Virus record (IMG/VR): IMGVR_UViG_3300020576_002828
Coordinates: 3,017-67,016 of that record
Strand: one strand, 5' to 3'
Origin: a virus
Taxonomy: Duplodnaviria > Caudoviricetes
DNA length: 64,000 nt
Shown here: positions 1 through 64,000 of the stretch, piece after piece
How the letters are laid out: each line of letters begins with the position of its first letter
Numbering within the stretch: position 1 is the stretch's first letter
Program-made: the position numbers and the translations under genes
Notes under the pieces: generated by a model
What the model was told of the DNA's origin: nothing
Databases searched by the model: none
The model's input: the letters and a program-made list of their open reading frames with translations, nothing else

Positions 1-71
1 GCACCCATTCCAACCAACACGCCATGCATCACACACCGATATTGCAATGTCCATGCTTTCGTGCGCTTCAT
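1..71 (-). CDS. 5' part of a hypothetical gene running off the window (MKRTKAW...)
   Basis: ATG at 71 with GGAG RBS, downstream of promoter 98-126. Confidence 0.45.
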   Translation of the reverse strand, partial: MKRTKAWTLQYRCVMHGVLVGMG

Positions 72-97
72 GATGTGCTCCGTTTGGGGTATATTGG

Positions 98-126
98 AAC
101 CTAACATCGTATAAACGTGGTGTCAA
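98..126 (-). promoter_or_regulatory. sigma70-like promoter TTGACA-N17-TAGGTT
   Basis: read directly; spacer holds CGTTTATACG box. Confidence 0.6.
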
Positions 127-192
127 GTGGTCGCAGAAAAACGGGCCACCATGCGGTTTCTACCTTTCGGCTGTTATCATATGCTTTATACC

Positions 193-212
193 TTCTGCCC
201 GTTTGTAACAAT
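193..212 (+). repeat. intergenic element TTCTGCCCGTTTGTAACAAT copy 1
   Basis: 5 copies with 0-1 mismatch in the first 5.1 kb. Confidence 0.9.
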
Positions 213-273
213 ATCGCGGCATGGTTATTGCGCCCTTGACATATTTGAATATCGTCCACCTCGTTTATACGGC

Positions 274-301
274 TTGACTATTCGAATATGATGTGTATAT
301 T
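274..301 (+). promoter_or_regulatory. promoter TTGACT-N16-TATATT
   Basis: same pattern recurs at 1525, 4001, 5645. Confidence 0.6.
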
Positions 302-329
302 CCTTATATCACCTTTACCACGGAGCAAT

Positions 330-1370
330 ATGCACGTTCTGATTAACAGCAAGTCTCGCCAATATGTGGTTGACACAACGGCGGGAGAGATCGTGGAACG
401 CACTGGTCGTGGGAAGCCGCCCAGTGACGCGACAGTCGAGTATATGGTTCGTGAGGCTCAGCGTGCGGCCAAAGCGGGTATCAAAGAAATCACCATGCCC
501 GATGCGCGTGATTTGCCCGCTGCGAAAGGGATCACGATTGCACCACCGGCCCCACGTGTATCGACCACACCGGCTCATCGGGACGCGGGTAAGACCGATG
601 ACGAATTGATGGCGGATATGCATGCGCGATATGATATGTTTTGTCGTATCGTGGATGGCGCGACGTATGGTGAATTTCCCGCTGTTATCGTCACGGGTTC
701 GGCGGGCATGGGCAAGACCGAAACGTCCACCGCTATTCTGGAAAAAGCATTCCGGGACCGCGATGTGAAATATTCCATCGTGCAAGGTTCCAACGTTTCC
801 CCGATCACGTTGTATGAACGGTTGTGGAAGTTCCGGCATAAGGGCAACGTGCTGGTGATGGACGACAGTGATACGCTGCTGAACGACTCGCAGGGTGTCA
901 TGATGCTCAAAGCCGCGATGGATTCCAAGCCGTCACGGAAGATGTCATGGGGCACGCGGGCAAGCTTGGAAGGTGACACCCCAAACGAATATGATTATCA
1001 GGGGAGTCTGATTTTTCTCAGCAATCAGAATTTCCGGCATATCGTGAACACCGGGAATCCATTGCATGCGCGAATTCAGCACCTCTCGGCAATCACGTCG
1101 CGTGTGAACTATCTGGATTTGGGCATGCATTCGAACCATGCGCGGTATCTCTGGACCGTCATGCAGATCAAACGGCACCGGATTCTGGAAAAGCGTGGGT
1201 TGACGGCACAGGAACAGACGGATGTGATGACGTTCATTCGGGATCACACGGAAGATTTGCAGGAGGTGTCAATCCGCACCGCTGTCAAGATGGTACCGTT
1301 TGTGCTTATGGCCCGTCGCGACTCGTCTAACGATTGGCGTAAGGCAGTCCGGATGATGGAATTCCGGTGA
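330..1370 (+). CDS. AAA-family P-loop ATPase
   Basis: Walker A GSAGMGKT, Walker B VLVMDDSD; GGAG RBS favours start 330. Confidence 0.85.
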   Translation: MHVLINSKSRQYVVDTTAGEIVERTGRGKPPSDATVEYMVREAQRAAKAGIKEITMPDARDLPAAKGITIAPPAPRVSTTPAHRDAGKTDDELMADMHARYDMFCRIVDGATYGEFPAVIVTGSAGMGKTETSTAILEKAFRDRDVKYSIVQGSNVSPITLYERLWKFRHKGNVLVMDDSDTLLNDSQGVMMLKAAMDSKPSRKMSWGTRASLEGDTPNEYDYQGSLIFLSNQNFRHIVNTGNPLHARIQHLSAITSRVNYLDLGMHSNHARYLWTVMQIKRHRILEKRGLTAQEQTDVMTFIRDHTEDLQEVSIRTAVKMVPFVLMARRDSSNDWRKAVRMMEFR

Positions 1371-1386
1371 TGTTCCACGTGAAACA
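1371..1386. promoter_or_regulatory. parS-consensus site TGTTCCACGTGAAACA
   Basis: matches bacterial parS TGTTNCACGTGAAACA at all 16 positions, intergenic. Confidence 0.7.
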
Positions 1387-1414
1387 CCCCTCAGTGCTCG
1401 GACAGGCTGAGGGG
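1387..1414 (+). terminator. hairpin CCCCTCAG..CTGAGGGG
   Basis: 8-bp stem after ATPase stop, short T run. Confidence 0.55.
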
Positions 1415-1470
1415 CTTTCGCACGTCTGACCGAATTCGCACCCACTGTTTTCTATCCTCTAGCTTCTAGC

Positions 1471-1490
1471 TTCTGCCCGTTTGTAACAAT
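1471..1490 (+). repeat. intergenic element copy 2
   Basis: exact copy. Confidence 0.9.
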
Positions 1491-1524
1491 GCAAAAATAT
1501 TCCGCGACAGATTGAAATATTCAC

Positions 1525-1552
1525 TTGACACCGCGTTTATACGGTGTATATT
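1525..1552 (+). promoter_or_regulatory. promoter TTGACA-N16-TATATT
   Basis: spacer holds CGTTTATACG. Confidence 0.65.
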
Positions 1553-1582
1553 TAAGGCATCACTTCAACGGGAGCCTGACCG

Positions 1583-2275
1583 ATGGAACTGCTGACGTAC
1601 GGGAACGCCAAGATTGTGAAAGGTGAGAGCGAGGGTTTTCTCACGGCAATTCTACATCTTGCGCCTTCGAATATTTCAGGGTACAACGTGTGTGCATCGG
1701 CTTCGGAAGGGTGCAAGCTTGGGTGCCTGAATCGCGCCGGTCGTGGCATTTACCAGAAGACCCAGAACGCTCGTATCCGTCGCACACACGAATTTTTTGC
1801 CGATGTGGACGCGTTCATGGTCCGTTTGGCGAAAGATATTCGCACCGTCACGCGTAAGGCGCACAAGATGGGTTTGACGCCGTGCATCCGTCTCAATGGC
1901 ACGTCTGATATTCCATGGGAGCGTATCGGGTTCTCTGCCGATGGTGCGTTCTTTCCGAATATCATGGCGATGTTTCCCGATATTCAGTTTTATGATTATC
2001 GGAAAATCACCAAGTTTGATAACATTCCGGCCAACTATCACTTGACTTTTTCGCGGTCGGAAGTTAACGAAATGGACGCAATTTCCGCGCTGCATGCTGG
2101 TGTGAACGTCGCGGTTGTGTTCAAAAAATCGCTGCCGTCTCGCTGGCACGGGTTCAAGGTGATTGACGGCACCACGCACGATCTACGGTTTCTGGACCCG
2201 AAAAACACCGTCGTCGGTTTGGTGGCGAAAGGACCAGCACGACGGGATACCAGCGGGTTCGTCGTCCACATCTAA
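1583..2275 (+). CDS. phage gp88-like protein (Cys cluster, radical-SAM-like fold suspected)
   Basis: CxxxxxxCxxxC, RLNGTSD, FYDY, YHLTFSRSE, HDLRFLD motifs. Confidence 0.75.
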   Translation: MELLTYGNAKIVKGESEGFLTAILHLAPSNISGYNVCASASEGCKLGCLNRAGRGIYQKTQNARIRRTHEFFADVDAFMVRLAKDIRTVTRKAHKMGLTPCIRLNGTSDIPWERIGFSADGAFFPNIMAMFPDIQFYDYRKITKFDNIPANYHLTFSRSEVNEMDAISALHAGVNVAVVFKKSLPSRWHGFKVIDGTTHDLRFLDPKNTVVGLVAKGPARRDTSGFVVHI

Positions 2276-2283
2276 ATCGCTCT

Positions 2284-2313
2284 AACCCCTTGGCGGAACA
2301 TTGTCAAGGGGTT
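2284..2313 (+). terminator. hairpin AACCCCTTG-N12-CAAGGGGTT
   Basis: 9-bp stem after gp88-like stop. Confidence 0.6.
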
Positions 2314-2341
2314 TGACAATTGTATATCATGACGATATAAT
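2313..2341 (+). promoter_or_regulatory. perfect consensus promoter TTGACA-N17-TATAAT
   Basis: read directly. Confidence 0.7.
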
Positions 2342-2388
2342 ATTGCCACCTAAAGACGGACGATCTCTTTGTCAAGGGGTCGTCCGAA

Positions 2389-2408
2389 ATTGTTACAATC
2401 GGGCAGAA
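2389..2408 (-). repeat. intergenic element copy 3 (inverted)
   Basis: TTCTGCCCGATTGTAACAAT on minus strand. Confidence 0.85.
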
Positions 2409-2440
2409 GCTGAAAGGTAGAAGGTATATGGTGCCGGAAA

Positions 2441-2487
2441 TTGCAAACGGCCACCATCCGGTTAAGGTATATGGTGGCCGTTTGCAA
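2441..2487. repeat. perfect 17-bp inverted repeat, 13-nt loop
   Basis: TTGCAAACGGCCACCAT / ATGGTGGCCGTTTGCAA. Confidence 0.9.
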
Positions 2488-2856
2488 CGGGTACATTCTT
2501 TTTGTTTAGAGTCAGAATACAACCCGATGAAAACTGACTGGAAACCGTTTCCGCCATCCGATTTTTACGGTATCGGCAACCGTGATATGCTGGTGATTAG
2601 ACTGATATCACCGTACTGTCCATTCTTAAAAATCAGTCTCGGGCCGTCAAACCCGTTGCACCCCTTACTTTTTCCCAGTTGACGCCGGTACTTTTCAGGC
2701 ATCGGTCTATTCCCCTAATGGGCAGTGCCGATGTGGACGGTTGCATACACACTCGCGGTGTTGTACTACGCTAGATGCCGCATTATTGGGCTGTTGGGGT
2801 GAGCGATTACTGGGGTGATTTCGATATTATGAATGTATCACCCCAGTGGCGATCTG

Positions 2857-3165
2857 TCAACCGTCGACCAGATGCCCGATAATGAGGTTGTGCCGGTCGA
2901 TCAACGTCTGCACCGTGGCAATCTCGTTCATGGCATCCTCACGCGCTTCGATGGCTGCCGGGGGATCGTATTGGAAATCCCGACCATGGGGCATCGCAGC
3001 ACGCATCAACGCAGCGGCTTCCGACAGGGCATCAACCACCTTTTGCTGTTGGTCGATCAATTCCCCTTTCGACGTGCCGTTAATGCTTACCTGCGGCATG
3101 ATCACGCTGCCGTCAATTTCCCGTGTGTGTGACCGACGCTGAATGAACTTGACTTCAGCTTGCAT
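2857..3165 (-). CDS. hypothetical protein
   Basis: ORF with GGAG RBS and own promoter. Confidence 0.7.
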   Translation of the reverse strand: MQAEVKFIQRRSHTREIDGSVIMPQVSINGTSKGELIDQQQKVVDALSEAAALMRAAMPHGRDFQYDPPAAIEAREDAMNEIATVQTLIDRHNLIIGHLVDG

Positions 3166-3191
3166 CAAATCTCCGTTGAGGTGATATCCTA

Positions 3192-3220
3192 AACATAATC
3201 ACGTATAAACGTCGCGTCAA
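3192..3220 (-). promoter_or_regulatory. promoter TTGACG-N17-TATGTT
   Basis: spacer holds CGTTTATACG. Confidence 0.6.
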
Positions 3221-3278
3221 CCCCTTCCCATTTGAAATATTCAGGTTATATTACGATATCACTTCATCGGAGATCACC

Positions 3279-3488
3279 ATGAAAGAACTGTTCGGCGGTC
3301 TGGACAATACTCGGGCACTGCGATACGACGGGAGGCAGATCGTATTTCGTCGTCTCCATGAAACCCGTTGGGAGATCGGGACGGTGATCCATGGCGGCAA
3401 TTCGCAATGGGGGTATGTGTCGGCACCCAGTCCGTTGGCGAATATCCATGGTGAGCAAATCGCCGTATTCATCGTCCTTCCGAGCTAA
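3279..3488 (+). CDS. hypothetical protein
   Basis: GGAG RBS. Confidence 0.65.
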   Translation: MKELFGGLDNTRALRYDGRQIVFRRLHETRWEIGTVIHGGNSQWGYVSAPSPLANIHGEQIAVFIVLPS

Positions 3489-3491
3489 CCC

Positions 3492-3785
3492 ATGCATGAA
3501 CTGAAACTTACCACGGATCACGGTCGAATCGTTTTTCAGGTGTCTGACACGAATCCTGCGAATATCCTCATGTCTTCGACGTTGGGTATTCTGGAAGGAC
3601 GTGGTAAATCCGATGATCGCAAGACACCGGAAGAACTGGAATTCTCCGCCGCCTGTGATGGGATGGAAACCCTGTTGATGGAATTGGTGGCCAGTGGTAT
3701 CATTACCGATGCCAACGTGACCACCTTTGCGCCCATGGTTCAACGGGTGTACGAAACCCTCTGCGAAAAATTCTCGGAACTGTGA
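3492..3785 (+). CDS. hypothetical protein
   Basis: operonic ORF. Confidence 0.7.
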   Translation: MHELKLTTDHGRIVFQVSDTNPANILMSSTLGILEGRGKSDDRKTPEELEFSAACDGMETLLMELVASGIITDANVTTFAPMVQRVYETLCEKFSEL

Positions 3786-4018
3786 TGGACACCTTTCGTA
3801 TTACCTTCCGGCCTACGTTCAATTCCCCTCGTCAGACTCGCACAGTTGACGCTGAAACACTTCAATCAGCGGTGGCTATGCTTGGTCCTGTCTGGGGAAT
3901 TCAATCGTGGGAGATTCGCTGTCAGCACACCAACAAGAATTCCACCATGCAGTGCTCCCGATACTCGTCAACAAATATTTGCAATTTCCATCAACGAGTA
4001 TTGACAGCGAGTAAATAA
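3782..4018 (+). CDS. hypothetical protein
   Basis: start overlaps upstream stop. Confidence 0.55.
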   Translation: MMDTFRITFRPTFNSPRQTRTVDAETLQSAVAMLGPVWGIQSWEIRCQHTNKNSTMQCSRYSSTNICNFHQRVLTASK

Positions 4019-4028
4019 AGGGTATATT
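4001..4028 (+). promoter_or_regulatory. promoter TTGACA-N16-TATATT
   Basis: read directly. Confidence 0.65.
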
Positions 4029-4059
4029 TAAAGCATACCCTTTCACTCACGAGGTAACG

Positions 4060-4137
4060 ATGTCTGATCGTCAGGTGCGTGCAGAACAGAAGCGACTCCG
4101 GAAGGCCATGCTGCGGCTCCTGTTGTCCCTGTCCTAA
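4060..4137 (+). CDS. 25-aa basic amphipathic peptide MSDRQVRAEQKRLRKAMLRLLLSLS
   Basis: GAGG RBS, own promoter and terminator; hand-translated. Confidence 0.6.
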   Translation: MSDRQVRAEQKRLRKAMLRLLLSLS

Positions 4138-4147
4138 AACCCAATAA

Positions 4148-4175
4148 GCCCGCTCAGGTATTCACTTGGGCGGGC
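4148..4175 (+). terminator. 12-bp GC-rich hairpin
   Basis: GCCCGCTCAGGT-attc-ACTTGGGCGGGC. Confidence 0.6.
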
Positions 4176-4238
4176 AGGAGTTTTCCACCATATGGTTTAT
4201 ACCTTATGCTGTCTGTCATGTAGTTTCTACCTTCTGTT

Positions 4239-4258
4239 TTCTGCCCGTTTGTAACAAT
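4239..4258 (+). repeat. intergenic element copy 4
   Basis: exact copy. Confidence 0.9.
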
Positions 4259-4274
4259 TCTAGAAAAAACCAAC

Positions 4275-4305
4275 AACCCCCTTGACTTATGTAGCCAAGG
4301 GGGTT
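4275..4305 (-). terminator. hairpin AACCCCCTTG-N11-CAAGGGGGTT
   Basis: 10-bp stem overlapping stop of 4287-4511. Confidence 0.55.
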
Positions 4306-4511
4306 AAGGCGATCTCGGTCAACAGTCCCTGCTCGTCCACCGTGAAATTCGGCTGCTCATCGGACGGGACCACCTGAAACGATTCGCACTGCATCCACGT
4401 GCGATATTTCATATTCCCATATCGCTGAGCCTCATCCTCGGTGGCGACCACAACCCCATTGGGATAAAACTTGGGATCGTCGAACACCTTGAACTGTGCG
4501 GCAAATGCCAT
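4287..4511 (-). CDS. conserved phage hypothetical protein
   Basis: NGVVVATEDEAQRYG resembles a common small phage family. Confidence 0.7.
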   Translation of the reverse strand: MAFAAQFKVFDDPKFYPNGVVVATEDEAQRYGNMKYRTWMQCESFQVVPSDEQPNFTVDEQGLLTEIALTPLAT

Positions 4512-4515
4512 GGTA

Positions 4516-4587
4516 TCACTCCCAGAGGTGAATAGGTTCGTTGAGAGAATTCAGGAATCGACGGATGGTGACACGAATATACTTCAT
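4516..4587 (-). CDS. 23-aa coupled peptide
   Basis: ATGA overlap with 4584-4916 stop. Confidence 0.35.
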   Translation of the reverse strand: MKYIRVTIRRFLNSLNEPIHLWE

Positions 4588-4916
4588 GGTACTTCGTCCG
4601 CAGTGAGCACGGGCAGACCATGTGCGGCGGGATTCTTCAGGACTTCCATCATGGCGTCCATCTGTTCCAGCAACTTGGCCGGGGAACCCTTGAAGCCGAA
4701 TTCCGTTTTGACGATGGTGGTGCACTTCGGAGCCTTGGCGGTGAGACGCATGCCGGGATTTTTGACTTCCATCTTGAGTCCACGCCAGATCATGTGCAGA
4801 CGGAAGAAATTGACCGCCGTGGGTCCAACGAAGCTGGTCGGCACACCCTTGGCGTTGCACTGGATGTAGCTGTCGGGGCTGACCGGAATCTTGGCGTTGC
4901 GAGCGAATGCGATCAC
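4584..4916 (-). CDS. hypothetical protein
   Basis: GGAG RBS, promoter 4946-4974. Confidence 0.7.
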   Translation of the reverse strand: MIAFARNAKIPVSPDSYIQCNAKGVPTSFVGPTAVNFFRLHMIWRGLKMEVKNPGMRLTAKAPKCTTIVKTEFGFKGSPAKLLEQMDAMMEVLKNPAAHGLPVLTADEVP

Positions 4917-4945
4917 GTTGGCGTCTCCGTTGAGGTTATATAAGG

Positions 4946-4974
4946 AATATACACCGCTGTTTAAACACTGTCAA
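4946..4974 (-). promoter_or_regulatory. promoter TTGACA-N17-TATATT
   Basis: read directly. Confidence 0.65.
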
Positions 4975-5042
4975 CCCTGAATATACACGAATATTATATA
5001 CCCCCTCCCCCTATCCAAACCGGTCACTATATACCCTTCCTT

Positions 5043-5062
5043 TTCTGCCGGTTTGTAACAAT
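5043..5062 (+). repeat. intergenic element copy 5
   Basis: TTCTGCCGGTTTGTAACAAT, 1 mismatch. Confidence 0.85.
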
Positions 5063-5079
5063 TCCCATAAATACCGAAA

Positions 5080-5106
5080 CGCCCCTTGACATTGAGCCAA
5101 GGGGCG
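5080..5106 (-). terminator. hairpin CGCCCCTTG-N9-CAAGGGGCG
   Basis: 9-bp stem followed by TTTC on minus strand. Confidence 0.65.
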
Positions 5107-5156
5107 TTTACGGTTATTGCAGATTTTTGATAAGATATCTGCAAACTTATTGGCGT

Positions 5157-5411
5157 TTAGTCAGCCACAACCGAATTCGACTTCGGCTTGTTCGTGCTGC
5201 CGACCGGACGGCCACGGCCACGCTTACCCGCTTCGATCATGAACTTGGTTGACTTGGCACTCGGACGGCCACGCGGTGTGGTGATGGTGATCAAATCATC
5301 GGGAATGTTGCGCAGCGTGGCACGAACTTCCTTGAGCTTCGCCAATTCCGTTTCCTTCGTCGCGATGGCGGAATCAAGCGTATTGCGCACGTTCTGGACA
5401 GATGCAGACAT
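5157..5411 (-). CDS. coiled-coil + AT-hook DNA-binding protein (paralog 1)
   Basis: PRGRP and RGRGRPVGSTNKPK motifs, N-terminal heptad helix. Confidence 0.8.
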   Translation of the reverse strand: MSASVQNVRNTLDSAIATKETELAKLKEVRATLRNIPDDLITITTPRGRPSAKSTKFMIEAGKRGRGRPVGSTNKPKSNSVVAD

Positions 5412-5483
5412 GGTAGTTTCCTATGGTGTGTCAGGTGTTTTGGTTGCTCGGACATCGCGTTGTGCGTCTGCCCTACACAACTA

Positions 5484-5511
5484 AATCTAATCGGCCAATA
5501 TCCAATGTCAA
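5484..5511 (-). promoter_or_regulatory. promoter TTGACA-N16-TAGATT of AT-hook gene 1
   Basis: same hexamers and spacing as 13934-13961. Confidence 0.6.
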
Positions 5512-5644
5512 CAGGAAATAGGCCATTTCGTAAAGAAATTTCGTGTTTTCTTTTGCGCGTTCGTAAGTTGTTGATGTGTATACACTTAGCCCCTAAATCG
5601 CGGCGTCATTCTCACAAAGCTGCTCTAATTGACGCGTTTAGACG

Positions 5645-5672
5645 TTGACTATTGGGCCATAATGTGTATATT
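5645..5672 (+). promoter_or_regulatory. promoter TTGACT-N16-TATATT heading MRxQ cluster 1
   Basis: 32 nt upstream of first MRTQ ORF. Confidence 0.65.
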
Positions 5673-5704
5673 AAAGCATACCCTTTCACCCGTCACCCGA
5701 TATC

Positions 5705-5869
5705 ATGCGAACTCAGCATAAGATCAAGTTGGGCACCACATCACCCACCGGATATACCCGTTTGTTCAATAGTATGTATACCCGATATCACGTGTTATCC
5801 CGTATGGTATTCTGGCGGTTGGATATCCTGTATCGTCGCATACTCCATACCGACTTCATGGTCAAATGA
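5705..5869 (+). CDS. MRxQ micro-protein (MRTQ, 54 aa)
   Basis: hand-translated; first gene after promoter. Confidence 0.8.
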   Translation: MRTQHKIKLGTTSPTGYTRLFNSMYTRYHVLSRMVFWRLDILYRRILHTDFMVK

Positions 5870-6045
5870 GATACCAACGGCAGCATACCTTCGCCTACTT
5901 TGAGCACCCGTTTGATATAGTCGCGTCCAAACCCATGCTGATGAATTTCTGGCAGTTCAACGTAGTGATTAACGCCACCTTTTATGATCTGTTAGAGGCC
6001 ATGCAGTACAATAGCGTCCAACATTACTGGGTAGTCGGTCCATGA
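5866..6045 (+). CDS. MRxQ micro-protein (MRYQ, 59 aa)
   Basis: ATGA overlap. Confidence 0.8.
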   Translation: MRYQRQHTFAYFEHPFDIVASKPMLMNFWQFNVVINATFYDLLEAMQYNSVQHYWVVGP

Positions 6046-6227
6046 GATACCAAGAGAATATCACGTTACCCCCCAGTAGCACCATAGTACAGGCCATTAT
6101 GTGGTATTATAGTAATGGTAAACGGTATATGTATGATCTGTACGTCGGTCCACAAACCACTCTACATATAGCGATATTCATTACCTTTGTAAGTAAGGCA
6201 TACCTCCGGCCCTATAGCGGATCATAG
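6042..6227 (+). CDS. MRxQ micro-protein (MRYQ, 61 aa)
   Basis: ATGA overlap. Confidence 0.8.
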   Translation: MRYQENITLPPSSTIVQAIMWYYSNGKRYMYDLYVGPQTTLHIAIFITFVSKAYLRPYSGS

Positions 6228-6421
6228 TAGTAGGCAATACCCATAGTAGTCGATTTCGCATAGTAGATATCGCCTATATCGCATAGTGGCCGATCATAGT
6301 AGCCAATATATGCATAGTAGGGGATCATAGTAGTCGTTCTTGCCATAGTAGACCGATCATAGTAGCTTTACCATAGGCTATCTGTCATAGTGGCAACAAC
6401 ATAACACCCTTTTCATAGTGG
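6223..6421. repeat. CATAGT(A/G)G short-repeat tract, 11 copies
   Basis: copies at 6223, 6242, 6259, 6282, 6295, 6313, 6326, 6344, 6358, 6386, 6414. Confidence 0.9.
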
Positions 6422-6435
6422 GCGGATCATAGGCC

Positions 6436-6621
6436 ATGCGTAGTCAAGTAAACATAGAAGACGATATCATTACTACTCAGTATATTCTTCGTAGTCGCAT
6501 CATGAAGAATAGATTCTGTAACGCGATACGAATTGATTTGTTGCATACACTTAACGGTTTGGATATCAGCCTTGAAGATATCCTTGATACCATAAGCGAA
6601 GAACATAGGCACCATGCGTAG
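6436..6621 (+). CDS. MRxQ micro-protein (MRSQ, 61 aa)
   Basis: ends HA*, 8-nt overlap with next. Confidence 0.8.
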   Translation: MRSQVNIEDDIITTQYILRSRIMKNRFCNAIRIDLLHTLNGLDISLEDILDTISEEHRHHA

Positions 6622-6781
6622 TCAAGAGATCATAGCGATGCGATATACCGTAGAGCCTACCATAACACGGGCATGTCAAGATAGATCGCGTTTTCTATTT
6701 ATACATACCCCGTGGATAGATGATCAAAATACACTACATAGGATGGCACGCGATCTTGTATGGATTGTATATGGCCTATAG
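6614..6781 (+). CDS. MRxQ micro-protein (MRSQ, 55 aa)
   Basis: paralog of 6812-6982. Confidence 0.8.
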   Translation: MRSQEIIAMRYTVEPTITRACQDRSRFLFIHTPWIDDQNTLHRMARDLVWIVYGL

Positions 6782-6811
6782 TGGCATCTTCATAGTGGAG
6801 GCATCATAGCC

Positions 6812-6982
6812 ATGCGTAGTCAGGTTAGCATAGCGATCTACCCATACACAGGGATGAAACTATCAGGACTGTGTATGGGTAGATCGCCTTTTTTATTTAT
6901 GCATATCCCATGGATAGATCCTGATGATAGTCTATATTGGGTAGCACGAGGTCTAGAATGGGATATAGAGATGTCGTCATAG
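6812..6982 (+). CDS. MRxQ micro-protein (MRSQ, 56 aa)
   Basis: GGAGG RBS; paralog of 6614-6781. Confidence 0.8.
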   Translation: MRSQVSIAIYPYTGMKLSGLCMGRSPFLFMHIPWIDPDDSLYWVARGLEWDIEMSS

Positions 6983-7069
6983 TGTCATCTTCATAGCCAT
7001 TTTTACCGTAGTTGGAAGCCCATAGTGGCAACATCATAGCGCCATCTTCATAGTGAGGGCATCATACCC

Positions 7070-7264
7070 ATGCGGCAACAACACGATATTGGCTACCCAA
7101 CATGTTTTACGCAACATATTTGGAATCTGGCGTCTAAACATCCAGATTTCCATGGGTCAGCCTTCCAGAAATTATACAATCAACGACACATTAATGATCT
7201 GTTTGACCGTATAAACATCCCCATCAACGTCATCCATACTATTGATGATGCGATCTCCCTTTAA
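7070..7264 (+). CDS. MRxQ micro-protein (MRQQ, 64 aa)
   Basis: GAGG RBS. Confidence 0.8.
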   Translation: MRQQHDIGYPTCFTQHIWNLASKHPDFHGSAFQKLYNQRHINDLFDRINIPINVIHTIDDAISL

Positions 7265-7358
7265 GGATGGGGATGGTGAGGCATGGTCGCAAGTAACAAT
7301 CCAAAGAAGATCACACATAATACAATAGGCATACCCATACTCCATAAAAAGGGAATGC

Positions 7359-7544
7359 CTATAAATAGTATTTTTTACTCATAATAACACGGGAAATACC
7401 CACATGCATCTCCCACATGATATTAAACCGTACAGTGGGGCGATGCTGTCGTATGGTCCGTCGTGTGATCAACTTAATACTCTTATACAGCATATCTTCG
7501 AAAAGGTCACCAATAGCGAACGGATATGTGATCTGTTTACGCAT
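7359..7544 (-). CDS. MRxQ micro-protein (MRKQ, 61 aa)
   Basis: ATGCGTAA overlap. Confidence 0.8.
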   Translation of the reverse strand: MRKQITYPFAIGDLFEDMLYKSIKLITRRTIRQHRPTVRFNIMWEMHVGISRVIMSKKYYL

Positions 7545-7704
7545 GAGAGTATGGAATACCGGTAACGAGTCGCAACATCATCAATGCATCCAGCGTATCT
7601 GACCATAAGACTCGCTTTTTATCTGCCTCTGAAATCGAATAATATATCACGTTCTCATATCCATTCCCAACTCCGATCTTCTTACTGACATATTGTTTAC
7701 GCAT
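7537..7704 (-). CDS. MRxQ micro-protein (MRKQ, 55 aa)
   Basis: ATGCGTAA overlap. Confidence 0.8.
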   Translation of the reverse strand: MRKQYVSKKIGVGNGYENVIYYSISEADKKRVLWSDTLDALMMLRLVTGIPYSHA

Positions 7705-7879
7705 GATAGGGTGTCTCCGAATAGTCACGTCCATATACCGTACGTCGATCTACATGACCGAATACCTTATTTGCTATTATGCGATGAACCGATTGTTGTA
7801 AGACCGTGAGTGAAATGAAAAGACGTCCCTCAACGTCCCCATATATCCCTAAGTCTTTATTATATCGCTGTTTACGCAT
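7697..7879 (-). CDS. MRxQ micro-protein (MRKQ, 60 aa)
   Basis: paralog of 8207-8389. Confidence 0.8.
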   Translation of the reverse strand: MRKQRYNKDLGIYGDVEGRLFISLTVLQQSVHRIIANKVFGHVDRRTVYGRDYSETPYHA

Positions 7880-8036
7880 GAGTAATACACCAGCGGTAGA
7901 TAGTTTCGTTGGCATTCCCACTCATTAAGTTAAACCGCATAAACGGGATAGACAAGACATCCGCTACCTGATGCCAGATTTCATGTTCTTGAGGCGACAT
8001 GAACTGATGCACCATACGGAATCGCTGTTTACGCAT
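7872..8036 (-). CDS. MRxQ micro-protein (MRKQ, 54 aa)
   Basis: ATGCGTAA overlap. Confidence 0.8.
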   Translation of the reverse strand: MRKQRFRMVHQFMSPQEHEIWHQVADVLSIPFMRFNLMSGNANETIYRWCITHA

Positions 8037-8214
8037 GCTGACGTTGAACGAGGTATGCGATAGTATACACGTCGAACATAGTATCACGAAGATACCCAAA
8101 CACACGGTCTACGGCACATAATTGCGCTTTCGGTGTTTGGACATTTACACGATGATAGGTGTCTTTTTCGTATCTGGAGAGGATGCCGAGTTTATGGTAT
8201 GCTTGTTTACGCAT
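8029..8214 (-). CDS. MRxQ micro-protein (MRKQ, 61 aa)
   Basis: ATGCGTAA overlap. Confidence 0.8.
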   Translation of the reverse strand: MRKQAYHKLGILSRYEKDTYHRVNVQTPKAQLCAVDRVFGYLRDTMFDVYTIAYLVQRQHA

Positions 8215-8389
8215 TGAAGACGGCCCGTTCATAGCGTCGTCCATATACTATGTGTTGATCTACGTAGCCGAATACGAAATTGGCCATCGTCCGTACATTC
8301 GATGGATTAAATGGGGTGAGCGAACCGAAAATACGATGTTCCATGTCTCCATATATCCCCATTGTGGTGTTCTTATGTTGTTTACGCAT
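8207..8389 (-). CDS. MRxQ micro-protein (MRKQ, 60 aa)
   Basis: paralog of 7697-7879. Confidence 0.8.
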   Translation of the reverse strand: MRKQHKNTTMGIYGDMEHRIFGSLTPFNPSNVRTMANFVFGYVDQHIVYGRRYERAVFNA

Positions 8390-8564
8390 GTTTCCCCATC
8401 GCATGATAGTAATCTCGTCCGTCTGTGGTGGTGAATGCAATTTTTGAATGTACTTCATCTGCCCACTTCCGTAGTTTGCGTTGCGGGTGTGCATGGATTG
8501 ATATAAAAATAGACGCTTCCTTGGGTGAATATATGCCAAATTTGACGAAATACTGTTTCTGCAT
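8382..8564 (-). CDS. MRxQ micro-protein (MQKQ, 60 aa)
   Basis: first gene of cluster; shares GIY and GRxY with neighbours. Confidence 0.8.
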   Translation of the reverse strand: MQKQYFVKFGIYSPKEASIFISIHAHPQRKLRKWADEVHSKIAFTTTDGRDYYHAMGKHA

Positions 8565-8626
8565 ATAGGGGGAGGGGTATCCGCGTGTGGTCTATCTGAG
8601 TGTGACAAAATATTCGGGAAATATAA

Positions 8627-8686
8627 TCGGTCAAAAAGTCCACCGATTCGGTCAAAAAGTCCACCGATTCGGTCAAAAAGTCCACC
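8627..8686. repeat. 21-bp tandem repeat TCGGTCAAAAAGTCCACCGAT x ~2.9
   Basis: exact copies 8627, 8648, 8669 (partial); further TCGGTCAAAA near 8715. Confidence 0.95.
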
Positions 8687-8733
8687 TAAAAACCCCTATT
8701 TTCTGGTATACATCGGTCAAAATGACTGACCTA

Positions 8734-8952
8734 TCAAGTTAGCGTGACACGATGTGGGAGGAAGGAGTCAACATGCGCTCGCACAACACGCGTCACTTCC
8801 ATATACAAGGTATCAGAAAAGACCCCTTGGATCGGGTAATTGCACACGAGGGTGGTACTATCTACGAACACCACATTCACGGCATGGTGGCATCGATGGG
8901 TTTTCTCAAAGGCGTCCATGATACCAAGAAGATGTTGTCGTTGTTTTCTCAT
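8734..8952 (-). CDS. MRxQ micro-protein (MRKQ, 72 aa)
   Basis: ATGA overlap; paralog of 9077-9295. Confidence 0.8.
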   Translation of the reverse strand: MRKQRQHLLGIMDAFEKTHRCHHAVNVVFVDSTTLVCNYPIQGVFSDTLYMEVTRVVRAHVDSFLPHRVTLT

Positions 8953-9080
8953 GAGTGACGTATATACCGATGTACTGCCGCAAAGATTCGAAAGGATTGA
9001 TACAACGTCCACCAGAAAGTATATCCTCTAGGTACTATATACTCAATGGCGTAATACAACACAGGAGTTTGTTTTCTCAT
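8949..9080 (-). CDS. MRxQ micro-protein (MRKQ, 43 aa)
   Basis: ATGA overlaps at both ends. Confidence 0.75.
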   Translation of the reverse strand: MRKQTPVLYYAIEYIVPRGYTFWWTLYQSFRIFAAVHRYIRHS

Positions 9081-9295
9081 GGAAGACCCCCACGCAGTAC
9101 GCCCACGAGGTAGCTACGCATCCCTCGAATCACCCCGGCATATAACTCATCATAAAACGTCATCGGAATAGGGCGTGTACACCGAAGTTGAAAGGTCGCG
9201 ACATTAGAATATGCAACATTCACGCTGTGCCGAAGCCGATGCTGCCATTCCATGTATTCCATAAAGCCCATCTGATGTGCGGATTGTTTTCTCAT
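9077..9295 (-). CDS. MRxQ micro-protein (MRKQ, 72 aa)
   Basis: paralog of 8734-8952. Confidence 0.8.
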   Translation of the reverse strand: MRKQSAHQMGFMEYMEWQHRLRHSVNVAYSNVATFQLRCTRPIPMTFYDELYAGVIRGMRSYLVGVLRGGLP

Positions 9296-9414
9296 GACCG
9301 GAGGGTGGTATGGAGTGCGAGTTGGAGTATAAGACAAATATACTCCAAATGGTTCCGTGTACAGAAGAACGGTGTCGGCAATAATGGGATATGGCGGATG
9401 GTCTGGTAGGTCAT
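9292..9414 (-). CDS. MRxQ-family micro-protein (MTYQ, 40 aa)
   Basis: ATGA overlaps at both ends. Confidence 0.7.
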   Translation of the reverse strand: MTYQTIRHIPLLPTPFFCTRNHLEYICLILQLALHTTLRS

Positions 9415-9587
9415 GGTAGTACTAATCCCTTCCACAGCGCATGTTGCAGGGTAGGAAAGAAATATGGACCAAGTCGCCAACTCCGAGATAGCCGGTCCCA
9501 GAGCTTCCGATGCCATGAAGTAGACGTAATCTCATCACCAGACAGGAAGAACACCACATACCGAGGGTGATACTTCTGTTTTCTCAT
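9411..9587 (-). CDS. MRxQ micro-protein (MRKQ, 58 aa)
   Basis: ATGA overlaps. Confidence 0.8.
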   Translation of the reverse strand: MRKQKYHPRYVVFFLSGDEITSTSWHRKLWDRLSRSWRLGPYFFPTLQHALWKGLVLP

Positions 9588-9748
9588 GAGCGGATCACCC
9601 CGAACAGCCGGTGATTTTCTGAAAAGAGCAAGAAGGTGGGATGGGTATAATGTAACCTATACCATAGATGGGTCAACCCATTTGGTGTGAGTGTGACCGC
9701 ACGATGAAAGCGATAAGGATGATGGATGGCGAGGGTTTGGTGTCTCAT
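9584..9748 (-). CDS. MRxQ micro-protein (MRHQTLAI, 54 aa)
   Basis: ATGA overlaps. Confidence 0.8.
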   Translation of the reverse strand: MRHQTLAIHHPYRFHRAVTLTPNGLTHLWYRLHYTHPTFLLFSENHRLFGVIRS

Positions 9749-9909
9749 GAAAAAATATCGTAGATGGCCCACCGCAGATCGGTTATATAGGTATCACTCT
9801 GTTGCAATACACTAGAAAAACAGATCTTATTCCAGACATTGCGGTGAAACTGCGTCGGGGAGATGATCGCAAATGTACTATGACGGATGGCAAGGGTTTG
9901 GTGTCTCAT
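9745..9909 (-). CDS. MRxQ micro-protein (MRHQTLAI, 54 aa)
   Basis: ATGA overlaps. Confidence 0.8.
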   Translation of the reverse strand: MRHQTLAIRHSTFAIISPTQFHRNVWNKICFSSVLQQSDTYITDLRWAIYDIFS

Positions 9910-10070
9910 GAGCCTATAGGTCGCTGCATCCCATACATGACAGTCCGATGGGTACCGAACCATAATTGATAAAAGATCTTATCCCAGATCAGACGATGAT
10001 ATGACGTAGGGGTGATCTGAGCACAATCTGTTAAGGTACGACGACGGATAGTAAGGGTTTGCCGTCTCAT
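9906..10070 (-). CDS. MRxQ micro-protein (MRRQTLTI, 54 aa)
   Basis: ATGA overlap downstream. Confidence 0.8.
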   Translation of the reverse strand: MRRQTLTIRRRTLTDCAQITPTSYHRLIWDKIFYQLWFGTHRTVMYGMQRPIGS

Positions 10071-10178
10071 GATAAAAGAGGGGTGGTGATCCGAGTAATC
10101 AGCCGCCAGAGTTCCCATTTTTGCATGGTTGCATCTGACCGGTTCCACTTCTGATAAAAGAACCGTTTACGATCTCAT
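10067..10178 (-). pseudogene. broken array unit (ATG AGA TCG TAA at junction; orphan open frame)
   Basis: junction ATG followed by TAA at the Gln4 position; frame of the upstream gene stays open past its TGA to the next ATGA junction. Confidence 0.55.
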
Positions 10179-10336
10179 TTGGGGAAGACCGTCCAATAAA
10201 AATCGACAAAGATCCGAAACTGAGGAACTTTCAGTTGGAACGCGTATCGGACGTATGGGTTATCGTCGGGGAGTATCGGAAGGTATGGAGATATCATACA
10301 CCGTCTAATCCATGGATTTTGGGTTTGTCGTCTCAT
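10175..10336 (-). CDS. MRxQ micro-protein (MRRQ, 53 aa)
   Basis: ATGA overlap. Confidence 0.75.
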   Translation of the reverse strand: MRRQTQNPWIRRCMISPYLPILPDDNPYVRYAFQLKVPQFRIFVDFYWTVFPK

Positions 10337-10485
10337 AGGACAAAGACATAGTTATGGACGCTCCATCGAAACATAACGATCTCTGTAAAGAAACGCAAAT
10401 ACGCCGGATAGTATGCAGACCACACGGCTGGAAACTTGGTGGTGGTAGGTAGGGACCGGTCGAAACAGATGCGTTGCTGTCTCAT
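10333..10485 (-). CDS. MRxQ micro-protein (MRQQ, 50 aa)
   Basis: ATGA overlaps. Confidence 0.8.
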   Translation of the reverse strand: MRQQRICFDRSLPTTTKFPAVWSAYYPAYLRFFTEIVMFRWSVHNYVFVL

Positions 10486-10646
10486 GTGAAGAACAACGTA
10501 TGTGTGATACCGTCACGAGCCATCACCGTAATCGTCATAAGGCGTCTATATATTGCGAATCGACGTTGATGATGTTGCACCAACTGAGAGAGGGTTTGGT
10601 TCAGGTGGGTATACATCAAATATCGACGATTGGTTTGCTGTCTCAT
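10482..10646 (-). CDS. MRxQ micro-protein (MRQQ, 54 aa)
   Basis: ATGA overlaps. Confidence 0.8.
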   Translation of the reverse strand: MRQQTNRRYLMYTHLNQTLSQLVQHHQRRFAIYRRLMTITVMARDGITHTLFFT

Positions 10647-10810
10647 CGGTTGTGTAGATCGACAATATGACTCCACAATATCTCAAACCGTAACACCGCA
10701 AAAAATCTCCATAGCAGGTTATTGGTGGTATACCGGTAAAATGCGGAGTTTTCTGGTATGTCGGCGATGAGATGTTGCCGACGACTGATGGCAAGCGTTT
10801 GGTGTCTCAT
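10643..10810 (-). CDS. MRxQ micro-protein (MRHQTLAI, 55 aa)
   Basis: ATGA overlaps. Confidence 0.8.
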   Translation of the reverse strand: MRHQTLAISRRQHLIADIPENSAFYRYTTNNLLWRFFAVLRFEILWSHIVDLHNR

Positions 10811-10959
10811 GAGAAGTGACGAACTTGAATGATCCACCACAAGATATTCCGAAGCCCACTGAATTGCCCGATGATATTGGGGGTAGTGAGATTGAACCAC
10901 CAATAAAACTCGTTGGGGTGGTGTCGGGCGTTAAGAATATTGAAACGTTGATGTCTCAT
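10807..10959 (-). CDS. MRxQ micro-protein (MRHQ, 50 aa)
   Basis: ATGA overlaps. Confidence 0.8.
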   Translation of the reverse strand: MRHQRFNILNARHHPNEFYWWFNLTTPNIIGQFSGLRNILWWIIQVRHFS

Positions 10960-11120
10960 CGGAATGTACTCTTAGCAACGAACTGACCAGACTCTTTGAC
11001 ATACCATATGAGAAGTTTAACCCGAAAGAGGGCATGGCATAATGTCTGGTACATATACCACTGAGGGGTAGACGCGGTGTTACAGTAGCCGACTTCAATC
11101 CGAAGAGTCTGCTGTCTCAT
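10956..11120 (-). CDS. MRxQ micro-protein (MRQQ, 54 aa)
   Basis: ATGA overlaps. Confidence 0.8.
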   Translation of the reverse strand: MRQQTLRIEVGYCNTASTPQWYMYQTLCHALFRVKLLIWYVKESGQFVAKSTFR

Positions 11121-11269
11121 GGTCGTCGGATAACGCGTCGGAGGGTGACCCGCATTCGCCACTGTTGCATGATGCCGGGATGATACCAATCCCCGATCAC
11201 ATCATAGAACGGTATCCAGACGATGCCGGTGAGAATCGGTTTGAGGGTGTAAAGCTGTTGTAGACGCAT
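11117..11269 (-). CDS. MRxQ micro-protein (MRLQ, 50 aa)
   Basis: start lies inside upstream ORF whose junction stop is lost. Confidence 0.75.
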   Translation of the reverse strand: MRLQQLYTLKPILTGIVWIPFYDVIGDWYHPGIMQQWRMRVTLRRVIRRP

Positions 11270-11423
11270 TAGTAATACTAACCCACCCCGCATCCCATCG
11301 CAAGGCACCCATGAGTTGACCGATGGGAGTTGTGTATACGATTCGTGCGTAATTAACAATATGTTCTAATATACCATCGGTTTCGAAATGCGTCCGAATT
11401 GGACATCGATGTTGGTGTCTCAT
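11202..11423 (-). CDS. MRxQ micro-protein (MRHQ, 73 aa, C-terminally extended)
   Basis: reads through junction ...TNA-S. Confidence 0.75.
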   Translation of the reverse strand: MRHQHRCPIRTHFETDGILEHIVNYARIVYTTPIGQLMGALRWDAGWVSITNASTTALHPQTDSHRHRLDTVL

Positions 11424-11593
11424 GAAAATAGTTCGACAAACATACTTCCACAGATATCATTAATCTCGTCTGGGCGGAATGCGTTATAAATGTGACTGCG
11501 TATCTCGGAGGGGACCGACAGCCAAATCGCATCCCAGTTGGCATACATCGGTTTATGGCGAAGCGCGGTATATAGAGAGCGTTGCTGTCTCAT
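11420..11593 (-). CDS. MRxQ micro-protein (MRQQ, 57 aa)
   Basis: ATGA overlaps. Confidence 0.8.
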   Translation of the reverse strand: MRQQRSLYTALRHKPMYANWDAIWLSVPSEIRSHIYNAFRPDEINDICGSMFVELFS

Positions 11594-11778
11594 GGGCGGC
11601 GTACTATAGTATCTGTGATGGCGCGAGAGACATCAACTCGCACAACGGACTTCACACTTTTGAGTGCCAACAGCGGATTGGTGATGGTATATACGTCAGA
11701 GCGCCAACCGATGGTGGTCTTCCGGTGTATGCTCACCCAGTTAGGACGGTATACCTGCACATAATGTTGGTGTCTCAT
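11590..11778 (-). CDS. MRxQ micro-protein (MRHQ, 62 aa)
   Basis: ATGA overlaps. Confidence 0.8.
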   Translation of the reverse strand: MRHQHYVQVYRPNWVSIHRKTTIGWRSDVYTITNPLLALKSVKSVVRVDVSRAITDTIVRRP

Positions 11779-11954
11779 AGTTCGATCCATATACGCATCG
11801 CAGCGCCCATAGAATGTATTGAGATACGTTTAAACGCAAACAGTGGTTCTAGTATGACGTACATATCATATCGTATTGAACTATGGGTGGCACATCGAAT
11901 GCAATCCCATATTGATTCGGTTGTGTATACGCTAATTCGACGTTGGTGTCTCAT
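11775..11954 (-). CDS. MRxQ micro-protein (MRHQ, 59 aa)
   Basis: ATGA overlaps. Confidence 0.8.
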   Translation of the reverse strand: MRHQRRISVYTTESIWDCIRCATHSSIRYDMYVILEPLFAFKRISIHSMGAAMRIWIEL

Positions 11955-12112
11955 CGATGCACACTCTGCCATAGTGCTGCCGTGACCCCTACTTCCACAA
12001 GATCATCCGTCGTACGATAGATGGCTACGCGCACTTCCAGTTCACTATAGGCTTTTATCTGTCGCCATAATGAAGGAGATGCACCCACTGAACTGATCGA
12101 TTGGCGTCTCAT
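11951..12112 (-). CDS. MRxQ micro-protein (MRRQ, 53 aa)
   Basis: ATGA overlaps. Confidence 0.8.
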   Translation of the reverse strand: MRRQSISSVGASPSLWRQIKAYSELEVRVAIYRTTDDLVEVGVTAALWQSVHR

Positions 12113-12258
12113 CGGAAAATACGCTCCCATGAAATATTATCGTGGGATAAATCGGGTATGCGGATGATGGGCTGACGCATAATGACCTTCCAGTATCGAA
12201 TGCGAAGATGCACTAGATAATACTGTCGTACGGTGCGAATACACGATTGATGTCTCAT
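12109..12258 (-). CDS. MRxQ micro-protein (MRHQ, 49 aa)
   Basis: ATGA overlaps. Confidence 0.8.
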   Translation of the reverse strand: MRHQSCIRTVRQYYLVHLRIRYWKVIMRQPIIRIPDLSHDNISWERIFR

Positions 12259-12431
12259 GTGGACGGGCGATGAGTATAGGTCTGTAACGTAAAGATGATG
12301 GTGATAATCGATCCACATGTGCGTTGAACGCCAACGGCGATGCGGTGGGCGACATATGTATCGACAGGAATCATCTCACGACAGTGTAATTCTGTCCAGA
12401 GGATGGTGCGGTTGACGGGTTGGCGTCTCAT
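12255..12431 (-). CDS. MRxQ micro-protein (MRRQ, 58 aa)
   Basis: ATGA overlaps. Confidence 0.8.
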   Translation of the reverse strand: MRRQPVNRTILWTELHCREMIPVDTYVAHRIAVGVQRTCGSIITIIFTLQTYTHRPST

Positions 12432-12619
12432 TTAGACCACCACCGGTATAGGGACGTGAGCTTCCCACGGAGCGTATTGATGTGTATCTGGATCGGATGC
12501 TGCACACCATAGTATGCACGGTTACGTAATCGGTAAGCAACCCGACGAGACACCGGCATCATACTATCGCGGTAAATGTTGATGAAGATGTCTTCCCAGA
12601 CGTTGTGTTGTTTGCGCAT
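12428..12619 (-). CDS. MRxQ micro-protein (MRKQ, 63 aa)
   Basis: 28-nt gap upstream, ATGA overlap downstream. Confidence 0.8.
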   Translation of the reverse strand: MRKQHNVWEDIFINIYRDSMMPVSRRVAYRLRNRAYYGVQHPIQIHINTLRGKLTSLYRWWSK

Positions 12620-12647
12620 CCCTGAAACCTAACCCGTACCCGATGAA

Positions 12648-12842
12648 TCACAAGATGGGAATCGTGATCCGGTGTCTAATCTCGTTGGTGGGTGGGAGGC
12701 GAGTGTGAAAATAACGAGTAATCTTCCGGCGATATACAACTAGTGGATGATTCCATATGGTATACGGAAAATCCACACCAGCATACACTCTACCCCGCAC
12801 CCTACCAGAAACCCGTTCAGACAGATTCTGTTGTTTAGTCAT
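12648..12842 (-). CDS. MRxQ-family micro-protein (MTKQ, 64 aa)
   Basis: ATGACTAA overlap. Confidence 0.75.
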   Translation of the reverse strand: MTKQQNLSERVSGRVRGRVYAGVDFPYTIWNHPLVVYRRKITRYFHTRLPPTNEIRHRITIPIL

Positions 12843-13017
12843 ATGACCCAAAGTGAGCGATCCAGTCAGGTGTTGGATACCGTGAAATGGAAACAATGAA
12901 TACTGCTTTCCACGGATAATTCCACGCGAGACTATATATGTCAGCGTCTCTATTGTATATACGTGCCCGCATCTGATCTTTTATATAACTGATGGGGATA
13001 TTCGTCTGGTTACGCAT
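12835..13017 (-). CDS. MRxQ micro-protein (MRNQ, 60 aa)
   Basis: ATGCGTAA overlap. Confidence 0.8.
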   Translation of the reverse strand: MRNQTNIPISYIKDQMRARIYNRDADIYSLAWNYPWKAVFIVSISRYPTPDWIAHFGSYD

Positions 13018-13189
13018 AATAACGGTACATGAGTTGATAATAACCTCGCACGCGTGTCAACATCAGCGTGATAGGACGTGTCTTGGCATCGACGCGATGA
13101 TCAATAGCTCTGATAAATGGTACCCGACTATCCTTGGTAAACAACGGAATAGCTGGTGTGATGTTACTGATGGCGGTTTGAACGCGCAT
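13010..13189 (-). CDS. MRxQ micro-protein (MRVQ, 59 aa)
   Basis: start inside upstream ORF whose junction stop is lost. Confidence 0.75.
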   Translation of the reverse strand: MRVQTAISNITPAIPLFTKDSRVPFIRAIDHRVDAKTRPITLMLTRVRGYYQLMYRYYA

Positions 13190-13325
13190 AGTCTTCAACG
13201 AGATATCGGAAAATCCAGTACCGATGGGAAAACAGGTTGTTTACCAATGGCTGAGGTACACGGTATTGCACTATTGAAAACAACCGCCGAGTGCTAATAC
13301 CAGACACATACTGTTGGTTACGCAT
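13164..13325 (-). CDS. MRxQ micro-protein (MRNQ, 53 aa)
   Basis: reads through junction ...DYA-R. Confidence 0.75.
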   Translation of the reverse strand: MRNQQYVSGISTRRLFSIVQYRVPQPLVNNLFSHRYWIFRYLVEDYARSNRHQ

Positions 13326-13515
13326 AAAACTTGGCCATCACGTCGATTTTAATGTCCATCAACGATACCACGAAGCGACCGAGTGGCAGCTTTATCTTTA
13401 GTTGTTCCACACCAGCCAAGAATATCGTCACGTCGCGTGGGAATCTGGAATCGGTGATGGAATAGAATGATGGCCGCATCGTTCCTACTGATCGACAGAG
13501 GGCCTGTTTACACAT
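13318..13515 (-). CDS. MRxQ-family micro-protein (MCKQ, 65 aa)
   Basis: ATGTGTAA overlap. Confidence 0.75.
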   Translation of the reverse strand: MCKQALCRSVGTMRPSFYSITDSRFPRDVTIFLAGVEQLKIKLPLGRFVVSLMDIKIDVMAKFYA

Positions 13516-13714
13516 CCGGATCACCCATCCAACTCCAAAAATGAACCCACAGAGGGCGTAGAACCGTATTCCATGTATCATCCCAAATCGGTTCGTCCAC
13601 ATCGGCACTGATTTTACACCATATCAGTTCAGTCGTCTGACTATATGCCCGATCTTGAATAGCGAGAAGGAAACGCGTCGACTGATTAAATTTCCGGAGT
13701 CGTTGGTTACGCAC
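13508..13714 (-). CDS. MRxQ micro-protein (GTG start, RNQ, 68 aa)
   Basis: GTGCGTAA overlap. Confidence 0.75.
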   Translation of the reverse strand: MRNQRLRKFNQSTRFLLAIQDRAYSQTTELIWCKISADVDEPIWDDTWNTVLRPLWVHFWSWMGDPDV

Positions 13715-13913
13715 GAGTAGATATGGGGATGGACCGACAGTATGAAATTAAATCGGCGTCGAAAATATTACTGACGTATAACTGCAGAGAACGATTGGCC
13801 GGGATGCCGAGGCCAGCGATATACCCGATCAAATATGGTGGGGTGATCCATCGCGGCGAAATACCGCATACTACAGTGTTGCGAGGCCGAAACGCGGTTG
13901 TCTGGGTGCGCAT
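13707..13913 (-). CDS. MRxQ micro-protein (MRTQ, 68 aa)
   Basis: first gene after leftward promoter. Confidence 0.8.
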   Translation of the reverse strand: MRTQTTAFRPRNTVVCGISPRWITPPYLIGYIAGLGIPANRSLQLYVSNIFDADLISYCRSIPISTRA

Positions 13914-13933
13914 GGGATGATGGATAGGTGTCC

Positions 13934-13965
13934 TTGACAATACTCCAATACTTCGTAGATTGCAA
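13934..13965. promoter_or_regulatory. overlapping divergent promoters: TTGACA-N16-TAGATT (+) and TTGCAA-N17-TATTGT (-)
   Basis: + hexamers 13934-39 and 13956-61; - hexamers 13965-60 and 13942-37. Confidence 0.65.
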
Positions 13966-14007
13966 GAGTGGACCAGTAGGTGCATTCACCTCTTTCTTTT
14001 TCATACC

Positions 14008-14586
14008 ATGGATACGATCAACGAACTACTCTCTACCGTGGATAAGCAGATTGCCCAAGGCACTGCTGAACTGGCGATACTGAAAACGGCCAAACGCCAG
14101 TTGGACGCCATTCCATCCGATGGACCCGTCCGTGATACCCCGCCCAAGAAACGTGCGGGTCGACCCAAGGGATCGAAGAATCTGACCCCGGCTGAACGTG
14201 TGAATAAGAAAGCGGCCAAGCCATCATCCACGGGGCGTCCAAAGGGTCGACCGAAGGGATCGAAAAATCTGACCCCGGCTGAACGGGAAGCCCGCAAGTT
14301 GGCGAAGAAGGCGGGATCGATGGTGTCAGCCGCTACATCATCGGATGTCGAGTTGGCCGAAGTCAGTGCACCCGTTGAACCGTCGCCCATCATCGATCAG
14401 TCCGCACCGGTAGTAGAATCTGCCGCACCATCCAGCCCATGGTCCCCGCCATCGGATGCCGTGGTTGAAACGCCGTATGCACCGGAAGTGGTCGACGAAG
14501 AAGCCCCGTCTGCCCCTATGTATATGGAACAGCCGACCGCAGGATTCCAGAGCAAGGAAGATCTGTTGAACGCTTCGCAGCAGTAG
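14008..14586 (+). CDS. coiled-coil + AT-hook DNA-binding protein (paralog 2) with Pro/Ala/acidic tail
   Basis: two GRPKGSKNLTPAER repeats plus GRPK; N-terminal helix like 5157-5411. Confidence 0.8.
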   Translation: MDTINELLSTVDKQIAQGTAELAILKTAKRQLDAIPSDGPVRDTPPKKRAGRPKGSKNLTPAERVNKKAAKPSSTGRPKGRPKGSKNLTPAEREARKLAKKAGSMVSAATSSDVELAEVSAPVEPSPIIDQSAPVVESAAPSSPWSPPSDAVVETPYAPEVVDEEAPSAPMYMEQPTAGFQSKEDLLNASQQ

Positions 14587-14599
14587 GGGTCACGTAGAT

Positions 14600-14626
14600 A
14601 TGGGCATGGAGAATAACCGTGCCCAT
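14600..14626 (+). other. hairpin between AT-hook gene and tRNA
   Basis: ATGGGCATGG-N7-CCGTGCCCAT. Confidence 0.5.
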
Positions 14627-14632
14627 TCTATT

Positions 14633-14706
14633 GGTCTGGTAGCTTAGTCGGTTAAAGCGCCTGACTCATAATCAGGGGATCGTGGGTTCAAGTCCCACCC
14701 AGACCA
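14633..14706 (+). tRNA. tRNA-CAU (elongator Met or Ile2), CCA not encoded
   Basis: acceptor GGTCTGG/CCAGACC, anticodon arm CCTGA-CTCATAA-TCAGG, T arm GTGGG-TTCAAGT-CCCAC; G1-C72 excludes initiator. Confidence 0.93.
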
Positions 14707-14709
14707 CTT

Positions 14710-14916
14710 ATGCGCACACAAGAGAATCTCTCATTTAGTGTATCGGTACAACCGAACATCGATATATACCAAGCCTACCGCGTAGCAAGTCGTATTCATC
14801 CGGTCGCAGACGTGGCATATGATACATGCATTTCAACCCGAACAGAAAATAGTAAGCTGTCTCGCTGGACACATGAAGTACGGATAGATCTCAAAGAGGC
14901 GTTGTTCGATGCGTAA
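14710..14916 (+). CDS. MRxQ micro-protein (MRTQ, 68 aa)
   Basis: starts 3 nt after tRNA. Confidence 0.8.
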   Translation: MRTQENLSFSVSVQPNIDIYQAYRVASRIHPVADVAYDTCISTRTENSKLSRWTHEVRIDLKEALFDA

Positions 14917-15094
14917 TCAAAAACTTCAAATATACACCATCGAACTTAGACCCCATAGTATATTGACAGACGCGGTTATGCGTCGTCATCCCGGCTTTTG
15001 GACACGTCTGTATAACCAAGCGCCGATTAAACAGACACCGTGGAAGCATTGGGTGTCGGGTATACCGGGATACGACGGAAGCTTTCATGCGTAA
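14909..15094 (+). CDS. MRxQ micro-protein (MRNQ, 61 aa)
   Basis: ATGCGTAA overlap. Confidence 0.8.
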   Translation: MRNQKLQIYTIELRPHSILTDAVMRRHPGFWTRLYNQAPIKQTPWKHWVSGIPGYDGSFHA

Positions 15095-15263
15095 ACAGAT
15101 CTTACTATCAGACAATATCGACCTAGAACAGCATACACAATTACATCGTACCTTCGGTCGTATCGCATGGCAGCGTGTAGAAAAACATGCCCCATTCCGT
15201 ACACTCAAATGGGCATCAGCCATGATTGTGCCGATACGATTAAAAGTATTTTTTCATGCGTAG
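15087..15263 (+). CDS. MRxQ micro-protein (MRKQ, 58 aa)
   Basis: ATGCGTAA overlap. Confidence 0.8.
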   Translation: MRKQILLSDNIDLEQHTQLHRTFGRIAWQRVEKHAPFRTLKWASAMIVPIRLKVFFHA

Positions 15264-15489
15264 ACAACTCTCACGAATCTATCGTATAGATGTAAAGTTG
15301 CATATAGAGATCATGAATCAATATTACACTCGCGACAAACAACGGTGGGTGTTGGAACGAAGTGTCGTGTATCGTAGTTCTGACATATACGATCATCCAT
15401 CACAGATTGTGATGCATCGTAGTTCTGACATATACGATGCATCACAGATTGTGATGCCAGTATTATTTTATATTCAACGCCATGCGTAA
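15256..15489 (+). CDS. MRxQ micro-protein (MRRQ, 77 aa, internal duplication)
   Basis: ATGCGTAG overlap. Confidence 0.8.
   Translation: MRRQLSRIYRIDVKLHIEIMNQYYTRDKQRWVLERSVVYRSSDIYDHPSQIVMHRSSDIYDASQIVMPVLFYIQRHA
15371..15458 (+). repeat. in-frame ~45-bp tandem duplication
   Basis: ATCGTAGTTCTGACATATACGAT..CATCACAGATTGTGATGC twice. Confidence 0.9.
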
Positions 15490-15679
15490 ACAAGACCTGT
15501 TGAGCAAGGTGTTGGTGAAACAAATAGAATATGACACCCACAATCAGTTATCCTCACGTGCGAGAGTGACAAGGGGATGGTGGTGGAATAGTTATAGCTA
15601 TATATGTCAACCCGAACGTAGGTTGCGTGAAGTAATGGAAGATCTATACGAACGCTTCTTTTTTGACCACGATGCGTGA
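15482..15679 (+). CDS. MRxQ micro-protein (MRKQ, 65 aa)
   Basis: ATGCGTAA overlap. Confidence 0.8.
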   Translation: MRKQDLLSKVLVKQIEYDTHNQLSSRARVTRGWWWNSYSYICQPERRLREVMEDLYERFFFDHDA

Positions 15680-15848
15680 ACAGCGATCCGTTATTCAGCT
15701 TACCCGACTGCTACGAATTCGGTATTATATCCCAACAGTAATGCACTATAAGGGAAGTAAACGGATGTTGCAAAAATATCTACGGGTGGCCGATGTGCTG
15801 CGGAGTTCGAAGTTCTCCATTATAACACACATTATACACGATGTGTAA
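15672..15848 (+). CDS. MRxQ micro-protein (MREQ, 58 aa)
   Basis: ATGCGTGA overlap. Confidence 0.8.
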   Translation: MREQRSVIQLTRLLRIRYYIPTVMHYKGSKRMLQKYLRVADVLRSSKFSIITHIIHDV

Positions 15849-16032
15849 GCAGAGGTCAGTTAAATACCCCGTCGAACACGGAACGCATAATACGTTGATG
15901 ACTGAATATAGTATGCATGATCCAAAACATCGTCTTGAACGTGCGGTGGCGGATCGTATGGAGTATGACGTGCCCGCTGTTAACAACAGTGTGATAGTTA
16001 TGCTCCACTTAGAGGCGTATCCTCTTGCGTGA
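15841..16032 (+). CDS. MRxQ-family micro-protein (MCKQ, 63 aa)
   Basis: ATGTGTAA overlap. Confidence 0.8.
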   Translation: MCKQRSVKYPVEHGTHNTLMTEYSMHDPKHRLERAVADRMEYDVPAVNNSVIVMLHLEAYPLA

Positions 16033-16201
16033 ACAACAGCTACTCACCTATCCCATCGAACACGTTACCCATAGAACGTTGTGTAATATCTATTATACAC
16101 GTGATCCAAAAGCGTTGATAGAATCGTATATACTGACGTACATGGATAACGGGGGAGATTTGCGTTCCCTTGCAGCGATAGCCTTTGATATGGTGAAGTG
16201 A
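16025..16201 (+). CDS. MRxQ micro-protein (TTG start, REQ, 58 aa)
   Basis: TTGCGTGA overlap; homologous to both neighbours. Confidence 0.75.
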   Translation: MREQQLLTYPIEHVTHRTLCNIYYTRDPKALIESYILTYMDNGGDLRSLAAIAFDMVK

Positions 16202-16374
16202 TGCGTAAACAAATACTACTTACACATCCCGTCGTATACAAAACGCACCATATCTTGTATACGGCATATACCAAATGTGATCCGGAATACAAGTTGCGCA
16301 TCTATATGATGACGGATCGAATATTTACAATCGGCAGTGCGATTCATTCGTTTACGAATTTAATCCATGCGTAA
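16201..16374 (+). CDS. MRxQ micro-protein (MRKQ, 57 aa)
   Basis: TGATG overlap. Confidence 0.8.
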   Translation: MRKQILLTHPVVYKTHHILYTAYTKCDPEYKLRIYMMTDRIFTIGSAIHSFTNLIHA

Positions 16375-16552
16375 CCAACACGTTATAACACAAGGGGTGG
16401 ATATCACTCTGCATAACAAAGGGTTTGATGCATTTTGTACTAAATATGAAAACGCATTTATTCTCTTACACCGTTTATACGATCACGACATATATCACTT
16501 GCGAGATACAACCATTGAAGTAGAAGAATTCATATACGACCTCTATGCATAA
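16367..16552 (+). CDS. MRxQ micro-protein (MRNQ, 61 aa)
   Basis: ATGCGTAA overlap. Confidence 0.8.
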   Translation: MRNQHVITQGVDITLHNKGFDAFCTKYENAFILLHRLYDHDIYHLRDTTIEVEEFIYDLYA

Positions 16553-16745
16553 ACAAACATCTCTACAACGTGACGTGGTACTCATGACACATATGAAGCT
16601 ATATGGAAATCATCAAATCTATATGACTCCTGATATGTGGTCATACCTCAAAACTGTGGTCATATCACGTCAACCGGCGCATGCTCTGTTAGGACGGAGT
16701 GAGGTAAAAACACACATATCTGCGCAAGCTCCGTCGCCCATGTAA
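16545..16745 (+). CDS. MRxQ-family micro-protein (MHKQ, 66 aa)
   Basis: ATGCATAA overlap. Confidence 0.75.
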   Translation: MHKQTSLQRDVVLMTHMKLYGNHQIYMTPDMWSYLKTVVISRQPAHALLGRSEVKTHISAQAPSPM

Positions 16746-16926
16746 CCATGTTGCGAAGGATGGCATGAGCGTCGTCCGCGTTAGGATACGTATATTCGGT
16801 CACCAAAAGTACAACACCGTGGAAAGTGATTTCTCCACGGTATTTACCATCGGTGTCTAAATACGTGCGTTGCGAGAGATACGTGGCCGGATGTTCATGT
16901 AAGGCGACAAGCAGGGGATGGTGCAT
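16660..16926 (-). CDS. hypothetical protein
   Basis: coupled to upstream ORF; convergent overlap with 16545-16745. Confidence 0.45.
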   Translation of the reverse strand: MHHPLLVALHEHPATYLSQRTYLDTDGKYRGEITFHGVVLLVTEYTYPNADDAHAILRNMVTWATELAQICVFLPHSVLTEHAPVDVI

Positions 16927-17363
16927 CAGAGAACGAGAGCTTTAGGAAAGGTGGGATAGTGCTGACTCAAAATCTGATGGGACTGACGGACTTTTTTCTT
17001 GTCGTCTTCTTTCCCGACAATGATGGTAATGGTTTCGTAGGAGTCTGATGAAGACGCATAAATCATCACGATCCATGCACGACTCAGATTATCATATCGA
17101 AAGATCCGTTGAATGGTGCATGGGCCTTCCTTCCACCAGTCCATGATTGTCGTAAAATACGTGGCCCATCCTTTCTCGCTCAACGTAATGGCAGATCCTT
17201 TTTCCTTTTTTGATACCGGAAGAGCATCACACGCTTGTGGTCTGGTGAGCGTCTTCTGTTTGGATAGGATGGGGATTGTCACGGTAGGTGTCTTCCCAAG
17301 GGACAATCTGGAATCGGTTGCTCGTGGGGCTGTCAGAAATGCCGTACGTACGCTGGTCGTCAT
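16926..17363 (-). CDS. hypothetical protein (start uncertain)
   Basis: long ORF; 5' part overlaps next gene. Confidence 0.4.
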   Translation of the reverse strand: MTTSVRTAFLTAPRATDSRLSLGKTPTVTIPILSKQKTLTRPQACDALPVSKKEKGSAITLSEKGWATYFTTIMDWWKEGPCTIQRIFRYDNLSRAWIVMIYASSSDSYETITIIVGKEDDKKKVRQSHQILSQHYPTFPKALVL

Positions 17364-17787
17364 AGATGTAGGTAATATATCCGTACGAGGTATGTGTGGT
17401 CCAGACCCGATCACCAATGGCAAAGGGGGATGGGGTGGTGAGCGTAGCAGCCCATTCAGCAACGGCTTTAGACAAGATACGTTGCCCAATGAGCGGTAGA
17501 TCGTCTAATGTTTGGACCATCTGTGCATCAGGCGTATATCCCAAGCTATCCATCTCACGGGCGGTTTCATAGCCATCCTGACTATACTGAATACTATCCC
17601 AGATACGACGATAGACGGGACCGTAGGATTCATCTTCCTCTTCGAAATCATCGTCGTCCCATGAAATCCCGGTACCCGATGATTCAAGTTCCCTACGCAC
17701 TGCTTCCATAATCCGCGCCTTAATGGTGGCCATACCCATAGTAGGACGGATTGATGGTAGATCAGGAAACGCGTCGAGTTGATTCAT
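17227..17787 (-). CDS. hypothetical protein
   Basis: ATGA overlap at 17787. Confidence 0.7.
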   Translation of the reverse strand: MNQLDAFPDLPSIRPTMGMATIKARIMEAVRRELESSGTGISWDDDDFEEEDESYGPVYRRIWDSIQYSQDGYETAREMDSLGYTPDAQMVQTLDDLPLIGQRILSKAVAEWAATLTTPSPFAIGDRVWTTHTSYGYITYIYDDQRTYGISDSPTSNRFQIVPWEDTYRDNPHPIQTEDAHQTTSV

Positions 17788-17900
17788 GGCCAAAGTGGAC
17801 CATCATCGTCGTCAAGATCATCCCCATCATCGTCATCGTCGAAAATCTCGTCTTCGGTTATGTCTGCGTCTTGAAGATGAAGCCTTTCTGTCGGAAACAT
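17784..17900 (-). CDS. 38-aa highly acidic peptide
   Basis: hand-translated MFPTERLHLQDADITEDEIFDDDDDGDDLDDDDGPLWP; TGA overlaps next ATG. Confidence 0.45.
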   Translation of the reverse strand: MFPTERLHLQDADITEDEIFDDDDDGDDLDDDDGPLWP

Positions 17901-18070
17901 GAGGGGAGTTCTTCAGGTGGAGTGGTGTGGGGTGGAGTATCCCAAATACCGATACGTTGACGACGAACAAGTTGAGCCGTGGAAAAGGACCAACATTCAA
18001 CAACCCCGTACGGATTGTTACCCTTGTTGTAGAAGTCATCTACACACCCACGACAATTAGCCTTTTTCAT
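17858..18070 (-). CDS. small Cys-containing phage protein
   Basis: CxGC..N..ECW pattern. Confidence 0.65.
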   Translation of the reverse strand: MKKANCRGCVDDFYNKGNNPYGVVECWSFSTAQLVRRQRIGIWDTPPHTTPPEELPSCFRQKGFIFKTQT

Positions 18071-18314
18071 CAGGTGACGTGGTGTTAAGAAGTCGTAGAA
18101 TAGATGTCTTTATGGGAGTCGACGGGGGTACTGGTAGAACCGCATCACCCACAAACTCTGGACGGAAAGACGTGAAAATTGCAATAATCCCCTCGTCTCG
18201 CAGTGCCGATATTTCTTCATCGGTTACTTCAGATCGGCACTCTGGTGAGAACCATAGTATCCGAGTAGGGATTACGTATTCTTCGTCTTCGGGTGAGTCT
18301 GGTGGACCCCACAT
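18057..18314 (-). CDS. hypothetical protein
   Basis: upstream TTGACA-N17-TATTGT promoter. Confidence 0.6.
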   Translation of the reverse strand: MWGPPDSPEDEEYVIPTRILWFSPECRSEVTDEEISALRDEGIIAIFTSFRPEFVGDAVLPVPPSTPIKTSILRLLNTTSPDEKG

Positions 18315-18378
18315 AGCAACACCTGAGCAAAAGTTGATAACCGCTGATATTGAACAATACACTGACTATCGCGTGTTG

Positions 18379-18969
18379 TCAACCCTCATGTACATTTCCG
18401 GTACGCTGCCGTAGACTCTGCATGAACGCTTCCAATTCTTCGTCTGGGATGAATGGCGATACATCTTCTAACGATATTGCAGGGGTGGATCGCACTTCGG
18501 TAGGGATTCGACCAGACACCAAGAAACAACAATTAAAACACACCAATTGTAAGTTGTGTAAGTAGATGCCTTCGGAGTCATTCTTCTTAATCAATCGGAG
18601 TGGACGACGCCCATCTAAGATCCGAGACTCTGCAAACCCACATAGCATGCAGCGATATTCAATTAATTTAGACGCAATTAATCGCTTCTGCAGGGCATAC
18701 ATGGAAAAGTCTGGATATTGATTATCCAGCAATTCATGGAGCGAGATATGGGGGACGCTTTTCTTTTTGGAAATGCCCTTGCCACCCTGATTCCGATTGG
18801 GTATAAACAATCCATAGTCGGTGGCGTGTCGATGAAATGCTTTCCGAGAAATGCCAAGGAGACGGGCCGCTTGTACATTAGATTTGCTGTTGGCAATGGC
18901 GGCTTCAAATTCTTCACGGGAGGGGATGTGATGGGGGCGAGATTTGAAACCAGCAGGAGTAAGATTCAT
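18379..18969 (-). CDS. HTH + degenerate HNH/zinc-finger protein
   Basis: Fis-like AARLLGISRKAF, CxxC and NLQLVCFNC. Confidence 0.7.
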   Translation of the reverse strand: MNLTPAGFKSRPHHIPSREEFEAAIANSKSNVQAARLLGISRKAFHRHATDYGLFIPNRNQGGKGISKKKSVPHISLHELLDNQYPDFSMYALQKRLIASKLIEYRCMLCGFAESRILDGRRPLRLIKKNDSEGIYLHNLQLVCFNCCFLVSGRIPTEVRSTPAISLEDVSPFIPDEELEAFMQSLRQRTGNVHEG

Positions 18970-18981
18970 AACAAATCACTA

Positions 18982-19016
18982 CGGTCTACCTATCTGTACA
19001 CTGGATAGGTAGACCG
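18982..19016. terminator. 13-bp hairpin
   Basis: CGGTCTACCTATC / GATAGGTAGACCG. Confidence 0.6.
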
Positions 19017-19031
19017 CGTTGAGGGGGTGAT

Positions 19032-19151
19032 TTACTTCTTGGTGTCTTCGATCTTTTCGATGATGGCGTTTGCCTGACCAACACGACGATTATATCCAAG
19101 GAAATAACCAACGGCAAGAGCAGCCGCAACCAGCAATAAAGTAGTAAACAT
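19032..19151 (-). CDS. 39-aa single-pass membrane peptide
   Basis: hand-translated MFTTLLLVAAALAVGYFLGYNRR... Confidence 0.6.
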   Translation of the reverse strand: MFTTLLLVAAALAVGYFLGYNRRVGQANAIIEKIEDTKK

Positions 19152-19196
19152 AGATATATGGGTTAAGGTGATAATGGCCTTCTGGTATAAATATCG

Positions 19197-19673
19197 CTAT
19201 AGAATGGGATTCGGATGCTTTTGGTACTGAAATAGCTGGACTGCGAGAAACTGTATTTCATCGGTGACATAGACAATATCCCGATATACGATAGTGGCAG
19301 CATATTCGGGTATAAGCTTGAGATTCTTTTGTTTCGGCTTATATCCCGGTGTATAATCATCTTCTCGCATCGTATCAAACCCTATCCACCAACTACGCTG
19401 TGGGGGTGAAAATAGCATATCATCAGATGCAATAAATGAGGTATACATGATATCACCATGTACATCGATGTGCTGATACACCGGATTGGTATAGGGAATC
19501 ATGAACAGTGGATGATCTGCCGCCACTCCCACACGTCCTTGCCATGCGCCGACGACATTACGTTGTAGGACGCAGCGATACATGGTGTCTTTATCAACCC
19601 ATGATACATAATCCGGTTCATCTTTCCACGGACCATCTGGCCAATCCGTTTTATCTATTGACCATAGTTTCAT
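19197..19673 (-). CDS. conserved phage hypothetical protein
   Basis: W..GPW..EPD and GFD motifs. Confidence 0.75.
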   Translation of the reverse strand: MKLWSIDKTDWPDGPWKDEPDYVSWVDKDTMYRCVLQRNVVGAWQGRVGVAADHPLFMIPYTNPVYQHIDVHGDIMYTSFIASDDMLFSPPQRSWWIGFDTMREDDYTPGYKPKQKNLKLIPEYAATIVYRDIVYVTDEIQFLAVQLFQYQKHPNPIL

Positions 19674-20209
19674 TTAACAATCTGGAGAATCGATGCACAA
19701 ATATCGTCTAAATCGTCATCGCTATAATAGGTGAATGGAATGTCATTATCGGTAAGTAATTCAACAATATCTTGATCAATTCGAATACTTTGTTGTTCGG
19801 TATGAATGCGACCAAACATGGAATATTCGATGTCCATATTACGTGGCACCATAAGGTTAAAATTATTCATCTTCTTATATTGTTCGAAGATGACTAATTC
19901 TAGATTTGGTGATATAAAATGACTGGCATCCCTATTATAGATACATCCTAATAGAATAGGGGTGTCAGTAATGGTAACGGTCGCACGATCATACGCACAT
20001 TGATTGCGATAGAGTTGAGATGCCCACACGTATAATTGATTATTCATGGCCGATATGTTGCCTTGAATAATCATATCTTTGGCAAAATCCGTTACCAACT
20101 CACAATCGATGTGATGGCGTTTGAGCGTGGCATAAATGGTAGCGGCAGCGGTAGATTTTCCTGAGCCGGGTCCGCCGTATAATGAACATATTAATCTATC
20201 TGTTTTCAT
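19670..20209 (-). CDS. NadR-like P-loop kinase/ATPase
   Basis: GGPGSGKST, ITDTP. Confidence 0.75.
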   Translation of the reverse strand: MKTDRLICSLYGGPGSGKSTAAATIYATLKRHHIDCELVTDFAKDMIIQGNISAMNNQLYVWASQLYRNQCAYDRATVTITDTPILLGCIYNRDASHFISPNLELVIFEQYKKMNNFNLMVPRNMDIEYSMFGRIHTEQQSIRIDQDIVELLTDNDIPFTYYSDDDLDDICASILQIVK

Positions 20210-20345
20210 GTCTGTCTACTACCCATCCTAATGTTAAATAATGTGAAGGATATTTATACATTCTTCGTAATCTATCGGCACGCAATGAATGTATTTTTGC
20301 AAATTCACTCATATTAGTGTGAGTAAAAATTTCACCAGATGGCAT
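20196..20345 (-). CDS. orphan NUMOD-like DNA-binding module (49 aa)
   Basis: P.G..F.....EFAK.H.L....L.R......GW aligns by eye with GIY-YIG and sigma C-termini. Confidence 0.5.
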   Translation of the reverse strand: MPSGEIFTHTNMSEFAKIHSLRADRLRRMYKYPSHYLTLGWVVDRHENR

Positions 20346-20364
20346 CTTAACAATCCATGTGTAT

Positions 20365-20538
20365 TCAGCACATCTTTCGTTTAGACGCTTCGCCCATCAA
20401 CTGTACCAACTGCTGCATCGCTATGTCCCACTCTTCTGCCATGACTGATTGGGCAGGGGACCGCTCATGTTGAATCGCAATATCCAACTGCTGAATGCGT
20501 TTATGCAACATGAAAATCTGTGTTAAGTCTGATGCCAT
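20365..20538 (-). CDS. 57-aa helical hypothetical protein
   Basis: hand-translated, GGAG RBS. Confidence 0.55.
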   Translation of the reverse strand: MASDLTQIFMLHKRIQQLDIAIQHERSPAQSVMAEEWDIAMQQLVQLMGEASKRKMC

Positions 20539-20574
20539 ACCGGATCTCCATATCTTTGGGAGGAACGAAACCGC

Positions 20575-21399
20575 TTAGACCTTGTGATGTTCAGGCGACC
20601 ACACCGGAATATCATCATATTCTTCAACAACGCTGAAATCGTTAAAATACAAAGGTGCCTCGGTCCTTAATACACGCAGTACTTCGTTTGCCAAGATACG
20701 AATTTCTGGTTCCGCACCTGCATTAGAACGTGATTCTATGAACCATCGATACCCTCGTAAATTATTTGTCCATGTGCCACGTGTTTCTAGTCCATGGGGT
20801 AGAAGGTTACGGGCTTTTCCTCGTGCCCACTTACGTAAATCAAAACCTTTGAGGTTATTCGGATTCAGTTCTTCCAACAACCGAACCTGAATTTTGTACG
20901 CGTGAATGCTGTTGCGTGATGCGGTAAGAAAATCTGCGACTAAATCAGCTTCTGTACTATAGACCGATGCGGTGTATGCGTCGTATTCATCGCTCCATGT
21001 ATAAGTACCACCGTTGGATGTGAAGCGATTATAAATTGACGCATAAAATGGTTCTAATACGATAGCCGCATCTTCTTCTTTCGTATATCTCGTACTCCGT
21101 TGTGAGATATTGAACGGGCGATGTCGATTAAGCTCTAACGACAGGCCACGCGTAATACCTTCAATAAATAGGGAGTAGTGGATATGTTCTAATACTGATC
21201 CGTGTTTATGTTCAAGAATCGCTTCTTGATTTTCAGTATTAGATCGACCGTTGACACCAAAAGAATCGTAACATCCTTTTGCGGCAAAGCTGCCAAGTCG
21301 GGTCGCGTCATCCCCATCGTCGGGAATGGAATAGGTGGGGTGTTCAACGAACTCAGGACGGCTGACAATTGTGACAGTCGGCTGTGTAATTATTTGCAT
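20575..21399 (-). CDS. thyX: FAD-dependent thymidylate synthase
   Basis: H.SVLEH, ELNRHR...SQRSTRY, AR.LLP, N.R, R....A..EIR.LA. Confidence 0.93.
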   Translation of the reverse strand: MQIITQPTVTIVSRPEFVEHPTYSIPDDGDDATRLGSFAAKGCYDSFGVNGRSNTENQEAILEHKHGSVLEHIHYSLFIEGITRGLSLELNRHRPFNISQRSTRYTKEEDAAIVLEPFYASIYNRFTSNGGTYTWSDEYDAYTASVYSTEADLVADFLTASRNSIHAYKIQVRLLEELNPNNLKGFDLRKWARGKARNLLPHGLETRGTWTNNLRGYRWFIESRSNAGAEPEIRILANEVLRVLRTEAPLYFNDFSVVEEYDDIPVWSPEHHKV

Positions 21400-21577
21400 T
21401 TTCCAAAATCTCCGTGCGTGAGGTGATTTTGGAAAGATCTGCAAATTTGCGAACGGTGTCAACCGATCAGGACACCGTCACACAGGCGTCTCACAGCGTC
21501 ACACAATCGCATCCTAAGATGGATTGGCTCATCCGTCAAGGACCATCTACATCTTGAGACGTAGATGGCCCTTTCTC

Positions 21578-22345
21578 TTACGGATGAAACACTTCTGCCG
21601 CAATCTGTAGGGCTTGCGCCACTGTTAAGTCTGGTGTATGGTGCAAAGTGTCACGGATTCGACGCAAAGCGTGTCCGATTAACACACCAGATGGTACGTT
21701 GAAATGTTGCATCAGGTCCACACCATTGACGGGCAGAGGCGTACGCGGTATCTCAACCGGAAGGGTGAGCAGCCGTTGACGGATGCCGGTGATCTGATGG
21801 GGTAGATTAAAATCAGGTGCATGCGATATATTATCAGCATCGATCACATCCAACACCATCTCTATATGATTACCGGTCGCACTTTTGAACTTCCGAAGCG
21901 CCGAGACAGAAATGCGCTCGCCATCCTGACCCGATTGCTTGAGGCGCATATGATTACGAACCCCAATTGCAACAGCATCGATGACCTCCGGCGAGTAATG
22001 AATGCGAGCAAGGACGTGTTGAACGATCTCGACGCCTACATTCTCGTGGTCATGAAAGTGGATCTCGTTATCAATGATCCGCTGTGTCTTGGCTTTCCCA
22101 ACATCGTGAAAGAGTGCGGTCAGACGACAGAGGAATTCGGGTGTCACGTGCCGTACTACTTGTAGCGTGTGATCCCAAACATCATCTACGTGGTATTTAT
22201 TCTGCACCACACCTTTGAGTACGTGCAACTCCGGTAAATGCACTGCCAGAAACCCGTTGCGATGGGCGTCTTGCAGTGCATTTACTGCGTTAGGCGACGT
22301 GAGCGTGTCCGTGAGCCACTGTTGGATATTACGGTTTTGCGACAT
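21578..22345 (-). CDS. stand-alone HD domain of CCA-adding-enzyme type
   Basis: LPEL..L.GV.QN.YH..DVWDHT, LFHDVGK, H.F.DHE.VG; no nucleotidyltransferase head. Confidence 0.85.
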   Translation of the reverse strand: MSQNRNIQQWLTDTLTSPNAVNALQDAHRNGFLAVHLPELHVLKGVVQNKYHVDDVWDHTLQVVRHVTPEFLCRLTALFHDVGKAKTQRIIDNEIHFHDHENVGVEIVQHVLARIHYSPEVIDAVAIGVRNHMRLKQSGQDGERISVSALRKFKSATGNHIEMVLDVIDADNISHAPDFNLPHQITGIRQRLLTLPVEIPRTPLPVNGVDLMQHFNVPSGVLIGHALRRIRDTLHHTPDLTVAQALQIAAEVFHP

Positions 22346-23465
22346 ATGCTAAATATACACTATTACATTTAGCCTGTCCAGTAGGTGTGATAGGAGCCAG
22401 AATACGCACCGAGCCGTTGAAGCGATTCTTTCCAAGATAACACAAGGAATATGAAAACCCCTTGTGGAATCGTACTGGCACGGTTAGGAGATGGTGGGGA
22501 ATCAGTGCCGGTGCCAAGGTGTCGACCACCACGTCAACTCCAATAGAATCGGCAGACGCGGCAATCACATCCCATTCACGGTTCATGATCACTGAATCGG
22601 CGCGGGTGTTCACGTTGGCCAAATCTTTTAGGCGATAACTATCCAGATTCGGTAATTTATATCCATACGGATTTGCAAACACGACAATACGCTTTGCATC
22701 AGGGAAGGAATCTACAAATGCGAGATATTCCTTTTCCTTCTGCGTCGATACTAATATCCGCACAGAATCTCGGATAATACCAGAGCGAGTGGCCCATGAT
22801 GCGACTACCCATGTAAGATATGATGTAGTAGTCGCGGTATTAAATACTCTGGCGGATGAATCGCTCAATACCACGAGTCGGGCTGCAGACGTATCTCGTA
22901 ATATCCATGTAGCGCGAAATCCTGAGACTGGTACGCCACCAGAAGTACGGGCGGATACTCGCAACGTCATACTACCACCACTCAATGGTGTGGGTGGATT
23001 CATGGAAAACCGCTGTGAGGGGCGAATCATTAACTGTTGACCAGATCGCCACGTCTGAGTGGTATATAATGGCCCAATGGCAAACCGCATCTGCCGTACA
23101 TGGGGTTGCACGGTGATGGTTACGGAATCACGGAAGGTACCAGATGACGTTTTCCATGAACCGACCAACCATGTTGTACGTGGTGTGGTAATCTTCATGG
23201 GATACAGAACCATCTTACTTGTGCCGGTCTTCACGACGGAAATTCCGGCTGAGTCGCGCACATTCCATGTAATGCCGGGAGCCGTGACCGGTACACCTGA
23301 AGACGTTCGTGCCACAGCAAATACTTCAATGGAGTCTACAACAGCGGCGGTAGTAACGTTTGGAATTACCATCACCTGTTGCCCACGCTTCCATACATAC
23401 TGTGCATGGGCAACATCGCTACTCAGAGCAAGTAGCATGATTGCATAACTGATTTTTTTAAGCAT
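22329..23465 (-). CDS. exported protein with two Ig-like repeats
   Basis: signal peptide ending AHA; two repeats ART.SGVPV....TW..RD...DSV.I.V. Confidence 0.7.
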   Translation of the reverse strand: MLKKISYAIMLLALSSDVAHAQYVWKRGQQVMVIPNVTTAAVVDSIEVFAVARTSSGVPVTAPGITWNVRDSAGISVVKTGTSKMVLYPMKITTPRTTWLVGSWKTSSGTFRDSVTITVQPHVRQMRFAIGPLYTTQTWRSGQQLMIRPSQRFSMNPPTPLSGGSMTLRVSARTSGGVPVSGFRATWILRDTSAARLVVLSDSSARVFNTATTTSYLTWVVASWATRSGIIRDSVRILVSTQKEKEYLAFVDSFPDAKRIVVFANPYGYKLPNLDSYRLKDLANVNTRADSVIMNREWDVIAASADSIGVDVVVDTLAPALIPHHLLTVPVRFHKGFSYSLCYLGKNRFNGSVRILAPITPTGQAKCNSVYLAYVAKP

Positions 23466-23471
23466 AACTGT

Positions 23472-23858
23472 TTAGAGTGGAAGATTGGACATCGTCTCCC
23501 CGTTGGTCGCAGGAGAGGTTTGATTGCACCGATCTTCGAATTTCCGACCGGTTTCAATCGCGGTTTGTTTCACGATAGCGGGCCATGCATTGGGTGCACC
23601 ATACTTCTTCAGTGCCCATTTGCAGAATTTCGCCCACTTTTTCAACAATTCCTGTGCTTCATTTGGAAGAATGGCGATATGGGCTTTATAGATATTACCT
23701 CCAAATGGTGCGCCGGGAAGATTCATCAGCTTCGATTGACCGGCAGATGCAGGATGTCCCGGCTTGGGATCAAGATCTGCAGCAATCGGATAACCATCAG
23801 CTTCAAACATACGTTGCATTTCTGCTTTAATCAAGCCCTGTAGTTCATCAAGCTTCAT
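23472..23858 (-). CDS. hypothetical, possible head protein
   Basis: ATGA-coupled; N-terminal LI..E...MFEA. Confidence 0.7.
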   Translation of the reverse strand: MKLDELQGLIKAEMQRMFEADGYPIAADLDPKPGHPASAGQSKLMNLPGAPFGGNIYKAHIAILPNEAQELLKKWAKFCKWALKKYGAPNAWPAIVKQTAIETGRKFEDRCNQTSPATNGETMSNLPL

Positions 23859-24745
23859 CGATCTGGTCCAAAACGAGTAGGGTTGTTGTGGTAATCATCA
23901 TCTTCCTTGGACTGACGTTCGGCATCCGGATCATCGTATTTATCCGGTGGTAAATCTTGCGGCATTAAATCTTTCAAGGATGGCGTGGTTGGTGCGGGTT
24001 CCTGTGCTTTACCTGCACGACGGGCCATTAATTCCTTGGCATAGGTCATGGCTTGGTCGGCATAAAATCCTTCACCATTTGGATTTTCGCGACCCGACGC
24101 CTTACTTGCTGCCCATGCATCCTTAATCGCATATTCCAATTCATCACTGGTCATACTACGGGCCTTGCGTTCTTCCTTTTCCCAATCCAATACTTTATGC
24201 ATGGTATCGTTGCTCTTGGGATATCCGGCCTTGAATTCCTTATCCTTCGCTAACTGCTTCGAAATACGCTGTAAGGACTTTTGTGCCTGTGGACTGAGGT
24301 GATCCCAATCGGCACCATTATCCTTCATCTTACGAAGAATTGTGGCCAACTTCTGCATACGCTGTAATTTCTGGACCTGTTGTGGATCGTCTTTATGGTG
24401 AGACGACGCAAAGGCAGCAGTTGCGGTGGCCATTTTTTGTGGAGAATCCGGATCGGCATTTAACTGATCTTCTGCGTCCTGATAATCTGAATCATGGTTT
24501 TCATCATCGTTAGGATCGACTTTGACGAGTTTGCCGTTGACACTTTTGGCGACGAGATTTCCATCTTCATCATAGTAGCGACCCCACCCTCTATGTGTTA
24601 ATCCCAACGCTTCGGCATCTTCACCAGCAGAGGATTCTGTAATAATGGAATCAACTATTTTCTTTAATAGAAATGGTTTATTCACAGTATATGCAGACGC
24701 TTTCATGATCAAGGACTCCACCGGAGTTAAAACGTATTTCTTCAT
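23855..24745 (-). CDS. hypothetical, possible head protein
   Basis: LGLTHRGWGRYYDEDGNLVAKS module shared with 27023-29722. Confidence 0.75.
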   Translation of the reverse strand: MKKYVLTPVESLIMKASAYTVNKPFLLKKIVDSIITESSAGEDAEALGLTHRGWGRYYDEDGNLVAKSVNGKLVKVDPNDDENHDSDYQDAEDQLNADPDSPQKMATATAAFASSHHKDDPQQVQKLQRMQKLATILRKMKDNGADWDHLSPQAQKSLQRISKQLAKDKEFKAGYPKSNDTMHKVLDWEKEERKARSMTSDELEYAIKDAWAASKASGRENPNGEGFYADQAMTYAKELMARRAGKAQEPAPTTPSLKDLMPQDLPPDKYDDPDAERQSKEDDDYHNNPTRFGPDR

Positions 24746-24753
24746 AATATATC

Positions 24754-25071
24754 CTAGTGTGGCGTAATGCCATATTTAAATACCCAAACTTCAACTGCGG
24801 CCCAAAGTAATCCTATTGCAACGGGAATCAAATCTCGCCATGTCGGAAAGATGGGTTCTTTTGGTCCTAAAATAATCCAGTGCCACGTAAGCCATGTCCA
24901 GAGCGGTAAAAAGAAAAAGCGCCAATTGGTATAGCGTAAGACTTCTCGTACAGTATCGGATAAGGTATCACGTTGACCGGGAAGCAGCGTATAACATTCA
25001 TACACTAACAGTACCACAAAAATCCACAACCAGATACGTCGATGTGGCCAGTTAACGAAGAATGCATCCAC
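24754..25071 (-). CDS. multi-pass membrane protein (holin candidate)
   Basis: three hydrophobic segments, near endolysin. Confidence 0.6.
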   Translation of the reverse strand: MDAFFVNWPHRRIWLWIFVVLLVYECYTLLPGQRDTLSDTVREVLRYTNWRFFFLPLWTWLTWHWIILGPKEPIFPTWRDLIPVAIGLLWAAVEVWVFKYGITPH

Positions 25072-25073
25072 GT

Positions 25074-25400
25074 TTATTCCCCGTAGAAATATACATGTTG
25101 GAGACGGAATTCGACTAACGAGCGATCATTCTTGGTTTTGACATCATTGAGGAAATGAAGCATGAGTTCGTTGACCGGCATATCTAGCAACTCAGCCACG
25201 GTCGTGATTTCAATGCGACGTTCAGGGCGAGCATGAGCGGCAGCAGCGTTTAAACTCTCAGTCTTCGACATCTCCGGAATCAACTTCTTGCGTAGCGATT
25301 CTAATTTAGCCGCCACATCAGGAGACTTTTCTTTAGCTTCCTTGATCATTTTCTGAAGCTCTTCCCGAACAATTTTACTGGCAACATCTTGAATGGACAT
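25074..25400 (-). CDS. hypothetical protein
   Basis: start MSIQ; IVREELQKMIKE motif. Confidence 0.7.
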   Translation of the reverse strand: MSIQDVASKIVREELQKMIKEAKEKSPDVAAKLESLRKKLIPEMSKTESLNAAAAHARPERRIEITTVAELLDMPVNELMLHFLNDVKTKNDRSLVEFRLQHVYFYGE

Positions 25401-25449
25401 AAGGGATCTCAGGGTAAGGTGTATCTTGTATAAATAGTGTTTGTTTATA

Positions 25450-26304
25450 TTAGGCGAGTTTCCAACCACGATATGTTTTTCGTTCTCCATGGGCCACTCT
25501 TCGCAAACAATTAGATACTATTCCGTGGTTTCTAGCAAACTTGCTCAGATCAGTTATATCGGTATATACAGTTCCATCGGGAGATATTAAAGGTGGCCAT
25601 GATTTTACATTAGTGGGTCCGTTTTTTTCATATTGCAATTTTTTCGTATTACTGATCTTCAATTTCACATCATCGGTCATCTGCGATTTTCTGATGGGTG
25701 ACATTTTAGCTTTAAACTCTGGATCTGACCAAACTTCTTTTAATGCTTGTGACTGTCTGTCTTTATATTCTTGTGTTCTGGGAGGCATTAACTTTCCAAT
25801 CATAGAATTTCGCTTTTTCTCATTAGTCTCAGCCGATACAATTCGCCCTTTACCAGACTCTGAAATTTTACGTTTTGTTTCGTCTGAATGTCTCTTACCT
25901 AAAGAATGACGAGAATGATTAATGCTTATTTTTCTTTTTGTTTCGTCTGAATGTTTAAATCCAGTTTTTAATACAGACATTTTCTTTCTAACTTCTTCGG
26001 ACATAATAAACCCAGAATTTCCACCGGTAGTAGAATTATAGCCAAATCGTTTATCTGTCGCATTATGTTTAATAATCCATTTGGTTTCGCATAAATCCAA
26101 TTCTGCAAGAGTAGAACATTCTTGAATAACTTCGAATTTAAACGAATCTTCTCCATATTTGTTCCACGCTGATTGAAGATGTTTATTAGGATGCGAATTA
26201 GTATTAAATTTCGCTCTATGATTCACCCATCGAGACTTACCCAATCTAGTTTGACCGATATATACCTTATTATTGACTAAATTTAATATTTTATAAATAT
26301 ACAT
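25450..26304 (-). mobile_element. free-standing GIY-YIG homing endonuclease with NUMOD3 repeats
   Basis: YIYKI....N.KVYIGQT, HSDETKRKIS repeats, visibly AT-rich. Confidence 0.9.
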
Positions 26305-26348
26305 GATAGTAGTGGTATGAGTTAATGTACCATCTATACATATCACGA

Positions 26349-27026
26349 TTACAAACTTTTAAGCATATTGATTAGAGGTGGATATGGATATACATCAAAT
26401 TTATCCTTGCGCACGCTAGAATGCGCCCATATCCCTCTTTCACCCATCAAAGCTCTTTTATCGATATCGAATATTTCATCGCCTTTATATTTCAGATCTA
26501 TATCCCACGTTTGACCTAAATACAATAACAACTCACGGGTGTTATCTAATTGGGCTTCTGTATATTTCTGATAGAATTTGTATCCTCTAAACGGAACACT
26601 TAGTTCACAGACATCTACGTCAGCTATTCTAGCACCAGTGTATGCATAGAATCCTGTACTTTTCTCTGTTAAAAATCCAAAATTACAGATCTCAATGCCA
26701 ACCGACATCTGATTGAGCCATGTAGACGTTTTGCCGCCTTTGACTAAATGAGATGCCTTGAGTCCTAAATGCCATGCCCAATGCTTGGAACTGAAGCATT
26801 GAATAATATCGCCGTCTTTCCATCGGGCGTTTCCACCAGCAGGACGACCCGCAATCACAAACGACGTAGCAACGCGTTCTGGGGTATGTCGCCACCAATC
26901 CAAAACCCCATAGGGATCGGGGGAACTAGCGGTGTGATGTACATAAATCTGATGCTTAGCTGTCTCTTCTTTTATGAAGTGGGCATCACCTAATGGCGTC
27001 CAAATAATCTTTTCTAATACGGTCAT
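26349..27026 (-). CDS. N-acetylmuramoyl-L-alanine amidase (endolysin)
   Basis: IYVHHTA, AWH, S.GIE, H...R.DK.D. Confidence 0.9.
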   Translation of the reverse strand: MTVLEKIIWTPLGDAHFIKEETAKHQIYVHHTASSPDPYGVLDWWRHTPERVATSFVIAGRPAGGNARWKDGDIIQCFSSKHWAWHLGLKASHLVKGGKTSTWLNQMSVGIEICNFGFLTEKSTGFYAYTGARIADVDVCELSVPFRGYKFYQKYTEAQLDNTRELLLYLGQTWDIDLKYKGDEIFDIDKRALMGERGIWAHSSVRKDKFDVYPYPPLINMLKSL

Positions 27027-29722
27027 TTAGTATCTCTAATTGGGGGTTTTTCTGTACGTGCATATTCTGGTGCAACGATATCATCTATCACCATATTAAA
27101 TGAACTCAGTGATCCGTCTATATCGCCAGCATATCGCCATTTTACAATGACGTTTTTCGAATCGGTTGACTGTATATCGCCGCTAGTAAATGTCTGATTT
27201 TGCATCAGTTGATGTGTGGCACCGGCATTTAATACTGCTTCCCCAATCTTACCAAATAATAACGAAGTTGGATCTTCTATTTCTTTCCCCTTTGCTTTAC
27301 GGTCATTATTGGTTTTAAGCATATGTTGTCGTAAACGAGTCATTCGCGTACTAGCATTTGCAATAGAAATACCATAGTAATTGCATAATAATTCTTGCAT
27401 GTATTCATCATTGAAGATATCATCTAATAATTTTGACGCATATTGTAATCCCTTTTCAGCGTCATCTTTTCCGAAATCACTTAATCCTTTTTTGAAAAAC
27501 TTTATGATAGCAGGATTGACGTTAGGATCGAATTCATGGAAATTTACCAATCCAGAAATGGCAGGAGTTGCACCACCCCTTTCTACTTTTAAGTTTCCCT
27601 GTGCGTCAGTCTTATGGGTTACACCAGATTTAACTGATGTAAGATCGATATCGCTTAACATCATAGAAATATTTGAATCAACATCTAATAACTCTTCAAG
27701 TGATGGAGCGACCGGAGAAGATTGTGGTGTAATGGCAATGTGGTCAATAGATTTACCATTGGACATCTTCGAAAAAAATACGGTTTTGTTTTTGCGCAAT
27801 GCCATAAGCGCAGACATATGTTCAGCTAATGCGCTTGCGATATAGCGTAGTCTCGGATCACGTGCAAATTTTTGTACGAATGTTACCCACTTATCATTAA
27901 AGTCGGCATCTGGTTCTACCCCTTCTGGCACTTCTGCGAAGGTATCCAACATATTGAGAATTTGTATTTGTTCATCATTGAATGCACCATCTTTACTCGT
28001 GCGTGCTGCATTAGTGATTTGCAATTTTACGTCAGCTACATAGGTTTTGAGGTCAGCCGTACCGTTAAATTGTATATGATTACCGTGCATAGACTGTAAT
28101 ACCTTTAACCGTTTCTGGTACATAACCACCGCATCACTAACGGTTTTACTGACTCGCTGAATGTCCAGTTCGGTAGGATTGGAGATACCATGCAATGCAC
28201 CCGTGGTGTTGGCAATCGACCGTGCCTTTTGCTCATATAGCTGTAATTGTTCTACCAGCATTTGAATTTGCGCAACAGATTTATCAATGGGTACTATTAA
28301 TGGCAACTTGATCCCACCGAAATCCAACATATCATTACCAACATCGGCGGTGTACAGTGGACCTATGGTTGGTTGAATATTCACAACGGGTTTATGCCGA
28401 AATACATATGACGGTTCACACAATGTTTTTAATGTCACATTCGTCCTAACATGATTTTCATAATTGTCTTTACCTAATATATCTTTAAAGAACTGGTGTA
28501 ATACATCACCTTGTATATTCTTAGAATAATAATCGGATCTATTGGTAAAAATATCCTTTGATCTATCGAAGAAATTATCTATGTTCGGAGCATCATCGCT
28601 ATTAAATTGTTTTAACACTTCAAAGGTAAATTTGTTGGCCTTGGAATTGGTTCGCATTTCATATTTTTCTATGAATAAAATAGCGTCGTCCGCAGATGGA
28701 TTTTCTAATAACTTATCTAAGTCAGCCACTGCTGATTGTAATATCTCATATTGTGCCTGTGTGTATTCAACGGTTGTAACTCCATTATTTCGTCTTTCTA
28801 CAGATTCTTTAACTTCATTTAGATATCGGTGTACGGACTTACTGATAGCTTGCAATTTCTTACGATCTTGCACGAGAGGTATCTCTGTTGGCGTTTCTGC
28901 TGGTACTTCTGCCGGTACTTCTACTGGTGCCGGTACCTCTTTGGGCGGTTCTTTCTTTTGCTTCTGTGGAGCGGATGCCTGTGTTGCCGCATAAAATTCC
29001 GCAGCCGCTGCCATCACATCCTTGTATATATTGAATGACTTAGATGGATCTTTTAGATTTGTATATACCAATGGAATTGCTTTTTTTCCCAATATTAAGT
29101 GGGAAGGCATTTTACCACCTTCGGTATTCGTCATTAAACCGGGAAATGACCCAATCTTACTATTAGGAGATAATCGAAATAACTTCAATTCCTTAGGATT
29201 ATCACGGTCACCATATTTAATGACCGTCGATTCTGGATTGACGCTATTATCATATTGTTGTTTAAAGGCGAAATGCAAAAATTTCTTAAATTTATCGGGA
29301 AACTTTTGCAATGCTCCCATATTGGCAAGTGTTTCTTTATTACTTGAAACTTGGGAGATGGCATTGCGATCTGGATCATTATCCACATCCAAATCGTCTG
29401 CTGAGGTAGGATCATCTGACGATTTATTGTCGGCATCTGACGGGACTTCACGGTTTAAACGTACCAATTGGGTGGTGCCGTCCGATAATGTTACGGATTG
29501 GGCTACCACCTTCCCTGTCGAGTCAGCCCAGTAGCCATATGCCGTGTGATGCAGTCCAAGCTTACGGGCCGTCTCTGCGGCCTTAGACACGGGTTCTTGA
29601 CCACCAGCAGAGGTAATAGGCTTATCATCCCCCTCTTTTTCTAGCAAGGGGACGGGTGGACGGGCATCAGGGAACAACTCGTACATATACTGCGTGTATT
29701 CATTCATAAGAAAATCCTCCAT
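27023..29722 (-). CDS. 899-aa hypothetical protein, probable virion protein
   Basis: long ORF; N-terminal LGLHHTAYGYWADSTGKVVAQS module. Confidence 0.8.
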   Translation of the reverse strand: MEDFLMNEYTQYMYELFPDARPPVPLLEKEGDDKPITSAGGQEPVSKAAETARKLGLHHTAYGYWADSTGKVVAQSVTLSDGTTQLVRLNREVPSDADNKSSDDPTSADDLDVDNDPDRNAISQVSSNKETLANMGALQKFPDKFKKFLHFAFKQQYDNSVNPESTVIKYGDRDNPKELKLFRLSPNSKIGSFPGLMTNTEGGKMPSHLILGKKAIPLVYTNLKDPSKSFNIYKDVMAAAAEFYAATQASAPQKQKKEPPKEVPAPVEVPAEVPAETPTEIPLVQDRKKLQAISKSVHRYLNEVKESVERRNNGVTTVEYTQAQYEILQSAVADLDKLLENPSADDAILFIEKYEMRTNSKANKFTFEVLKQFNSDDAPNIDNFFDRSKDIFTNRSDYYSKNIQGDVLHQFFKDILGKDNYENHVRTNVTLKTLCEPSYVFRHKPVVNIQPTIGPLYTADVGNDMLDFGGIKLPLIVPIDKSVAQIQMLVEQLQLYEQKARSIANTTGALHGISNPTELDIQRVSKTVSDAVVMYQKRLKVLQSMHGNHIQFNGTADLKTYVADVKLQITNAARTSKDGAFNDEQIQILNMLDTFAEVPEGVEPDADFNDKWVTFVQKFARDPRLRYIASALAEHMSALMALRKNKTVFFSKMSNGKSIDHIAITPQSSPVAPSLEELLDVDSNISMMLSDIDLTSVKSGVTHKTDAQGNLKVERGGATPAISGLVNFHEFDPNVNPAIIKFFKKGLSDFGKDDAEKGLQYASKLLDDIFNDEYMQELLCNYYGISIANASTRMTRLRQHMLKTNNDRKAKGKEIEDPTSLLFGKIGEAVLNAGATHQLMQNQTFTSGDIQSTDSKNVIVKWRYAGDIDGSLSSFNMVIDDIVAPEYARTEKPPIRDTK

Positions 29723-29751
29723 TGCTATAAATAGGCAATGGAGGAGTCTCG

Positions 29752-29916
29752 TTACGAATCTGGGATAATTAATACGTCATCATGGGGCTTCTTTTTCTTC
29801 TTTTCAGCTTTTCGGACTTCTTCGGAATGTTTCTGTCCTTTCTTGATTTTCTGAAAGGATTCACGAGGTAGCTCATCATCGTCATCTACCTCTAAGTAAT
29901 GCGACCACTTAGGCAT
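29752..29916 (-). CDS. 54-aa acidic/basic peptide
   Basis: hand-translated; 8-nt overlap with HAD stop. Confidence 0.6.
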   Translation of the reverse strand: MPKWSHYLEVDDDDELPRESFQKIKKGQKHSEEVRKAEKKKKKPHDDVLIIPDS

Positions 29917-30664
29917 ATCCCACTCTGGTTAATTGATCGTTAAAGGGAACAAACTCAATTCTATCCGGCAGATCCGCAATAGAGTTAATCTGTAGGGTTG
30001 GCGACACATGCTGTTGGTCATAACCCCACGGATGACCACTCATAACTAGTACGGATCGCATGTTGACCGCTTTAGCAGACATCACATCATCTCGCATAGA
30101 ATCCCCCACCAAAATCGTCTCGTCAATATTCAACTCGTGGTCGACGATAATATTGTTGAGTTCGTGTCCCGACTTATGGGGCACAATGTATTGATGGCTG
30201 GTTGGAAAGAACCGTGTTAGATTATGCTTGATGATTTTTTCCTGTTGGACGTTATAATCACCTTTGGTATATAAGAAGAGTTTGATATGATGATCACTCA
30301 ACCACGTCAGGGTTTCAATGGCTCCTGCAATCAATTCATAGGGAGCGTGAAAGACTGACTCACCCAACAAAAAGGATTGCTCTGCCGCCGTTTCGTCTAC
30401 TGACTTTCCAGAGAGAATATCCAACGTTACCGAGGCTGCCGCAAAGGACCGAGGAAAACGATCTTTACCCCATCCATTCGCTAGCGTCGTGCACTCTAAA
30501 TCGATGTGATGGAGAATAGATTCACAGAAGCGTTCAGGTAGTCCAGTACGCTTGGCATTGAATTCTGCAAAATCCTTTCGACACTTGATATAATACTTCC
30601 CACAGACCAGAATGGTGTCATCCATATCAAAAATGACATTTTCTACATTAAGTAGCGTGTTCAT
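29909..30664 (-). CDS. HAD-family hydrolase
   Basis: FDMDDT, VGDSMRDD. Confidence 0.88.
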   Translation of the reverse strand: MNTLLNVENVIFDMDDTILVCGKYYIKCRKDFAEFNAKRTGLPERFCESILHHIDLECTTLANGWGKDRFPRSFAAASVTLDILSGKSVDETAAEQSFLLGESVFHAPYELIAGAIETLTWLSDHHIKLFLYTKGDYNVQQEKIIKHNLTRFFPTSHQYIVPHKSGHELNNIIVDHELNIDETILVGDSMRDDVMSAKAVNMRSVLVMSGHPWGYDQQHVSPTLQINSIADLPDRIEFVPFNDQLTRVGYA

Positions 30665-31245
30665 GTGAGTGAATATCTAGGTGGTATAGGATCTTTAGTG
30701 AGTGCAAATTTGATCAGTATTTCAGTGAGTTGATCTTGTACATCACTGATATAGACCGGATCGTTGAATAGATAGGCATCGAATCTATCGTACCCGTCTA
30801 AAGCGGTTTCACTGATATGTTGACGGGCTTCTGGGGTCAGTGAGTTGTTTTCTGCACGAATGGGTGCATGAATTCGAACAACGCGTCCACCATGTGATTT
30901 AATGAAATCTACTTCATTTGGAAATCGCACATCAGGAATTACGAAATCATTGATCCCGGAATAATCGTGCAACACCTTAAACCATGTGAAAATCGTATTA
31001 CACCAGATATCTTCACCAAACGCCATACGCCCTCGTTCAGTCCCTTCTTCCTGTAATAATTTCCGAACATGTGGGGGTTTTGTTACAAAGACTTCTTCAT
31101 ACGTGGCCAACCCTTTACCAACCAACCATACCTTAAAATGCCATGCCAATGAAAAGGTAAAATACTTTTGTGGTTGTAGATATTTGTTGGTAATAAAATC
31201 TTTTCCCACCCCCGCTTTTCCAGAAATTCCAATCACATTAATCAT
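30661..31245 (-). CDS. deoxynucleoside monophosphate kinase
   Basis: GISGKAGVGKD, R.LLQ..GTE.GR, VI.DVRFPNE, H.SE. Confidence 0.88.
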   Translation of the reverse strand: MINVIGISGKAGVGKDFITNKYLQPQKYFTFSLAWHFKVWLVGKGLATYEEVFVTKPPHVRKLLQEEGTERGRMAFGEDIWCNTIFTWFKVLHDYSGINDFVIPDVRFPNEVDFIKSHGGRVVRIHAPIRAENNSLTPEARQHISETALDGYDRFDAYLFNDPVYISDVQDQLTEILIKFALTKDPIPPRYSLT

Positions 31246-31486
31246 AATCGGCCTCATCGCCATCTATATCATAAATTATATCATCAGTATCATCGAAAAT
31301 ATTGTCATCAGAATCGTCAAGATCAATATCTTCCAAATAGTCTTCAATTTTTTCATTAGCAATCCGCGCCTCTTCCCATATATCCCGAAAGGTCGGATCT
31401 TTAATGCTCTCTGGTGAAATGTCCTTTAGGGTTTTGTCTAATCCTTCAGACTGAATGATGCTATTAATTTCTTGGAGCGAATACAT
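31238..31486 (-). CDS. small protein with acidic tail
   Basis: Asp-rich C-terminus. Confidence 0.7.
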   Translation of the reverse strand: MYSLQEINSIIQSEGLDKTLKDISPESIKDPTFRDIWEEARIANEKIEDYLEDIDLDDSDDNIFDDTDDIIYDIDGDEADYD

Positions 31487-31493
31487 ATTATAC

Positions 31494-32327
31494 TCAGGTA
31501 AAAGAAATGCCATTAACAGGTGATGTTGCCGGTTTAGCACTGTTTAGTTCATTCCGCCGAGGTAGATATCCCCACTTCCATTCGAAATATTCAAAGGACT
31601 GAAGCTCGGCAGACTGATGTTTAAATAGAGATTCGGGGGTCTTTTTCGCAGATACCGACGTAAAATGGTAAAATGCGACATTGATAATGCGAAGACACGT
31701 AAGACCAGCTAATTCAGCACGAAGAAAGAAGTCCCAATCCGCAACCGCAGGAGATGGAAATTGGTTGTCAATGCCGTTTAAAATCATGTACCACTTTTTT
31801 TCCATGAAGAGTGGCCACGTTTGACCCGCCTTGGAATATTGCCATGCATTTCTGCTGATGATATCGGCAAATTTCGCATACGCGTCAAATTCAAACGTAT
31901 CTGCCGTAATCCCAAAATCTTTGATGATAAAGTCTGGGAAGATACTTGGGCGGGGTTCGATCTGGTTGGGCGTCAACACATGATCGGGTTTAAACGCGGC
32001 ATTCAATGAGGTGTCCCAATGCGGCGGGAAGACATTATCATCATTGACCACGAGAATACGGTCATTAGTAGCCAGTGTAACGCCGGTATTATGCGCGATG
32101 GTCTGTCCCTTATTCACTGGGAAGACCACCATATCAACCAATGGGAACTCTTGCTCTACGATGGCTTCTGTGGCGGGATCAGGCCCATCAACGACTAAGA
32201 CGACCTGATGTCCAATCGTATCTTGATGGGTGTAGAGGGAGCGTAGACATAATCGCACATAGTCAGGGTTCTGATGTGTGATGATGACAACGCTAATCGG
32301 GTGACTTGTGTGGTCCGAAGATGACAT
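31494..32327 (-). CDS. GT2 glycosyltransferase
   Basis: SVVI, VVDG, NDD, DWD. Confidence 0.88.
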   Translation of the reverse strand: MSSSDHTSHPISVVIITHQNPDYVRLCLRSLYTHQDTIGHQVVLVVDGPDPATEAIVEQEFPLVDMVVFPVNKGQTIAHNTGVTLATNDRILVVNDDNVFPPHWDTSLNAAFKPDHVLTPNQIEPRPSIFPDFIIKDFGITADTFEFDAYAKFADIISRNAWQYSKAGQTWPLFMEKKWYMILNGIDNQFPSPAVADWDFFLRAELAGLTCLRIINVAFYHFTSVSAKKTPESLFKHQSAELQSFEYFEWKWGYLPRRNELNSAKPATSPVNGISFT

Positions 32328-32395
32328 AATAGATGAATACTAAAAGAGGGTACGTCCACATTAATACCGCAAAATATGACACCACCAACATTTGG

Positions 32396-32767
32396 TCAAG
32401 TGCCATGTGTCATCTCCCATACGATGATGTCAACGATATCCGCGATCTCATCGAACGACATTTTATAGTCATCGTTCATGGTAGGAAATGATACCAGTTG
32501 CACTCCCGGTAGGTATGCATCAAGAAGAGATATACCGCTGCCACCTAAGAATGCATGTGTTTCCGGAAATCTGCCGTTATGAATTGTTCCGTGGGCTTCG
32601 TCCTTTTGTACCGGAGTATCACCTGATATACACGTGGCTACGCCCAAGCAACAATATGAATCTCCTCTACGAAGCCGCCCCTCAGCTTGTCGGTATGTGC
32701 CACTCCGAAGTGCGGCAGACCACTTTTTGAGAAACTTGATCTGTTCCTTCTTGCTGACGCGAGCCAT
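32396..32767 (-). CDS. conserved phage hypothetical protein
   Basis: W..ALRSG.Y.Q..G.L....YCCLGV..ND...SF.EIAD. Confidence 0.75.
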   Translation of the reverse strand: MARVSKKEQIKFLKKWSAALRSGTYRQAEGRLRRGDSYCCLGVATCISGDTPVQKDEAHGTIHNGRFPETHAFLGGSGISLLDAYLPGVQLVSFPTMNDDYKMSFDEIADIVDIIVWEMTHGT

Positions 32768-32769
32768 GG

Positions 32770-33084
32770 TTAGGATGGTTTACGGTTATTGAAGAATGCC
32801 AGCATGACGAGTTGTACCCCACATCCCACACAAGCCAAAAACAGGGCAAAGATACCGGGGAAGAACATCACGGTACCGAACACGAAGTGAAAGATCAATG
32901 TCACCACGGCCATGCGCGGGGATGCCCGCATCTGATCATAGAACGTGGCCTGTGACACCGGGGTGAAAAAAGCCCGATAGAAGAGCGGCATGGCCAGCAG
33001 AAACCACAGGATCACGTTCATCATACCAGCCATCACCCATACTTCCATCGGGGACAGGCTGTGAATCCACTCATAGTAGGACAA
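32770..33084 (-). CDS. membrane protein
   Basis: hydrophobic segments. Confidence 0.7.
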   Translation of the reverse strand: MSYYEWIHSLSPMEVWVMAGMMNVILWFLLAMPLFYRAFFTPVSQATFYDQMRASPRMAVVTLIFHFVFGTVMFFPGIFALFLACVGCGVQLVMLAFFNNRKPS

Positions 33085-33128
33085 CGAAACCTCCGTAAAA
33101 GGGTATACTGAAATATACCCTTTATTCC

Positions 33129-33491
33129 CTACTTGTCAATCTTTGCCAGTGGACCAAGATACGTCACCATCCGGGAACCGTTGGCTAGCCCGTAATCGTG
33201 GGCTTCGATCTCCATCGGATGTGTATGATAGGACGTTTTTAGGAGTCCGGTCAAGTAGGTCCAGTAAAATTTGAAGAATCCCATGCGCTTGTATTGGAGC
33301 ACGTGACAAAATTCATGGGCCAGAAACCACTGGGTGACATCTTTCGGCAACCCACCCCATCGGATCGTGGACCCTAAGGTGATACCGAGCAACCGCTTAT
33401 TGATCCCGATCTTCCGCATAAACCGCACCAACCGGGAACTCGTAATCAGGGTAACGTCTACCCCATCAATTTCCATATGACTTTTAGCCAT
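33129..33491 (-). CDS. HExxH (DUF4157-like) protein
   Basis: LAHEFCHVLQY, P.E.EA. Confidence 0.75.
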   Translation of the reverse strand: MAKSHMEIDGVDVTLITSSRLVRFMRKIGINKRLLGITLGSTIRWGGLPKDVTQWFLAHEFCHVLQYKRMGFFKFYWTYLTGLLKTSYHTHPMEIEAHDYGLANGSRMVTYLGPLAKIDK

Positions 33492-34050
33492 GTCGTAACC
33501 AAGTAAGAGGTGAAACTACATCAATCAATGAACCGCCCTGTGTATCTTTTTCGGACATAATCGGTGTAACGTGCTTCGGTAGACCCCAATCGATCTTTAA
33601 TTCTGGATCTAACGGATTGATCGTGTATGCTCGACTTTGATCGTGTGCGGCGGTATGGAGATAGAGGATCTGGGTATTTGGCTCAATCGCCACAAATCCA
33701 CGGGCACACCAATCCGGAGCCATAATTCCCAATGACATATCTGCCGTCACATCAATTGATACGTACTGTTTATACGTAGGGGAGTTTGGTCGAATATCTA
33801 CATTGACAATGCGAGCCATGCCACTAATAACGAACATGACCTTGGCCATCCCACGTTGAAAATGCAACCCGCGCAGAACACCGGCCCGAGACGCCGAAAT
33901 ACTGATTTGTTGAATACCTGCGGCAAAGGTACGGGCATAGAAGGGATCATTGACCGAAAATGCTTCCGTAAACCATCCCCGATCATCTAACTTATGATCG
34001 GGGAGTAAGGTGGTAATTCCCGGTATACTTGTTGGATAACTGCGAATCAT
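33484..34050 (-). CDS. rmlC: dTDP-4-dehydrorhamnose 3,5-epimerase
   Basis: D.RG.F.E, GVLRGLHFQ, VDIRP.SPT. Confidence 0.9.
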   Translation of the reverse strand: MIRSYPTSIPGITTLLPDHKLDDRGWFTEAFSVNDPFYARTFAAGIQQISISASRAGVLRGLHFQRGMAKVMFVISGMARIVNVDIRPNSPTYKQYVSIDVTADMSLGIMAPDWCARGFVAIEPNTQILYLHTAAHDQSRAYTINPLDPELKIDWGLPKHVTPIMSEKDTQGGSLIDVVSPLTWLRHG

Positions 34051-35276
34051 GCGTGGTAATCCTGTGTCGTAAGTACCGTGAAATGTGGAAAATAGGAAAT
34101 GAACGAATCATTAGAATCCCGATTGGCCGATACCTTGTCAATAATTTCATCACGGAAATTCCACGCCAATGGGATAATGACTACCTCATCTGGTTCATTG
34201 TACAACACGTCGGGGGCATAGACCGGAATACGTTGTGCCGACGCGAAAAGATTTTGCTTTAGCGGATTCTCATCTACGATATAATCCAACGTAATCTTCC
34301 CATAGTTCAACACCGTCATACCCTTTGCAGCGGCTCCAAAACCAATAACCTTTTTTCCCGATGCCCGTACCATCTCTACAAACTGCGCAAGATCGTTCAC
34401 CACTTTTTTCGCTTGCTTTGCAAAATCATAGTACGTGTCGACTACATACAATGCCGTAGTGCGCTCAAATTGTAAGACACCTTCGGTATTACTGGACGGA
34501 TGTACACCCCCATTCAATGATAAACAGAAAATGTAGCTTGATCCATGAATTGATGTTTTGAAGACGTTCTCTAATACCATCCCTGCACGTGATGCGGCAT
34601 TATACATGGAGAGGGCATTGAAAAAGCTGAGATGTTCATGATAGATGGTATCAAATTCATTGCGCACAAACATTTCTGACTGTGACGTTTGAATATAGAG
34701 AACCGACTTATCATGCATCACCAACTGACAGGCATTGAGAAACCCATGAATATCATCGACGTGCGCAAAGACATTCTGTGCAGTAATGACATCAAATTTG
34801 GTATTGGTCGGTAGTGCACGTATCGCATCAACACCCCAGAAGTTGGTAATCACTTCATGTCCCTTCTCTCGGGCAATCGGTGTTAGATTTTCTGCAGGAT
34901 CTACACCATACGTTGACCACCCCAACTCCTTAAACGCGTCCAACTGCTCTCCGGTATTACAGGCAATATCTAACAGCTTACCTGTAGAGCGAGTGGTAAC
35001 ACCGTCACACCACTGTGCAAATTTCGTAACATACTCACGAATGGTATTAGTAGTACCCATGGTGTAGATATAATGCTTGTACAGAAACGCCGGATCTACC
35101 ACCACGCTCAGTTGACTAAGAAAACAGGTGCGACATAACAACAGCTTTAACGGAAATACCGGTGCGATGGTATCTTCTGTTACAAAGCAATTTGCAGGAG
35201 GTTGAGTCCCAAGATCTAAAATTTCAATAAGATCACTATTGTCACAAGCGCGACACTTCGTCACAGTTTTATACAT
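34047..35276 (-). CDS. NDP-hexose C-methyltransferase (SAM dependent)
   Basis: CR.C..LDLG.QP.AN zinc finger, DIACN.G, DTIYHEH, GFGAAAKG. Confidence 0.88.
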   Translation of the reverse strand: MYKTVTKCRACDNSDLIEILDLGTQPPANCFVTEDTIAPVFPLKLLLCRTCFLSQLSVVVDPAFLYKHYIYTMGTTNTIREYVTKFAQWCDGVTTRSTGKLLDIACNTGEQLDAFKELGWSTYGVDPAENLTPIAREKGHEVITNFWGVDAIRALPTNTKFDVITAQNVFAHVDDIHGFLNACQLVMHDKSVLYIQTSQSEMFVRNEFDTIYHEHLSFFNALSMYNAASRAGMVLENVFKTSIHGSSYIFCLSLNGGVHPSSNTEGVLQFERTTALYVVDTYYDFAKQAKKVVNDLAQFVEMVRASGKKVIGFGAAAKGMTVLNYGKITLDYIVDENPLKQNLFASAQRIPVYAPDVLYNEPDEVVIIPLAWNFRDEIIDKVSANRDSNDSFISYFPHFTVLTTQDYHA

Positions 35277-36132
35277 TGGAAATGGTTTCGTAAATGAGTT
35301 GATACACTTCACGGTCGGTCAATTCATAATGCAGATGTACATGCCCTGCATCTGGATAATATACGGCTGGCCCCATTGCTGGATATTCCGTGGGTCGTAC
35401 TAATCCTAGCGGTCCATAATTCTGGAAAATGAAGTCGGTGGTGATAATACACTTTGTCCCAATACCCGCCGCCAAATTCGTCAATCCACCTTCTGATCCA
35501 ATCATCCAATCACAGTACTTAATGAGGGATGCCGTTTGTGAATAGAGTTCTGGGTTTTGTGCTGCACCATCCGTGGTATTCACATGTCGATCAAATCCCA
35601 TGGGAAGTAGCGCAATTTCTTCATGGCGTCCGAGCCAATAGATGATCTGCTCAATATTACGATGCGGACCACCTTTCCCTTGCTGTAATAGGGCATCCGT
35701 TGTCTGATACGCTTTCCATTCCCAGTTCTTTTGCCATGCGATCACCTTACCATTCTTGGGCAGTTGCTTTCGAATGTAATCAATTTTAGCCATCGCATCA
35801 ATGTCATGCAGCGGACTGGTATAGATATTGAATTCTAACGTCGGATTACTGATACCTGCGGCGACCTGATATTGATAGGTCGCCGGATACGCTTGGTTAA
35901 TTTCTGACAGATGTACAATTTTATCATAGCTACTATAATCTATTGCCATATGATCCGACTCATCGAACGCGTAATCAATGAATGGATTATTGTTCAATAG
36001 AAGCTTAGGCTGTTTCACGGGGATTAAGTAATCTACCACCGTGACGTTATGATCAATTTTGAGTTTTTTGGCAATGGAACTGGCAAACAACACATCACCA
36101 ATAAAGCCTTTACACACGATTAAATACTTCAC
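35269..36132 (-). CDS. GT9-like glycosyltransferase
   Basis: IGDVL, IG.EGG..NLAA..GTK. Confidence 0.75.
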   Translation of the reverse strand: MKYLIVCKGFIGDVLFASSIAKKLKIDHNVTVVDYLIPVKQPKLLLNNNPFIDYAFDESDHMAIDYSSYDKIVHLSEINQAYPATYQYQVAAGISNPTLEFNIYTSPLHDIDAMAKIDYIRKQLPKNGKVIAWQKNWEWKAYQTTDALLQQGKGGPHRNIEQIIYWLGRHEEIALLPMGFDRHVNTTDGAAQNPELYSQTASLIKYCDWMIGSEGGLTNLAAGIGTKCIITTDFIFQNYGPLGLVRPTEYPAMGPAVYYPDAGHVHLHYELTDREVYQLIYETISNV

Positions 36133-36970
36133 GTTTCCTCGCTTCGATCATAGGAGAGCTTGCAAACTGCCACGATAAAAATACATTGTGAGTTTTTACA
36201 CTTCGTAAGACGCTTTGTGCCGGTCGTGGTACCTTATCATACGGAACCGACGTGGTATTAAACGTGATACCTAATCCCAATTGAAAATTGATATATTGCG
36301 CAAATTCCAGCCACGTCGCAGATCCGCTTGGAGTTAGATGGATGACACCTGAAATAATAGATGTCATCACACGCTGAATAACGATATCCACCAATGATTC
36401 AACGGGTGTTGGCGTCATGCGCACACCGGTATATAGGGTCATCTCTCTACCAGCATGATCAATGACTTTATCTACAAAACTTGGAGACGTATGTCGTGTC
36501 GTGGCGTATAAACTGGCGGTGCGAATGATGGTATAGTTGCTGAAGTTCGTGGCCATAATTGCTTTCTCCCCATCATACTTTGACCGACCATAGGCATTGA
36601 TCGGATTCGGGAGATCAAATTCAGTGTAAGGACGATCTAATGTGCCATCGAATACATAGTCTGTACTAAAGTGTATGAGACGAGCATTTACGTTGTGTGC
36701 ATAACTAGCCAATATTGCCGGTAATGCCACATTCAATGCATGGACCATTTCCGCATTATCTGAATCTTCTGCCCCAACAACATCCGTCCATGCCGCACAA
36801 TTAATGATGATGTGTGGTTTAACGGTATACAACCATGACTGTACGGCGTTTGATGAAGTCAATTCCAGTTCAGTTCGCGATGGGGCATATATATCATAGG
36901 AATGATGCAATTTCCGAACGAATTCAGATCCGAGCAACCCCGTGCCACCGAGAATAGCAATACCACTCAT
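36110..36970 (-). CDS. rmlD: dTDP-4-dehydrorhamnose reductase
   Basis: GGTGLLG, NCAAWTDV, STDYVFDG, YGRSK. Confidence 0.92.
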   Translation of the reverse strand: MSGIAILGGTGLLGSEFVRKLHHSYDIYAPSRTELELTSSNAVQSWLYTVKPHIIINCAAWTDVVGAEDSDNAEMVHALNVALPAILASYAHNVNARLIHFSTDYVFDGTLDRPYTEFDLPNPINAYGRSKYDGEKAIMATNFSNYTIIRTASLYATTRHTSPSFVDKVIDHAGREMTLYTGVRMTPTPVESLVDIVIQRVMTSIISGVIHLTPSGSATWLEFAQYINFQLGLGITFNTTSVPYDKVPRPAQSVLRSVKTHNVFLSWQFASSPMIEARKREVFNRV

Positions 36971-37932
36971 ACCGTTGCCTTGTTAACATGTTCGTTCACA
37001 ATATCACCTAAATACTTCCTATCACCTGCCATATTAATTACACGAATCCATGCACATGTATTTCGTATTTTCGTATCATCCACTCCATATGAGACATCCA
37101 TTCCCGGTCGAACCGCATCATAGGACACGAGATCAGATAAAAACAATTCAGCATTGTTTCGGTAGTGTTTACTAGACCATACATGAAATACATCTTTTAC
37201 CACATCATTAATACTGATTAATTCACCACCAATGTTGTAGATTTGATTTGGTTGACCATTTTTAAATACCGCATATATTGCCCGTGCCGCATCCTTTACA
37301 TGCAGCCATGACCGAGTTTGAGTACCGTCACCGTGAATAGGGAGAACGCGTCCTAATGTGAAATACCACACGCTCTTGGGAATCAGTTTCTCTTTATATT
37401 GATGCTCACCCCAACAATTACTTGGACGAATGATATTATACGAGATACCATACGTACGTGCATAGGCTTCAATATACAGATCTGCCGCTGCTTTACTGGC
37501 GGAATAGGGATTAGAGGGCCGTAGTGGCGATTCTTCAGTAGGTGGTGTCTGCCCGAACGAATCACCATATACTTCGTCAGTACTAATTTGTATGAAGTGT
37601 GGCCGTGAATCTGTCCGCTTATTACGCAGAAGATTCAAGAGATTTTGTACACCCAGTAAATTACTATGTGTGAACTTATCTGAATTGCTGATGCTATTGT
37701 CTACATGTGTTTCAGCCGCAAAATTGACAATAACATCTACATCCGGCAATTCGGTCATCGTCGCAATATCTTCGATGATATATTTTTCGGCAGCATTTCC
37801 TAGTCCGTAATGAATGGGGTTGTATGCATACGTTTTTGCATCAACCCCAATTACATGATGCCCTTGGCTTCTAACTAACCGTGTAAACTCACTTCCAATA
37901 AATCCTAAGCATCCAGTAACCATGAAAATCAT
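36967..37932 (-). CDS. rmlB: dTDP-glucose 4,6-dehydratase
   Basis: TG..GFIG, AAETHVD.S, STDEVYG, PYSASK. Confidence 0.92.
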   Translation of the reverse strand: MIFMVTGCLGFIGSEFTRLVRSQGHHVIGVDAKTYAYNPIHYGLGNAAEKYIIEDIATMTELPDVDVIVNFAAETHVDNSISNSDKFTHSNLLGVQNLLNLLRNKRTDSRPHFIQISTDEVYGDSFGQTPPTEESPLRPSNPYSASKAAADLYIEAYARTYGISYNIIRPSNCWGEHQYKEKLIPKSVWYFTLGRVLPIHGDGTQTRSWLHVKDAARAIYAVFKNGQPNQIYNIGGELISINDVVKDVFHVWSSKHYRNNAELFLSDLVSYDAVRPGMDVSYGVDDTKIRNTCAWIRVINMAGDRKYLGDIVNEHVNKATV

Positions 37933-38717
37933 AGATCGGTCAACCAGTCAAAAGACGATGCAACAATAGTCTGTGAACCAACAACCGGTGGATCGAAATT
38001 AGTAGCCTGAATCCATCGTACATGTTTCGCCCACCCTTCACTAAATAGGCACCCACCTTCCGAAGATGTAGACGGTTGATTTGTTACACCCTTATCTAGA
38101 TGTTGTTGCCACACGTGCTCTAAATGCATGTTGCGAATGAAGTCTGGATCATTGTGTTCTGGTCCACTATCCACGTGATTGAGCGCATAGAATAGATTAT
38201 CATCAGAACGTTTCACTGAGAGTCCATAGTGATATACGCGTGCACGTAGATCGGCGTCTTCCACACCCCATCCTACAAATAACGGAGAAAACCCATTAAT
38301 CTTGAAAAATGCGTCTCTCGTAAATACACTCACGGCTCCAAAGAAATTCTCATCGACACTAATCTTGAAGTGTCGATATCCCCGTGGCACATCATTGGGA
38401 TCGCGTGGGGTTAGATCGTTGTTCATGAATTCTACGCGGCGCACGGGGAGAAATACATCCGACACCCCATCATAGTACTGCTGATTTAATGAGGATGGAT
38501 AGTAATCGATGTCATGGAAGACAAGGATGTCGCCCGTAGCATATTTAGCGCCCTCATTTAAGAGATTCGCACGTCGGAATTTCTTGTCATCGTTTTGTTC
38601 GACCACTATGATTTCGAAATCCAATCCTTGATGCCGTACCATATCTTCAATACGTGGCATGGTAATACGGATGTGGTCTGGTCGATCACGGTACGAAAAA
38701 ATGAAGGAGTATTTCAT
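37929..38717 (-). CDS. GT7-like galactosyltransferase-family protein
   Basis: FRRA.LLN.G, FHD.D, INGF...F.GWG.ED. Confidence 0.85.
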   Translation of the reverse strand: MKYSFIFSYRDRPDHIRITMPRIEDMVRHQGLDFEIIVVEQNDDKKFRRANLLNEGAKYATGDILVFHDIDYYPSSLNQQYYDGVSDVFLPVRRVEFMNNDLTPRDPNDVPRGYRHFKISVDENFFGAVSVFTRDAFFKINGFSPLFVGWGVEDADLRARVYHYGLSVKRSDDNLFYALNHVDSGPEHNDPDFIRNMHLEHVWQQHLDKGVTNQPSTSSEGGCLFSEGWAKHVRWIQATNFDPPVVGSQTIVASSFDWLTDL

Positions 38718-38718
38718 A

Positions 38719-39495
38719 TTAGGCGTCTGGTTCAGCGTACGAAATGCCACTGGGCGAATGAGTAATGTGAAACCCAACGTTCAATTCACGAAGTTCTGCA
38801 TGGAATCCACTCAATCTACGTGGTAGCACATGATTGAGTGTGGCTTCAACGAAAATATGTGGACACGATACCTTACGAATATTATAGATATGTTCTAAAT
38901 ATTCATACTGTACATCGGCAAATAATCGTACGGTTGAGGCAGACCCAATCATGAAGCTATCACCCGTTCCGGTTCCCATCTTATTTTTACCGGGGAGTGT
39001 ATACACAACATTTTTATCGATGACTTCCTGTAAATCGACATATGTGGGATCGTGATCAAGTACTACATCAGGACGCGCACGCACTATGATGTCGTAGCCA
39101 GTCGGAACTGATCGCACGCCCTGTTGAATCTTATAGGCTTGAGAGATTGAATTCTTTGGACGAGTATATGCATTGACAAACTGCTTAGCCCGCTCCGTAA
39201 ATTCAGCTTCTTTGGTATCAAACCGTTCTACTTTAATAGATACTGGATTGTAGAATTCCATCAACGTGTTCACATCCACTTTCTGACCGGCATGGAATCC
39301 CTTATCGTCTGCTGAGGTTGAAATAAAGGTGTCATTAGGTCCATGAGTATAGCCTTTTCCGGTATACCAACCTACCTCATCCCAAATGTCAATGAAGACA
39401 TCGGCGTTCCACTTATCAATGAAACAGTGTTTGAATACCGGATACGCATCTTCCCATTTGCGCAACAGTCCAGTGAGTACAAGAGCAACTTTCAT
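38719..39495 (-). CDS. GT-A-like hypothetical protein
   Basis: KVAL..TG..R, YD...RARPD. Confidence 0.7.
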   Translation of the reverse strand: MKVALVLTGLLRKWEDAYPVFKHCFIDKWNADVFIDIWDEVGWYTGKGYTHGPNDTFISTSADDKGFHAGQKVDVNTLMEFYNPVSIKVERFDTKEAEFTERAKQFVNAYTRPKNSISQAYKIQQGVRSVPTGYDIIVRARPDVVLDHDPTYVDLQEVIDKNVVYTLPGKNKMGTGTGDSFMIGSASTVRLFADVQYEYLEHIYNIRKVSCPHIFVEATLNHVLPRRLSGFHAELRELNVGFHITHSPSGISYAEPDA

Positions 39496-39971
39496 AGTGG
39501 AATATAATCCGTGCAAATTTTGTGAAATTGCCATGGCTTCGTGGTTTGCCATGAATCGTCAGCACACATCAGAACAGTACGCGGATTTACGAATTCAGGC
39601 AAGACGGTCCACCCATATCCGTGTGATGTAAGTGTTACCTTGTCTGTTTCGTGCCAAAAGAAATTGAGAGGAATAGAGGATATGATATTGTGCCGGTGCA
39701 ACGCAAACATCGCTTCCGCATTCTTGGCATGAATCCATAGACGGTCACTTCGATGCGTCAACCAGCCTAATGATGATTTATAGTGGGTGGCGTCGTGCCC
39801 TAACCAAATATCGTCGCCCACGGCATAGACATCGATTTCACAATCAATTCCCATATTCAGTACACTATCTATGACAGCGGGGTCGTTTTCATAGGAACTC
39901 CTCGGACCATAGATATTACCGCGATGCGCAATAAGTCGTTGCTGTGCCCATTCTAATTTCGATACACTCAT
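39492..39971 (-). CDS. GDPD/PI-PLC-like phosphodiesterase-fold protein
   Basis: IAHRGN, EN, EIDV, LGHD, WIHAKN. Confidence 0.75.
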   Translation of the reverse strand: MSVSKLEWAQQRLIAHRGNIYGPRSSYENDPAVIDSVLNMGIDCEIDVYAVGDDIWLGHDATHYKSSLGWLTHRSDRLWIHAKNAEAMFALHRHNIISSIPLNFFWHETDKVTLTSHGYGWTVLPEFVNPRTVLMCADDSWQTTKPWQFHKICTDYIPL

Positions 39972-40690
39972 AACCAAAATCCTATATCACGGTGGGATGG
40001 TTCGGATATGGCATCAAATTTTTTCCCTATATCATTAAACCGAACAATTCTATGAGGAATATCTAATACATGCCGTGTATATCTGGCAAACACCGTCATC
40101 CATGTAGATACATTCCATTCCCCATTTGGTACATATTCCTTGTGCTTGAACATAGGCATATGTGCCATCATCCATAGCACCAACGATGCAAAATGGGTTG
40201 CTGCCTCATCTCGACAGATAATAAATTGATCACTCCAAGAATCAAAATTTTGATATGACGATTGAATCACTTTCTTTGGATCATCAAGATATGGTTCTGG
40301 ATCAAATTGGGATGTGTTGTAAATAATATCCCCGCGCATGAACGCAATCGCATCATAGGTAAAATCATGAATACGTTCATAATTTATACGAGCAATGTTG
40401 GCCATATAGTTTGACCACGACTTACTATAAATCGTACGTACGTCATATGAATTAGGAATCATGTGTTCTACACTATCACGCTGCGCATCCCAATTCATAG
40501 GAGCCGGGAACGCATAGTACACGGGGCTGAATTTATCTACGATAGCTTGTTTCTTTTCAGGAGATAGTTCATCGTCCCAAATTTGTAAGAAATAATCAAT
40601 TTGATGCTTATTGTGGAATAATGATTTGATATTATCTGCGCATTCTAAGATGGTTCTAGGCGCACCGGTAATTAAGACTGCAATTCTCAT
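39968..40690 (-). CDS. GT-A-like hypothetical protein, tandem paralog B
   Basis: 240 aa, aligns with 40692-41414. Confidence 0.75.
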   Translation of the reverse strand: MRIAVLITGAPRTILECADNIKSLFHNKHQIDYFLQIWDDELSPEKKQAIVDKFSPVYYAFPAPMNWDAQRDSVEHMIPNSYDVRTIYSKSWSNYMANIARINYERIHDFTYDAIAFMRGDIIYNTSQFDPEPYLDDPKKVIQSSYQNFDSWSDQFIICRDEAATHFASLVLWMMAHMPMFKHKEYVPNGEWNVSTWMTVFARYTRHVLDIPHRIVRFNDIGKKFDAISEPSHRDIGFWL

Positions 40691-40691
40691 A

Positions 40692-41414
40692 TTATTTCCA
40701 TATTTTAATGTCTTGTGGTGCCGTTTCTGTTACGCGATTAAATTCTTTTCCAATATCCATTATTCGCACAATTTTATGTGGAAGGTCTAATATATGGCGA
40801 GTGTAATTACCATACATTGTCATCCATGTCTTAACATTACATTCACCACATACTGGATAGGTGTGCGATTCCAACATAGGCATGTGCGCCATCATCCATA
40901 ATATTAATGACGCGAAGTGGGTCGCTGCTTCATCTCGACAGATAATGAATTGATCGCTCCACATACCAAAATTTTGACGACTTGATTGAATCACTTTCTT
41001 TGGATCATCAAGATATGGTTCTGGATCAAATTGGGATATGCCGTATATGATATCGGGTCTAAGAAATGCCACTGCGTCATATGTGAATTTATGAGTTCGT
41101 TCGTATCGCAATCGCATATTATTGACCGCATAATTCGCCCACGATTTGCTATAAATTGTGCGCACATCATACGATTTGTTGCATAGATGTGATATACTAT
41201 CTCTAGAAGCATCCCATGTCATGAACGGTACAAAATTACATTCAATTGGATTGAACCAATGCTTAATTTGATCCTTCGTTGGATCTGTTAGATTATCATC
41301 CCAAATATGAAGGAAATAATCAATCTGATGCTTAGGATCTAAGAATGAAATTATTGATGGTGCACAATTTAATATAGTTCGTGGTGCACCGGCTATCAAT
41401 ACCGCAATGCGCAT
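40692..41414 (-). CDS. GT-A-like hypothetical protein, tandem paralog A
   Basis: 240 aa, RIAVLI.G.PR, LRPD. Confidence 0.75.
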   Translation of the reverse strand: MRIAVLIAGAPRTILNCAPSIISFLDPKHQIDYFLHIWDDNLTDPTKDQIKHWFNPIECNFVPFMTWDASRDSISHLCNKSYDVRTIYSKSWANYAVNNMRLRYERTHKFTYDAVAFLRPDIIYGISQFDPEPYLDDPKKVIQSSRQNFGMWSDQFIICRDEAATHFASLILWMMAHMPMLESHTYPVCGECNVKTWMTMYGNYTRHILDLPHKIVRIMDIGKEFNRVTETAPQDIKIWK

Positions 41415-41415
41415 A

Positions 41416-42240
41416 TTATAACAAATTGATCCGTTTAAAGTCTTCGTACAACGGTTGTCCTAGCTCATTCATTTGCGTGAAGAAATCAACCGATAGTTTG
41501 ACATTTCGTTCATCAGTTACCGGTGCCAACGTCTGATGCTTCATTTTCGGCACATCCCACATTTCTGCAAACGCGTCGATATCATATGAACTCGTCATCT
41601 GATCGAAAATACGGGTACCAATCGTCGGCACGGTACCGGCTGAGATGGCATTTTGTAGTCCTATGAGGGTACGCATACTTCCAGTGATTACTTTACCCGA
41701 TACGTCGTTTCGTGCGGCAAGGATATTTGCCATATGACTATTGGCGTCAATACCTACCTCTTCCATGCGACCGGGAATGAGACTGGCATATCTCACGGGA
41801 CTGAATGAAAACACGCGTAGTAATGTCCCTGCATCAGAGATACCGGTAACGTTAATTTGCAAATCCCACATGGTGTCTGTCATATCAAGATAGCGTTTAT
41901 ACGGTGGGATCTTTAATCCTACTGTTGCGCCGGGATACAACGAACTTATTGCGCGAATATGATTGCACCATATTATCACTTCTGATAGGGGCATATGATC
42001 ATACGGAAGCTGCACATACACAATAGCCGCTGGATCAAGTGCATGTTTTTCAACAAATCCCATTAACCCATGAAGCACTGTATCAAACTGCGCCATGGTC
42101 TTGACCCCAACCTTTGCCATAGCATTCGGATTGGTGGTAATACCGGCAAACCCTTTATAGAGAGTATCGTTTTTGGAGAGACGCTTCCATAGTGCTTCAA
42201 TATACGAGATGTCAGCGGTGTCAATAAAATAAGAACACAT
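41416..42240 (-). CDS. transaldolase/fructose-6-phosphate aldolase family protein
   Basis: FIDTAD, GITTNP, KIP, SLIPGR; start MCSY. Confidence 0.8.
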   Translation of the reverse strand: MCSYFIDTADISYIEALWKRLSKNDTLYKGFAGITTNPNAMAKVGVKTMAQFDTVLHGLMGFVEKHALDPAAIVYVQLPYDHMPLSEVIIWCNHIRAISSLYPGATVGLKIPPYKRYLDMTDTMWDLQINVTGISDAGTLLRVFSFSPVRYASLIPGRMEEVGIDANSHMANILAARNDVSGKVITGSMRTLIGLQNAISAGTVPTIGTRIFDQMTSSYDIDAFAEMWDVPKMKHQTLAPVTDERNVKLSVDFFTQMNELGQPLYEDFKRINLL

Positions 42241-42241
42241 A

Positions 42242-43351
42242 TCAGGTAGTAGAAAAAGTGTGAATAAATTCGGCAGTATCTTTCCAATTCGTGTGCCGAT
42301 ATCCCTTGTCATCAATGAAAATATCGACGTGGGGTTTACCAAATCGAATTTCATCATACGGGATGTGATGTTTGTCTAACCAATCTACGAGGAGTTTAGC
42401 CCCCATCGCAAGTACCTTCCCCTCATTGGCATCACAACTGCGCATATGACGAGCGGTTTGAATAATGAGATAGTGCCCCTGTGATTTCCATCGTTGCATG
42501 GTTTCTACGGCACCTTCTAATGGCAACACGTCGGCATACGTCTGATCACCTTCTTTATTATGACAGAGCGTACCATCTACATCAATGGCTAATCGAAGGG
42601 GTCGGGGTGTATTAGCACGAATAACCCGTTGGATATCTTCGGGAGTGCCTAAGGGGACGGGATCGGTCACTTGGTGGGCAAATACCTTTGATCCACCATA
42701 CAACCAATTGGACGCTACCTGACTCACGAAAAATTCATTGCTGGTCGTATGCATAGAATCGATGATCAATCGTGCGATACGTTTGAATTTATCCGTGCGG
42801 CTGAACCAAAATACCCCCATCAACGGATGATATCCATTTACCGAATTCGTCGCCGGTTTTTCTACAATCTTGGTCACTGAGTTATGCTGTAATTCAATGC
42901 ACGCCCATTTATTCGCTTCAAAGGGTGCATTGAAATACGTGACCATCATATTGTCACCATGCGCTTCCTTGGCCATGGCAATTGTATCCATCAATCCATT
43001 ATGAGAATATGCATTATCACAATCTAACACCAACAGATCTTCATCCGGCGAAAATTTGAATCGTTCAATGACTTTATATGCCGTTTCCAAATTACCCTGT
43101 GTAGGATGTTCAAAAAGTAGAAATTGAATATTGTTACCGTATCTATCCTTCAATAATTGAATATAATCCATATCATGCCATCGAATAGCAAAGAATATTT
43201 TATGATCTGGATTCAGTTGGATAGCAGGACAGGAATCCAACGTATGCTCAATGATGGTTTTACCCTGCACATCGATAAACGGTTTTGGTATGGTGTATCC
43301 CGCGTCTTTGAATCGCTTGCCTTCTCCTGCCATCAACACAACGATGTTCAT
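42242..43351 (-). CDS. sugar-phosphate NTP-transferase fused to HAD capsule-type phosphatase
   Basis: MAG.G.RF..PKP; DVDGTL..TAR..KP..D.FIDDK. Confidence 0.85.
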   Translation of the reverse strand: MNIVVLMAGEGKRFKDAGYTIPKPFIDVQGKTIIEHTLDSCPAIQLNPDHKIFFAIRWHDMDYIQLLKDRYGNNIQFLLFEHPTQGNLETAYKVIERFKFSPDEDLLVLDCDNAYSHNGLMDTIAMAKEAHGDNMMVTYFNAPFEANKWACIELQHNSVTKIVEKPATNSVNGYHPLMGVFWFSRTDKFKRIARLIIDSMHTTSNEFFVSQVASNWLYGGSKVFAHQVTDPVPLGTPEDIQRVIRANTPRPLRLAIDVDGTLCHNKEGDQTYADVLPLEGAVETMQRWKSQGHYLIIQTARHMRSCDANEGKVLAMGAKLLVDWLDKHHIPYDEIRFGKPHVDIFIDDKGYRHTNWKDTAEFIHTFSTT

Positions 43352-44280
43352 AATGCCATTCCCGAGTTCAATAATTGTACACCAGTTAAATACATGACTC
43401 GCTGCCGTTGTATGGAATCATAGTGTCGCGCAGCCATACCAATATAGATGCACCCTTGTAATATCATGATTTCTTTTCGATCAAACGTCGGAAAGAATCG
43501 TTCTTGAAAATATACATTGGCTGCCGTGAGCATATAGTTGCCAATAGACACCTCTAAGTCAGTCGGTGTTATTTCACGCAGGGTAAAGTGATCATTGATA
43601 ATGAAGTCATATCCACCATCAAAGGAATGCATGAGTTTGGCCACATCATAGCGAATATCACCGTAACAGCCACGCTCTCCAAATTCTCCACGAGGGTCGA
43701 TACACTTAATTACCCCGTTAGGACTATACAAGATGTTTGATGCACAAAAATCACCGTGTATAAACGATGCCGTGTAGGGTAAGATCGATTCTAGATAGGG
43801 TTGAATGTCCGACCACATATAGGCGAAATTATCATATACCACACCATTGATGGTTAGATGCTTACTCGTGAATACCGAATCGTCAAGGGCATAGGCATCC
43901 GTAAACGCCACAAATTCTCGCCATGTCTTGTCAATATACATGGTTCTGGTAAATGCGGTATTACCGGGATGTGTCTTGTCAGAAAAGAATTGAATGGTAT
44001 CTAAGAGTCGAACCATGATACCGTCCAACGCATTTAGATCGCGTTGTTCTAACAAGTAGGATGACAGGGTAGGATAATCATAATATTCCATTACGACAAA
44101 CGTGTCCGTGTTTGTCGTAGAATAATCAAATACCCGAGGAAAATACTGTTGAAATCGATGGGGGATATTGGTTAGATATCCAATCTCCCCCCGCAATCGA
44201 TCTGTATTGCTGATTTTTTTGATGGTACCACGCAAGACATCTAGTTCAAACTGATTATATGCTCGACTGACGACTGCCAT
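43348..44280 (-). CDS. APH/choline-kinase-like phosphotransferase
   Basis: HGDFC.SN, IDPRG, YD.AK. Confidence 0.85.
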   Translation of the reverse strand: MAVVSRAYNQFELDVLRGTIKKISNTDRLRGEIGYLTNIPHRFQQYFPRVFDYSTTNTDTFVVMEYYDYPTLSSYLLEQRDLNALDGIMVRLLDTIQFFSDKTHPGNTAFTRTMYIDKTWREFVAFTDAYALDDSVFTSKHLTINGVVYDNFAYMWSDIQPYLESILPYTASFIHGDFCASNILYSPNGVIKCIDPRGEFGERGCYGDIRYDVAKLMHSFDGGYDFIINDHFTLREITPTDLEVSIGNYMLTAANVYFQERFFPTFDRKEIMILQGCIYIGMAARHYDSIQRQRVMYLTGVQLLNSGMAL

Positions 44281-44881
44281 AAATATGTTCCGAAAGATCG
44301 TCGATGGAAATAATGTTCACGTTATGGACATTGGCGAATGTTTCTAATTCGGGCAACCGTGCCATGCTTCCATCATCATTCATGATCTCGCAAATAATAG
44401 CAACCGGTTGACATCCTGCTAGGTGCATCATTTCAATAGACGCTTCCGTATGCCCCTGTCGTTCCTGTAACAAGCCGGGACGGGGACGTAAGGGAAATAG
44501 GTGGCCGGGATAGGCAAGATCAGACGGCACGGTCGAAGGATCTAACACCTTACGAATGGTGACCATACGGTCTTCAACAGATACACCGGTAGAGACGCCC
44601 TCTGCAGCATCAATAGACACGGTAAACGGTGTCTGAAGCTTATCCAGTGAGTTCGACGGTGACATGGGAATCTCAAGTCGGTCTAGAATCGCACCATCAC
44701 ATGGAATACACATGATACCGCGAGCATACCGAGCAATAAACGCCAAGGTTTCAGCCGTAGCATATTCTGCCGCAATGACTAAATCTCCTTCGTTTTCCCG
44801 ATCCCATGAATCTACTACAATGACGGGTTTACCAGCAACGATATCATCGATAATCGCATTAAAATCTTTCGTAATGGGCAT
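44255..44881 (-). CDS. ribB: 3,4-dihydroxy-2-butanone 4-phosphate synthase
   Basis: DRENEGDL, FTVSIDA, TGVS..DR, PGHLFPL, GHTEA. Confidence 0.95.
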   Translation of the reverse strand: MPITKDFNAIIDDIVAGKPVIVVDSWDRENEGDLVIAAEYATAETLAFIARYARGIMCIPCDGAILDRLEIPMSPSNSLDKLQTPFTVSIDAAEGVSTGVSVEDRMVTIRKVLDPSTVPSDLAYPGHLFPLRPRPGLLQERQGHTEASIEMMHLAGCQPVAIICEIMNDDGSMARLPELETFANVHNVNIISIDDLSEHIYGSRQSSI

Positions 44882-44883
44882 AA

Positions 44884-45510
44884 TTAATTAGGTGTAATTG
44901 TTTTCTTGCAAAACCACAAAAAGCGTCCTTCTTCATAGCCGTTGATTATTTGCGGTATTGTATATGGAACTACTGTAAATTCCATATTACAATCTCGTAA
45001 TATTCTATTGATAAATTCAACTGATGGTCTAGAATAATCCACAATCATATCAAGAGGTTCCCATGTAAATTCTGTGGGTGGATCTACTCGTTGGATAAAG
45101 TGTGGATCATCTACCGTAGCTGCCAATGTTTCAATGATCATTTCTGAACAATGTGCAATGGCTTCTCGTAGTCGAATTTCTACGATATCTGGTGGTTGAT
45201 GATAAATAACGCCCATATGAATAATAACGTCGAAATGTTCATCTAAATCCCATGGATTATTTAGATCTTGAACAAATGTTCGTATATTTGGATATCGTGT
45301 CGCAATTGTTTGTACCCATTTATCATAATAATCGGTACACGTAACCGTTGCTCCATATTCATTCGCAAACTTGGCACCAATATGGCCCCATGCCGCTGCG
45401 ACTTCTAGAACAGTTTTACCCTGAAAATGTGTAGCGGCATCATAGTGAGATTCAATGTGTTGAAATCTTGTCGCTCGCCATTCATTGGTAGTATCGTAAA
45501 ATAAGTTCAT
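44884..45510 (-). CDS. class I SAM methyltransferase
   Basis: VLEVAA..G, FDVI...GV.YH. Confidence 0.82.
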   Translation of the reverse strand: MNLFYDTTNEWRATRFQHIESHYDAATHFQGKTVLEVAAAWGHIGAKFANEYGATVTCTDYYDKWVQTIATRYPNIRTFVQDLNNPWDLDEHFDVIIHMGVIYHQPPDIVEIRLREAIAHCSEMIIETLAATVDDPHFIQRVDPPTEFTWEPLDMIVDYSRPSVEFINRILRDCNMEFTVVPYTIPQIINGYEEGRFLWFCKKTITPN

Positions 45511-46262
45511 ATGGTGTCAATAAATGTTTTCAAATCTTCAGGTGTACCCAATCCATACATATCGGTTACCTGATATTCCATGATACGCTTTCCATCACGA
45601 ATGGCCTCATTAAATACCGGACACACATAGAATTCGTTATTAGTACGAATATTTTTAGCAATCATCTGCTTTGCATATTTTACATAATCGCTACCACGCG
45701 CCCAATAGTAAAATCCTACCGTGGCCCGATGGGAGATCGGATTTTTCTCAGCCACCTCTGTGATTTCACCATGTTCATTGACTGCAGCGTAGGACCATTT
45801 CGGATGAGTGGCTTCAAAGGTGACCACACATCCATCCGGTTTATGATAATTGATGAACCGCATGAAATCTCTAAAATCCCAATCCTTCACAAATTGATCT
45901 GAATTGGCGAGAAATAGGGGTTCGTCATTGTCAATGTACATCTCGGCCAACAACGTCGTACAAGCCGCACCTTCTGTGATCCCATCAACCAATACGAACG
46001 TCTGTACGGTCGGTAGTTCTTCATGAAGTGCATAGGCAAGATCGTGCTTATACAGTTGCCAGTGCGATTTTTGCATAATGAAGATACGAGTATGATCGTC
46101 GTGAATACTATTGGTGATGTTGTCGACCACCAATTCGATCATAGGCTTCGTGTCATACCCAATACCGTCATACACCTCAATGGGAATGAGGGGTTTGGGC
46201 ATCATATATCCGGCATCTATAAACCGTTTTCCTGCACCGGCCATAGGGATTAGAATATTCAT
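45507..46262 (-). CDS. sugar-phosphate NTP-transferase
   Basis: ILIPMAG.G.RF...GY..PKP, N.D, NEFYV, LGTPEDL. Confidence 0.88.
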   Translation of the reverse strand: MNILIPMAGAGKRFIDAGYMMPKPLIPIEVYDGIGYDTKPMIELVVDNITNSIHDDHTRIFIMQKSHWQLYKHDLAYALHEELPTVQTFVLVDGITEGAACTTLLAEMYIDNDEPLFLANSDQFVKDWDFRDFMRFINYHKPDGCVVTFEATHPKWSYAAVNEHGEITEVAEKNPISHRATVGFYYWARGSDYVKYAKQMIAKNIRTNNEFYVCPVFNEAIRDGKRIMEYQVTDMYGLGTPEDLKTFIDTI

Positions 46263-46492
46263 TCGGGTAGTGTTTCGACAGTTTCAGATATGGTGACTTC
46301 TAATCGTTGTTCCATAACAGAGGGCGTTAATACCGTCACAGAGTCTTTGCGTGGAATGACTAACCCCTTTCCTTCAGCCACAGCACCCATCAGCCCAACA
46401 ATAGTATCTTCATCTAATTGTGCGTCTTCAATTTTTAAAATGTTTGAACCGGTATCTACCTTGGAGATACTTACAGTAAAAAATACACTCAT
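46259..46492 (-). CDS. hypothetical protein
   Basis: ATGA-coupled. Confidence 0.65.
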   Translation of the reverse strand: MSVFFTVSISKVDTGSNILKIEDAQLDEDTIVGLMGAVAEGKGLVIPRKDSVTVLTPSVMEQRLEVTISETVETLPE

Positions 46493-47163
46493 ATAAACTC
46501 CGGATTGCCATTGGTGGTTGTAATCATGCGAGGAACATGCTGTGCTTCTATCAAATTAATGGTTTTTTGTACCATGTCAACCGCCATCTCCCATGGGTCC
46601 GTTACGATGCGTACATAGCCACCCGACGCATTGGCCGAATGAATACCCTTTTCAGAATCTTCGAAAATCACAGTTTCCAACGGGTGTACGCCCATACAAT
46701 GTTTCATCGCAAGCGTATACATCTCGGGGTGAGGTTTTGGATTCTTCACCATTTCATTGGTCAAAATGACGGTAAAATATGATCCAATATGCAATCGTTC
46801 CAAAATAAGCATTGTAGTGGTACGAATGGAATTGGTACACAACGCCAGTAAAAAGGGACGCTGTGATAAATATTCAAACAATTCGGTATGATCTATGCTG
46901 AAATTGAAATCATGTAACATTTCATGTGTATATTTCTGCTTTAAACTAGAAATATCTTTCCGCAATCGTTCCGGCAATCCCCGAATGTGCAACATGTCTA
47001 GTTTTGAACTAGTGGGCAATCCATCGAAATTATGTAAATGATCCGCTTTGGTAATAACAAATTCTGGTGCATATTTAGTCAAGGCCATATTCAACGCTTC
47101 GAAATGCAATTCCTTTGTCGATACCAGCGTTCCGTCCAAATCAAAACATAACAATTTAATCAT
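46489..47163 (-). CDS. HAD-family phosphatase
   Basis: FDLDGTL, KP.P, FEDS..G. Confidence 0.9.
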   Translation of the reverse strand: MIKLLCFDLDGTLVSTKELHFEALNMALTKYAPEFVITKADHLHNFDGLPTSSKLDMLHIRGLPERLRKDISSLKQKYTHEMLHDFNFSIDHTELFEYLSQRPFLLALCTNSIRTTTMLILERLHIGSYFTVILTNEMVKNPKPHPEMYTLAMKHCMGVHPLETVIFEDSEKGIHSANASGGYVRIVTDPWEMAVDMVQKTINLIEAQHVPRMITTTNGNPEFI

Positions 47164-47870
47164 ATGAAATAATATTGAAGATTTCTAATTTGTGCCAATT
47201 TAGATAAATACTCTGGCTTCAATAATCCCGGTGCCCATTTATTAGGTTTCAATAACTGAACAGCCGAATTGGTATTTAGCACAAAGGTAGTTGCATCTCG
47301 TGCACGTTTAGACCAATCAACATCTTCACCCTGTACAGGACTAGTAAGAGATTCATTTAATGGAAACTTCCTCATAAAGGATCGCTTGGCAACGAAATAA
47401 TTACCCGACAGGTACTGTGCCGCATTAAGCCCTCTAATATTGTACGGCAATCCTACGTTCCAGTCACCATGTGTTTCCGGTACATATTCCCACAATTCTG
47501 GTGCGAGTACAACCCAATCAGAATGTCTATATCCTTCCATGGTAAATACTTTATTCACCCCTGCGTCCCAATCTGTGCCGAATTGCAGCCATCCATTAAA
47601 CCACCCCTCATGAAAATACATGTAATCATGTGCATAGACGATGAATTCATGCTTTGCATATTCCATAATGAGATTTTTCTTCTTGGTAATCCATGGATCG
47701 GGTGTCTGCGTTTCATCAAAGGGGATGATGATGGTATTCGGACGATCTATGTCTATATTACCGACAATAACCACTTGGTAGTCTGGAATATTCTGCGATT
47801 CAATGGAATCTAACATAATATTCAACGTTTCTAGGCCGGATGGATGACTAAGAATACCAAAGGTTATCAT
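47160..47870 (-). CDS. GT2-like glycosyltransferase
   Basis: HDY, EDV.WS. Confidence 0.8.
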   Translation of the reverse strand: MITFGILSHPSGLETLNIMLDSIESQNIPDYQVVIVGNIDIDRPNTIIIPFDETQTPDPWITKKKNLIMEYAKHEFIVYAHDYMYFHEGWFNGWLQFGTDWDAGVNKVFTMEGYRHSDWVVLAPELWEYVPETHGDWNVGLPYNIRGLNAAQYLSGNYFVAKRSFMRKFPLNESLTSPVQGEDVDWSKRARDATTFVLNTNSAVQLLKPNKWAPGLLKPEYLSKLAQIRNLQYYFI

Positions 47871-48841
47871 ATGACCGCCAATATACCCGCTAATGAGTGT
47901 TCAATCATGTGATGGCCCCGTACATACCGATATGCTCGTTCTAAATATTCAGGTGAAGCTGGTAATTCGCTGTTTCTGAATAACATAGACAACCCATCAA
48001 CAGATGTGATAATAGACCCAAAGCCTAACTGATGTAAATCATCCCCCGCAGCTACCGGTGTAGACCACCAGTAGGTTTTATTATACATGGCTTCCAATAA
48101 TGTAAGTCCATACCCCTCAGATTCGGAGTTCATAATACATACGTCAGCATCGGCCATAGCATCGTATATATCTGACGTTTCAGCATCAACGATAGGAATA
48201 ACTCTTTCATTGCCGTGTGTAGGAATAGAACCATATTGAGTGTCATATCCAAATAATACCAATGACCAATCGGGATGATTTGCCATATTGAATGCAGTTA
48301 CAATATCATGGAATCGTTTATGTGGCCAATATCCACCCGCTGCCATGGCCATATATTTGGTCTTCACCCCAACCAATTCTTTAATACGCCCTGCGGTTCC
48401 TTTGGCACTATGTGGAATTCCGTGTACATATGGCACCGCTTTACGATGTAAATCTACAGGAAGGGATTCAATATATCTATAATCTTGCGTCGTGTCATAT
48501 CCAATCCATGTTGCATTTCGCGTCCCGTATTCCCGAGCAACCATGTTCTTTGGTGGCTCTATTAACATGTAGTATACAGGACTTGGAAGGTTGTATTCAG
48601 CATGCACAAAATCTTGTGTTGGACATGATCCGTGAACAATGATCAGGTCAAACTTCATATCACGCACCACACGACGGTCTGAGGTGACTGCTACGCCCTC
48701 AAAATCTCCTTGGTGAATGTCAGACAACACCAGCACATCATGCCCCTGTCTAACGGCTTCCTTGGCTAGATTGTGTGTGTAATATTCAGACCCACCGGGA
48801 TAGGGCGCATATCGGTGTACTACAAATAACAGTTTATACAT
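47867..48841 (-). CDS. GT4 glycosyltransferase
   Basis: PY.GG.E, EGYGL..LEAM. Confidence 0.88.
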   Translation of the reverse strand: MYKLLFVVHRYAPYPGGSEYYTHNLAKEAVRQGHDVLVLSDIHQGDFEGVAVTSDRRVVRDMKFDLIIVHGSCPTQDFVHAEYNLPSPVYYMLIEPPKNMVAREYGTRNATWIGYDTTQDYRYIESLPVDLHRKAVPYVHGIPHSAKGTAGRIKELVGVKTKYMAMAAGGYWPHKRFHDIVTAFNMANHPDWSLVLFGYDTQYGSIPTHGNERVIPIVDAETSDIYDAMADADVCIMNSESEGYGLTLLEAMYNKTYWWSTPVAAGDDLHQLGFGSIITSVDGLSMLFRNSELPASPEYLERAYRYVRGHHMIEHSLAGILAVI

Positions 48842-49691
48842 GGTATTTTTGTAAATAGTGTTGTCGTAGAAGCGGATGACGATCCCATTGATGGACGATA
48901 ACATAGGGCACACCATTGGATGATATCACCATATTATCAGATCGGATAGTTGGTTGTGCTTCGCTCAATCGATCCCATAACCATGGCTTGGTAGGATCTA
49001 ACGTTGTTCCGATTTGTGCAGCCCAATCGAAAAACTCATATGCAATTCGAATATCGGATTTCCATAGTACATGCGTCAATAAATTCCATGACGACTGATC
49101 TGATGGATAACTGCGTCCAAGGGTCATTTCATAAATTTGCAAACAGGCTCGTTTAATAGCCTCAAATGTACCGGCAATAGTACCTACATTACACGACATT
49201 TTGTCTTGCATCTCTAACTCCCAGATAACCGACCCATAGCTATCAAGAAAATTTTGCTTACCCCATTCTTCATTTTTGTATAAGATGCATTCAGAGGGAG
49301 AAATCAACGGTTTTTCACCAACCATATTATTGCGCAACCAGATAGATGGATCAACTTGAAATACGACATCTCTCACATCAGTGGTGATAACGTAGTCATA
49401 TTCATCAGCATTCAATCGGCTCAACAACTCCCAGATATGATAGAACCGGAGATTGTGTGCAGATGTTGATCCATGGGCACTATGATTGATGGGACGCATA
49501 AACGGATCATGTTCCACCTGATAGACATTAACGCCATGGGCTTCTAGGGTGGAAATAACGACCGGATCGATACGATAGGCTACCAACCAGATGTCGCCCG
49601 TAAATCCTGTCTCTTTAATTGACAATACCCATGGCGCAATCTGTTGCCATGAGTATGTGTCAATACCACCAATTAGTATATCTTTTCGCAT
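48834..49691 (-). CDS. GT-A-like hypothetical protein
   Basis: TDVRDV.FQ.DP, N.G.I.G, DQ, HQWDR. Confidence 0.75.
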   Translation of the reverse strand: MRKDILIGGIDTYSWQQIAPWVLSIKETGFTGDIWLVAYRIDPVVISTLEAHGVNVYQVEHDPFMRPINHSAHGSTSAHNLRFYHIWELLSRLNADEYDYVITTDVRDVVFQVDPSIWLRNNMVGEKPLISPSECILYKNEEWGKQNFLDSYGSVIWELEMQDKMSCNVGTIAGTFEAIKRACLQIYEMTLGRSYPSDQSSWNLLTHVLWKSDIRIAYEFFDWAAQIGTTLDPTKPWLWDRLSEAQPTIRSDNMVISSNGVPYVIVHQWDRHPLLRQHYLQKYHV

Positions 49692-49960
49692 TAATGTTTG
49701 GGATAAAGTACGAACTCCGATGCTTTGAAGTTACCATCAACAAACTTGATATATACCGTGCCGTTGATTGCGCCGAATTCAGATTTTACATTCACCAAGA
49801 ATTCGTTGGATGGAAGTATTTTATTCAAGTGAAGGTGCACCGCTTCCCGAATACTTACTGGATCTAACTTATCGGTCTTATCCAATGTCGCCAGATGATC
49901 ATATACCGCACCTAACACATACTCTTTCACATTGAATTTCATAGGGAGTGGCATTATCAA
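49691..49960 (-). CDS. hypothetical protein
   Basis: coupled ORF. Confidence 0.65.
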   Translation of the reverse strand: MIMPLPMKFNVKEYVLGAVYDHLATLDKTDKLDPVSIREAVHLHLNKILPSNEFLVNVKSEFGAINGTVYIKFVDGNFKASEFVLYPKH

Positions 49961-50292
49961 TAACTCGGAAGAATGCCATATTGTGCAGCTTCTTCGGGCG
50001 AGATCTTAATAGTTTGTACGACCGACTTTTCTTCTAATTGGGTATCCATATCAAGTTCTCGGATATCACAGTAATGCATTTCTTTGATATAATTCTCTTC
50101 GGTCAACTGAATCGTAGGCATTACCGTTAATATACGAAACGACTTGAATTTAGATCGCTGGACCGATTCGTATAATGTCTTATGCTTTTCGATTAGCTCT
50201 GGGATCTTTTCAGGATCGATGCATGCTAACGAAATAGGTAACGAAATGTTGTTCTCAAATTCAAACATCATCTTATAGATTTGCTGTCTCAT
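49957..50292 (-). CDS. hypothetical protein, probable start MRQQ
   Basis: ATGAGACAGCAA 20 nt after upstream stop. Confidence 0.6.
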   Translation of the reverse strand: MRQQIYKMMFEFENNISLPISLACIDPEKIPELIEKHKTLYESVQRSKFKSFRILTVMPTIQLTEENYIKEMHYCDIRELDMDTQLEEKSVVQTIKISPEEAAQYGILPSY

Positions 50293-50311
50293 ACTAATAC
50301 CGGTAATAAAG

Positions 50312-50521
50312 TTAAAGATCGTTCCATCTATACCATGTGTATTCAATACCATATTGCAACTCACATTGATCTTTTGGAATATCTAGTTGTTGACGATAAT
50401 CAAAAAACCACGTTGCAATAAAATGGGTGTCTGTTTCGCCCACAATACTATAGAATGCATTAAAACTAGCACTTGGTTCACTAGCATGATGCAACAAACT
50501 TTCGCGACGAATAAAGCTCAC
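50312..50521 (-). CDS. hypothetical protein
   Basis: ATGA-coupled. Confidence 0.55.
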   Translation of the reverse strand: MSFIRRESLLHHASEPSASFNAFYSIVGETDTHFIATWFFDYRQQLDIPKDQCELQYGIEYTWYRWNDL

Positions 50522-51213
50522 AATTTACTCCAATCAACACGAGGGGCTAACCATGCCGGTTCACAGTGGGTAGATAGCGACGGAATGGGTGAAATCAATA
50601 CCCGTCCAAAATCTCGCAACGCTAAGAAGGCTTGAAAATCGTGTGGATGTGTACCGTCCGTAAATTGGGTCCAAATTGCATTATCTGCACGTAATGTTCC
50701 CACTCGTGTTGCAAAGGTCATCGTCGTCGAGTTCGTGATCCGCCAATGAGTCGTAGGCGTGAGGATGACACGGGTATCATCTGCACCGTCATCTTCAATA
50801 AACGGGTTTCCACCAAACTTAGCGGGTACATACTTATCAGGAGCATCATATAGAGTAACATAGTGAGCATGTTCTAACCCCTCTAAAATCGCCTTGCGAG
50901 AATTGGGTAAATGGAAGTAGTCATCTTCAACAAAGTAGACGATCTCGTCATCTGGTAGTGTTAACGCAATATCACGCACAATACGCCAACTACCGGCTGA
51001 ACTACCCCCATCAATTGGCTGGATATCTAGTCCTGTGATATCTGCATAGTCAGTGAGAAATTCTTCAGTAGCCGGTGCACAGCGATCCTTATATACCGTA
51101 ACTTCAGCTAACGGCCAGTGTGTCATGAAATTCAAGAGACAGTTTTTCTTCGTAGCATTGGGTAATTTAGGCTTGACATACCCATTATCACTGATGCGAA
51201 ACAAAACTTTCAT
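50518..51213 (-). CDS. GT-A-like glycosyltransferase
   Basis: YFVEDDY.H, STTMTF. Confidence 0.75.
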   Translation of the reverse strand: MKVLFRISDNGYVKPKLPNATKKNCLLNFMTHWPLAEVTVYKDRCAPATEEFLTDYADITGLDIQPIDGGSSAGSWRIVRDIALTLPDDEIVYFVEDDYFHLPNSRKAILEGLEHAHYVTLYDAPDKYVPAKFGGNPFIEDDGADDTRVILTPTTHWRITNSTTMTFATRVGTLRADNAIWTQFTDGTHPHDFQAFLALRDFGRVLISPIPSLSTHCEPAWLAPRVDWSKL

Positions 51214-51488
51214 TGCATATCCTCTAAATGTTTCAATACCAATATCATAGCGCGTTCTAATTCAGTGACATCATTACGGTATACTTCCGAACCGTCGATA
51301 ATTATTTGTTCCCGACCATCTATCTGTTTGATGATATCCACGCGACTATTCACATGAATTGGTTTGGGTGATGTAAACGGATCGTAGTCATCACCACGTC
51401 TTCGCAGCTTATTATAAAATATGGTTTTGATAATACGGGTTTGTTCCTTCCACGGAATATCAATTTCTACGGCACCGGTAACTTTCAT
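51210..51488 (-). CDS. hypothetical protein
   Basis: ATGA-coupled. Confidence 0.65.
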   Translation of the reverse strand: MKVTGAVEIDIPWKEQTRIIKTIFYNKLRRRGDDYDPFTSPKPIHVNSRVDIIKQIDGREQIIIDGSEVYRNDVTELERAMILVLKHLEDMQ

Positions 51489-51913
51489 AGGTCATTATCG
51501 TTATAGCGCCGCTTGGTAAATTCATCGGACACGTTCGGCACATCATAATCGTATTTCATGATGGTCTGAATCTTGTCGAGATTATAGGTACGATAGGCGT
51601 CCAAGGAATAGAGCACGTCTTTCTTGTAGACCGTATCATAGAAAATCTTGGGATCGACCACAGTGTCTAAACGCGGGACAATACTTTGAAGCAAGACATC
51701 GCGACTAATGTTCTTGAGATCCAAGCCATGTAGCTTCCCTTCCCAATTCGGATGAACCACCATTACGAATCGGGGTTTTCCGAGATACACAAACGCAATG
51801 ACATCTCCCAGTGTTAACCGGGAGACGCCAAGCATAGAGCGTTCATTGCGGACAAAACCACGATGGGTTGACAATTCACCTTCTTGTGCCCATTTAATAT
51901 CCGGAGTAGTCAT
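51485..51913 (-). CDS. DNA end-protector-like protein (tentative)
   Basis: F.Y, HGLDL, YRTY pattern. Confidence 0.5.
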   Translation of the reverse strand: MTTPDIKWAQEGELSTHRGFVRNERSMLGVSRLTLGDVIAFVYLGKPRFVMVVHPNWEGKLHGLDLKNISRDVLLQSIVPRLDTVVDPKIFYDTVYKKDVLYSLDAYRTYNLDKIQTIMKYDYDVPNVSDEFTKRRYNDNDL

Positions 51914-51914
51914 G

Positions 51915-53210
51915 TTATTTATTCAATGAAACTTTTTTGAGTTTTGGCAATGACAGCGGTGCTACCATCTGAAATTGCGGAGCATATTTGTCAAGCAATT
52001 CTTTGGTACGATTTTTGATGATTTGATATGCGAAATTCTCTTTCGTTTTCTTGTATAATTTCTCGGCCCGTGGTAAAAACTTATCATAGTTGCGATACAC
52101 TGCCATCATAGCAGTTGCAGCCATATTGGTATCAACGGAGAACCATGACGATTCCTCAATAATGACTCCCGGCCATACTACACTTGGATCGACTTTAGTA
52201 AGCGTACCATTCAACAAGATGGCATTTTCAGGATCAAGAAAATCAAGATGCCCACTCCATCCACTCGCAATAATCGGTTTTTTGCTTGTAGTCGCTTCTA
52301 GCAATGGACGACAGAATCCCTCACCCTTTGTAAAATTGACGTGGGCCTTTATCTTCGGATGGTTATATAATCCACTCATTTCATCGTCAGTTAAATCCCC
52401 ATGCAATAGATACACATTAGGTGGATTCGGCGTCACAGATGCCCGAATCTGTTGGATCTTGGTCATAATGGCATCATGATCCATATGCGAAAATCCGGCA
52501 CCACTTGTTTTCAATAACAGGGCAGGGCGCTTGGTTGGTGGCATATCTTTAAAGACTTCACAGAATATCTTGACTAATAATCCAACATTCTTTCTGTCTT
52601 CACCTACATTGCCCTTTAACCAATGTCCGACAAACAAAAATACAAAATCTTCTGGAATAGCCTGTAATTCAGCACGGATAGTTTTTGGAATTTCGGTCAT
52701 ATCACGTGGATGAAACGTACCAAGATTTACACAGTTGTGCAATACATCGATAGGCTTTTCTAACTTCACCTGACGCACCGTTTGACCTTGTTGATTGCGC
52801 TGATCCACAACCGTATTTTGAAATACATTCTTTGCATGATTACTCATACACCAAATGACATCCATTCGATTACATCCTTCCAACCATTCTAATGAACATG
52901 CATTGGTTTCAATACCAGCGGTAATGCCAATGTTGTATTTACCAACCGGTTGAAATTCACTTGGAATACTCACCTGAATATACAACTCTGGCTGACGTGG
53001 AAGTTGTACTGGAATATTTGCAATACGACCAATTAATTCAAAATCTTTTGTAGGATCTAATGCCGTCATAGGAGTACTACCCCATGGTAAACTTACTAGT
53101 ATGACATCATAGACACCTAACTCAATAATATGACGTGCAATATCTCTAGCGGCATCACCATATCCACTACGAGTTGCAAGTGGAGATTGTATTAAGCAAA
53201 TCGGTTTCAT
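51915..53210 (-). CDS. GT4 glycosyltransferase
   Basis: SGYG, EGF..P.LEA, SGH.DF. Confidence 0.88.
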   Translation of the reverse strand: MKPICLIQSPLATRSGYGDAARDIARHIIELGVYDVILVSLPWGSTPMTALDPTKDFELIGRIANIPVQLPRQPELYIQVSIPSEFQPVGKYNIGITAGIETNACSLEWLEGCNRMDVIWCMSNHAKNVFQNTVVDQRNQQGQTVRQVKLEKPIDVLHNCVNLGTFHPRDMTEIPKTIRAELQAIPEDFVFLFVGHWLKGNVGEDRKNVGLLVKIFCEVFKDMPPTKRPALLLKTSGAGFSHMDHDAIMTKIQQIRASVTPNPPNVYLLHGDLTDDEMSGLYNHPKIKAHVNFTKGEGFCRPLLEATTSKKPIIASGWSGHLDFLDPENAILLNGTLTKVDPSVVWPGVIIEESSWFSVDTNMAATAMMAVYRNYDKFLPRAEKLYKKTKENFAYQIIKNRTKELLDKYAPQFQMVAPLSLPKLKKVSLNK

Positions 53211-53530
53211 GTTAATTCTGTTTGAGGGTCATTATTTTCATCACCTAACTGTGTCGATAAAAATAGTGTATCGGGGTGATCTTCTGATATATTTTCATCA
53301 CCCCAAATAGGAGTCAATAAAAATAGCGTATCTGGATAGTTACCTATTTCATCACGTTGAAGATCTGGATTGTAAAACATATTACGGCTATGACGTTGTA
53401 GATATTCATAGTGTGTTACATCAGTGGTATATGCTTCCATACCTTTAAACGTATCTCGCCATTCCTGTTCATTAAACGAGTCCGAATCATATTGCACTAA
53501 ATGCAACACCAATAGTCGCCGTGCTGTCAT
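53207..53530 (-). CDS. hypothetical protein with duplicated C-terminal motif
   Basis: PDTLFL.T..GDEN twice; ATGA-coupled. Confidence 0.6.
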   Translation of the reverse strand: MTARRLLVLHLVQYDSDSFNEQEWRDTFKGMEAYTTDVTHYEYLQRHSRNMFYNPDLQRDEIGNYPDTLFLLTPIWGDENISEDHPDTLFLSTQLGDENNDPQTELT

Positions 53531-54984
53531 AGACTTTTTGACAATGTGAAACGTTTCCGTGGCGTCCACTTTGAAAGTACCATGTTGATACCGTCAATGA
53601 ACTTTTGATTCATAGTATCTGCAGTAAATCCAGAATCGATTAGATATTCACGACCAAGTGCGCCACGTCGAGCACGTTCTTCTGCTGGCATGTCATACAC
53701 GGTTCGAAGAGCTACCGCCGCATCTTCCCACGAACAGCGATCATCAAAAATGTATGGAGTCGGTGGTGACCCAATTAATGCGCGTGAGACAGGAAACACT
53801 GGAATGACCCATTCACCATGATCTTTAAAACGACCATCGTGGTTTGATCCCCATTGTTCGTTATATTCACGATCTTCATGGATGTATTCACCGGCTTCAT
53901 TTTTAAAACCACATTGATCCTGCAATCCACCAGTGACATTCACAATGATCATCTTTTCCGCCATCAATGCTTCTGCCGTGCCCAATCCAAATCCTTCATT
54001 GGATGCTAAATTGATGACGACATCAGATGCTGCGTATAAATCGTTGATGGTTTGATTCGACACTCGATCTGTGGAAAACACTACCTTTAATTCCGGTGCA
54101 ACATCATTAATGAGACGAATAAGATCGGTACCATTATCATCAACTGGCTGTGTATGCATCAACAGACGCACCCGATCTTGTGCTGACTTGGGAAGCCCTA
54201 ATACAAGCTCACGAGCCGCCATAATTACATCACCGGTCATCTTTCGACGAATGTTGCGATTATTGTAAAAAATGACAAAATCTACATCTTCATTATTAAA
54301 CAGCTTTCCACGAATTTCTTGTACCCGCGCCAAATCTTCTACGGAAGTCGGCTTTTTGAATACATTCTGATTAATACCATGGGGAATATATTCAATTTGC
54401 CAGTCAGCGGGTGCATTTTTCTTCCATACCTGTCGTACGATATTATACGTCTGACGACTAATGTTGGCAATATAATCACATGAGCGATAATACGGCTCAT
54501 TGTACTTGGGAAACGGGAGATCATCCCACACGTGATAGAACATAATCGGCATTTTGGTACGGATTTCATGTTCCATCTCGTATAACCACGTCCAATATCG
54601 AGGATCGGTGAAATGTAGAATGGCATCCGGTCGTTCAATTTGAATCAACTGACGGAGGATATTCTGGTCACCATATCCATTATACGGATAGATGCGACAA
54701 TAGGCATCGCTAATTCCTATATCATTGCCTAATGACTCACTGGCGTCTACGATCTTACCGACTTCGGGATGGTTGAGTGCGGCACCAAGCTGAACCCAAT
54801 TGAATACATGGGCGGTACCTAGTACAATTTCTCGGCTCATATTTCCTACACCAGATGGAAGCCGCAAATCATCAGATAGGAGTAGGATTTTCTTACGATC
54901 TTCTCGACGAATATAACCGTTCTTTAGTGCTTTGGAGAACATCGATTTTACATCTAATTCTAATGGTGTAACATTTTGGGTCAT
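53527..54984 (-). CDS. GT4 glycosyltransferase
   Basis: SGVG, N.RRK, EGFGL..AEA, TGGL. Confidence 0.9.
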   Translation of the reverse strand: MTQNVTPLELDVKSMFSKALKNGYIRREDRKKILLLSDDLRLPSGVGNMSREIVLGTAHVFNWVQLGAALNHPEVGKIVDASESLGNDIGISDAYCRIYPYNGYGDQNILRQLIQIERPDAILHFTDPRYWTWLYEMEHEIRTKMPIMFYHVWDDLPFPKYNEPYYRSCDYIANISRQTYNIVRQVWKKNAPADWQIEYIPHGINQNVFKKPTSVEDLARVQEIRGKLFNNEDVDFVIFYNNRNIRRKMTGDVIMAARELVLGLPKSAQDRVRLLMHTQPVDDNGTDLIRLINDVAPELKVVFSTDRVSNQTINDLYAASDVVINLASNEGFGLGTAEALMAEKMIIVNVTGGLQDQCGFKNEAGEYIHEDREYNEQWGSNHDGRFKDHGEWVIPVFPVSRALIGSPPTPYIFDDRCSWEDAAVALRTVYDMPAEERARRGALGREYLIDSGFTADTMNQKFIDGINMVLSKWTPRKRFTLSKSL

Positions 54985-55001
54985 TTGATACTAACCTATT
55001 G

Positions 55002-55163
55002 TTAATGAGTGGAACCGGACATGTATGCATGAAACATTATTTCAACAAATTTCCCTATCTTCAATCCTCGTTGTTCAACATAGACCTTAATTTGCTGTTT
55101 AATTTCACTACTAATTTGTACCGATTCGTATTTCACTTTATTTTTTGGACGAATTGATGGCAT
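55002..55163 (-). CDS. ribbon-helix-helix-like small DNA-binding protein
   Basis: hand-translated YESVQISSEIKQQIKVYVEQRGLKIGKFVE. Confidence 0.6.
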   Translation of the reverse strand: MPSIRPKNKVKYESVQISSEIKQQIKVYVEQRGLKIGKFVEIMFHAYMSGSTH

Positions 55164-55216
55164 AATGCTTCTCTGTAAAGGTACAGCTATACATAGTAGA
55201 TTTTAGTAGATTTCTA

Positions 55217-55447
55217 CTATGTTTGGGACATATTTTCATATTCTTCTAATGTATATGGAAAAAACAATTTGCATATAGCCATGTGTTCTATGAAGTCTTT
55301 GTGCTGAAATATTGTCTGTGCTTCTTGCAATGATTCAGCCTCTACTACAACCGTCATATACGCACCAGCATCAATATCATTTTGTTGACGAAGTGTTCGA
55401 ATTTCCATGATAAGGTCAATAACCGATTTTGCCGGATCATATGACAT
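55217..55447 (-). CDS. hypothetical protein
   Basis: ORF. Confidence 0.65.
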   Translation of the reverse strand: MSYDPAKSVIDLIMEIRTLRQQNDIDAGAYMTVVVEAESLQEAQTIFQHKDFIEHMAICKLFFPYTLEEYENMSQT

Positions 55448-55458
55448 ACCGCTCTCAA

Positions 55459-56331
55459 TTATTCAACTCCGACTGCACACAATTCTTTACGAGTTCTATA
55501 CACGCAGAATTTACACGACGATTTAGATGGAGTTGGTGGAAAATTATCATGCCGTGGTGCACCATCAATGTCAAACGATGATTTAATGAAATGTTCGAAT
55601 TTTAAAGAAGCAGTTTTCACAACCGATGCTGGTGTTTTAATGGAGAAACGTTCTAGTCGTGGTGAATCGCTCTGTCTGGCAAGAATGATAAATTCGACGG
55701 CAATGTTTTTGAGTGGAACTTGAAATTGTTGTGCGAAGAAGTTTTTATAGAGAATGATTTGTTCTGATTTCGTGTCATCTTTCTTTTGCCATGACGACCA
55801 CCCTTTCTTGGAAGTCTTTAGATCGACAATCGTGTACAGTTCATCTTCGGCATTGTACAACAGAATATCAATAAATCCTGTAAAGGACGCGTGGTCATTT
55901 ATCGGAATATCCAATTCATATTCAATGGCCATCAGCGTTGTATTGTGTGTCGGAAAATAGGTATCGGCTTCAACGAATATATTGGATAAGATGATGCATC
56001 CTTCCTCAAAATATTGCTTCACCGTCTCTAAGTCACACACAAAAATCGGTTTCTTATCGTCATCATAGGTAACATTGTTTTGAAATTCTTTCTTCAATGC
56101 GTCCCTGAAAAATGTGGTCCACTGTTCTAAGGTGCCATTGCTTTGCTCCCCAGTAAGTGCATAACGCGACGATAGCCACGCTTGAATAGTTTCGTGTATA
56201 GCCGTTCCAAACACTGTATCAATGCTTGCGTCAAAAAATCGAATATTGTCAACATATTTAAGTTTCCATTGATGTGGACATTTTGACCACATTGAATATT
56301 GCGAGTAACTAATTTTTCGTGGGTCTGTCAT
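55459..56331 (-). CDS. PD-(D/E)XK (RecB-like) nuclease
   Basis: SYS...CP, G.IH, GFID, IVDLKT, Q..LY, C.FC..C. Confidence 0.9.
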   Translation of the reverse strand: MTDPRKISYSQYSMWSKCPHQWKLKYVDNIRFFDASIDTVFGTAIHETIQAWLSSRYALTGEQSNGTLEQWTTFFRDALKKEFQNNVTYDDDKKPIFVCDLETVKQYFEEGCIILSNIFVEADTYFPTHNTTLMAIEYELDIPINDHASFTGFIDILLYNAEDELYTIVDLKTSKKGWSSWQKKDDTKSEQIILYKNFFAQQFQVPLKNIAVEFIILARQSDSPRLERFSIKTPASVVKTASLKFEHFIKSSFDIDGAPRHDNFPPTPSKSSCKFCVYRTRKELCAVGVE

Positions 56332-56768
56332 TTGATTTTCTTGATGAATTTGTCATCGATACCTCGCCCTCGACAAATGCTACGGAGTTCATCTTTTCCC
56401 GCATCCGTTTTAAACAAAATATCTAAGTAAGTAGTAGCTTCAGATCGACTCACCAAATACTCTTGTGTGATAATGGATACCATCCACTCGTCATAACGCT
56501 CAGTTTTATCAGCCTTAACATATTTAGAGAATACTTTTCGACGAGGAAATACCGTCCGATATAGCGTATATACGTGCTTATCAGGAATAGATCCGTAATA
56601 CTTCTGCAGTTCATTCACCGTCAAAATGTAATCTTGGTTCATACTAATGAATCGATTAATCATATAAACATTAAACGTCTTTCTATCAGCATCCTCTAAG
56701 AGAGTGTAATAGTCAGACGTTTGATGCTGTAGGATATGATTAACATGCTCCCACACTGAAATGGCCAT
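56328..56768 (-). CDS. clamp loader small subunit (T4 gp62-like)
   Basis: F..YMINRF.S, KY.K; next to RFC and clamp. Confidence 0.75.
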   Translation of the reverse strand: MAISVWEHVNHILQHQTSDYYTLLEDADRKTFNVYMINRFISMNQDYILTVNELQKYYGSIPDKHVYTLYRTVFPRRKVFSKYVKADKTERYDEWMVSIITQEYLVSRSEATTYLDILFKTDAGKDELRSICRGRGIDDKFIKKIK

Positions 56769-56770
56769 CG

Positions 56771-57070
56771 TTAGGCCGGTGAGCCAAAGTTTTCAGGCTT
56801 ACGGTCAGGGGCTTCCATGGCTTGGAGAAGTTTAAGTGCCTTCACACAATCACCTAGTCGACATGATACCAAGTGATCTTCACCAACTACCTTAGCGACT
56901 TCCGCCTCAGCGACGGCAATACGGGCAAACGGCGCAAGTGCCTCTTGGAGCTTATCCAATCCCTTGACTAATACCGGGATTTGATAGGCGGATTCCGGAT
57001 CTCCCCCATTCGGGAAACTCTGACGGACACGTTTACGGGCTTCGGCAAGAATTGCAGCATTTCTAGACAT
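56771..57070 (-). CDS. hypothetical protein
   Basis: operonic ORF. Confidence 0.65.
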   Translation of the reverse strand: MSRNAAILAEARKRVRQSFPNGGDPESAYQIPVLVKGLDKLQEALAPFARIAVAEAEVAKVVGEDHLVSCRLGDCVKALKLLQAMEAPDRKPENFGSPA

Positions 57071-57073
57071 AGA

Positions 57074-57424
57074 TTATTCCTTTACAAGGGTGATTTTGTT
57101 GGAAGTTGTTTCCCGCCCATCTGTCTTTCTGAGAATGGCTGGAATAAACTCTTTGTTCACATTATTACACACGTTACACGCATACGTCGGAATCGGAATC
57201 ATACCCTCTTCTCCGGTTGGCGAGGCAATGCTTGAAATGTGTTTAATGAGAAATACTTGTGCAAATGTAGCATTACCACATTTTTCACAGCGGACATCCG
57301 TACTATTTTCCAAAATGACGGACGGATCAATGGGCGGGGCTTGAGGTGGACGACCACCGAATTTTGAAGACATAACTAGATTACGTAAGAGTTTGAAGAA
57401 GTTGGATAATAGTAGACATCGCAT
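57074..57424 (-). CDS. zinc-ribbon protein (start probably downstream)
   Basis: CEKCG and CNVCN. Confidence 0.75.
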   Translation of the reverse strand: MRCLLLSNFFKLLRNLVMSSKFGGRPPQAPPIDPSVILENSTDVRCEKCGNATFAQVFLIKHISSIASPTGEEGMIPIPTYACNVCNNVNKEFIPAILRKTDGRETTSNKITLVKE

Positions 57425-58313
57425 TGATTTCCTTGTCTACCACAGAGCTATCACGATACTGCCCTTCAGCAATAATTAGTATCAATTCAGGAACTTTGGC
57501 CTCATTTGTGGTCAATTGGTCGACCTTATCGTACAAGACTCTAAATATATCCGAAAAATCACGAATTTGTGCATTCGCTACCAATTGACGGATGGCGGTG
57601 AATACGTCTTTCCGATCCCGTGACGTGGCACTAGCCAACAATTTAATGATTTGATATTTGACATCATTTTCATTGATCTTCTTTTCATCCAACACCAACG
57701 CATTATCAACAGTATTTAGCTGTATTTCATTAATGACTTTACGAATATCGGGATAATAGGTTTCCACCATGAATTTCACATCGGCGGGCTTATACGTAAC
57801 TCCCTTATCTTTCAAGATATGTACCATGTGCACACATACATCCTTGACGGTCATCGGTTCAATGCGGAACGTCTGTACTCGACTGACAATGGCATCCGAA
57901 ATACGCTCAACATAATTAGCGGTTAGGATGAATCGGGTGGTGAGGCTATACTTCTCCATTAAATTACGGAGCGCATCCTGACCGGCCCGACTGAACCCAT
58001 CGAATTCGTCTAGTACAATAATTTTCAACGGATTTGACCCATGCGTAGAGGCAAATCCACGAATTTTACCACGCACGGTTTCAATGTTATTATCATCCGA
58101 GGCATTGAGAAACAACACGTCGGCATTGATGTGCGCCACGAGGATCTTAGCCAAGGTCGTCTTCCCAGTTCCCGGTGGTCCAATGAACAACACGTGCGGA
58201 AGATCCCCGTCAGCAATATATCGATTCATCTTGGTCTTAATGGCGTCATTTCCAATATACGTATCCATCGCAGTGGGACGATACTGCTCACACCATAGCA
58301 TATTTGTTCGCAT
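57381..58313 (-). CDS. clamp loader large subunit (RFC/gp44-like)
   Basis: W.E.YRP, GPPGTGKT, LNASD, LDE.D, SR. Confidence 0.93.
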   Translation of the reverse strand: MRTNMLWCEQYRPTAMDTYIGNDAIKTKMNRYIADGDLPHVLFIGPPGTGKTTLAKILVAHINADVLFLNASDDNNIETVRGKIRGFASTHGSNPLKIIVLDEFDGFSRAGQDALRNLMEKYSLTTRFILTANYVERISDAIVSRVQTFRIEPMTVKDVCVHMVHILKDKGVTYKPADVKFMVETYYPDIRKVINEIQLNTVDNALVLDEKKINENDVKYQIIKLLASATSRDRKDVFTAIRQLVANAQIRDFSDIFRVLYDKVDQLTTNEAKVPELILIIAEGQYRDSSVVDKEINAMSTIIQLLQTLT

Positions 58314-59050
58314 CAGTCTTCCTGTTTATTGATGATATAAGTCGCTTGCCACTCCGGAGTTTTATAGTGTACGCGTATAAACGGAGCAGCCCCATCGATC
58401 TGAACCACCTGTAGCACCCCAGTAGATCCTTTGTTGGCATTCAGGATGTCGTACAAATATTGGTTGAGAAAACTGGTGTGCGATAAGGGCTTCTGTATGG
58501 TCGCGTCAGGTGCAATGGTCACACGGTTGCTATTAGATCGCTGTTCATACCCGATAATAAGCTCCGTGGTAGAGCCGTCAGACCACACCGTAAACGTGGA
58601 TACGTCTCGTAGGGCACTCTTCCCCTTCAAGAATGCTGTCATGAACTCAGGCGTGATGGGAGCCGATACCATGACATCTGCTGCGTCAGGTTCTACATTG
58701 GCATTTCGAATCCGTTTGGCCATACGGTCATCACCCAACGCAAACGCAATCTTGTTCTTCTTATCGGTGATGTGCATGGATACCGGAACATTATTCAGTT
58801 CCTTGGTCGTGACGGTAATATCGGTGCCAAGTACATTGAGCAGTGATCGTAGTGTGCTCGTATCCGTGATGAAATATTCGCCGGATGGTAGATCTGCATT
58901 GTGCGTCTCAACATATCCAAAACAGCTTTCATCTGCCGTTGAAAATCGAACAATCAATGACGATCCCGTGGACTTCCATTTGGCTACTTCAACTTCCCCA
59001 GAGGGTAAATTATACTTCGCAATGAAGTCAGTTAATATATCAGTTTTCAT
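58313..59050 (-). CDS. DNA sliding clamp (gp45-like, tentative)
   Basis: 245 aa beta-rich ORF coupled to clamp loader. Confidence 0.65.
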   Translation of the reverse strand: MKTDILTDFIAKYNLPSGEVEVAKWKSTGSSLIVRFSTADESCFGYVETHNADLPSGEYFITDTSTLRSLLNVLGTDITVTTKELNNVPVSMHITDKKNKIAFALGDDRMAKRIRNANVEPDAADVMVSAPITPEFMTAFLKGKSALRDVSTFTVWSDGSTTELIIGYEQRSNSNRVTIAPDATIQKPLSHTSFLNQYLYDILNANKGSTGVLQVVQIDGAAPFIRVHYKTPEWQATYIINKQED

Positions 59051-59073
59051 AATATATACGTAAAAGAAAACAC

Positions 59074-59113
59074 AAATCCCCTATGCGATCAATATACATC
59101 GCATAGGGGATTT
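59074..59113. terminator. perfect 16-bp inverted repeat overlapping a TTGATA-N17-TATATT promoter (-)
   Basis: AAATCCCCTATGCGAT-N8-ATCGCATAGGGGATTT. Confidence 0.75.
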
Positions 59114-59129
59114 TATCAACGTGGTGGTA

Positions 59130-59495
59130 TTATGCGCGTCGGACCAATACGTCGTTCTGAGAGTATAAATCAACTAGCGCATCGACATCTACGTGCGGGT
59201 TGAAAATACGAACCCCCTTGTAGAGAAACTTTTCCGCAGCCTCATGCATCTCGGCGGCTTGAATCGCTTTCCATGCCGTCATGACCACTTCACTTTTCGT
59301 CATGTGCTTGGATAGTCGCCACTTTCGGCACTTCTGGATCACCTTCCCGAGTTCTGGGGCGTCTACATCCACGTCCCAGAACTGTACCTGAAGATATACA
59401 TCGGTGTCCCCGTTTCCACCCAATACGATGAACCAGTCTGGCTTATCGTATTTGATTTCCAACAGGATCTGCTGCATCTCGTCAAGGGTCATCAT
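59130..59495 (-). CDS. conserved phage hypothetical protein
   Basis: CRKW.LS.HMT.SEVV.TA.KA. Confidence 0.75.
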   Translation of the reverse strand: MMTLDEMQQILLEIKYDKPDWFIVLGGNGDTDVYLQVQFWDVDVDAPELGKVIQKCRKWRLSKHMTKSEVVMTAWKAIQAAEMHEAAEKFLYKGVRIFNPHVDVDALVDLYSQNDVLVRRA

Positions 59496-60928
59496 ACCTG
59501 TCTATTCCAGTCATCGATAGGAAGCTCGGCACGGGCACGGATTTCGGCTAGTGTGTGATTCGTAGGCAGTTGTAGCGGCTGTCCCGGCAACTTCTCATAC
59601 ACCACGTTCAACAGGTTGTGACCGATTTCTGTGGCTGGTACGGTGGTCAATACACCATCGTCTCCACGAATCAGCTTGAGACGACCGGCCTTGGACCACT
59701 TCGAAATATCGGTAACCGGTTCCTTCCGATAATCAACCCGACGACCGTTGATGATGGCACTCGACCCCTTAATGGCAAACTTATGGGTATCGCGATCCAT
59801 CTTCTGCAACAGTCCACCACCCGAACCAAAGGACACCATATCGGCTGACCATCCACGTACCATCAAAGCGTCATGAATACGCGTGATATCAACCGGTTCC
59901 GAGATACTGTCACCCTGAATCAATCGGGCACTGTTGATGACCTTGTAACCCTTCTCGTTCACCGTTGACCCAAACGTGGGTTCCAACTTTTCACACAACT
60001 GACGGATGATTTCATGTGGCACCCCAGAGTCCGGACGTAGAATCAACATACTCGTGGACCCGCGCACCACATTGAGAAGCTGTCGCCCAAAAATCTCTAC
60101 CGCTTCGAACGGATCATAGGAGTCGATCACGATGGCATATGCACCAGCACCACTATTACCGTACTGCTGGATCATATTCTTGTACGAGTTGTATTCACCG
60201 GATTTGAGCCATGGCAGCACGGTACCATGTTCCATTGCGGGAATACTGTTAGCGGCGCACGGTTCACCATAAATCTGTCGTGCAACCTTCAGTGCCGACA
60301 ATGTATCCGATGCAGAGAAATTGGCTAGGTGAGCAAACCCACCGATACCACCCGATTCGATACTCGACACGCCACGCATCCCAAAATCAACCAGTCGCTG
60401 ATGAATAGTACTGGGCGTGCCGCTCTTAATCAGACCCGCGAGAATCGCTTTCTTCATCTCGCGGCTGAGTGTTGCCACGGTAGACGGATACCACAACAGA
60501 GATTCCAACGTTTCCATAAATCCCGGTACCCACGGCAATTTTTCATCGGTGGATTCTGTATCCATGAAAACATTACGTGTGGGAATGGGCAACCCTTCCG
60601 GTGCAAAGCGAACTCGCATCGGCCAGTGTCCATCATGTTCGCGGACGATACGCAAGAAGCCGTCCATATTAAACATGGTGGCATCATTGAAGTATGGCGT
60701 GAGATAGGATTCCGCCTCTTCAATATGTTCCATCGTGATCTTACGTGCGAGATAAATATCCCGGTAGTATTGCATCCCTATCGGCATCACCTCCGCAGAT
60801 CGGCCACCACGCGGTTCCCAATACGTGTAAGTACTAGTGGTCCCTTCCGGCAGCAGAGGCCAGTGTGAATATTTGTAGCCGTCTGCCCACAGAATGGGGT
60901 TATCGAACAAAAAGTTAAATGCGACCAT
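59492..60928 (-). CDS. nadV: nicotinamide phosphoribosyltransferase
   Basis: D.YK.SH, DFG.RG, SIPA.EH, DSYD, RPDSG, QGD, GSGG.LLQ. Confidence 0.93.
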   Translation of the reverse strand: MVAFNFLFDNPILWADGYKYSHWPLLPEGTTSTYTYWEPRGGRSAEVMPIGMQYYRDIYLARKITMEHIEEAESYLTPYFNDATMFNMDGFLRIVREHDGHWPMRVRFAPEGLPIPTRNVFMDTESTDEKLPWVPGFMETLESLLWYPSTVATLSREMKKAILAGLIKSGTPSTIHQRLVDFGMRGVSSIESGGIGGFAHLANFSASDTLSALKVARQIYGEPCAANSIPAMEHGTVLPWLKSGEYNSYKNMIQQYGNSGAGAYAIVIDSYDPFEAVEIFGRQLLNVVRGSTSMLILRPDSGVPHEIIRQLCEKLEPTFGSTVNEKGYKVINSARLIQGDSISEPVDITRIHDALMVRGWSADMVSFGSGGGLLQKMDRDTHKFAIKGSSAIINGRRVDYRKEPVTDISKWSKAGRLKLIRGDDGVLTTVPATEIGHNLLNVVYEKLPGQPLQLPTNHTLAEIRARAELPIDDWNRQV

Positions 60929-60940
60929 GGTGATATCCTC

Positions 60941-61270
60941 TTATGTACACTTGGTATTACGTCTAGCGTAGATTAACGCGGACAGGAAATTGGTAGCTTC
61001 TTCTGGTGTCAGATTGGCTCGGCTGCACAACAATTCTGCCATCTGATAGTGGTAACGTCGGGACGATCCCTTTCTAAAATAATGGTTGGGGGTATTGTCA
61101 TACTCCCATCCACACCCATCCGTGTGATTATTGTGACAGAGCAATCCATGTAATTCATCTGCCAACACTATCATAGGTTGTGTGGTTTTTTCCCGAAGCT
61201 TAGATAATTCGGCTTCCAACTTCTCTTTTTCTGCGTTGAGTTGATCGATGCGCTCTTGAATGCTTGACAT
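60941..61270 (-). CDS. hypothetical protein
   Basis: coiled coil + CxxxHxxxC. Confidence 0.7.
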   Translation of the reverse strand: MSSIQERIDQLNAEKEKLEAELSKLREKTTQPMIVLADELHGLLCHNNHTDGCGWEYDNTPNHYFRKGSSRRYHYQMAELLCSRANLTPEEATNFLSALIYARRNTKCT

Positions 61271-61271
61271 G

Positions 61272-62198
61272 TTATCCTCTGGTCAATTTAGCGAGATAGT
61301 CAGCGAGCATCGTCACGAGGGGGACGTGTTCAGGAATGACGGGAACGTTGCGAATCAATTCCGATGTTGCGATCCATTCTACCGATGCAATATCGTCATC
61401 CGCTTGGGGGCGTCCGTAGAGATAGGTGGCAGCAAAGAACATGGTCTTGATCTTGTCTTTCTCGTTCTTATATCGCCAGTCGTTAATCAGCGTGCTACCG
61501 ATATACACCGGATCACTAATTTCAACGTGCGTCTCTTCCATCACTTCCCGACGTGCATCCGCTTCATATGTTCGACTGGTCGTTGACGCGAATCCACCAA
61601 TGAAACGTAGACCGCTGTCCGTGTGCTTCCGACCCATCAACACCTTGGTACGATCATCTGACAGGATCGCGATATCCACCGTGGGTAGTGCGCTGGTATA
61701 TCGGTTCATACTGGCAGCGATCATACCGGCACGAAATGCAGGGGATGACGGAAAGCTATTGGTAATCCGCCGCCGCATCTCCGTTCCAGAAATGAACTTG
61801 GTGGATTCCAGTTCTTGGGTGGCAAATTTCCCGCTATAATACTGTAGAAAACTGTCCCGGCTCCCATACAGCACACACGTCTGATAGGGTTTGAGCCACC
61901 GGTCGATCAGTGCATCCAGCGTCCGACTCCACACTTCATCGGAGGGATGATCTTCCACGTAATAGACTTCGATATCGGGATATTGCTCAAGAATCATCCG
62001 CTTCCGAGTATCAAAATCCAATGGATTGTTCAGGGTGTTCCGTAACGACGAAAGTCCAACAAAGATGATCACACGGTCATGTGCTGCCTTGACCGTATCA
62101 ATCAGTTCTCTATGGGCTTCATGGAGTTCGTGAACCTGCCATCTACCTACTAAAATACCCACGTCGGCCTTGACAGTGGGTTTCATGCTGCGTGTCAT
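61272..62198 (-). CDS. bifunctional NMN adenylyltransferase / Nudix hydrolase (NadM-Nudix)
   Basis: VGRWQ..H..H, NPL, SGT..R; Nudix GGF......E..ARREV.EET. Confidence 0.92.
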   Translation of the reverse strand: MTRSMKPTVKADVGILVGRWQVHELHEAHRELIDTVKAAHDRVIIFVGLSSLRNTLNNPLDFDTRKRMILEQYPDIEVYYVEDHPSDEVWSRTLDALIDRWLKPYQTCVLYGSRDSFLQYYSGKFATQELESTKFISGTEMRRRITNSFPSSPAFRAGMIAASMNRYTSALPTVDIAILSDDRTKVLMGRKHTDSGLRFIGGFASTTSRTYEADARREVMEETHVEISDPVYIGSTLINDWRYKNEKDKIKTMFFAATYLYGRPQADDDIASVEWIATSELIRNVPVIPEHVPLVTMLADYLAKLTRG

Positions 62199-62240
62199 AT
62201 AGAGCCTCTTATCTGTATCAGAGTGATTGTCGTCCTGCGA

Positions 62241-62281
62241 GGGTAAGACTACTCAGCCGAAGCCATCTTTCATCTTACCCC
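62241..62281 (-). other. structured 5' leader of NAD operon
   Basis: GGGTAAGA/TCTTACCC stem enclosing a C-TTCG-G hairpin at predicted TSS. Confidence 0.5.
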
Positions 62282-62288
62282 TATACAT

Positions 62289-62317
62289 ATCATACATCAG
62301 TTAGAAACGGATGTCAA
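62289..62317 (-). promoter_or_regulatory. promoter TTGACA-N17-TATGAT
   Basis: read directly. Confidence 0.7.
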
Positions 62318-62425
62318 GGGTCACATTGGTCTTAGTCATCGTTTCTATGTCTCGCTGCATCTCCAACCATATTCTATCAGGATGGGCCATGAGGTCGACA
62401 CCCTTCCATGCATTAGCCGGTAACG

Positions 62426-62626
62426 TCATGTATCGGTACCTAATAGATACGTCAGCAGATTACCCCGTCCGACGATCTTTCCGGTGGCATCCTTCGTCAC
62501 ATCGGTCTTGGCATCATATCGTCCCAATTCCGTGCCACGCTTATTACGTAGGATATGTGAATCCCCGTTCGTATACACGCTACCGACTTCTACCCCGTCA
62601 TTGTTCCGTAATATTTTTACACTCAT
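62426..62626 (-). CDS. small beta-rich hypothetical protein
   Basis: ORF with repeated G..G..Y/D pattern. Confidence 0.7.
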   Translation of the reverse strand: MSVKILRNNDGVEVGSVYTNGDSHILRNKRGTELGRYDAKTDVTKDATGKIVGRGNLLTYLLGTDT

Positions 62627-63305
62627 TGTTTTCCTCGGTATAAACGGTCCATCCTCTATGTTGAGCTTGCCGACCGGACTTTACAGCTAACATGGCCTTG
62701 GCATCTAATCCATGTTCTGCGGCAAATTCTTTCATCGATCCTATGATTATATGTATGTTCCCATCCGGATCTTTGAACGGTGGATATTCAGTTGGACGAC
62801 CACCTTTCGACGCCGTATGTTTTGGAATAAGTCCTAATTCCATACGGAGCTTAATCAGTGCCTTATGCCGTGCACTCGCTACCGTACCAACTGGAATATC
62901 CAATTCTAACGCAATTTCTGCATTCGTTCTATTCCACATGGTCGTTAGATAGAGAATCCGTTTCTCTTTCTTGGAGAGCGTATTGAGAGATCGTTTGACC
63001 ACACGGGGTAGACGGGTACGCAATCGAACCGGTTTATGATATTCGGTTCCATTCATAGCCGATTCCGACCCCACCCCATCAATAATCACTCCCCCTCTGG
63101 CCACTTCTATCCAATTGACCATGGCCGACTTAATCGCATATTCCGCACCGGCAAACGCATAGGCATCCGGCTTACCAGATTTTTTGAGTGAATCGTACGC
63201 CAACCACGCTTCACTCAAAAAATCCCCCTCCTCTAACCCATAGAATCTATTTGCTGCGGTTCGGGCCATCTGTTGAAGCCGAATCATCACGCTGGTGTCG
63301 TACAC
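62598..63305 (-). CDS. ECF-like sigma factor fused to NUMOD-like C-terminal module
   Basis: region 2 D..SEAWL, region 4 T..EIA..L.I..GTV.S..H.AL.KLR. Confidence 0.8.
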   Translation of the reverse strand: MYDTSVMIRLQQMARTAANRFYGLEEGDFLSEAWLAYDSLKKSGKPDAYAFAGAEYAIKSAMVNWIEVARGGVIIDGVGSESAMNGTEYHKPVRLRTRLPRVVKRSLNTLSKKEKRILYLTTMWNRTNAEIALELDIPVGTVASARHKALIKLRMELGLIPKHTASKGGRPTEYPPFKDPDGNIHIIIGSMKEFAAEHGLDAKAMLAVKSGRQAQHRGWTVYTEENNECKNITEQ

Positions 63306-63882
63306 GGTGCATCCCTTTTTCAGTATTTAACCAATTGAACAAACGTCCCATAATAACCCACCCAGTCACAATTATTAGAAAACTTGCAGCTATGTGTAAC
63401 GGAGATTCAATGCCCTTACCTGCAAAATATAACCATCCGGTAGCATATAGGGCACCCACCACCACACGTTCTTTCAAAGATGCAACAGACGCGGTTGGTC
63501 CATATGTTGCGATGGAATCGACTTTTTCTAACAACTCCACTTTATTATCGATATTCACCCACGCATCTGCTTTGATAGAGTCATATATATCATGCACGTC
63601 TACCGTATAACGATGCCGTTTGATTGCCATGTGCAAGAACATGGCAAATATTAGTACCGTCCAGACAATGCCCCACCCCGACGTAGGTCTATCGAAGGTA
63701 ATACTTATCACACCCCACAATCCAACAAAGAATTGAAGGACGTAGACTTTGATATACGACAGCCGCAAATACGCATCCGTGTCAAATACGTTTAGCATGA
63801 TATTTGCGAATGGTACCAATTCCTCACGTGGAGGTGCATCCAGTGGGAATTTGGTTTCGTCATATCCGTTAAAAGTCGCCAT
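63247..63882 (-). CDS. multi-pass membrane protein
   Basis: four hydrophobic segments. Confidence 0.7.
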   Translation of the reverse strand: MATFNGYDETKFPLDAPPREELVPFANIMLNVFDTDAYLRLSYIKVYVLQFFVGLWGVISITFDRPTSGWGIVWTVLIFAMFLHMAIKRHRYTVDVHDIYDSIKADAWVNIDNKVELLEKVDSIATYGPTASVASLKERVVVGALYATGWLYFAGKGIESPLHIAASFLIIVTGWVIMGRLFNWLNTEKGMHRVRHQRDDSASTDGPNRSK

Positions 63883-64000
63883 GTTCCCGAATGTTGATGA
63901 CCCGTGGAAATTGCGGCACCCCACGTTCCGTCAGTGTCTGATACCGCACGGTCGCGTATTGGCCTTTGTAGAAATCCATGCCGAGTGATAGGATCTCACG

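Follow-up and report, generated by a model that had tools for sequence, protein, structure and literature searches.

Three lengths of overlap between the stop codon of one gene and the start codon of the next, -4, -8, and -1 nt, occur most often in prokaryotes and mark out a window for termination-reinitiation (Huber 2019, PMC6728339; 2023, PMC10666635), which extends from about -8 to +6 nt (PMC10666635). In most phyla, the preceding gene typically carries a Shine-Dalgarno (SD) motif near its 3' terminus, while the motif is absent in Bacteroidetes (PMC6728339); the SD is dispensable in some lineages, and Bacteroidetes use none (PMC6728339, PMC10666635). Among phages, scanning or backward reinitiation has been described for the coat and lysis genes of phage fr, with an overlap of 34 nt (Adhin and van Duin 1990, as cited in PMC10666635), and T4-type phages contain hyperplastic regions with many small nonessential open reading frames (ORFs) and PeSL cassettes, in which a strong early promoter and a terminator stem-loop lie between ORFs (PMC2839356).

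Here, we analyzed a window of 64,000 nt (positions 3,017 to 67,016 of IMGVR_UViG_3300020576_002828, a Caudoviricetes virus), in which a junction census identified 55 mini-genes of 40 to 77 codons each, arranged in three strand runs between positions 5705 and 16745. A previous sequence-only reading had flagged the span 7359-16745. All the coordinates that it named were correct when the sequence was read again, and the array begins beyond that span, at 5705.

Organization of the mini-gene array

The mini-genes share the N-terminus Met-Arg-x-Gln (Met1 and Gln4 in all 55, Arg2 in 49) and a regular unit length of ca. 160 to 180 nt. In 52 of the 55, it was the annotated frame whose codons best matched those used in frame by the phage's large genes. 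Neighboring units resemble each other, as in tandem duplication, and nearly all of the 17 paralogous pairs detected by BLASTP at an E value of <0.01 were near neighbors. At the DNA level, the whole family has in common only the 12-nt start module, to which subgroups add the next ca. 20 nt; in one subgroup, 32 nt at 94% identity are followed by bodies that are ca. 35% identical. The dN/dS values between paralogues (0.2 to 0.9) were saturated and hence uninformative. The search of PHROGs with ten mini-proteins gave nothing credible, that of the ESM Atlas gave no match, and the AlphaFold model from a five-sequence alignment had a pLDDT of 55. Gene callers mis-set the starts of these genes (the database versions of two of them exceed the proper length by 12 and 23 residues), which is a useful caution for such programs.

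Run A (5705-7264, plus strand) comprises seven MRxQ mini-genes, with ATGA junctions at 5866 and 6042, an 8-nt TAG junction at 6614, and gaps of 208, 30, and 87 nt filled with CATAGTRG repeats. The minus-strand run starts with block B1 (12648-13913, seven genes), whose leading gene, at 13913, has the start ATGCGCACC without an embedded stop. Five 8-nt junctions follow, at 13714 (a GTG start), 13515, 13325, 13017, and 12842, together with a read-through junction (13164-13189) where the start ATGCGCGTT (MRVQ) does not embed a stop, so that the upstream gene passes ..DYA and continues for 6 further codons (overlap of 26 nt). After a nonoverlapping spacer of 28 nt (12620-12647, minus strand) comes block B2 (8734-12619, minus strand), with 23 genes and 20 ATGA (-4) junctions; its leading gene, at 12619, starts with ATGCGCAAA and has neither an embedded stop nor an SD. 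Codon 2 is the rare AGA at 19 of these 20 junctions and ACC at 9414. Block B2 falls into three stretches without interruption, of 8, 7, and 8 genes. A second read-through junction (11202-11269, minus strand; start ATGCGTCTA, MRLQ) has an upstream gene that passes ..TNA and goes on for 21 further codons, overlapping by 68 nt. There is also a broken unit (10067-10178, minus strand), with the start module ATGAGATCGTAA, which reads Met-Arg-Ser-stop. The remainder of this unit is open in the frame of the upstream gene up to the TGA of the ATGA junction at 10070, and the eight genes from there to the end of B2 are intact.

Block B3 (7359-8564, minus strand, seven genes) lies behind an intergenic gap of 169 nt (8565-8733, minus strand) in which 21-nt direct repeats occur three times (8627-8689), together with a sigma-70-like hexamer pair. 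This gap probably serves the block as an internal promoter or operator. The leading gene, at 8564, starts with ATGCAGAAA (MQKQ), again with no embedded stop, and is followed by six ATGCGTAAACAR (-8) junctions with the upstream C-termini HA or NA. Run C (14710-16745, plus strand), with 11 genes, is the longest uninterrupted run. Its leading gene starts at 14710 with ATGCGCACA and lacks an embedded stop, and the junctions of the run are nine of -8 nt (TAA, TAG, and TGA variants, including a TTG start at 16025) and one -1 TGATG at 16201. Only 2 nt separate the first ATG of this run from a tRNA with anticodon CAU (14633-14707, plus strand); a phage-encoded initiator tRNA could be ruled out, given a G:C pair at 1:72 and an anticodon stem without the three G-C pairs. 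The same tRNA was the only match in cultured phages by blastn.

The block arrangement of the two junction types proposed by the sequence-only reading was confirmed. The 8-nt type occupies 13714-12842, 8389-7544, and 14909-16545, and the 20 ATGA junctions from 12431 to 8952 are broken by the MRLQ start at 11269 and the unit at 10178-10067. Likewise, the 8-nt junctions have the upstream C-termini described before (HA, NA, YA, and DA, but also RA, LA, DV, and YD) and K, N, S, R, or E as residue 3. Both read-throughs are real, and the suggestion that they were once normal junctions is plausible by frame and length, although each needs at least two base changes. The x-Ala residues taken as a sign of the lost stops are, however, automatic from ATG-CG read in that frame and do not represent independent evidence. 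The proposed chain of up to 30 genes found no support, as no uninterrupted run of tight junctions exceeds 11 genes: the minus-strand run is cut by the 28-nt gap, the 169-nt repeat gap, the broken unit (104 nt), and the two long overlaps into pieces of 4, 3, 8, 7, 8, and 7 genes, while run C has 11.

Junctions and arginine codon choice

The 49 non-first junctions include 22 of the 4-nt ATGA type, 21 of the 8-nt ATGCGTAA/AG/GA type, one TGATG, and the two read-throughs (11269 and 13189). Of the 49, 44 are tight, falling in the window of about -8 to +6 nt, compared to 17 of ca. 50 junctions among the large genes of the phage (Fisher P = 8e-9), where the ATGA type is also frequent (14 of ca. 50). 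Among 46 abutting mini-genes, all but 2 carry an embedded stop (44), whereas of 9 mini-genes located after a gap, only 3 do (P = 7e-5). Abutting genes encode Arg2 by the rare AGA or by CGT plus a codon 3 beginning with A or G; in block-leading genes, Arg2 is CGC, CGA, or CGG, and no stop is embedded. The share of AGA among Arg codons is 11% in the large genes and 6% inside the small ones, and AGA at codon 2 (22 of 55 mini-genes) coincides exactly with the ATGA junctions, save for the ACC start at 9414.

At both Arg2 and Gln4, the residue is kept while synonymous codons vary. Homologues span junction types (8214, with -8, versus 8952 and 9295, with -4; also 12842 versus 12619), and therefore the type of junction tracks position and not descent alone. 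Judged by codon usage, the position-dependent Arg codon shows selection for a stop inside the next start. A synonymous codon switch would in this way reconcile a constraint at the protein level (Met-Arg-x-Gln) with another at the RNA level (the stop of the neighbor).

Initiation and transcription signals

The absence of an SD at most internal starts, on which the sequence-only reading had relied, is true but not specific, since all genes of this genome lack it. Mean anti-SD duplex energies were alike in small genes (-2.45), large genes (-1.89), and random sites (-2.08), and an SD core was found in 6 of 55 small genes, 9 of 53 large genes, and 5.7% of random sites. By these values, the SD that most phyla place at the end of the preceding gene is not seen in the array. 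Given this genome-wide lack, its absence at internal starts does not single out reinitiation. Windows of 50 nt at the starts fold more weakly than gene interiors (-6.1 versus -7.7 kcal/mol; P = 1e-4), and competing ATG, GTG, and TTG triplets are depleted around mini-gene starts. Either feature might arise incidentally from the conserved, A/C-rich module. The six block-leading genes carry the common start module and no SD, and they would have to initiate de novo. Together with the read-throughs and the broken unit, they suggest that the starts of the array can also initiate independently; because the read-throughs and the broken unit are undatable, the intact genes downstream of them count as only weak evidence for independence.

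Terminator-like and promoter-like sites within the array were not above the shuffled expectation. The runs are probably split by the repeat gap at 8565-8733 and by the CATAGTRG gaps. The -7 promoter motif of Bacteroidetes was not enriched. The matches of the RmlB search (22 to 27% identity, unrelated bacteria only) were uninformative on the host.

Relatives in other metagenomes

Three relatives from other metagenomes (P0007, P0014, and P0008), with ca. 45% identity to the mini-proteins, keep the MRKQ N-terminus and an invariant C-terminal Ala (MRKQ...YA) that corresponds to the GCG of ATG-CG; the conservation of the junction in them is read from the protein termini. P0008 and P0014 are encoded on ENA contigs. 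With neighboring genes as anchors, a relative at 83% (P0003) was placed on the JGI contig (47,015 bp) that encodes P0007 as well; another relative contig is of 13 kb. Megablast found no DNA relatives among cultured phages. Pattern scans of IMG/VR for two or three tandem joints gave only chance matches, in repeats of unrelated genes, and neither the AT-hook neighbor nor the 196-amino-acid neighbor had relatives in IMG/VR. A metagenome scan with the latter retrieved only relatives at 28 to 29%, from which arrays were absent.

Origin and function of the overlaps

The reading that we consider reasonably probable is that the region holds a family of real mini-protein genes, duplicated locally and diverging fast, with stop-in-start joints and facultative coupling. 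Every mini-gene would open with the 12-nt module ATG-(AGA or CGT)-NNN-CAR, encoding Met-Arg-x-Gln and holding the stop of the preceding gene out of frame (A-TGA for the -4 overlap; ATGCG-TAA/TAG/TGA for the -8 overlap). If the unit copied extends from one start to the next, a new copy would supply the stop for its upstream neighbor, and the occurrence of junction types in blocks would follow. Selection would then maintain the arrangement, with Arg2 fixed in the protein and its codon set by position, AGA or CGT where a neighbor needs terminating and CGC, CGA, or CGG in block-leading genes. A ribosome terminating at the embedded stop would sit on the next AUG and could restart without an SD, and the A/C-rich, weakly structured module would also permit fresh initiation. 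Coupling would thus raise and equalize expression in runs of 3 to 11 genes and would not be all-or-nothing; the evidence suggests that the restart at the joints is helpful and not obligatory. We give a slim chance to the more ambitious idea of the module as a portable plug, which would end the prior gene, restart translation without a ribosome-binding site, and add a Met-Arg-x-Gln tag for a phage or host factor (for example, in modification, packaging, or turnover); the phage could then grow and reshuffle a library of basic mini-proteins, made in fixed ratios by serial ribosome hand-over.

Compaction and ancestry might suffice, the overlaps being inherited, space saving, and a block to the growth of upstream tails, with independent translation and negligible coupling. 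The coincidence of junction-type blocks with local paralogue groups, the frequency of ATGA among the large genes, and starts that appear fit for de novo initiation would agree with this, but we consider it unlikely, given that homologues in blocks of the other junction type point to a refitting after movement, that the exact overlap is retained while unit length varies from 40 to 77 codons, and that -4 overlaps were coupled in all tested native pairs but one (PMC6728339). At the opposite extreme stands an obligate chain, in which only the leading gene recruits ribosomes, later genes are fed solely at the overlaps, and a nonsense mutation silences the rest. The 44 junctions between -8 and -1 nt, the internal starts without an SD, the use of the rare AGA to form a stop, and the C-terminal Ala retained in relatives are what such a chain would produce. 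We find it quite unlikely nonetheless, as the leading genes also lack an SD and share the module, and reinitiation below 100%, compounded across 8 to 11 steps, would leave distal genes almost unexpressed. Furthermore, the starts at 11269 and 13189 lie 68 and 26 nt upstream of the stop of the neighbor, and that at 10070 lies 104 nt past a stop, yet they and the genes that follow remain intact, while ca. 20 to 38 nt nearly abolishes reinitiation in tested pairs (PMC10666635); neither are the start regions, being weakly structured, occluded. The sequence-only reading was thus reasonable in proposing coupling, given the known reinitiation geometry (-4, -8, and -1) and the position-dependent Arg codon, but not in making it obligate or in expecting one nonsense mutation to silence all downstream genes.

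Slighter prospects than any of these has the possibility that the module is chiefly a recombination joint for swapping or duplicating cassettes, as PeSL in T4-type phages, with the overlap secondary. The junction type tracks position, PeSL shuffling is documented (PMC2839356), and the DNA common to the family is confined to the module and its extension in subgroups; against this, homologous exchange would have very little to work with in 12 nt whose middle codon varies, blocks do not agree in which of the two Arg codons they use, and no promoter or stem-loop accompanies the joints. Finally, the regular unit and conserved joint could be expected of a noncoding repeat array or of a single product frameshifted at the joints. 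This is barely credible when an open frame spans exactly from joint to joint in each unit, codon usage is frame specific, Arg2 and Gln4 persist through synonymous changes, and Rfam matched only the tRNA; a frameshifted polyprotein was ruled out by the lack of a consistent slippery site before the joints. If coupling holds, the array offers a natural test bed for how far SD-free ribosome hand-over can be chained and for how efficiency decays per step, as a single genome supplies 44 joints in three forms and, in addition, natural "mutants," namely two lost stops and one broken unit.

Comparison with known systems

The joints have the overlap lengths of known termination-reinitiation pairs, -4 (ATGA), -1 (TGATG), and -8 (ATGNNTGA type), and are likewise codirectional, with the stop on or inside the next start; the SD-free pattern also matches that described in PMC6728339. 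The cases described so far mainly involve gene pairs or short operons, many of them for subunits of complexes, while here there are 44 joints and 55 orphan mini-genes, the overlap falls within a conserved four-residue N-terminal tag whose Arg codon is switched by position, and coupling is deduced from sequence. At the read-throughs (26 and 68 nt), as in the phage fr case cited above, a ribosome that terminates would have to move backward to an AUG it has already passed; fr involves one gene pair of an RNA phage, whereas long overlaps are exceptions here among tight ones.

The hyperplastic early regions of T4-type phages (Arbiol et al. 2010, PMC2839356) are similarly dense in small, fast-evolving orphan genes. 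In our array, promoter/stem-loop cassettes are absent (joints overlap directly, and neither element is enriched), and its genes, joined through their overlaps, form a single family that shares an N-terminus. A distant relation to T4 is seen in an ATPase (PHROG 1250), ca. 31% identical to T4-type homologues. T4 internal proteins carry an N-terminal capsid-targeting sequence of about ten residues. This is also a short common motif on otherwise unlike small phage proteins, a likeness seen from the N-termini alone, with four residues in the array. As the overlaps of the array are the known -4, -8, and -1, the class of mechanism is already known: they are ordinary reinitiation-type overlaps, used unusually densely.

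Three runs of mini-genes with a common start

Reading both strands and tracing the open frames between successive joints, we found 55 mini-genes of 40 to 77 codons (median, 59) in three runs: run A (+ strand, 5705 to 7264, 7 genes), run B (- strand, 13913 to 7359, 37 genes), and run C (+ strand, 14710 to 16745, 11 genes). The start codon was ATG in 53 cases, with one GTG and one TTG, and the initial residue was Met in all. Residue 4 was always Gln (55/55) and residue 2 was Arg in 49/55, giving the N-terminal signature MRxQ. These mini-genes are real, as judged by frame-specific codon usage: taking in-frame usage of the phage's large genes as the reference, the annotated frame beat both shifted frames in 52/55, and the same test assigned control fragments of large genes correctly in 131/131 cases. 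Their products are basic (median pI, 9.8), with abundant Arg, His, Tyr, and Trp, and matched no PHROG, Pfam-scale, or Atlas family. We detected 17 paralogue pairs, and in nearly every one the two genes lie close together. A 32-nt 5' end encoding MRHQTLAI is common to four genes (9719-9750, 9880-9911, 10041-10072, and 10781-10812; 78 to 94% identical); the bodies of these genes are just about 35% identical, which suggests 5'-end gene conversion or a longer N-terminal tag in this subgroup.

The window corresponds to bases 3017-67016 of a single virus record of 67,016 bp; a search of 50,697 records of cultured phages gave no relative at the DNA level. Among the large genes of the window are ThyX, NAMPT, a long glycan-synthesis island, a GIY-YIG/SegE-like endonuclease, and an ATPase of unknown function that shares about 31% identity with homologues from T4-type phages (PHROG 1250; weak clamp-loader match).

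Junction types and codon choice

Naming each junction by the start of its downstream gene, we counted 22 ATGA overlaps of -4 (5866 and 6042; 12431 to 8952), 21 overlaps of -8 (ATG-NNT-AA/AG/GA, nearly always ATGCGT; 6614, 13714-12842, 8389-7544, and 14909-16545), one -1 TGATG (16201), two long overlaps (13189, 26 nt; 11269, 68 nt), and six gaps of 28 to 208 nt. Tight joints made up 44/49 in the array versus 17/about 50 among the large genes (p = 8e-9). The large genes also use ATGA freely, so the overlap style is genome-wide.

The junction grammar proposed in the sequence-only reading was borne out and runs deeper than described, with Arg2 conserved as a residue and its codon varying by position. 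The residues listed in that reading were confirmed. The -8 joint restricts residue 3 to K/N/S/R/E and forces upstream proteins to end in x-Ala (HA, NA, YA, DA, RA, or LA); where codon 2 is TGT or ACT, they end in DV or YD instead. AGA, which accounts for 11% of Arg codons in the large genes and 6% of those within mini-genes, is codon 2 in 22 genes, matching the ATGA joints except at 9414 (ACC). CGT occupies this position in 21 genes, mostly at -8 joints, and its T opens the neighbour's stop. The block-leading genes 5705, 7070, 8564, 12619, 13913, and 14710 carry CGA, CGG, CAG, CGC, CGC, and CGC, respectively, and all six lack the embedded stop, which was present in 44/46 abutting genes versus 3/9 genes after a gap (p = 7e-5). 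Since homologues span junction types (8214, -8, versus 8952 and 9295, -4; also 12842 versus 12619), joint type follows the block that hosts the gene. These patterns argue that the overlap is under selection, beyond mere inheritance.

Relatives in metagenomes

One subfamily (genes 7879, 8389, and 8564) served as the query for an exhaustive profile search across 1.84 billion representative proteins; together with a second, word-based search of 5.8 billion proteins, it yielded three outside relatives: P0007, whose 47-kb JGI contig also carries the gene for an 83% relative of the neighbouring 196-aa protein, and P0014 and P0008, both of ENA origin. All three share 40 to 47% identity with gene 7879 and end in YA, and both full-length sequences begin with MRKQ. 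The C-terminal Ala is invariant in a five-sequence alignment. It corresponds to the GCG that arises when ATG-CG is read with a one-base shift, so these diverged relatives appear to have kept the -8 joint, as read from protein ends only. A metagenome scan with the neighbouring 196-aa protein gave just 28 to 29% relatives, without arrays, and an indexed search for stretches resembling the array itself turned up none. The automatic calls for two mini-genes (protein entries P0001 and P0005) begin 23 and 12 codons early, within the overlap upstream, so mis-annotation of such arrays is systematic.

Chain interruptions and initiation

The proposal that up to 30 genes form one coupled chain of serial termination-reinitiation was not supported, as the chain is not continuous. 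Several breaks divide run B: a spacer of 28 nt (12620-12647), a gap of 169 nt (8565-8733) that contains a sigma-70-like hexamer pair and three repeats of 21 nt, the two long overlaps, and the broken unit that starts at 10178; the module of this unit spells Met-Arg-Ser-stop, and its remainder is open in the upstream gene's frame up to the next ATGA. The uninterrupted runs that remain comprise 4, 3, 8, 7, 8, and 7 genes for B and 3, 2, 1, and 1 for A; run C is a single stretch of 11. Past every interruption, the downstream genes are intact and retain the motif. Were hand-over the sole route, the genes after the 68-nt and 104-nt cases should have been freed from selection, an argument that is suggestive only.

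The long overlaps at 11269 and 13189 had been read as natural stop losses. Their description was accurate, and the frame relation and the typical length of the upstream genes up to the joint (52 and 47 codons) fit that idea. The upstream endings ..TNA and ..DYA are forced by ATG-CG in that frame, so these residues alone show no lost stop. Reaching the present sequence from a TAA joint takes two base changes for 11269 and three or four for 13189, which speaks against simple stop loss; such an origin is plausible but unproven.

The absence of the Shine-Dalgarno (SD) sequence is genome-wide and therefore cannot single out internal starts: mini-genes have a mean anti-SD pairing energy of -2.45, large genes one of -1.89, and random sites one of -2.08. 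In the six leading genes, the same start module follows a C/A-rich leader free of SD (14710 begins 2 nt past a tRNA), and the module would therefore support de novo initiation. Folding is weaker in 50-nt windows centred on starts than elsewhere in the array (-6.1 versus -7.7 kcal/mol; p = 1e-4), and other ATG, GTG, and TTG triplets occur at about half frequency within 15 nt upstream of starts. Both are hallmarks of accessible initiation sites, although the conserved A/C-rich module adds to both. Across the window, AACA and AAAC were the top-enriched 4-mers in the 20 nt upstream of large-gene starts (13 and 12/53 versus about 3.8 expected), and the same A/C-rich words lie just 3' of the mini-gene AUG (AAACAA and CACCAA); they may act as an SD-independent enhancer, with significance marginal after multiple testing. 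The tRNA region at 14633-14710 (+), with anticodon CAU, is elongator-like or Ile2-like (an initiator was rejected); 2 nt separate its end from the opening ATG of run C, for which tRNA processing would give an almost leaderless mRNA.

Repeats and putative regulatory sites

In the gap ahead of block B3, the three 21-nt repeats lie head to tail at 8627-8689 (-), each with TTGACC, and a TTGACC-16-TATTTT hexamer pair comes after them; this is probably an operator or promoter within run B. The three gaps of run A contain 13 same-strand copies of the octamer CATAGTRG (6223-7028, +), out of 20 in the whole window versus 3.1 expected, an iteron- or operator-like arrangement; the related CATAG directly precedes starts 6436, 6614, 6812, and 7070. 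Two paralogous AT-hook-like genes with RGRP/KGRP motifs (5157-5411, -, and 14008-14586, +; 32% identity, E = 4e-6) are each divergent from an MRxQ run, with an identical TTGACA-16-TAGATT pair ahead of both (5511-5484 and 13934-13961). The convergent zone of runs A and B carries a TAGGCAT/ATGCCTA inverted repeat and a 57-codon ORF beginning with MEYG (7172-7345, -), which lacks the MRxQ start and lies 13 nt after the last gene of run B.

Proposed mechanism and comparison with known systems

The array is most likely a mini-gene family expanded in tandem, whose start module provides the upstream neighbour's stop, an arrangement kept by selection through position-dependent synonymous codon choice. 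A ribosome terminating on the embedded stop probably restarts at the overlapping AUG, and direct recruitment of ribosomes by this module is probable as well. The census, the codon rule, the conservation at the protein ends of relatives, and the genome-wide lack of SD are observed; we infer from them that the genes are coupled, how efficiently, and how they are transcribed.

The three gene distances seen most often across 1,695 species are -4, -1, and -8; a window of -8 to +6 is taken as diagnostic of termination-reinitiation, and native pairs lose nearly all coupling when the spacer is about 20-38 nt long (PMC10666635). Nearly all tested -4 pairs were coupled, with SD dependence ranging from none to complete, and Bacteroidetes use SD in neither initiation mode (PMC6728339). 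The array shares the -4, -8, and -1 geometry with these systems, and both its overlap classes and the mechanism of coupling are already textbook knowledge. The apparently new elements are the density of joints (44) and a conserved four-residue N-terminal tag, in two codon dialects, that is fused to the overlap. The array is a clean natural system for the study of SD-free reinitiation rather than a new principle.
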